DNA of 63,142 bases, counting the filler, from Octopus bimaculoides (Eukaryota), in NCBI RefSeq assembly GCF_001194135.2. It is 10 parts of 10 records of this genome, joined end to end, with 100 filler letters (N's around TTAATTAATTAA, not from the genome) between each part and the next. Parts side by side here need not be neighbours in the genome. Positions count along the whole stretch, not along the records: positions 42,577 to 49,607 come from NC_069008.1; 9 more parts are not named here. One strand, given 5' to 3'. Made by a program: the position numbers and the translations under genes. The notes below the pieces were generated by a model. It had not been told where the DNA came from. It worked only from the letters and a program-made list of their open reading frames with translations, and ran no database searches. Positions 1-63,142 of the stretch are shown piece after piece (position 1 is the first letter of the stretch; every line of letters starts with the position of its first letter).

Positions 1-14360: not shown

Positions 14361-15203
14361 TATTGTCCTCTCCCCACCCCACCATCCATCCCCAAACGAC
14401 CCTCACTCAACCTACCACCCCACCACTTCCAGCACACTACATTCTCTTCATTCTGTTTCATTCCTCCATATTCTCCCATCCGGGATTCCCCTTAATTCAT
14501 GCCTCACTGACTCCCTACATAAACCTCTTTATATTCCTTTATTCTTTCTTTTTTTATTCCCTTATTCTTTTATTCCTCAACACGTTCCACTTATTGTATT
14601 TTTTTATATTTCTCCGCCCCACCCTCTCTATCACCCACTTTCACACTCTTATATTTATCTGTGTTTGTGTATGTGTTTTGCGTTTTTCAAATGTGTTTGC
14701 AGGCTCCCTAAGCATGCGTGTGCATATGTGTGTATGCATGTGTGTATGCGTGTGTATGTACGTGTATATGTGTGTATGTGTATGTGAGTGTGATCTTGTT
14801 TCATTTTCTACTTGACCTATTGCAAGTCTGACTACCTGATGTTTTAATCGGGTTGCAGAGACCAATGAAACTTGTGATGTTGTGACTCGGCAAAAGCTAA
14901 TACATATTATCCAAATAAGTAGAGCTTGTTTAATGTCGCAAAGAACTGAGGTTAAACGTTTCGGATAGTTCGTCTTGCGTCAGAGACATCAATGTAGAAA
15001 TATAATGAACAAGTGCGAAATTACGAACGACAACTGCAAATGGGTAACACCGCGATGGACTGGTTTTCCCATCTGGGGAAATAGTTGGTCTGCTCGCCTA
15101 GTCACTGGAGATGGCATCATTCGAAAGCTAAAAACAATGCGAAGTGCGTGGGCGACCAGCGATGTATAGCAACATCCGATGTATAAAAACATCCGATATC
15201 GTG

Positions 15204-15238
<35 letters not shown>

Positions 15239-15267
15239 TGTGTGGAGAAAGAGAGAAAGAGGGAGGA

Positions 15268-15335
<68 letters not shown>

Positions 15336-15509
15336 GTACAAATTAATACATACGAATGCAAGTGTGGCCGTATGGTAGAATTTTGTATGGAAGTGTAGGA
15401 CAGTAAACTAATGTTTTACCTGTGTCATTTTATATACTGTGCAGTATTATAATGTTCTGTAATATCTGCGTGTAAATGCGCAGTTAACTGACGATATTCT
15501 CGCTTGATT

Positions 15510-15905
15510 GAGGCGGCGAGCTGGCAGAATCGTTAGCACGCCGAGCGAAATGCTCAGCGGTGTTTCGTCTGCAGCTACGTTCTTAGTTCAAATTCCACCG
15601 AGGTCGACTTTGCCTTTCATCCTTTCGGGGTCGATAAATTAAGTACCAGTGAAATACTGGGCTCGATGTAATCGACTAGTCCCCTCCTAGATTATTTAAG
15701 GCGGCGAGCTGGTAGAATCGTTAGCACGGTGGACGAAATGCTCAGCGGTATTTTGCCCGTTCGCTACATTCTGAGTTCAAATTCCGTCGAGGTCGACTTT
15801 GCCTTTCATCCTTTCGGAGTCGACAAATTAAGTACCAGTTGCGTACTGGGGTCGATGTAATCGACTACCTCCAGAATTTCCGTCCTTGTACCTGTAATAG
15901 AAAGG
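15510..15905 (+). mobile_element. Two tandem SINE family A copies (15510-15690, 15698-15905)
   Basis: Two successive GGCGGCGAGCTGG..GTTCAAATTCC..AAGTACCAG units. Confidence 0.85.
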
Positions 15906-16119
15906 ATGTTCTCGCTTGATCTGCTAGAAATAGCAACCATATGGCTCTATGACCAAACTCACTTGTCTTAAAAACATAGCTGGAATACATAGTCTAGGTA
16001 CACTAAATTCTGACAAGAGGCAGGACGGTCACGCCTGGAGCTTGTTTGATCATAGACGTGCTCCATCAGGTCTGAGTTGTTAATATCTCAGCAAGCAGCA
16101 AAACCTCCACCACAAAATA

Positions 16120-16384
16120 CGTAAATTCAGCACACTCCAAAACCACCGCCAATAAAAATAACCAATACATATGGCCACCACCACTAAAATGGGTAACATC
16201 ATTATCATCATCATCATCATCATCATCCTAATCATCCACAGAATCATCATCACTGCATTTAATTCAGCCACCATCATCAACATTACCATCATTACCACAA
16301 CAAAAGTACCACCGCTTCCTCAAACGCCACAGTAACCATCGCCCACCATGAATCTCAACTACTACTACTACTACTACTACTACG

Positions 16385-16426
<42 letters not shown>

Positions 16427-16442
16427 GCTACTGCTGCTGCTG

Positions 16443-16506
<64 letters not shown>

Positions 16507-16564
16507 CGCAAGCAGCAGCATCACCATGACCATCACCACTACCACAACTACCGTCATCATCCTC

Positions 16565-16597
<33 letters not shown>

Positions 16598-16655
16598 ACA
16601 TCATCATCATCCTTCTCTTCCTCCTCCTCATCATCATGATAATAATCATTATGAT

Positions 16656-16699
<44 letters not shown>

Positions 16700-17045
16700 C
16701 TCCTACAACCAAGTCTTCGACGTCGCCATTACCATCAAGGATCACTGCTACCGTAACCAATACCACCAAAATTACAATCAACGCTGTAACCACAACCAAT
16801 ACTATAAAAAATACTACAACCGCGACATCCATGACAACCGCTACCGTGACTACCCTCACACCACCAGCGCCGCCGCCGCCACTTATATCACTAACACGTC
16901 CGCACTATTATTACTACAAACATCATCACTACCGCCACCATCACCACCACCACCACAAACAACAACAACAACAACAACTGTAACTACGACGACGTACAAT
17001 TAACACTTCTCGTCATCATTAGCACCACCACCGCCACCGCCAGCG
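16120..17045. repeat. (CAT)n/(TAC)n/(CAC)n/(CAA)n microsatellite mosaic
   Basis: Direct reading. Confidence 0.9.
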
Positions 17046-17278
17046 CCAGCAGGAGCAGGCAACCCCTTTTTAAGTGTTTCACGTGACTACGAGGCTTTCC
17101 TCTTTCTGTGAGAGTCTTCTCACGCCATTAAACACACGGCATATGTTTTTATTGGCCACCAGTGCAAGACTATTANNNNNNNNNNNNNNNNNNNNNNNNN
17201 NNNNNNNNNNNNNNNNNNNTTAATTAATTAANNNNNNNNNNNNNNNNNNNNNNNNNNNNNNNNNNNNNNNNNNNNGTA

Positions 17279-17543
17279 TGTTATGTTTCCCTCGGACTGA
17301 CTCGCAGAGATAACATAACGAGTTATACAGTTTAATTATTACATTTATTGTTCAATTACATACAAAGAACGCACTCACCCAATGTTCGTTATGAATAAAC
17401 AAAAGTCATGTCCGCCATATATATATCAATGACATTTTACTACGACAGTCCCACAAGACAACAACAATGAAACAATGAACTCAGACGAACCACATGACAC
17501 ACGGAACGTCAGACGAATTACATATCTAACAGTCCATATAACA
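17279..17543 (-). mobile_element. Solo LTR (~265 bp)
   Basis: TGTTA...TAACA termini. Flanks nnGTA / CAGTA fit a 5-bp TSD (3 visible bases match). On the minus strand a TATATA tract (~17416-17427) lies upstream of AATAAA (17344-17349). Confidence 0.65.
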
Positions 17544-17553
17544 CAGTAGTTGT

Positions 17554-18480
17554 AGATATTAAAGTTGTTGTTTTTTAAAGCTGATCGTTTGTGTGTTCGG
17601 AAGCTGTAGGTATGTAAATTTCCTAACTTATTTTATTTTGAGGAAGACTTAAAATATTCACAGGAAAAAGTAGATATTCCAGTCTTTGGGAATAGTAGGA
17701 GGATGATTTTTTTGAATTTCTGAATTTCTTTTTCTTTTGGAATTTTTCTTTTCTTTTTCAAGGTTTTGCTGTGGTTTACAGTTTTGTAGTTGTTGTAGTT
17801 GTACATTATGTATATATTGGCAGGTGCTTACCTCCCTAATTTTTTATCGTTCATTTAATTGTGTTGTTACAATAAAAGGCATGTCTACATATTCTGTTAG
17901 TCAGGGCAGAAGGAATGATAAAATGTTCACACAAAATTGGAGATATTAAAGTTTCTAAGTTTTTTGAGGTGTTCGTTTTCATGTCCGTTCAGAGTCGACG
18001 GTGGTGTTTTTTGCAATAAAATGTATGTTTGTATTTTGGAATTTTCAGGGGAAAAGGAATAGAAAAAAACGGGAGGTAAAATGTTTTCATAGAAAAGTTT
18101 TGATATTAGGGTTTTTANNNNNNNNNNAATTTCTGAATTTCTTTTTCTTTTGGAATTTTTCTTTTCTTTTTCAAGGTTTTGCTGTGGTTTACAGTTTTGT
18201 AGTTGTTGTAGTTGTACATTATGTATATATTGGCAGGTGCTTACCTCCCTAATTTTTTATCGTTCATTTAATTGTGTTGTTACAATAAAAGGCATGTCTA
18301 CATATTCTGTTAGTCAGGGCAGAAGGAATGATAAAATGTTCACACAAAATTGGAGATATTAAAGTTTTTAAAGCCGATCATCTGTGTGTTCGAAATCTGT
18401 AAAATATTTAAGTTCCTTAACTTATTTTGAGGGAAATTCAAAATACTCACTGGAAACTTTAGATATTCCAGTCTTTTAGA
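17554..18480. repeat. ~400-bp-period tandem array (units begin AGATATTAAAGTT at ~17554, 17941, 18354)
   Basis: 17715-17954 appears identical to 18128-18367; 17558-17690 is a diverged match to 18357-18478. Confidence 0.6.
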
Positions 18481-19341
18481 GTTATTTTTCAGTTATCCTG
18501 CTGGGTTGTATATATATATTAATAAATCTCAGGGTAGCAAAAATATTTAGAAATTCTTTTTGCTACCAGTGGTCGTGAGAAGAAAATTAGTCAATAGACT
18601 ATATATTATTCATATGAATACATGCAGTGTACATTTAAACACATAAGAGAGATGTCCATAATAGGACATCTAACCCGCTAGAAGGAGCAATCAAACTCCA
18701 AACCACAATTAGGGATAATTTCGAAAGGGAATGAAAAATAAAAACATTTATCATCTATTTCCCGAACCAAGGTTTCAAGCTATTTTCAGCAAAATAAAAT
18801 AATTTGCTAGGCCAGCTATCATCAGCAGGAAAGCAAACATTAACATATAAATACGAGGCAATACATAGAAACATGCCTCGTGCTTATATGTTATAATTTT
18901 TCATATCTACCGCGCATGTGCAGTTGTCTTATTGGCAGAAAATACAAAAAAATGCCGATTTTCTTCCAGAAATTAGCCAAATTAGCTATAGACCTTAATG
19001 GTCGTAAAAATACTATATCAGTATATGGACTAAAAAGACCGTCAGAGAGAAAACTGTCCCTATTCCGACTGCAGACGACACACACAGCATTACGAACACG
19101 GCCCGCGCACACTCACCTTCACATTCCATGACTACCACTGAGATCAATCAGGTACCGGACAAGGATTCTGAATTATTTTTCCGGTTTTTACTTAATTTTT
19201 GAGAGCGGTAGGGTTCATGTCTTGTAATCTTCTTTGTGAGAGCACTCGAGTTTATTTCAAATATTCTCATTTTAAATATCATCTCCGGCTAATCATTGAG
19301 ATGACGTTGGTGTTGCCTTGGCAGAGGTTTACACTCTCTGA

Positions 19342-19406
<65 letters not shown>

Positions 19407-19980
19407 CATCATCATCATCATCATTATTATTGAGTGAGAGGGCAGTGCATGCCATCAAAGTGACACTGGGGAACAAATATATGAAGCCCAATACACCCAT
19501 CATGACTACCCGCCTGATAAGGGTACACTAGGCATATGCATCACATATGTGTGCAACATGGTGAGCTCATGTCAAGATAAACAGCGCATGTCCTTGTAGG
19601 TGGGACCCAGTTAGAATTTTCTTCAGGTCGAGTAGCCCATCCCACTCAAAAGGTCCCTGAATTAGATTTTTTAAGGATGACGAACAAAACGCCCATGTTA
19701 ACAGAGGTGAATTATTCAAACCTCTAAGAATTCCTCCTAACACATAGCCATGATTCTCCCACACTACCTCTGATCGAGATCAGAGATGCACATATTGTCA
19801 ACCACTAAGGGACATGCTCAACTGGTTACGGTCAAGCAACTGACAAGCAAATCTGTGGTAATGAGCAGAATATTTGCTGTAGCCCATCTTTTATACCAAA
19901 ACAAAACAATGTACAAGTTAACACTTCCAATCAGATAAAATCAGAAGCTATGAGAGCCACTGCCTGGTACTGCATCAGGG

Positions 19981-20042
<62 letters not shown>

Positions 20043-20280
20043 CTAAGGAAGTGAGCTGGGCACATAGTTAGCATGCTGGACGAAATGCTTGACGGTATTT
20101 TGCCCGTCGCAATAAACAGACTTTAATATATCGGTCTTTTACAGCAATATCCTGTTTATTAGCTTCGATCATCCGGTCTGAATGTACAGGCAAGTCCCAA
20201 AGAATCATTACATTTTCTCCTTCAGTCTAGGGGGTCATGATTATACCGCTTGTCAACAGCTTTTATTTTATAATAGGGTG

Positions 20281-20630
20281 AAGGGTAAAGACCCTACCTT
20301 CGGTCACGAATCACCATACAATTGCACCTAGAAAGTTCCCCTCTGAGGCACAAGTCCGCGCAAGGCTTTTTGTAGAAGACCAGCACACCAGTCTCACACC
20401 ATGTATATCCGTCTCCCGTCGCCACCTCAGCGTCATTGTCCAAGGGAAAGGCAAAAGTTGATACAGTTTGTCACCAGTTATGTTGGAACTCATTTCTACA
20501 GCTGGGGGAACTAGACGAACACGAAATAAAGTGTCTTACTCAGGAACACAACTCACCACTGGGTTGTCCGAGAATCTACCTCATTACGTCACGATTGTAA
20601 GTCCGACGCTCTAACCACTGAACCATACCC
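20281..20630 (-). mobile_element. tRNA-derived CORE-like SINE family D
   Basis: Minus-strand head GGTATGGTTCAGTGGTTAGAGCGTCGGAC and core GTGTTCCTGAGTAAGACAC. Confidence 0.6.
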
Positions 20631-20639
20631 ACATATTAA

Positions 20640-22045
20640 CTTGTGTAGATATTCGTCAACTCTGTCATGTCTTGATACACTTCGCGTTCTAAAACTTTAC
20701 ACGAAGAGATTATGTGGTCCACTATTTGAATCTCCTCATTGCAGAAACGGCACTTTGGTTCTACTCCCTTTTTCATCACATTCGCTTGATTGTTCTGGAT
20801 CAAAATGCTTTGATCTTAAGCAGTTAAGATGAAGCCTTTGCTTTCTGTCTTCTGTCCTGAACTTTGTAGCCACTGATGGCTTTTAGTCAACATCAGCCTG
20901 TTGGCTACGGGTCATATATCTGTTATGCAGAGGTTTTTGCTTCCACCTACCAGCCAATTGTTCCAGCAATTTTTTTTTATCATTAAATGTATTTTATTTG
21001 CAACAACAGTCGCCGCCCTTCCCTCACACTGTTCAGCCTTGGTATCATTCGTGATTTCAATAACATATTTGTTTGCTCTACTTTAAGATAAAATGGAACT
21101 TCTTACGCCTACTGTGATTTTCAAAGAGTTTTGGCATCCAGTCATTAGTTGTTTCTAGATATTTAACCAATCCAATTTTGGTGGTTTTGTTAGAAAGTTG
21201 AAACTGGATCAGGCTTCAACCACCTTAGGCTCTAGAAAGGTAAAGAATTCAACGTATGTCAATGGGTGGTGCATTTTATTACAAGTCATCAGTCACAAAT
21301 TTTTCAATCAATTTTCTTTGTCTCACTGATATTCTAGTTCAAGAGGTTTATAGCTAACACCTTGTTACGTGCATTTAGTTCAGATTTTAGAACCACTCGT
21401 ACTCTCCAATAACATTCCTTCCTGCTCTTCTCTTTCATGTTGGAAATTCTTGATACACAGTGACATATTATGCTTCAGGAAATTTGAAATTACGGGGAAA
21501 ATTTTGAAGATTCCCAGCGATTTCACGATCCATGAATGCGATATACTGTCAACAAAAGCCGTTATGCAATCAAGCCATGCAGAACCTATATTTCTTCACT
21601 TGTTGTGACAGTTCGCAAGGATCATGCTCTTAATTAGGAGTTGAACTTTGCATCCATAGCAACCAGGTTGATTTAAATCTTGTTCAGTGGGGAAAACATC
21701 GTTCTATTCCATAAATACATGTTTTCTCCATGAGGATGAAGGTTAAAATTTCATAAGTAGCGGGTAAACAAGTCATCGGCCGATAGTATTTTTGATCTTT
21801 GGATTCATTATTCTTTGGAAGTAGGTAAGTAATATCAATTGCTAACCAACCGGGTATTTTCTTAAGATCTCTTATAATCTCATTGAACAGCTGCGCTAAC
21901 TCTTCGTTTGCACACGGGAATAATGCAAGCCGGATATTTGACACTTTACAAGGCGAATTCCACTTATGAGCCTTCGTGAATGTCATCCTTAGGACTGTTA
22001 TTGTGATGTCTTCCCATGCTTGTTCTGATAAATTTCGGTAGGATC
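20640..22045 (-). mobile_element. R4/Dong-type (RLE) non-LTR retrotransposon fragment, degenerate and internally deleted
   Basis: Minus-strand translations IPGWLAIDITYLLPK..YRPMTCLP, GCYGCKVQLLI..AWLD...SHSWI, RVRVVLKSELNARNK, WKQKPLH..HQWLQSSG. The RT QGD/YxDD core is absent. Confidence 0.8.
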
Positions 22046-22047
22046 CT

Positions 22048-22078
<31 letters not shown>

Positions 22079-22495
22079 CAGGAAGTTAGCAACGAGTGAG
22101 ACAGGTAATCTCGTTTATTTCCTGTTAACGAACGAGACGGGTAATCTCGTTGACTTCTTATTAAAAGGAGAAAAATGAAAATCCAGCGAAAAGAGTTTAG
22201 AATACAGCAACAGCATTGCGTGGATAGTAAAAAATACGAGAGAGAGCTGCAAGCGGATTGGACAGTTTACAACATAACTTTGAACAATCGAATACTGGAC
22301 ATAAAATTCTTTGGATATTAACTTATTTGCAAATGGATCGCTAAAATATCAAATATATCCTTTAATTGACTTATATAAAATACATTTTTGTTACATAATT
22401 TCATCCTCGAATGTTAATTCACTGATTTTACAATTCTGTTGTTACGTTCAGAAGTTCACTCCTTTTTATACCAAAGAATTTGTCTGATCATAACA
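22079..22495 (+). repeat. 5' LTR (right part; left end lost at the TA microsatellite)
   Basis: Ends ...GATCATAACA three bases before the PBS. No TGTTA start is visible upstream. Confidence 0.6.
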
Positions 22496-22498
22496 AAC

Positions 22499-22516
22499 TG
22501 GGGGCTCGTCCAGGAA
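22499..22516 (+). promoter_or_regulatory. Primer-binding site complementary to the tRNA-Pro 3' end
   Basis: TGGGGGCTCGTCC(AGGAA) matches the complement of the eukaryotic tRNA-Pro 3' end (TGGGGGCTCGTCCGGGATT) at the first 13 nt and lies just after TAACA. Confidence 0.85.
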
Positions 22517-22854
22517 TCCCATAAAACAACTTTACTACTCACCTCTGAACTGATCGATATGAGTTTAAAAACAAATTTTTTTCAGAGAATTATTCAAAAG
22601 TTATATACAAAATTTCCACTGCTGAAAAATATATATACCTGTATAATTTTGTACCAACATTCAAAATTCTTCTTGTGNNNNNNNNNNNNNNNNNNNNNNN
22701 NNNNNNNNNNNNNNNNNNNNNNNNNNNNNNNNNNNNNNNNNNNNNNNNNNNNNNNNNNNNNNNNNNNNNNNNNNNNNNNNNNNNNNNNNNNNNNNNNNNN
22801 NNNNNNNNNNNNNNNNNNNNNNNNNNNNNNNNNNNNNNNNNNNNNNNNNNNNNN

Positions 22855-23874
22855 TGATGAAGAAATTTTTGAAGATTCAGCTTTGTCATTGTTGAACTCA
22901 GAGGAAACAGAAGAGTTTGAGTTGAGGAAATTAGAATTAGAATTTCAAAAAGCAATAAAAGAAATGGAAACTCAAAAAGAACTAAAATCAAAAGAAATGA
23001 GTTACAGAGTAGGATGTTGAACACTCCTCGTGATCAGAAAGATTTTGATGTAGCTAAAAATTGTAGACTTGTGCCTCAATTTAGAGAAAAAGATGCTGAT
23101 AAATCTTTCCTTCATTTTTAAAAGGTGGCAATAAATTTGAGATGGCCCGTGGAGAATTGGACAATGTTAATACAAAGTGTTTTAAAAGGCAGGGCTCAGG
23201 ATGTCTATTCGGTTTTATCGAACAAAGCAAGTTTGAATTATGAGGGGTGGCCAAACAGGCTATTCTAAAAGCTTATGTCCTTGATTGAAGCATATAGACA
23301 AAAATTTAGACAGTCCAGGAAAAGAAGTGAGAATACTTATGCAGAATTTGCTAGAGAGAAGGAAAATTTGTTTGATAGGTGGTGTGTGTCAAAAGAAGTT
23401 GGGGAAGATTTTCACCAATTGAAGTAGCTTATATTATTAGAGGAGTTCAAACAGTGTGTTCATATTGATATTAGGACTTATTTGGAAGAGCAGAGAGTAG
23501 AACAGTTACAAGAGGCAGCTAGTTTAGCGGAAGACTACTCTATTAGTCATAAGTGTGAGTTCAAGCTGTATGGTTATTATCATCAGGATAATTTCGAGTT
23601 AGGTCAGACAAGTAAGTCAATTTATTCAGCTCAGTCAGGTTCGAATCCTAACAAGTCCAGTGGTTCGGAGTTAAGAAAGTCAACCAGTCCATTTGTTTCT
23701 AAATCTGATTCAAATTTTCATTCAAAAATTATTTGTAGATATTGTAGAAAGACAGGCCATTGGATTTTTGAGTGTAAAAAGCTCAAGTTAAAAAATCAGT
23801 CACAAACCTTACCCCATGCTTTTGTGAAGGTCGAGTCACAGCCTATTTCTGGCATCATTAACTCTGAGGAGTAG
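22855..23874 (+). pseudogene. gag remnant: coiled coil, SCAN-like capsid region, CCHC zinc knuckle
   Basis: EAYRQKFR...FAREKENLFDRW...LILLEEFKQ...EAASLAEDY across frameshifts; CRYCRKTGHWIFEC at 23734-23775. The start is probably in the 22678-22854 gap. Confidence 0.85.
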
Positions 23875-23928
23875 TATGTTTCGGGAGTTTAGTCACCAAA
23901 GTCGGCTGTTTTTGTTGATGAGGGGTAT

Positions 23929-24753
23929 ATGCCTTTTATTTCAAAAGGTTTTGTCTCACTTGAGGGTGATAAGTCCACATTACGACCCATTACTATTTTG
24001 AGGGATACAGGCGCACTCCAGTCTCTATTGTTGGAAGGTACTCTTCTTTTCTCAGAAGCGTCGTCTGCTAACTCTAATGTTTTATTAGAGGGTATTAGTG
24101 GAACTTCAGGTGCACCTCTTCATCTTGTTGATTTGCAGTCAGATCTTGTGTCTGGTTTGGTGAAAGTTGGTGTTAAGAAAAGTTTCCTAGTTTCAGGTGT
24201 AGACTTGCTTATTGGAAATGATTTAGCAGGGTCCAAGGTTTTGTCTGATCCACATGTTAGCATTGAGCCAAGCACCTCTGAGAGCACTGAATCCCTTCAG
24301 GAAACAATTCCTGGTATTTTTCCCTCATTTGATGTGACTCGTTCTATGGCTAACTCAATTTCGCAAGAGATTTCCAAAATCATCTCGAAAGAGATTCCAG
24401 ATAATATCTCAAAAGAGATTTCAGATAACAACACCTCGAAAGAGAATTTTAATGAGAATGAAAGATATGATCTTTTTAAAGCTGAATCTTTTATGAATCA
24501 TTCTTTACAGGATTCCTTTTTAAGTGAGAGTACTTTTGTTCTGAGCAGTACAGCTCAGTTTTCGGGGCCCGACCCTGTACTCACTCGTTTGCAGCTCATT
24601 TCATCTCAGAGCAACGATCCTGAAATTCAAATATTGACACGCCGAGCACTTTCCAGCAATGAGGCTGTTAAGATTCTTGTTTGTTATTACAACCAAGATG
24701 GTGTTTTAATGAGAAAACGGAGATCGCCAGAAGTTTCTGCAGTGGATGAATAG
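23929..24753 (+). pseudogene. Retroviral-type aspartic protease + spacer
   Basis: ILRDTGALQSLL (DTG at 24004-24012) and LLIGNDL motif. Confidence 0.85.
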
Positions 24754-24798
24754 AAAGTATTTCATCACATTATTGTTCCTTAAGTTTATCGTGAACAT

Positions 24799-25786
24799 AT
24801 GATCAGTTTGGCTCATGATATTCCATTAGCAGGTCATTTAGAAGTTAACAAAACTTGTGATAGGATTTTGACTCATTTATTTTGGCCTAGATTGCGTCAG
24901 GATGTGTTACAGTTTTGTAAGACTTGTCATGCTTGTCAGGTGGTAAGAAAGCTCAATCAGAAAATCCCTCCTGCCCCATTAAAGCCCATTCCCACATTTG
25001 AAGAGCCATTCAGTAGAGTCATTATCGTGTGTGTTCATTGCCACAAACTAAGTCTGGTAATCAATATCTTCTGACAATTATGTGCGCGTTAACAACGTTT
25101 TCTGATGCTGTCCCATTGAGGAAGATTACAGCTCCTGTGATAGTTAAGGCTTTGATCAAGTTTTTCACTATGGTTGGTTTGCCTAAAGAGGTTCAGTCTG
25201 ATGAAGGGTCTAATTTCATGTCAAGTTTGTTTCAACAGGCAATGTATGAGTTGAGAATTAGACAGGTTAAGTCTAATGCTTACCATCCGGAGTCCCAAGG
25301 GACATTGGAAAGATTTCATCAGACTCTTAAAAACATGATCAGAGTTTATTGCTTTGAAACAGAGAAAAAATGGGATGAAGGCATTCAGTTGTTGTTGTTT
25401 TCCGTTAAGGAGTCAGTTCAGGAGTCATTAGGATTTAGTCCCTTTGAGTTAGTTTTTGGTCACACTGTCAGGGGACCACTCAAACACTTGAAAGAATTAT
25501 AGCTTAATGACCAATCACAATTGAACTTGCTAGACTATGTGTTTACTTTTCGAAATAGACTTTCCAAAGCTACTGAGGTTGCCAGAAAAATTTGAAGAAA
25601 TCACAGGACAAAATGAAAGCCATTTATGACAAAAACTATAAAGCTCGAAATTTCAGTCCAGGTGACAAGGTTTTGGTGTTACTACCCATTACTGGTCAAC
25701 CATTTAGAGCCAAATACCATGATCCATATTTGATTGATAGGAAAGTCAGTGACATTGACTACATTGTTCAAGGCTTTGTCACATGA
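24799..25786 (+). pseudogene. Integrase remnant (upstream of RT)
   Basis: AHDIPLAGH...CKTCHAC (HHCC); QSDEGSNF; AYHPESQGTLERFHQTLK; PGDKVLVLLP..RAKYHDPY (GPY/F-like). Split by frameshifts. Confidence 0.9.
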
Positions 25787-26039
25787 ACATGATCAAAAAG
25801 TATTATGACAGGTCTAAAATTGTGCCACCAAAAGTCATTGCTATTTCCTTTCCTATTGATCATGATTCAGACAAGTTGAAAGAAGAATGTGAGCATTTGA
25901 AATTTGATGATTTGGCTAAGAAGCCTAACCCAAGATTAAAAAATTCTGAAATATTAGCAAATATTCATGTAAAGATAGCTCACCTTACTCCAGAACAACA
26001 ATGTCAATTGTCAGATTTGCTTCGTGAATATGTACATTT

Positions 26040-27360
26040 ATTTCCGGATGTACCTGGTCGTACCGATTTAGTTAATCATGATATTGATGTTGGTGATTCA
26101 AAACCTGTTAAACAACATCCTTATCGATTTAACTCACTCAAGTTGAAACATCTCCAAAAAGAGGTCAACTACATGCTGGAGAGGGACATCATTGAACCAG
26201 GTGACAGTGAGTGGAGCTCGCCGTACATCCTAGTACCGAAGCCTGATGGTACTTTTCGCTGTTGTACAGACATGAAGCGTGTGAAATCTTTGTCTAAGAC
26301 AGATTCATACCCCATACCAAGAATTGATAACAGTATAGATAGAATCAGTTAAGCCAAATATGTGATTAAGTTTGATTTACTGAAGGGGTATTATCAAATT
26401 CCTTTAACGGAACGTGCCAAGAAGATTTCTGCTTTTGCTACGCCGGATGGACTATACCAATATAATGACATGCCGTTTGGACTGAAGAATGCACCGACCA
26501 CTTTTCAACGCCTCATGAATAACATCACTTCAGGGCTTAAGGGCATCGAAACCTACATTGATGACGTCATAGACCAGTCTATGGAGTGGGACGAACATTT
26601 AAAGAGGATGTGTCCCTTCTTCAAGAAACTTGCACAGGCAAAACTGACTATAAATCTTGCGAAATGTAAATTTGCCCAGGCAAATGTGGTGTTTTTAAGG
26701 TATGTTGTTGGCCAGGGCCAGGCACAACCGGTTAAAGCAAAGGTAGAAGCTTTGGCAAAATTCCCAGTTCCGTCAAACAAAAAGGAACTTATGAGATTCC
26801 TGAGAATGGCTGGTTATTACAGACAATTTTGTCTAAATTTCTCTGATGTTGTGGCCCCTCTCACTAATTTATTGAAAAAGGGTGTCAAATTTGTTTGGTG
26901 TGACAATTGTCAGGCCGCGTTTGAGACAGTAAAAGCCATACTCATGAGTTCTCCAGTTTTTATAGCACCAGGTTTTGGGAAACCATTTAAACTTTCCATT
27001 GATGCAAGTGACATTGGTGTCGGTGGTGTTCTGTTTCAATCAGATGCAAAGGGTGTTGATCATCCTGTTTGTTATTACTCAAAGAAATTTGACAAACACC
27101 AGCGAAATTATTCTACCATTGTAAAAGTAACTCTTGCTTTGTTGTTGTCATTGCAATAATTTGACGTATACTTGGGAACCACCAAGTATTTGATTGAAGT
27201 GTTCACTGACCACAATCCGCTGACTTTTCTGCACAAGATGAAGAACAAAAATCAGAGATTAATGAGATGGAGATTATCTTTGCAAGAATTTAATTTCAAT
27301 ATTCAACATATTAAAGGTAAAGATAATGTCATTGCAGATGCACTATCTCGAGTCAGCTGA
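26040..27360 (+). pseudogene. Reverse transcriptase + RNase H remnant
   Basis: SEWSSPYILVPKPDG, DLLKGYYQIPL, MPFGLKNAPTTFQRLM, YIDD (26554-26565), IDASDIGVGGVL, TDHNPL, NVIADALSR. In-frame stops near 26352 and 27159. Confidence 0.92.
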
Positions 27361-27457
27361 TTGTGACAGGATGTTACATGTATTTGTATCCCTTATGCAG
27401 TTCTCATATTTTGTCCTTGCAATTAAGAAAATTTTCACTGCGTTCAACTTTCTTCCT

Positions 27458-27590
27458 TTAAGGGGGAGAATGTTATGTATATCTATAGTCAGTGTAAATA
27501 ATGAGAAAATATAATGAAGGAAGAGAACTTAGAATGTTATATTCTATAAGAGGATTCGCGTTAGGAAGGGAACTTTAATATATAAATTAA
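27458..27590 (+). repeat. Polypurine tract and start of 3' LTR (truncated)
   Basis: TTAAGGGGGAGAA directly followed by TGTTATG at 27471. The right end is not found before an unrelated repeat and gap. Confidence 0.7.
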
Positions 27591-27609
27591 ACACCGCCTC
27601 TGGCGTGGG

Positions 27610-27752
27610 ATGGATGGTTTAACAGTAGCTGGTAAGGCTGGCAGATGCACCAAGCGCTATTGTCTGCTCTGGATGCCCTTCCTAACGCGAATCATCATAC
27701 AGAATACACTGGATCCTTATTTACATGGCTCCACCGCTTTTACGTGGAAATA

Positions 27753-27755
<3 letters not shown>
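27610..27755 (-). mobile_element. Degenerate fragment of the same RTE-type 3' UTR
   Basis: Contains CTGGATGCCCTTCCTAACGC, shared with the 46.5 kb copy. Confidence 0.5.
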
Positions 27756-27789
<34 letters not shown>

Positions 27790-27981
27790 NNNNNNNNNNN
27801 NNNNNNNNNNNNNNNNNNNNNNNNNNNNNNNNNNNNNNNNNNNNNNNNNNNNNNNNNNNNNNNNNNNNNNNNNNNNNNNNNNNNNNNNNNNNNNNNNNNN
27901 NNNNNNNNNNNNNNNNNNNNNNNNNNNNNNNNNNNNNNNNNNNNNNNNNNNNNNNNNNNNNNNNNNNNNNNNNNNNNNNNN

Positions 27982-28673
27982 AATCGATTATTACTTTTTA
28001 AGATAGGAATATCCCATTCAAAGTGGGGAGGGGCGATTTTGTTGCCTTTCCCATGCGCGAAATTTTACGAAAAACCAGCACAATAAAGATGATTTTTTTC
28101 CAAGTAATGTGGCTGGGTTTGTTTTTCGAAAATTTTAATCAGAGGCACAGAAAAAAAAATAATTTCAATTTTTTGGGCATTAAAAAGCCAAAGCTGTTAG
28201 ACGCTGGCGTACAGCGATCGATATATACGCAGTGAACGTTTTCTCCATTTGTGTGCAATAAGGCTTAGGGCAAGCGGGTGTAACATCGAAACAACTTGAA
28301 AAGAATGCATGTGGGAATGCCGTTATAATGAATGCTCATTTAAATGTATTTTGCATGGAGTTGATGTACTTTTTAAAAGGAGAGGAGTGCCTGCAGGCTG
28401 GTTCTTCTCAAGTTTATGCATCTTCAGGTTCAATGTGTTTCAAATAAGTACTGACAATTGAAGGTGATTGCAAAGACAAAGAACTACCTGTTTTTTTAAA
28501 ACAATTTTAACAGTGAGAACATTGGACAAAATATGTTATTGACATTAATAGTTTGTACCTCAGCTAATTACGGTTGAGAACTGCATAATCCATGTGTCAT
28601 GTTAGAGATCTAAAAGGCATTTTCGAATTTCATTATTTTCTTTAATCCAGGCAACGCTGGATATTTCTGCTAG
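27982..28673 (+). mobile_element. Non-autonomous Helitron-like element (3' end)
   Basis: Hairpin ATCCAG-gcaacg-CTGGAT (28645-28662), then CTAG|T at 28670-28674, which is the canonical Helitron 3' signature. The 5' end runs into a gap. Confidence 0.6.
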
Positions 28674-28719
28674 TAATATATATAATGAAATTAATGAAGA
28701 TTAGGAGAACAGAGTTTTA

Positions 28720-30420
28720 CACACTCATATTTATACAGTTACTCGCACTGTACTTCGCTTGGACCTACGCACGTTTCAGCTGCAAACCGCTACACAGTGC
28801 TAAGTGTGCATCTTGGTGTTAATTGCCGGTGCAACTTCTTTGGGGTCCGTTTGTTACTGTTGTTCGAAGATCATCTGAAGAAAACTATGAGACTGACTAA
28901 CCGGTGCTTTATAGGTGATGGTGTTGATTTAAATATTTGTGTTTCCTCTTGACCTCATGATTATCTCGGACAGTTTGGTATTTATTGCTGGGTTTGGTAT
29001 TAATCTAGGTCAAAGTTATTGTGGGTTCCTACGCATTATATACCGGCTTACCATTCTACTATGTATTTTTATAATTTTTAAGGTATTCAATTACATTTTT
29101 GGTTTATTATTTATGTTTATAGCTATTAATCAATAGGTCTGTAATTTTCTTGTTATATTTAATTAAATATCCTGCTTATAGTTAATTTTATTAAACACAA
29201 TTTTAATCTTCAACTCTAAAAATATTTCTATAGTTTTTTTTATAGAGGTGTTCTCTTAATTCAAGTTCGTTATTTGCTTTAATTTACTTACTTCTAATTC
29301 TAGTAGTTTGTGTAATACGTTTATTTAAACGTCCTAAAAGTATATTTAGACGCATGAACACATTTTATGCGCATTCTAGCCTATCGTTTATAAGTTTAAT
29401 TTTGAGCTAAAAATTCCGTATAACACAAATCACAGCGTTTTCCTCCTCTACTATGCGGTTTAGCTCTTGTAAATATCTCCCAGCAAATTGTATATGCTCT
29501 ATCATTCTCTTTTGCTTATCATTGTCTTTTACTTAAGCTCATATTATCCTTCTTATTTTTATCCCTAAACGATAGTTCATGATCAGCGATTCTACGTTTT
29601 ATGAAGCTAGAACAAGCACTTATCTAGAAATGTGCCTCTCCCTCTGAAATTACTTTGCACCTGTAAACCACATCTTTAATTTTGCAATTTAATTTTCACG
29701 GACATAATCTTTGCTTTGAGCAATCATAATTATTACCTCTACTTAGTTCTCAATTATCTCCTATTTCTTTACTTGATTATTTATATATTTGGCTCATTTA
29801 GTCTAAGTTATTTACACTGTTCTGATTTCTTACCTTCTGTATACTGCTTTCTGTTGTATTGTTTGGCTTAGTACTTGTTATTTCCCTTGCATTCATTCCC
29901 TTGTAGCTATACGTTTGGTCATTAGCTTTATTTTCATTATTTACTTTCCCAGCACTGCACTTTCTAGCATTCCTACCTTTTCTCTTTAGTCCCGTCCTAC
30001 GATTATTATCAGTTACTTCCCTTGTATCGGTTCCTTTATCGCAGCTATTTCTCATTTTATTATATGTAATTATAGCGCTTATTTCATTACTGTTCGATAT
30101 TAAATTAATATTTATGTTCAGGTTATTATTAATACAATTCTCATAGAAATTATTTAATCTCTTCGCGTTCTGTGTTGCAATAATTTGTGCTAGGTTTCTA
30201 CTATTGGAAAATGCTATCATAATTTTGTGCTTGTTAAAAATCCTACAATATGTACTATTTTTGGAAAAATGTTTTTCTACTGCTGAATAGAATAATTCCG
30301 GAATGTTGGAAATAATTTGCTTACTTAAGGGTATAATATACCATTTCTTATTTTCATAAAGTTCATTTTTAGAGAAATTAAAGGTATTTATCTTATTTCT
30401 CTGGTTAGCATATTTGGTCT
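28720..30420 (-). mobile_element. Penelope-like element fragment (post-RT linker, GIY-YIG endonuclease, probable pLTR)
   Basis: Minus-strand KNSTYCRIFNKHKIMIAFSNSRNLAQII, CP..NCKIKDVVYRC, HELSF, WEIFTRAKPHSRGGKRCDLC; many stops. Confidence 0.75.
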
Positions 30421-31046
30421 GCTTTTCATCCTATTTGCTATTTATTTGTGTATTTTTAATAGGCAGGTTTACATATTTATTATCTGCTCCGTTAGGGTAC
30501 TTTCTACTAAAGTTTCTATTAGTATTAGGATTTCTTATTAGTTTATACGGTAACATTTTCTTAAAATCATTATTATTCCTCAATGTATCTGGTATTCTAT
30601 AGTTATTGTCTAATTTTTCACTTTTCCTCAATTTATTTATTCTCATATTATTATTTTTGTCCTCACTATTTCAAAAACCTCTGAAGAGTGTACTTCTCTC
30701 ACGGCTATTATTGCTTTTCTTATCTTCTTTTCCAATATCTATATATGCTGCTCTACTAACTGCTAAACAGTAAAAGTCTTTATTTTGCTTGAAAATTTCT
30801 TCATTAGGTTCATAGTTTCGAAATACATGTAGATACGTTTTCAACTATTTTCCTAAGTTATACTTCTAGGATGATTGCTGTTTCTATTGTATATGTTTGT
30901 GTGTGTGTATACGCACACAAGCTTGAACTTTCAATATGTACGCACACATAGAAGTAAAATAATTGCATATAGAAATGCATACACACACTCGAGCACATAT
31001 ACATACAAACATACATACATATACACTCAAGCACATATACACACAC

Positions 31047-31290
31047 AAACCCTAAATCCTAATTCTAATCAAAACGCCAAATCTACATCTAACTCTAAAC
31101 CCTAATTCTAACCCTAAGCTCCCATCCTAAATCCTAATTCGAACCCCAAATCTGAAAACTACTTACCCAAATTCTAATCTCAAAATCCAACAATATCTTT
31201 AATCGTAAACCCTAATTCAAAGCCTAAACAACAATCCTAAATCCTAATTCGAATCCTAAACCCCAACCTTAAATTTCAGCTCAAAACCTA
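31047..31290. repeat. Degenerate CCCTAA-like hexamer tract
   Basis: Repeated CCCTAA/TCCTAA/TTCTAA units. Confidence 0.65.
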
Positions 31291-31297
31291 AATTTGA

Positions 31298-31324
31298 TAG
31301 ACGGAAAAGGAAAGAAACCCGTCC

Positions 31325-31360
<36 letters not shown>

Positions 31361-31548
31361 TCCTTCACCCATTGCTTGACAACTGATGTTGGTATGTTTA
31401 CGTCCCGTAACTTAGCGGTTCGGCAAAAGAGACCGGTAGAATAATTGCTAGGCTTACAAAAAATAAGTTCTGAGGTCGATTTGTTCGACTAAAGATGGTG
31501 CTTCAACATGGCCGCAATCAAATGACTGAAACAAGTAAAAGAATAAGA
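31298..31548 (+). mobile_element. SINE family B, 3' portion
   Basis: AGACGGAAA..(TG)n..GTAACTTAGCGGTTCGGCAAAAGAGACC..CATGGCCGCAATCAAATGACTGAAAC. Confidence 0.75.
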
Positions 31549-31584
31549 AGGTGAAACCTGTTCTGAAGAAACGGTAAACATTCT

Positions 31585-32990
31585 ATCAAATATTTTCCGC
31601 GAAAAATGCTCTTTATTTAATACACGCTGGCAATGCATTAATATTACAAAAAGGAGGACAATTTTTTTTTTTTTACATACGCTGGAATCGTTAATAGGAA
31701 ATGGAAATGATTCAAAATTAAAAAAAAACTAAAACCACTTCTCATACCAAATTGTATTATGTTTGAATGGTTAATTTTCTTGTAAGGTTTTACGGCAAAG
31801 AAAGATGCAGAAATTCGTAGCCGAATTCTGACTAAATTAGAGCAGAATCACAAGTTAACTCTAAAAGAAATATCCGAGGAATGCCTGAGAATAATAAACC
31901 TAAGACACAATAGGGAACAGATTGAAGTGAAAAATTGCTCTCATTTACAGTCATTGCAAACGAAAGTAAGTAATGAAAAGCAGAAAATTAACTCTCATGT
32001 ACAGTCAGTGTGATTTAAAGTAAGAAATGAAAAGTAGAAAATTAACCCATGTTTTGGGATGTGGAGAATTACACTACAGATTCGACTGGCAAAAATGCTT
32101 CAAGTGCGGTAATATAGATAAAAAATTCACACTACAAAATAACATTTACAAAACGGTTTAACAGAAAAAAATCACGTAATTTGTTTATCAGTGACAAGAA
32201 ATACAAACGGGACTCAAATGAAATTTGTGGATGTAAAAATTAATAACGCGAATGTAAAATTACAGTAAGATGCAGGTAGTGACATTACTTTAATTAATGG
32301 AACTACATGGAAAACTATTGGGAAACCTACGTTACAAGAAACCTCGAAAATTGTACGTGGAGTCTCAGAAATTAAATTAAATTTTAAAGGCGAAACTATC
32401 TGTAACATTAAATTTCGCACTAAGATTATAAAAGCGAAAGCTTATGTATCAAAATCATACAAGCAGCATTTTTATAACTGACTGGATGGAATTGTTCAAC
32501 TTATCGGATTTACCCATAAATAATTATCGTAAAAATGTAATGCGGTCGTGCACCAGTTCTAATTCAGAATCAGAAATATTATTAAAAGAAGTGAAAAAGT
32601 TGTTCGCTGATATTTTTTCGGATGAGTTGGGTTGGTGCAATAAATTTTAAGCCAAATTTCAGGTAAGAGTAAATTCATTACCAGTTTCCAAACCCAAACG
32701 CGATGTATCGTGTGCTGCACTGGAACAAGTGAACAAGGAATTGGACAGACTGGAAGAAATGGGAATGATTGAACATATCGTCTATTCAGATTGGACGTCT
32801 CAAATAATGTATGTAAACAAGAAGAATGATAAAATGTGTGTATGTGCAGATTTCTCGACGTGACTAAACAAATGTTTAAGTTAGTATAACTACTCATGAC
32901 ATAGCCCAGAAGAAATATTCTCGAAACTAAATGGTGATAAATTGTTCTTGAAATGAGATCTTTCTGATGTTTAATTATAAGTCGAAGACG
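31585..32990 (+). mobile_element. Second Gypsy fragment (gag-PR-RT start, conventional order), degenerate
   Basis: KDAEIRSRILTKLEQ (gag); KLQ*DAGSDITLIN (protease); KPKRDV..ALEQVNKELDRLEEMG..SDW..YVNKKNDKMCVCADFS (RT N-terminus). Confidence 0.8.
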
Positions 32991-33029
32991 AATGAGGTAG
33001 ACCATGCCAACTGACAGTGTTGTAATGTG

Positions 33030-33800
33030 GTTGACGGTTGACTGTTCGTGATCCGGTTTGGTCCAGACCTCCATGTGTTCAAGAACTGCCGGGGAGTGAC
33101 GAGCAGGGTGGCCAATTTCACAAAGAAATGGGCAGAGATGAAGTTGTCCCAGAAGGGTCGGGTGGAGATGGCAAATGCATACTTCACTTCCGTCATCTAC
33201 TACAGCCTGACTGTCGTCTCTTTGTGTCTGATCGCGCTGGATGCGTTTGCTCTTCTAATTTGTGTGCAAGGCATGTGTTCCTCTTGTCCGACGGTCCCTC
33301 TTCTGTCAACAGCCATTGAGTGAAGGAGTGGGTATACTGTGACAAATGATGCACAGACATACGCCGAGGCTGCGCTTTCTTAATGGTCAGTGGGTGTGGT
33401 CACCATTTTTCGGGCAGAAGTTTCCACAGCTTGTCCCATTGACGGAGCTGCAGTCCTAGATCGTGCAAAGGCCAAGAAAGGACGATTGGCAAGCACTCAG
33501 AAGTTTCTGCCAGTTAGGCAATGCGGTCGGTAGAAGTTCCACTAAAGGAGATTAGTAGCGGGCAAGAGCGCTGACGTCCTCAGAGAAATTCTGGGCCTCT
33601 GGAGGAATCAGCTAGCTACTCTTTCCTGGAGGGCTTTCGGGCCGGGGTTTGTGGCGATCTTCTAGGAATCCTTGGCTTGGCAGTGCTACTGGGAACCTCT
33701 GCCGCTACAGACACAAAAATGCTGTCAGACAGACGGCTCTGAGGTATGCGGAGGATGACGAAACCGTCCTGCATGCATTTTTCCAGTGTCTATATATTGA
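33030..33800 (+). mobile_element. L1/Tx1-clade LINE ORF2 3' fragment
   Basis: FGPDL..VTSRVANFTKKWAEMKLSQKGRVEMANAYFTSVIYYSL (post-RT region) and ETVLHAFFQC (C-terminal zinc-knuckle-like). Confidence 0.7.
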
Positions 33801-34626
33801 CTGGTGAGATTTCAGCTTAACCATCAGCAATTGAGTAGTATTATGGATGAGCCTGAATTTCATGTGAAATTGGTTGTCCAATCTCAATCCAATGCCCTCA
33901 CTTGCNNNNNNNNNNNNNNNNNNNNNNNNNNNNNNNNNNNNNNNNNNNNTTAATTAATTAANNNNNNNNNNNNNNNNNNNNNNNNNNNNNNNNNNNNNNN
34001 NNNNNATATATATATATATATATATATATATAACACACACACACACACACACACAGAGTCGTACCCATTGCTGAGCCGAGAAATCAAACGCTGCGACGGA
34101 CAATTTATATTTCTGGGATAAATTTTCGCTTGGTCATTAAATCGTGATGGCGTTCATCGTCGCCTGTTGCTGTTCTTGTTGTTGTTGTTGGTGGTGGCTG
34201 TGATATTTGTGGAAGTGCTTGTGTATGAAGTGGTGTAGATACGCGTGGGTGTGCTGTCATTGGCGGCGGAGCCGTCTTTTTTAACGTTTTTGGTATCGCC
34301 TGTGGTGTTGGCGTGTGTTTGCGCGCCGCCGCCGGTGTTGCAGATTATCTGTTTGTAATGGCGGGGATTGTGGCGATAACTGCAAAATTCCCTAATGTTA
34401 TTCACATTATTGGCTGTAGCCCCTAAAGCAACGAGCTGGCAGACTCGTTAGCACTCCGGACAAAATGGGGACTAATGTAGTTTCGACTCTCTCCTTGAAA
34501 AATGCATTTTTTTGAAAAAAATTATTCCGGATTCCTACGCTTTAGATGTCGGAGATAAAGAATTCTATTATTGTTTTATTCTTTTATTTGTTTCAGTCAT
34601 TTGATTGAAACAACGCCGCCTTATTC

Positions 34627-35000
34627 TATCGGGCGCTTGCTTACCAACCACGTGGTTACGGGTTCAGTCCCACTGCCTGGCACCTTGGGCAAGTGTCTTC
34701 TACTATAGCCTCGGGCCGACCAAAGCCTTGTGAGTGGATTTGGTAGACGGAAACTGAAAGAAGCCTGTCGTATATATGTATGTGTGTATATGTTTGTATG
34801 TCTGCGTTTGTCCCCCAACATCGCTTGACAACCGATGCTGGTGTGTTTACGTCCCCGTAACATAGCGGTTCGGCAAAAGAGACCGATAGAATAAGTACTA
34901 GGCTTACAAAGAATAAGTCCTGGGGTCGATTTGCTCGACTAAAGGCGGTGCCCCAGCATGGCCGCAGTCAAAGGACTGAAACAAGTAAAAGACTAAAAGA
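34627..35000 (+). mobile_element. SINE family B (3' part repeated at 35067-35303 across a 10-N gap)
   Basis: Colinear with 37312-37725, lacking the extreme 5' end. Confidence 0.85.
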
Positions 35001-35410
35001 GTATATATGTATGTGTATATATATAATGTAATGTACACACACATATATATGTATGTNNNNNNNNNNAGCCTGTCGTATATATGTATGTGTGTATATGTTT
35101 GTATGTCTGCGTTTGTCCCCCAACATCGCTTGACAACCGATGCTGGTGTGTTTACGTCCCCGTAACATAGCGGTTCGGCAAAAGAGACCGATAGAATAAG
35201 TACTAGGCTTACAAAGAATAAGTCCTGGGGTCGATTTGCTCGACTAAAGGCGGTGCCCCAGCATGGCCGCAGTCAAAGGACTGAAACAAGTAAAAGACTA
35301 AAAGAGTATATATGTATGTGTATATATATAATGTAATGTACACACACATATATATGTATGTATATATATGTATATATGTACACACATATATATGTATGCA
35401 TACATATATG

Positions 35411-35447
<37 letters not shown>

Positions 35448-35819
35448 ATATATATATGTGTGTGGGGGTATGTGGGGGTGTAAATCCGTCTTCCTGTCCG
35501 GAGTTGTGACCAACGATACGCCACACTGGACATCAAAGCCGTCCAGCGGAAAGTCATACAAGTGGGCAGCACTGAGAGTGGGGAAGGTGTATTGTAATGG
35601 AGCGCGGACGAGCCCATAGCCTGCACTTCACCTGCGACCAAATTGTCCATTGTTTCTGCTGTTGTGGTGGCGGTAGTAGTGGTGGTGGTGGTGTTGATAG
35701 TGGTGGCGGTGCCGGGGATGTTAATTGTGTGACTGATGATGATGATGATGGCGATGATGATGATGACAATGATGATGATGATGATGATGAAGATGATGAT
35801 GATGATGATGAGGATATTA

Positions 35820-35944
35820 TTGGCTCGCTGGCAGAATCGTTAGCACGCCGGACGAAATGCCCAGCGGTATTTCGTCCGTCTTTTTACGTTCTGAGTTCAG
35901 ATTCCGCCGGGGGTAGACTTTGCCTTTTGATCCTTTCGGGGGGG
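35820..35944 (+). mobile_element. SINE family A, 5' part running into a gap
   Basis: GCTGGCAGAATCGTTAGCACGCCGG..GAGTTCAGATTCC..TTTGCCTTTTGATCC. Confidence 0.8.
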
Positions 35945-36799
35945 NNNNNNNNNNNNNNNNNNNNNNNNNNNNNNNNNNNNNNNNNNNNNNNNNNNNNNNN
36001 NNNNNNNNNNNNNNNNNNNNNNNNNNNNNNNNNNNNNNNNNNNNNNNNNNNNNNNNNNNNNNNNNNNNNNNNNNNNNNNNNNNNNNNNNNNNNNNNNNNN
36101 NNNNNNNNNNNNNNNNNNNNNNNNNNNNNNNNNNNNNNNNNNNNNNNNNNNNNNNNNNNNNNNNNNNNNNNNNNNNNNNNNNNNNNNNNNNNNNNNNNNN
36201 NNNNNNNNNNNNNNNNNNNNNNNNNNNNNNNNNNNNNNNNNNNNNNNNNNNNNNNNNNNNNNNNNNNNNNNNNNNNNNNNNNNNNNNNNNNNNNNNNNNN
36301 NNNNNNNNNNNNNNNNNNNNNNNNNNNNNNNNNNNNNNNNNNNNNNNNNNNNNNNNNNNNNNNNNNNNNNNNNNNNNNNNNNNNNNNNNNNNNNNNNNNN
36401 NNNNNNNNNNNNNNNNNNNNNNNNNNNNNNNNNNNNNNNNNNNNNNNNNNNNNNNNNNNNNNNNNNNNNNNNNNNNNNNNNNNNNNNNNNNNNNNNNNNN
36501 NNNNNNNNNNNNNNNNNNNNNNNNNNNNNNNNNNNNNNNNNNNNNNNNNNNNNNNNNNNNNNNNNNNNNNNNNNNNNNNNNNNNNNNNNNNNNNNNNNNN
36601 NNNNNNNNNNNNNNNNNNNNNNNNNNNNNNNNNNNNNNNNNNNNNNNNNNNNNNNNNNNNNNNNNNNNNNNNNNNNNNNNNNNNNNNNNNNNNNNNNNNN
36701 NNNNNNNNNNNNNNNNNNNNNNNNNNNNNNNNNNNNNNNNNNNNNNNNNNNNNNNNNNNNCATCATCGTCGTCGTCGTCAGACAGATAGACAGACAGAC

Positions 36800-36842
<43 letters not shown>

Positions 36843-36879
36843 TAGACAGATAGACAGACAGACAGATAGATAGATAGAC

Positions 36880-36930
<51 letters not shown>

Positions 36931-37046
36931 CAGACAGATAGACAGATGGATGGATAGTTGAAATTTATAGAAAAACAAAAGACGAAGACAAGTGTAGGAA
37001 CGACCAAGCAAGTGTATTCGTTTGACGCTCGGGAAAAAATGGAAAA

Positions 37047-37086
37047 GTCCTTTACGTTTCGAGCCTACGCTCTTCAGCAGAAAGAC
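37047..37086 (-). ncRNA. Minimal type-I hammerhead ribozyme motif (Penelope-type, dimer-dependent; core variant)
   Basis: Minus strand GTCTTT-CTGCTGA-A-GAGC-GTAG-GCTC-GAAAC-GTA-AAGGAC: stem I 6 bp with one G.U, stem II 4 bp, ACGU palindromic helix III; A6 replaced by C. Confidence 0.65.
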
Positions 37087-37216
37087 AAAATAAACGGAGA
37101 AACAATGAGAAATGAAAGAGAATGAAAAAAACCTGTAGATTTCAGCGGCCCAGCACGATAGATAGTCAGATAGGTAGATAAATAGAGAGATATAGATAGA
37201 AAGATAGATAGGTAGG

Positions 37217-37262
<46 letters not shown>

Positions 37263-37311
37263 AATACAGAAATACAGAAAGAGAGAACGATTTATATATA
37301 GTATACAGATA

Positions 37312-37725
37312 GGCGTAGGAGTGGCTGTGTGGTAAGTAGCTTGCTTACGAACCACATGGTTCCAGGTTCAGTCCCACTGCGTGGAATCTTGGGCAAGTGT
37401 CTTCTACTATAGCTTCGGGCCGACCAAAGCCTTGTGAGTGGATTTGGTAGACGGAAACTGAAAGAAGCCTGTCGTATACATGTATATGTATATATATATA
37501 TGTATGTGTGTGTCTGTGTTTGTCCCCCACCCAAACATCGCTTGACGACCGATGCTAGTGTATTTACGTACCCGTAACTTAGCGGTTCGGCTAAAGAGAC
37601 CGATAGAATAAATACTAGGCTTACAAAGAATAAGTCCCGGGGTCGATTTGCTCGACTGAAGGCGGTGCTCCAGCATGGCCGCAGTCAAATAACTGAAACA
37701 AGTAAAAGAGTAAAAGAGTAAAGAG
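37312..37725 (+). mobile_element. tRNA-derived SINE family B (CORE-like + (GT)n linker + Meta-like 3' module), full length
   Basis: GGCGTAGGAGTGGCTGTGTGG A-box, GGTTCAGTCCC B-box, TTGGGCAAGTG core, (GTAAAAGA)n tail. Confidence 0.85.
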
Positions 37726-37786
37726 GTAAATCGATAGATAGATAGATAGATAGACAGATGAATAGATCGATCGATAGATAGATAGG

Positions 37787-37835
<49 letters not shown>

Positions 37836-38927
37836 GGGGGAAGAGAGAGAGAGAGAGAGAGTTGGTAGAAAAAGAGAGAGAGACGGAGAGAGAGAGGAGG
37901 GTGGGTGAGAGGGAGAGTGAGGCAATGAGGAAGTGAAAATAAAGGAAAAGAGAGAGAGAAAGAAAGTGAGACAGAAACAATAAGCAGCAGCCACAGCACG
38001 AGAAGCAAAAAGCAGACGACACAAAAACCCCATCGAACACACACACACACACTCTCTCTCTCACACATACACTCTCTCTCTCTCTCACACACACACTCTC
38101 TCTCTCACACACACACTCTCTCTCTCACACACACACACACACGCACAGCGGCACGCTTATATATACATACACAAATGTGTAGATACGTATATATGCGTTT
38201 ATGTGTGTATGTATGCGTATATATCGTGTGCGTGTGTGTGTGAGTGTGGGAGGAGGAGTATGAGAGTTTTCTGTCCCCTCTCTCACTCTCTCTTTTTCAC
38301 GTCTCACTTTTATCTCCTCCCACACACGCCTCTCTTAATCCCACTACCCCTCCTCCTCCTCTCCTTTTATCTTTCCTCCCTCTTCCCCTCCTTTTATCTA
38401 TCTATCTGTCTATCTCTGTGTGTCTGTCCGTCTCACTATCTAGCTATGTATGTGTGTATGTTCAGAGAAAGTGTGTGCGTGTGAGAGAGAGAGAGGGCGA
38501 GAGAGAGAGGGAGGGGTGAGAGAGAGACAGAAGGAGGGCGCAATAGGGAGACAGAAACAGAAAGAGTGAGAAAGAGAAGAGAGAGAGAGAGAGAGAGAGA
38601 AAGCAAGCCACGCTTATATTTATATACATACATAGAGAGAGAGAGTAAGCGAGAATAAAAGAGAGAGAGAGGGAGTGAATGACAGAGAAAGAAAGAGAAA
38701 GTGAGGGAGAGAGAAAGCGAGAGACTTCCACACAAAACACACACACAGAGGCAAGCACACATACGCATATGTAAATGTATGTATATTTGTGCGTGAGAGC
38801 GTGAGTACGTGAGTGTGTGTGTGTATATGTGTGTCTGTGTGTATGTGGCCTCGTATCTTTGTGGGAGTCTATGTATGTATGTATATATATGTATGCATGT
38901 ACGTACGTGCTTTTGAGCATGAATGCG

Positions 38928-38992
<65 letters not shown>

Positions 38993-39079
38993 CATGAAAA
39001 TGTATCCTATTGAATTATATATATATATATAATTATGTGTGCGTGTGTGTTTGTCCCCTCAACACACACACACACACAC

Positions 39080-39110
<31 letters not shown>

Positions 39111-39282
39111 CGTGTGTGTAGGTACGTGTATGCGTGTGTGTGTGTGTGTGTGCGCATATGTATGTATGTGTCTGTGGGAAGGACTGTCTATATTTCTCCA
39201 ACCGTCATTTAACAGTTAAGAGACAGAGAGACAGAGAGAGACAGACAGAGAGAATCGAACACGCACGTACATACACACAGAA

Positions 39283-39339
<57 letters not shown>

Positions 39340-39780
39340 ATTACACCCTCACACATACACATACACACATACACACGCATATAGGCGCAGGCACACACAG
39401 ACATATCCACAGACGAATATACCTTAGACCAGTGACTTAATCTCGTGTCCACCAGTTCGTGGTATCCCTGTGATGGTGTGTGGATGTGTCTACGGCAAAC
39501 CAGCTAGACTTTGGGGCTGTTTTTTTTACTATTTATACACTGCAACGTTGAACACCTTGGATTTAAATATATATATATACTACAGGTATGTATATATCTA
39601 TGCGTATATTTATATTTATATAATTGTTGGGTTTATGTACATGTTTGTGTGTGGTCGTGTTTTTCTGTATTTGTGTGTGTNNNNNNNNNNNNNNNNNNNN
39701 NNNNNNNNNNNNNNNNNNNNNNNNTTAATTAATTAANNNNNNNNNNNNNNNNNNNNNNNNNNNNNNNNNNNNNNNNNNNN

Positions 39781-39998
39781 CCTTTGAATTACAGGTACAA
39801 CAGAAACAGAATGTAGGAGTGAGAGAAAGTTGTGGTGGAAGAGTACAGCAGGGTTCGCCATCATCCCCTGCCGGAGCCTCGTGGAGCTTTTAGGTGTTTT
39901 CGCTCAATAAACACTCACAACGCCCGGTCTGGGAATCGAAACTGCGATCCAATGACCGCGAGTCCGCTACCCTAACCACTGGGCCATTGCGCCTCCAC
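39781..39998 (-). mobile_element. tRNA-derived SINE family C (5' half; remainder in gap)
   Basis: Minus-strand head GTGGAGGCGCAATGGCCCAGTGGTTAGGG..GGTTTCGATTCCCAGACC; shares sequence with 47.8-48.5 kb. Confidence 0.8.
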
Positions 39999-39999
39999 A

Positions 40000-40484
40000 C
40001 TGCAACAATAGCAACAACAAAATCAATATCAACGACAACAACAATAGCAACAGCACCACCATAAAAAATTGCAACAACAAAAATTATTGCATGTGAAATG
40101 CACCAATAGCTTCACCAGCAATAACAACAACAACAACAACAACAACGGCAATATGTTAATAAAAAACCACTGCACTAAATTAGGAACAACAAATGCGAAA
40201 TGTTAGCAACAACAACAACAACAATAATTCACAATACGGCTACAGCCAGAATTAGCAACAGTTGCACTGGAGAACGAATGCATCCAGTGAACTGCAGAAA
40301 CAGCAGCAACAAACAATAACAACAACAACAACAACAACAACAGCAGCAACTGCAGGAATAAATGCAACGGCTGAAACAAATGCAGCGACGGAAGCTGCAC
40401 AACAGCAACAAAAGCGACAACGACGAAGTAATGTATATTAAAAAAAACAAACAATTGAATGCGCTAATTAAAACAACAACAACA

Positions 40485-40574
<90 letters not shown>

Positions 40575-41138
40575 ACTACTACTGATACAACACTGCAGAA
40601 AGAGCCAACAACAATGACTGCAAGGGTATGAAAGGTCCTCTATGTGGTAGAAAAACTATTTTGAAAATGGCAGCCAATTCTCCCTCAAGTAATACCAGAC
40701 AGTATCGAGAAGAGGACAAGACGTATTAGATGATGAACTCCCTAATAGACCAGTGAAAAGAAGGGGGTGGTCATGGTTGGAATGTCTCTGGTTGTAGTCC
40801 TGCTTAATCAGGAATGACCTGGGGTTGTACTTAACAACTACAAAATAACAGCAATAAATGTTAACTACAACAACAGCACACACAACAAGAACAGCAACAA
40901 CAATTACAATAACAACATTCCGTATCAAACTATGTGCACTACAACACTGCATGTACAACAACAGCAGCTACAACAACATCGACAACAAAAGCCACAACTG
41001 AAACAGTAGCTGGTACAACAACAACAACAACAACAGCAGTAGATGCGAGATAGAAAATGCAACAGTACTAAAATGTTAGCAACAACAACAACAACAAGAA
41101 TAATAACATCAGGAATGGTGATAAGACAAAAATATCAA

Positions 41139-41214
<76 letters not shown>

Positions 41215-41765
41215 GAATAAAGAAATGAAATAGAATTTACAACACTAAGTGTATAGCAACAACAAGAGCGAAGACAAGAGCAACAACAAAGGCGAAAACG
41301 AGCAACAACAATAACAACAGCAGCAGCAGCGAAGACAAGACATAAAAACAACAATAATAATAATAATAATGACAAGACTAACTACAAAGGACAAGGACAG
41401 GAATAATAACAACAACAAAACCAGTAGCACTTGCAACAATAACGTATAAGCAAGTAGAAAAAAAAACATAAAGAAGAAAATACAAGAGCAAAAATAACAA
41501 ACGTTATCACCATCACCATCACTACCACCACCACCACTAACAACAACAAAAACAACAAGAAAGGCAGCATTTAAAAAAACCAAGATGGAGCAAAGCACAC
41601 CGCAACCATCTTCACCTCAACCGCCGCCGCCATTGCCAGCTACACAAACCGGCAGTTCAACACTACCACCCGCACCCCTACTACCAACACCAGCACCACA
41701 TCATAAAATGTACTACCTTCACCATCACACGAACCAACACCAACACCAACTCCACCATCACCACT
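40000..41765. repeat. (AAC)n-rich cryptic repeat with (ACT)n, (GCT)n and (AC)n inserts
   Basis: Direct reading. Confidence 0.85.
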
Positions 41766-42829
41766 AGCGGAACCATGTACGTGCAATCAATAAAGGCGTC
41801 TCTCTCCAAACTGTAGGAGGAGAGAAGGCAGACACATTCCACGAAATGGAGACGTGTCTTTCCAAAAGATACACCTTCTTTTTACATCACATGACTTCTT
41901 CCAAGATGTCGTCTGCTTTAGAAATATTCTTTTCCATTAACGCACTCCACCTCGCTCTTTCAATCTCTCGTTCTCTCTATCTCTTTCTTTCTGTGTGCCC
42001 GTGCCCGCGCGTGTGTGTGTGTTTATGTCATTCTCTCACGTTCAATCGGTCTCTAAGTTGATGTGTGTATGTGTGTATATATGCGCTTCTGTCTGCCTCA
42101 ATAATGATAGTATGCGACGTGCATAATATGCCTGTGTGTGTTCGCGTCCATATGTAATACTACGTGTGAAGTAATCTCTGTGTGTGGGTATGTGTTTGTG
42201 ATTGTGTGATGATATTCATGCAGCTATGAGCCTACAAGCTGCGTGTATTGTGTATGTATCTGCAGCTCGGTGCATATGTTGGCTATGAAATTACATGATG
42301 GAGCATGTGTGCATATGTGCGTATGTATCTAGGTACATACGTATGTAAGCGTGCATGTATATATGTACGTATGTGTGTGTGTGTGTGTATGTTTTTATGT
42401 ATGTATGTAAATATGAATTTATGCATATGTATGTTAGTATGTAAACCAATATCAATGAATTATGGATTAAATATTCNNNNNNNNNNNNNNNNNNNNNNNN
42501 NNNNNNNNNNNNNNNNNNNNTTAATTAATTAANNNNNNNNNNNNNNNNNNNNNNNNNNNNNNNNNNNNNNNNNNNNATCTCTATGACTTGGTCGCAATAT
42601 TGGATGTGATAAAACCTTTCGCTGAAACAATAACTCCAGGAGAAAATTTTCCCACCCCGTGTTATGCAAATACATAAATTATTTTTGGCTGCGAGTGATG
42701 CCATTGACTTGTAGGACTTACGCTTCGTTAGCTCCATAGTAGATCCGCCTTGTATGCTTGCTACGCATAAGTGAAGCGTTGTGTTTATCCATTTGCGTGT
42801 ATGTGCTTTTTATTCAACATTATCCCTTG

Positions 42830-43322
42830 TGCAGGTGGCACCACGTAAAATACACCATTTCGAGCGTGGCCGTTGCCAGTACCGCCTGACTGGCCTTCGT
42901 GCCAGTGGCACGTAAAAGCACCCACTACACTATCAGAGTGGTTGGCGTTAGGAAGGGCATCCAGTTGTAGAAACTCTGCCAAATCAGATTGGAGCCTGGT
43001 GTCATCTCTTGGTCCACCAGTCCTCAGTCAAATCGTCCAACCCATGCTAGCATGGAAAGCGGACATTAAATGATGATGATGATGATGATGATATATATAT
43101 ATAGTACCACCTGACTGGCCTTCATGCTGGTGACATGTAAAAGCACCCACTACACTCTCGGAATGGTTGGCATTAGGAAGGGCATCTAGCTGTAGAAACT
43201 GCCAAATCAGATTGGAGCCTGCTGTAGCCACCTGGTTCACCAGTCCTCAGTCAAATCGTCCAACCCATGCTAGCATGGAAAGCGGACGTTAAACGACAAT
43301 GATGATGATGATGATGATGATT
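42830..43322 (+). mobile_element. Two tandem 5'-truncated RTE-type 3' UTR copies (42830-43092, 43104-43322)
   Basis: Both contain GGCGTTAGGAAGGGCATC...CCAACCCATGCTAGCATGGAAAGCGGAC and end in (GAT)n. They are reverse-complementary to 46415-46650. Confidence 0.75.
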
Positions 43323-43534
43323 ATCACCCACTAAAGTTATAATCTTTAATTATGTTCTTAACATTGATTTTCGAGAGCTAGTTTGTTCCAGCTTAAAATA
43401 TTAAATTGAAATTAGGTGAAATGAAAGATAAGTCTATCATGTGGAACCAGGACAGCCCTCTTTTCTTCGAAGCATCTGTAACATGAAAGAAATAATAAAG
43501 ATGTCTGTTATTTTCTTCTTTCCGTCTTTTCCAG

Positions 43535-43745
43535 ATTAATCTTCTCCTGAAAGTATGTTCTGTCGCACAATGAAACTAATGGTGACTTTTTTGTTGATAC
43601 TGTATATGAGATTATTGTTGGAGGGTCATGCCGTTTCAGACTTCTGCACTAAATGCAGTTGTAGTGAGTCCCAGACCCAAATATCATGTGCATCTCTCAG
43701 CCTGATTACAGTTCCACCAGCCATTCCTGAAAATGTTGAATATTT
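43535..43745 (+). CDS. LRR gene, first coding exon (ATG at 43555): signal peptide + LRRNT cysteine cap
   Basis: Polypyrimidine tract + CCAG acceptor ending 43534. Encodes MFCRTMKLMVTFLLILYMRLLLEGHA (hydrophobic signal-like), then CTKCSCSESQTQISC..VPPAIPENVEYL (LRRNT, CxxCxC..C). Phase-2 donor TT|GTAAGT at 43745/43746. Confidence 0.9.
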
Positions 43746-43904
43746 GTAAGTGTTAAACAAATTTTACACCTTTTCCACAACCACTGATTTAAACTCTCAT
43801 TGGTTTTGCTAATACCTTATATTGCTGACCTCATCGCTAATACTAATAATACTTAATATTGTTAACCTCATCGCTTTAGACACTATATCACCTGCCGCAA
43901 AACC

Positions 43905-44220
43905 TTCTTCGTCCGTAGCAAATCGACGACCTCGTAAAAGATGTTTGAGCGGCCCCAAAAGGTGATAGTCGAAAGAGGTGAGATCTCTGTATGCAAGGTG
44001 TTCCGGAAACTCGAAAGTCAATAGTTCCTACAATGTGGGGGTGGCCATATGTGGCCGTGCATTTTCGTGCAACTACAACACTCGTTTTGACAATGGATTT
44101 CAGCGTTTGATGCAAATTGCTGATTTCAGTTTGTTGACCAGCATTTCAATGTAGCCTACTCAGGTGACTGTGGAGGCCTTTCCCAGGTAATGTTCCAGCA
44201 TGGGCTGCATTGCGAAAAAA
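43905..44220 (-). mobile_element. Mariner transposase C-terminal relic (intron of the LRR gene)
   Basis: Minus-strand PMLEHYL..YIEML..KLK..LHENARPH..EH LAY(SP)DL..DYHLLGPLKHLLRGRRF. Confidence 0.85.
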
Positions 44221-44276
44221 CGGTTAACATAAAATTTTCTGTGGATTTTGAGTTCTGAATTTCTTTTTTTTGTTGG

Positions 44277-44433
44277 CACAGGTGGGGGCTGTATGGTAAA
44301 AAGCTTGCTTCCACACCATATGGAGGCCAGTTCTAATCCTTGGGGAGTCGAGGATTCCGTTACTGAAGCTTCCACAGGTGGGGGCTGTATGGTAAAAAGC
44401 TTGCTTCCACACCATATGGAGGCCAGTTCTAAT
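44277..44433 (+). repeat. 96-bp tandem repeat resembling a SINE-B head, running into a gap
   Basis: CACAGGTGGGGGCTGTATGGTAAAAAGCTTGCTTCCACACCATATGG at 44277 and 44373. Confidence 0.75.
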
Positions 44434-45057
44434 NNNNNNNNNNNNNNNNNNNNNNNNNNNNNNNNNNNNNNNNNNNNNNNNNNNNNNNNNNNNNNNNNNN
44501 NNNNNNNNNNNNNNNNNNNNNNNNNNNNNNNNNNNNNNNNNNNNNNNNNNNNNNNNNNNNNNNNNNNNNNNNNNNNNNNNNNNNNNNNNNNNNNNNNNNN
44601 NNNNNNNNNNNNNNNNNNNNNNNNNNNNNNNNNNNNNNNNNNNNNNNNNNNNNNNNNNNNNNNNNNNNNNNNNNNNNNNNNNNNNNNNNNNNNNNNNNNN
44701 NNNNNNNNNNNNNNNNNNNNNNNNNNNNNNNNNNNNNNNNNNNNNNNNNNNNNNNNNNNNNNNNNNNNNNNNNNNNNNNNNNNNNNNNNNNNNNNNNNNN
44801 NNNNNNNNNNNNNNNNNNNNNNNNNNNNNNNNNNNNNNNNNNNNNNNNNNNNNNNNNNNNNNNNNNNNNNNNNNNNNNNNNNNNNNNNNNNNNNNNNNNN
44901 NNNNNNNNNNNNNNNNNNNNNNNNNNNNNNNNNNNNNNNNNNNNNNNNNNNNNNNNNNNNNNNTAATTAGCAAAATGTAAGATTTAACAACTCTGGAACA
45001 TAATTATCTGCATAATTATCAAACAAAAGTGATATTCTCAGAAGTACAGGCTCATAT

Positions 45058-45288
45058 TTCTTTATTGCCCACAAGGGGCTAAACATAGAGGGGACAAACA
45101 AGGACAGACAAAGTGATTAAGTCGATTACATCGACCCCAGTGCGTAACTGGTACTTAATTTATCGACCCCGAAAGGATGAAAGGCAAAGTTGACCTCGGC
45201 GGAATTTGAACTCAGAACATAAAGACAAACGAAATACCACTAAGCATTTCGGCCGGCATGCTAACGTTTCTGCCAGCTCGTCGCCCAT
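45058..45288 (-). mobile_element. SINE family A (LRR gene intron)
   Basis: Full minus-strand copy with the alternative tail AAGGGGCTAAACATAGAGGGGACAAAC. Confidence 0.85.
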
Positions 45289-45451
45289 AGAATATCCTAT
45301 TAATCTCAACCCTTATAAACATTTCTTATTTTCTAAAAATATCATTTCATTCAATAATTTATACGAAACATAATTGCCTACCCCTGATATTAAATGTATT
45401 ATCACAAATCTGATGCGTACAATATCTTATGAACTTAGTTTCATCTTACAG

Positions 45452-45523
45452 AAATTTGAAAAATAATAAAATCACAAATATTGGAGAACAAATCTTCCAG
45501 GACCTTACCGATTTAAAGAAATT
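45452..45523 (+). CDS. LRR gene, 72-bp LRR exon (L)NLKNNKITNIGEQIFQDLTDLKK(L)
   Basis: TTACAG acceptor, GTAAGT donor, 72 bp, phase 2-2, in frame with the previous exon, matches LxLxxNxIxxI..F..LxxLxxL. Confidence 0.93.
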
Positions 45524-45685
45524 GTAAGTCCGATCACTCTTGTTGGTGCTATTTTATTGACGATATAATATTAAATATTAACTGCCTCCCTTTCAATTCG
45601 TTCTGTTTTCTTTATGTGAGAATGTGTATGGAGGCATATATCTCTGTCTGAACAAAATTCAGTCTTAGTCCATCTACTCTTCACT

Positions 45686-45735
<50 letters not shown>

Positions 45736-46291
45736 GTTGTTTTTTTTCTTCTTTCTTCAAATCTTCTTCCATTTCTCGCCAAGTGTTTTCTGTACACCTA
45801 GGGCAGAGAAACTCGGTGTATGCATTCCCAGTTTACACACGCAAATTCACAGGTAAAACATGTATTTAAGAAAAAAAAAAAAATCAAATTCGTGAATGGA
45901 TGTTGTTTTCACAGCGATAATGCTCTTCTCAGTACATGAGTCGTTCCAGTTAGCACGATTTTTTGCACTTCCTGTTATTATTATTATTATTATTATAATA
46001 ATATTATTATCATTATTAATTCTTCTTCTTCTTCTTCAACATATATCCTTTTTCTCCACCTCATCATCATCCTTTTCACCTCCTACTCCAGCTCTTCCTC
46101 CTCCTCCTTTCCTTTCATTCCAGAGTCAATAAATGAGTACCAGTCTCACACTGGGTCCCCCAATGTAGTGGATTTGCCCCTGCCCCTGAATTGCTGTCCC
46201 TGTACCAAAATTTGAAACCAATATTTAATATTTTATCGCAAATCTGTTCTACACCCTTTTTTTTTAAAATATAAACTCATCTTTGTTACAG

Positions 46292-46363
46292 GGAACTGAG
46301 GAATAATGAAATCCAGGATATTGATGAACAAGCCTTCCGAAATCTTACCAATTTAAAGGAATT
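46292..46363 (+). CDS. LRR gene, 72-bp LRR exon (L)ELRNNEIQDIDEQAFRNLTNLKE(L)
   Basis: TTACAG acceptor, GTAAGC donor, 72 bp, phase 2-2, typical LRR consensus. Confidence 0.93.
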
Positions 46364-46414
46364 GTAAGCCGGATCACTCATGTTAATGCTATTTCATTGA
46401 CAATATACGTATGT

Positions 46415-46927
46415 ACTTCATCATCATCATTGTTTAACGTCCGCTTTCCATGCTAGCATGGGTTGGACGATTTGACTGAGGACTGATGAAACCAGACGGC
46501 TACACCAGGCTCCAATCTGATTTGCCAGAGTTTCTACAGCTGGATGCCCTTCCTAATGCCAACCACTCCGAGAGTGTAGTGGGTGCTTTTACGTGCCAGC
46601 GGCATGAGGGCCAGTCAGGCGGTACTGGCAACAGCCACGCTCAAAATGGTGTATTTTATGTGCCACATGCCTTGGAGTCAATCCAGCGGCACTGGCAACA
46701 ATCTCACTCGAATGTCTTTACACGTGCCACCGGCACAAGTGCCAGGAAGGCGACGCTGGGCACAGGTGCCATCACGATTTCGCTTTCACTTGCCTCAACA
46801 GGTCTTCGCAAGCCGAGTTTCGTGTCCAATGTAGAAAAGGTACGCATAAGTGGGCTGGCTACACCCCTGGCAGAGGCCTTGGATTTAGGTCTCACTTGGC
46901 TTGCCGGGTCTTCTCACGCACAGCATA
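46415..46927 (-). mobile_element. RTE-type LINE 3' end (ORF end + 3' UTR + (GAT)n tail), in LRR gene intron
   Basis: Minus strand encodes an ORF end YAVREKTRQAK*, then a UTR ending GCGGACGTTAAACAATGATGATGATG. The UTR is homologous to copies at 42.8-43.3 kb. Confidence 0.7.
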
Positions 46928-47481
46928 CAAATATTAAAAGTCTTCCTCGCCTTTTTTCCCTCTCCCCTATTTGCCTTGGCTCCCTATAAGTGTGTATGGT
47001 GGTGTAGCTCTCTCTACTACATTTACTCCTTGCCCCTCATCTTCACTCCGTCCCACAGTCTTATTGTCTCTCTTCTCTTACATATTCTCCCTTTCTATTC
47101 CCTCCTCTTCGAGATTTCTTTCTCTTCCTCCTTATAATCTTCGGCTTCTTCGACTACTACTACTACTACTACTACCACCACTACAACCATACTACTACTA
47201 CTACTGCCACTACTACTACTACCACCACTACTACTACTGCCACCACTACTACTACTGCCACTACTACTACTACTGCCACCACTACTACTACTGCCACTGC
47301 TACTATCACCTACTACTACTACTACTACCATCACTACTACTACTGCCACCACTACTACTACTGCCACTACTACTACTACTACCACTACCACCACTACTAC
47401 TACTGCCACCTTCACCTCTTTCGTTGACTTCACAACTCCAGCCCCAAAACAATTTCTTACAAACTCACTTTCTTTTCACAG

Positions 47482-47553
47482 AGATCTGAGTAAAAATGAA
47501 ATCAAAGAGATAGAAAAACGCACCTTTGAAGGCCTCGCCAATTTAGAGAAATT
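47482..47553 (+). CDS. LRR gene, 72-bp LRR exon (L)DLSKNEIKEIEKRTFEGLANLEK(L)
   Basis: TTCACAG acceptor, GTAAGT donor, 72 bp, phase 2-2, typical LRR consensus. Confidence 0.93.
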
Positions 47554-47759
47554 GTAAGTTCGTTTATTCTTGCTCATGCCATTTCATTAACCACATGTTT
47601 CCTCTCCTTCCTGCTTTAGCTCTGTGCATGTAGGTCCCTGCCTCTACTACATTCACTCCTTTCTGGGCGCGTATCATTACTCCATGTGACATAAACCACC
47701 AGCAGTTGATAGCCATTATTGCTCAGTTATTCTCAGACATTGCCACAAACTATATCAGA

Positions 47760-48495
47760 CTGTTGTTGTTGGCACTCCGTTGCTTAACGACGTCGAGGGT
47801 TCCAGTTGATCCGATCAACGGATGTGTACCCTTAACGTAGTTCTCGGAGATATTCAGTGTGACACAGAGTGTGACAAGGCTAACCCTTTGAATTACAGGC
47901 ACAACAGAAACAGGAAGAAAGAGTGAGAGAAAGTTGTGGTGAAAGAGTACAGCAGGGTTCGCCACCATCCCCTGCCGGAAAGCACTCCACCGGTTACGAC
48001 GTCGAGGGTTCCAGTTGATCCGATCAATGGAACAGCCTGCTCGTGAAATTAACATGCAAGTGGCTGAGCACTCCACAGACACGTGTACCCTTAACGTAGT
48101 TCTCGGGGATATTCAGCGTGACACAGTGTGACAAGGCTGACCCTTTGAATTACAGGCACAACAGAAACAGGAAGTAAGAGNNNNNNNNNNNNNNNNNNNN
48201 NNNNNNNNNNNNNNNNNNNNNNNNNNNNNNNNNNNNNNNNNNNNNNNNNNNNNNNNNNNNNNNNNNNNNNNNNNNNNNNNNNNNNNNNNNNNNNNNNNNN
48301 NNNNNNNNNNNNNNNNNNNNNNNNNNNNNNNNNNNNNNNNNNNNNNNNNNNNNNNNNNNNNNNNNNNNNNNNNNNNNNNNNNNNNNNNNNNNNNNNNNNN
48401 NNNNNNNNNNNNNNNNNNNNNNNNNNNNNNNNNNNNNNNNNNNNNNNNNNNNNNNNNNNNNCGCTGCCCTAACCACTGGGCCATTGCGCCTCCAC
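47760..48495 (-). mobile_element. SINE family C, partially tandem-duplicated, spanning a gap (LRR gene intron)
   Basis: GACGTCGAGGGTTCCAGTTGATCCGATCAA occurs twice (~47788, ~47998); head complement at 48463-48495. Confidence 0.8.
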
Positions 48496-48570
48496 GATAT
48501 CAAACTAAACATCAGGAAAACGAATAAATTCTTTCCTACATCAGACTATCAGTCCTGCCTTCCAGATAAA

Positions 48571-48634
<64 letters not shown>

Positions 48635-48924
48635 CAATGGTGTTTAAGAAATAATTTACCTAGCAAAAATTACAGGGAAATTATACAATACAATGACTGT
48701 GAAAATATTTAGTCACGAAGCCAGGAAATAGTTAACGGAATGTATGATCTGAAAATCTCTGACAAGATACATATCATTGACGGATATAATTGATACCTCC
48801 AAGAATACACACATGTATCCATCCATTAAAAATCCTCTTTATATTGATATTCATGGAAACAGCTTATTTTCTAAAGCTGTCACTTCGACATATTTTACGG
48901 GAATTGTAATTGTTTGCAAGGCAA

Positions 48925-49097
48925 AAACTATGGTGGCATTTAGTCAGTCTTTCGTTCAGCATTCAAATTCTGTGAAAGTCGATGTTACCTTTCGTCCTTT
49001 TGGGGGTTCATAAAATAGGTACCAGTTGGGCCCTTGGCTCAATGTAATCAACTTGCTCCTGCCCTGAAATTGCTGGCCTTGTTTCAAAATTTGAAAC
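48925..49097 (+). mobile_element. SINE family A, degenerate, directly followed by a family B SINE
   Basis: TTCAAATTC..CCTTTCGTCCTTTTGGGGG..ATAGGTACCAG..GCTGGCCTTG..CAAAATTTGAAAC. Confidence 0.65.
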
Positions 49098-49098
49098 T

Positions 49099-49510
49099 AG
49101 GCGTAGGAGTGGCTATGTAGTAAGTAGCTTGCTTACCAACCACATGGTTCTGGGTTCATTCCCGCAGCGTGGCACCTTGGGCAAGTGTCATCTACTATAG
49201 CCTTGGGCCGACCAAAGCCTTGTGAGTAGATTTGGTAGATGGAAACTGAAAGAGGCCCGTCGTATATATGTATGTGTGTGTATATGTTTGTGTGTCTGTA
49301 TTTGTCTCCCCAACATCGCTTGTCAATCGATTCTGGTGTGTTTACTTCCCCGTCACTTAGCGGTTCGGCAACAAGAGACCGATAGAATAAGTACTAGGCT
49401 TACAAAGAATAAGTCCTGGGGGTCAATTTGATTCAACTAAAAAGCGGTGCTCCAGCATGGCCGCAGTCAAATGACTGAAACAAGTAAAAGAGTGAAAGAG
49501 AGCAAAAGAG
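49099..49510 (+). mobile_element. SINE family B, full length (LRR gene intron)
   Basis: Colinear with 37312-37725. Confidence 0.85.
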
Positions 49511-49573
49511 AGTAGTGTTTTATCACAATCCTAACTTTATACACTTTTTTTTAAACCCGTTTTTATGTTACAG

Positions 49574-49607
49574 GGATCTGAGGAACAATGAAATCCAGAG
49601 AATTGAT
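49574..49607 (+). CDS. LRR gene, partial LRR exon (L)DLRNNEIQRID..., truncated by assembly gap
   Basis: TTACAG acceptor; 29/34 nt identical to the start of the 46292 exon; N gap begins at 49608. Confidence 0.88.
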
Positions 49608-49707
49608 NNNNNNNNNNNNNNNNNNNNNNNNNNNNNNNNNNNNNNNNNNNNTTAATTAATTAANNNNNNNNNNNNNNNNNNNNNNNNNNNNNNNNNNNNN
49701 NNNNNNN
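49608..49707. other. Artificial scaffold join 44N-TTAATTAATTAA-44N (linkers also at 9339, 17220, 33950, 39725, 42521, 54712, 58226, 60143)
   Basis: The same 12-mer, which has stops in all six frames, is centred in 100-bp gaps nine times. Confidence 0.95.

Positions 49708-63142: not shown

What the first reader, a model, noticed from the sequence alone, without database searches (positions are those of the whole stretch)
45395..49607. LRR exons are duplicated cassettes whose intron flanks are more conserved than the exons
Seen: the 44 nt after the donors of the 45452 and 46292 exons are 37/44 identical (84%), while the exons are 51/72 identical (71%). The 47482 exon's downstream intron matches the 45452 one at 28/38. 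A TTATCRCAAATCT-like motif lies 53-59 nt upstream of three acceptors (45399, 46233, 49520). Beyond these ~60-nt and ~45-nt flanks the introns contain largely unrelated TEs. Inference: the ectodomain grew by repeated copying of a ~180-bp intron-exon-intron cassette, and the flanks may be kept by selection as splicing elements (selector/docking-like) or by gene conversion. This could be a modular, variable LRR receptor system.
Basis: partly seen in the sequence, partly recalled or inferred. Interest (0 to 1): 0.8.

Follow-up and report, generated by a model that had tools for sequence, protein, structure and literature searches.

The report
Duplicated LRR exons with neutral intron remnants
An octopus gene for a secreted or membrane leucine-rich-repeat protein grew by tandem copying of a ~180-bp "exon plus short intron" unit, and the similar intron edges are neutrally decaying leftovers of that short intron, not conserved splicing signals, so this is an ordinary case of a well-known way of building repeat proteins.

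Summary
Exons at 45452, 46292 and 47482 are 72 nt, phase 2 at both ends, and each encodes one LRR. The 44 nt after the E2 and E3 donors are 37/44 identical against 51/72 for the exons. TTATCRCAAATCT lies 53, 59 and 54 nt before three acceptors. "Flanks more conserved than exons" is not significant (p=0.12 for the best pair, >0.8 for the others).

Substitution identity is 88.7% in exons, 89.7% in flanks and 89.8% in deep intron. Both O. sinensis haplotigs have also lost 30 of the 44 nt of the E2 downstream flank. No consistent docking/selector-type complementarity exists. Paralogues have not homogenised since the species split.

The two flanks are best read as the two halves of an ancestral ~105-130-nt intron, later split by TE and microsatellite insertions. 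The extra E2-E3 similarity is an old mosaic tract running from mid-exon into the intron, from unequal crossover or gene conversion.

Both assembly gaps lie in introns. E4 to E5 stays in frame, but a hidden exon in gap 2 cannot be excluded.

Verdict: cassette duplication is supported and selected flanks are refuted. It is a new member of a known kind, of low interest.

The parts
43555..43745 (+). Exon 1 coding part. ATG at 43570, with an in-frame upstream ATG at 43555. Encodes a signal peptide plus a Cys-rich LRR N-terminal cap. Phase-2 donor TT|GTAAGT. Its downstream intron is NOT homologous to the cassette flanks.
   Evidence: 13-14/44 identity to the cassette flanks. Orthologue is 154/176 identical. 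The O. sinensis model starts MFRRTMKLM.
45452..45523 (+). LRR exon E2: 72 nt, phase 2-2, encodes (L)NLKNNKITNIGEQIFQDLTDLKK
   Evidence: Orthologue L001 12526-12597, 66/72 identical.
46292..46363 (+). LRR exon E3: 72 nt, phase 2-2. Mosaic: its 5' half is closest to E5 and its 3' half is closest to E2.
   Evidence: Orthologue L001 13509-13580, 64/72 identical.
47482..47553 (+). LRR exon E4: 72 nt, phase 2-2. The most diverged cassette, 49/72 to both E2 and E3.
49574..49607 (+). LRR exon E5. Only the first 34 nt are present because the piece ends here. 29/34 identical to E3.
45524..45567 (+). Downstream flank of E2, the 5' half of the ancestral short intron. Nt 45531-45560 are deleted in O. sinensis between CGAT direct repeats.
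46364..46407 (+). Downstream flank of E3. 37/44 identical to the E2 flank and 41/44 to its O. sinensis orthologue. A SINE-like insertion starts at 46418.
47554..47591 (+). Downstream flank of E4. 30-31/44 identical to the E2 and E3 flanks.
45386..45451 (+). Upstream flank of E2, the 3' half of the ancestral intron. Contains the motif TTATCACAAATCT at 45399-45411.
46217..46291 (+). Upstream flank of E3. Contains the motif TTATCGCAAATCT at 46233-46245. Abuts the tail of a repeat at 46161-46218.
47416..47481 (+). Upstream flank of E4. Starts with CTCTTTCGTTGAC (47416-47428), a copy of the downstream-flank tail, joined directly to a degenerate motif TTCACAACTCC.
49517..49573 (+). Upstream flank of E5. 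Contains the motif TTATCACAATCCT at 49520-49532. Abuts a SINE-like repeat at 49098-49500.
45344..45356 (+). ATTTCATTCAATA, a remnant of the downstream-flank tail (ATTTCATTGACAATA) about 100 nt upstream of E2. It suggests that a whole ancestral intron copy precedes E2.
   Evidence: 3.2% of shuffles reach the score
46418..46662 (-). SINE-like repeat inserted in intron 3. Same family as 42842-43085 and 43103-43315.
   Evidence: 90-91% identity; copies in L001
47145..47405 (+). CTA-rich micro/minisatellite in intron 3. It is orthologous in O. sinensis, and both O. sinensis contigs end about 55 nt past its orthologue.
47772..48180 (+). Two copies of a local repeat in intron 4 (47772-47923 and 47982-48180). 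The second copy runs into the assembly gap.
48181..48461 (.). Assembly gap 2, inside intron 4. Splicing E4 to E5 keeps the frame. Contents are unknown.
44434..44963 (.). Assembly gap 1, inside intron 1. The complete O. sinensis intron 1 has no LRR exon.

Best explanation
This is the 5' part of an Octopus gene for an extracellular LRR protein. It has a signal peptide, an LRRNT cap, then one LRR per 72-nt phase-2 exon.

**How the LRR region formed (inferred).** It expanded by tandem duplication, through unequal crossover, of a unit of roughly 180-200 bp: one exon plus one short intron of about 105-130 nt. The '45-nt downstream flank' and the '60-nt upstream flank' are simply the two halves of that ancestral short intron. 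SINE-like elements and microsatellites later inserted into its AT-rich middle, which pushed the halves apart and left unrelated sequence between them.

**How the flanks evolve (shown).** They evolve at the neutral rate. They look about as similar as the exons only because the duplications are fairly young. Flank JC distances are 0.18-0.41, against 0.11 for the species split.

**The one place where the flank looks better kept than the exon (E2 against E3).** This is a mosaic effect. A younger shared tract runs from about exon nt 35 through the 44-nt downstream flank and is 82% identical. The 5' third of E3 has a different, older relationship to E2 (62%) and is closest to E5 (85%). This pattern is what unequal crossover or gene conversion with a breakpoint inside the exon produces. 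It predates the split from O. sinensis.

**Status of each step.** Shown: the exon structure, the cassette homology, neutral flank evolution, the deletion of a flank, and the lack of concerted evolution since the split. Inferred: the contiguous ancestral intron and the mid-exon breakpoint.
For: **Exon structure and reading frame**
-.

**Cassette homology covers exon plus both flanks**
-.

**Orthologue comparison**
- Identity is 284/320 in exons, 226/252 in flanks and 581/647 in deep intron.
- Fisher flank against deep intron gives p=1.0.
- The 95% CI of flank divergence is 6.9-14.8%, against 8.0-12.8% for deep intron.

**Indels in the flanks**
- A 30-nt deletion of the E2 downstream flank is present in both O. 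sinensis contigs.
- The E3 upstream flank has 9-nt and 2-nt indels.
- Each orthologous TTATCRCAAATCT motif carries one substitution.

**Ancestral short intron**
- The downstream-flank tail recurs immediately 5' of the E4 and E2 upstream flanks.
- An AT-rich 13-mer is shared by the end of the E2 downstream flank and the start of the E3 upstream flank (0.6-3% of shuffles reach these scores).
- Material between the flanks is multi-copy repeat or microsatellite.

**Mosaic**
- E2-E3 is 21/34 over exon nt 1-34 against 67/82 over nt 35-72 plus flank, p=0.03.
- The E3 5' half is 28/33 to E5.
- The same pattern appears in O. sinensis, 22/34 against 32/38.
- Between orthologues the 5' exon halves are not fast-evolving: 63/68 against 67/76 for the 3' halves.

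**No concerted evolution since the split**
-.

**Coding sequence under purifying selection**
- dN 0.082, dS 0.30.
Against: - The sample is small: four and a half cassettes in one species, two in the other, and 252 flank sites. A mild constraint on the flanks, up to about a 30% rate reduction, cannot be excluded.
- The mosaic tests are each only p of about 0.03-0.05 and were chosen after looking at the data.
- The upstream flanks do not follow the E3-E5 grouping. E3-E5 is 26/40 and 18/22; E2-E3 is 27/40 and 17/22.
- The evidence for a contiguous ancestral intron rests on 13-15-nt matches in AT-rich sequence.
- No transcript data were available, so exon usage is unknown.
- The rest of the gene and the content of gap 2 are unseen.
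Confidence: 0.78

Rival explanations
1. The flanks are functional splicing elements (intronic enhancers, or docking/selector-type pairing sites) kept by purifying selection. They would allow regulated or mutually exclusive use of the LRR exons.
For: - The TTATCRCAAATCT motif sits at a fixed distance from three acceptors and nowhere else in the piece.
- All exons are symmetric phase 2-2, so skipping any of them keeps the frame.
- One cognate pair (E2 downstream with E3 upstream) can form a duplex of -21 kcal/mol, z=-3.4.
Against: - Flank divergence between species equals deep-intron divergence.
- 30 of the 44 nt of the E2 downstream flank are deleted in both O. sinensis haplotigs, while the annotated model still joins E2 to E3.
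- The motif has a substitution in each O. sinensis copy and is degenerate at E4.
- The other three cognate flank pairs show no complementarity (z=+0.96, -0.42, +0.18). The one hit is an AT palindrome, AATATTAAATATT.
- Consecutive LRRs of a solenoid are not interchangeable alternatives in the way Dscam exon variants are.
Confidence: 0.05
2. The flanks are neutral, but the exons diverged faster than neutral after duplication because of diversifying selection on the ligand-binding (concave) face. That would make the exons less similar than the introns.
For: - E2 and E3 differ mostly in exon nt 1-34, which encode LxLxxNxIxxI.
- By my own codon-by-codon reading of the sequences, about 11 of the 13 differences there are non-synonymous. 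They fall on the variable x positions, several codons have 2-3 changes, and the scaffold L/N/I residues are identical.
- Neutral flank divergence of the same pair is only 16%.
Against: - Between orthologues the same 5' halves are the best-conserved part (63/68 identical). Only one of the six LRR amino-acid replacements lies on the concave-face positions.
- Orthologue dN/dS for E2+E3 is 0.057/0.30.
- The E3 5' half is 85% identical to E5, so it is not generally hyper-diverged. That fits different ancestry better than acceleration.
- Paralogue dN (0.30-0.38) is below dS (0.6-0.8).
Confidence: 0.12
3. Ongoing gene conversion between cassettes keeps homogenising the flanks and parts of the exons (concerted evolution).
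For: Similarity between cassettes is patchy, which is the footprint expected of conversion tracts.
Against: - Orthologous cassettes are far closer (66/72 and 64/72; flanks 41/44) than paralogous ones within either species (51/72 and 54/72).
- Within-species paralogue identities equal the cross-species ones (52/72 and 55/72). No exchange is therefore detectable since the split.
- The lineage-specific 30-nt deletion has not been repaired from E3.
Confidence: 0.05

Closest known systems
One-LRR-per-exon genes of animals (gonadotropin/LH receptor, LGR4-6, Slit)
   Same: - Each LRR is encoded by its own exon of about 72 nt, and all introns are in phase 2. This has long been read as growth from a prototype exon by duplication. 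PMC11378527 cites Koo 1991 and Kobe & Deisenhofer 1994 for the LH receptor. The Slit and LGR exon structure is from my own knowledge.
- The N-terminal 142 aa hit LGR4/5 ectodomains among many other LRR proteins.
   Different: - In those genes the duplications are ancient and no intron homology remains. Here they are recent enough that the whole short intron is still recognisable.
- Membership in LGR or Slit cannot be tested, because the 7TM or EGF parts would lie outside the piece.
- The best PDB hits are generic: IGFALS, LRRC15, TLR3, LRIG1.
Brown-alga ROCO LRR exon shuffling (Zambounis et al. 2012, PMC3341825; Teng et al. 2024, PMC11378527)
   Same: 72-nt phase-2 exons, one LRR each, in tandem and recently duplicated. 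These were proposed to be a modular, variable receptor repertoire with alternative splicing.
   Different: - Those are cytoplasmic LRR-ROC-COR proteins in stramenopiles.
- Their introns hold inactivated and reverse-strand LRR exons, and positive selection was reported on the concave face.
- Here there is a signal peptide and an LRRNT, no intronic pseudo-exons were found, and no sign of positive selection between orthologues.
Dscam1 exon clusters with docking and selector sites
   Same: Tandemly duplicated exons with short, similar intronic sequences next to them.
   Different: - Dscam's intronic elements are complementary to a docking site, conserved far beyond neutral expectation, and enforce mutually exclusive choice among alternative versions of the same half-domain (my own knowledge).
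- Here no consistent complementarity exists, conservation is neutral, and the annotated orthologue uses E2 and E3 together.
RefSeq 'leucine-rich repeat and transmembrane domain-containing protein 2-like' of Octopus sinensis (XP_029654284.2, XP_029654285.2)
   Same: It is the orthologue. Identity is 82% over E1-E3, with the same exon borders and introns alignable at about 90% substitution identity.
   Different: - It is a 112-aa model truncated by the contig end. The name comes from automated similarity and says nothing secure about the full architecture.
- The two accessions are 99.3%-identical haplotigs.

Membership tests
Exon-per-repeat LRR gene built by tandem exon duplication | Each LRR is encoded by one exon of about 72 nt | tested here: met
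   E2, E3 and E4 are exactly 72 nt and each translates to one 24-residue LxxLxLxxNxIxxI...F..L..L repeat. Pfam LRR_8 E=6e-35.
Exon-per-repeat LRR gene built by tandem exon duplication | All repeat introns are in the same phase (symmetric exons) | tested here: met
   Every donor is TT|GTAAG and every acceptor is followed by the third base of a Leu codon, so the phase is 2-2. The spliced frame is open across E1-E5.
Exon-per-repeat LRR gene built by tandem exon duplication | Repeat units are homologous at the DNA level beyond what the protein motif requires | tested here: met
   Homology extends about 45 nt 3' and 60-70 nt 5' into the introns, at 68-84%.
Dscam-type docking/selector mutually exclusive splicing | Intronic selector next to each variable exon is complementary to a docking site | tested here: not met
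   Duplex energies of all 16 downstream-by-upstream flank pairs were compared with shuffles. Only one pair stands out, and it is an AT palindrome. Cognate pairs give z=+0.96, -3.4, -0.4 and +0.2.
Dscam-type docking/selector mutually exclusive splicing | Intronic elements are conserved between species above the neutral intron level | tested here: not met
   Flanks 89.7% against deep intron 89.8%. A 30-nt deletion removes one flank in O. sinensis.
Dscam-type docking/selector mutually exclusive splicing | Only one exon of the cluster is present per transcript | not testable with these tools
   No RNA data. The RefSeq model P0001 contains E2 and E3 in series, which argues against it, but this is a prediction.
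Brown-alga ROCO-type LRR exon shuffling | Inactivated or reverse-strand LRR exons lie in the introns of the LRR region | tested here: not met
   tblastn of all LRR exons against both strands of the piece and of L001 finds only E1-E5 and E1-E3.
Brown-alga ROCO-type LRR exon shuffling | Positive selection on concave-face residues | tested here: inconclusive
   Orthologue dN/dS is 0.19-0.27, and one of six LRR replacements lies on the concave face. There are far too few sites for a site model.
Lamprey VLR-type somatic LRR cassette assembly | Germline cassettes lack splice sites and are copied into an incomplete gene | tested here: not met
   All cassettes here have canonical AG/GTAAG borders and lie in order on one strand within a spliceable gene.
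LGR / LRTM2 / Slit (specific protein families) | C-terminal architecture: 7TM, or a single TM after LRRCT, or EGF/LamG | not testable with these tools
   The piece ends in E5, and both O. sinensis contigs end before E4. The N-terminal part matches many LRR families equally.

The most novel reading that the evidence does not exclude
The cassette array is still dynamic at the population level or is used combinatorially. Symmetric phase-2 LRR exons would be skipped or exchanged to give ectodomains of variable length and specificity, making this a cephalopod counterpart of the brown-alga ROCO idea. The mid-exon mosaic would then be the trace of recurrent cassette exchange. My evidence shows no exchange since the species split and no constraint on the flanks. 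It contains no transcript or population data and covers only the first five exons.
Probability: 0.05. Interest if true: 0.55.

Novelty: new member of a known kind. Interest (0 to 1): 0.15.

Why it matters
Little rides on it. It is a clean, fairly young example of how LRR solenoids grow by tandem duplication of an exon plus its short intron. It also shows how later TE insertion can make the intron edges look like conserved 'flanks'. It is useful as a caution: similarity of intron edges between paralogous exons is not evidence of function until it is compared with an orthologous neutral baseline. If the whole array were sequenced in several octopods, it could serve as a small model for dating unequal-crossover events in repeat proteins.

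Tried and rejected
1. **Paralogues.** The word-indexed protein search returned only the O. sinensis orthologue (1 of 49 candidates passed). The exhaustive representative search returned 106,348 generic LRR proteins, ranked by repeat number and at most about 43% identical. It was useless for finding close paralogues or naming the family.
2. **Extending the O. sinensis orthologue past E3.** Both contigs (L001, L002) end about 55 nt past the CTA microsatellite, in the upstream flank of E4. They are haplotigs of each other.
3. **Structured RNA or tRNA in the flanks or introns.** Rfam at E up to 1 and ARAGORN found nothing.
4. **Docking/selector pairing.** Rejected.
5. **Hidden or decayed LRR exons in the introns.** None found in readable sequence.
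6. **Resolving gap 2 through another copy of the flanking repeat.** L001 has no copy of the 47772-48180 repeat.
7. **Naming a specific protein family from Pfam or PDB.** Only generic LRR matches were found.

Full report
**1. What is in the piece**

Reading 42577-49607 and splicing the obvious exons gives an open frame.
- E1 CDS is 43570-43745, with an in-frame upstream ATG at 43555. It encodes a hydrophobic signal peptide and a Cys-rich cap (DFCTKCSCSESQTQISCASLSLITVPPAIPENVEYL).
- E2 is 45452-45523, E3 is 46292-46363 and E4 is 47482-47553. E5 starts at 49574 and is cut by the piece edge at 49607.
- E2, E3 and E4 are each exactly 72 nt, bounded by YAG| and |GTAAG, and phase 2 on both sides. 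The split codon is always Leu, TT|R. Each encodes one 24-residue LRR.
- Pfam sees only LRR families (LRR_8, E=6e-35).
- The PDB hits are generic extracellular LRR proteins: IGFALS, LRRC15, TLR3, LRIG1, LGR4/5, LRRTM.
- An exhaustive profile-free search gives over 100,000 LRR proteins and nothing close.

**2. The gaps (tested first, as asked)**

There are two N runs, 44434-44963 and 48181-48461. Both lie in introns.
- Gap 2 is in intron 4. The E4 donor and E5 acceptor are both phase 2, so E4|E5 stays in frame (...ANLEKL|DLRNNEIQRID).
- The left edge of gap 2 is the second copy of a local repeat (47772-47923 and 47982-48180). By eye, the right edge looks like a SINE head.
- No orthologous sequence covers gap 2, so contiguity and the absence of a hidden 72-nt exon cannot be shown. 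None of the conclusions below depend on it.
- Gap 1 (intron 1) is covered by the gap-free O. sinensis intron 1, which contains no LRR exon.

**3. The observation**

- E2/E3 downstream 44 nt are 37/44 identical; the exons are 51/72.
- E2/E4 flank is 31/44 and E3/E4 flank is 30/44; the exons are 49/72 in both pairs.
- The E1 donor flank is unrelated (13-14/44).
- TTATCRCAAATCT is found only at 45399, 46233 and 49520 (up to 2 mismatches, both strands), 53, 59 and 54 nt before acceptors. Shuffles give 0.5 hits.
- Self-BLAST recovers the cassettes at 70-88% identity and shows that the sequence between the flanks belongs to unrelated multi-copy repeats and microsatellites.

The headline 'flanks more conserved than exons' is not statistically supported.
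- Best pair: p=0.12, or p=0.25 once the obligatory GTAAG is set aside.
- The other two pairs: p above 0.8.
- Both E2/E3 flanks pooled: p=0.49.

**4. The decisive test: an orthologue**

The only database relative is a truncated Octopus sinensis RefSeq model (P0001, XP_029654284.2, 'LRTM2-like', 82% identity).
- Its contig (L001) carries E1, E2 and E3. Its introns align with the window's throughout.
- A second contig (L002) is a 99.3%-identical haplotig.

Substitution identity by partition:

| Partition | Identical / aligned | Identity |
|---|---|---|
| Exons | 284/320 | 88.7% |
| Flanks (44 nt down + 60 nt up) | 226/252 | 89.7% |
| Deep unique intron | 581/647 | 89.8% |

- Fisher flank against deep intron gives p=1.0.
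- The flanks are not indel-poor either.
  - Both O. sinensis haplotigs lack 30 of the 44 nt of the E2 downstream flank. This is the window's 45531-45560, lost between CGAT direct repeats.
  - The E3 upstream flank has 9-nt and 2-nt indels.
- Each orthologous copy of the 13-nt motif has one substitution.

With 252 sites, a mild constraint (under about 30% rate reduction) cannot be excluded (CI).

**5.

*Docking/selector pairing.*
- Among 16 downstream-by-upstream flank combinations only one beats shuffles: E2 downstream with E3 upstream, z=-3.4.
- That hit is the AT palindrome AATATTAAATATT.
- The other cognate pairs give z=+0.96, -0.42 and +0.18.
- No Rfam family or tRNA was found.

*Gene conversion.*
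- Orthologous exons are 66/72 and 64/72 identical.
- Paralogues within a species are 51/72 and 54/72, the same as across species (52/72 and 55/72).
- So there is no concerted evolution since the split.

*Selection on the protein.*
- Orthologue dN=0.082 and dS=0.30, which is ordinary purifying selection.
- The exon halves encoding the concave face are the best-conserved part between species (63/68).

**6. What the flanks are**

- The tail of the downstream flank (CTATTTCATTGAC) recurs directly 5' of the E4 upstream flank (47416-47428, joined to a degenerate TTCACAACTCC motif). It recurs again about 100 nt upstream of E2 (45344-45356).
- The end of the E2 downstream flank and the start of the E3 upstream flank share AATATT(A/T)AATATT. 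Each of these matches is reached by 0.6-3% of shuffles.
- I infer that downstream flank plus upstream flank together are the whole ancestral intron of about 105-130 nt. The duplicated unit was exon plus short intron, about 180-200 bp.
- TEs and microsatellites later inserted in the AT-rich middle. Those insertions are shared with O. sinensis, so they predate the split.
- Flank JC distances between cassettes are 0.18-0.41, against 0.11 between species. This places the duplications at roughly 1.6-4 times the age of the species split.

**7. Why E2/E3 looked special**

The similarity is mosaic.
- E2-E3 is 21/34 in exon nt 1-34, but 67/82 from nt 35 through the downstream flank (p=0.03). O. sinensis shows the same pattern, 22/34 against 32/38.
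- The E3 5' part is 28/33 to E5.
- That 5' part is not fast-evolving between orthologues. A different ancestry, from unequal crossover or a conversion tract with a breakpoint inside the exon, explains it better than diversifying selection.
- This is suggestive, not proven. The tests are post hoc and the upstream flanks do not follow the E3-E5 grouping.

**8. Comparison with what is known**

- One LRR per 72-nt phase-2 exon, attributed to exon duplication, is described for the LH receptor. In strikingly similar form it is described for brown-alga ROCO genes, where shuffling, intronic pseudo-exons, positive selection and alternative splicing were reported (PMC3341825, PMC11378527).
- Slit and LGR4-6 share the layout (my own knowledge).
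- The octopus gene shares the exon architecture. It lacks intronic pseudo-exons and signs of positive selection.
- It fails the testable Dscam-type criteria, and it is clearly not VLR-like because it has canonical splice sites.
- Its specific family cannot be assigned from the N-terminal part.

**9. Verdict**

- Observation: partly confirmed. The counts and the motif are real; 'more conserved than exons' is not significant.
- Interpretation: cassette duplication is supported. Functional flanks are refuted within the power of the data. Current gene conversion is refuted, though an old exchange is likely. The idea of a variable receptor system is unsupported but untested at the RNA level.
- This is a new member of a known kind, of low interest.

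Noticed in passing
window 44277-44337 and 44373-44433: A 61-nt stretch is repeated at 100% identity, and the second copy ends exactly at assembly gap 1. O. sinensis has a single copy (L001 about 11473-11519 matches both). This is probably an assembly artefact at the gap edge rather than a real duplication.
   Followed up: partly
window 42842-43085, 43103-43315 (+) and 46418-46662 (-): Three copies of one SINE-like repeat, 88-91% identical, each ending in an (ATG)n/(ATC)n microsatellite. Two lie in tandem upstream of the gene and one is inverted in intron 3. The family is also present in L001.
   Followed up: partly
window 43555-43569: An in-frame ATG lies 15 nt upstream of the ATG I used (MFCRT-MKLM...). 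The O. sinensis RefSeq model starts at the equivalent upstream ATG (MFRRTMKLM), so the true start may be 43555.
   Followed up: partly
coding exons E1-E3, window against L001: Synonymous divergence (13 single synonymous changes over about 66 sites; NG86 dS 0.30) is higher than divergence of the adjacent introns (10.2%). Fisher gives p=0.036. The sample is small. This could be chance, or the AT-rich introns may mutate more slowly than codon third positions.
   Followed up: partly
L001 13497-13508 (O. sinensis E3 acceptor): The O. sinensis E3 acceptor reads ...ATGTTAAAG|A where the window has ...TGTTACAG|G. That is a weaker AAG acceptor in both haplotigs, yet the RefSeq model uses it.
   Followed up: no
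L001 and L002 ends (about 14677-14994); window 47145-47405: Both O. sinensis haplotig contigs stop at the same point, about 55 nt past the orthologue of the long CTA-rich minisatellite of intron 3, inside the upstream flank of E4. The window's array has an 18-nt-like CTACTACTACTGCCACCA periodicity. The repeat probably broke that assembly and truncated the RefSeq protein to 112 aa.
   Followed up: partly
window 45054-45285: A 230-nt repeat in intron 1 has at least four copies at 91-94% identity within 4 kb of the O. sinensis locus (L001 8014, 8952, 10868(-), 11100(-)). It is a locally abundant element family and part of the TE load of this region.
   Followed up: no
window 45691-45735, 45970-46020, 48571-48633: Long (TTA)n microsatellites lie in introns 2 and 4. 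At the first site O. sinensis has (TTC)n where the window has (TTA)n, so the microsatellite motif has turned over at an orthologous position.
   Followed up: no
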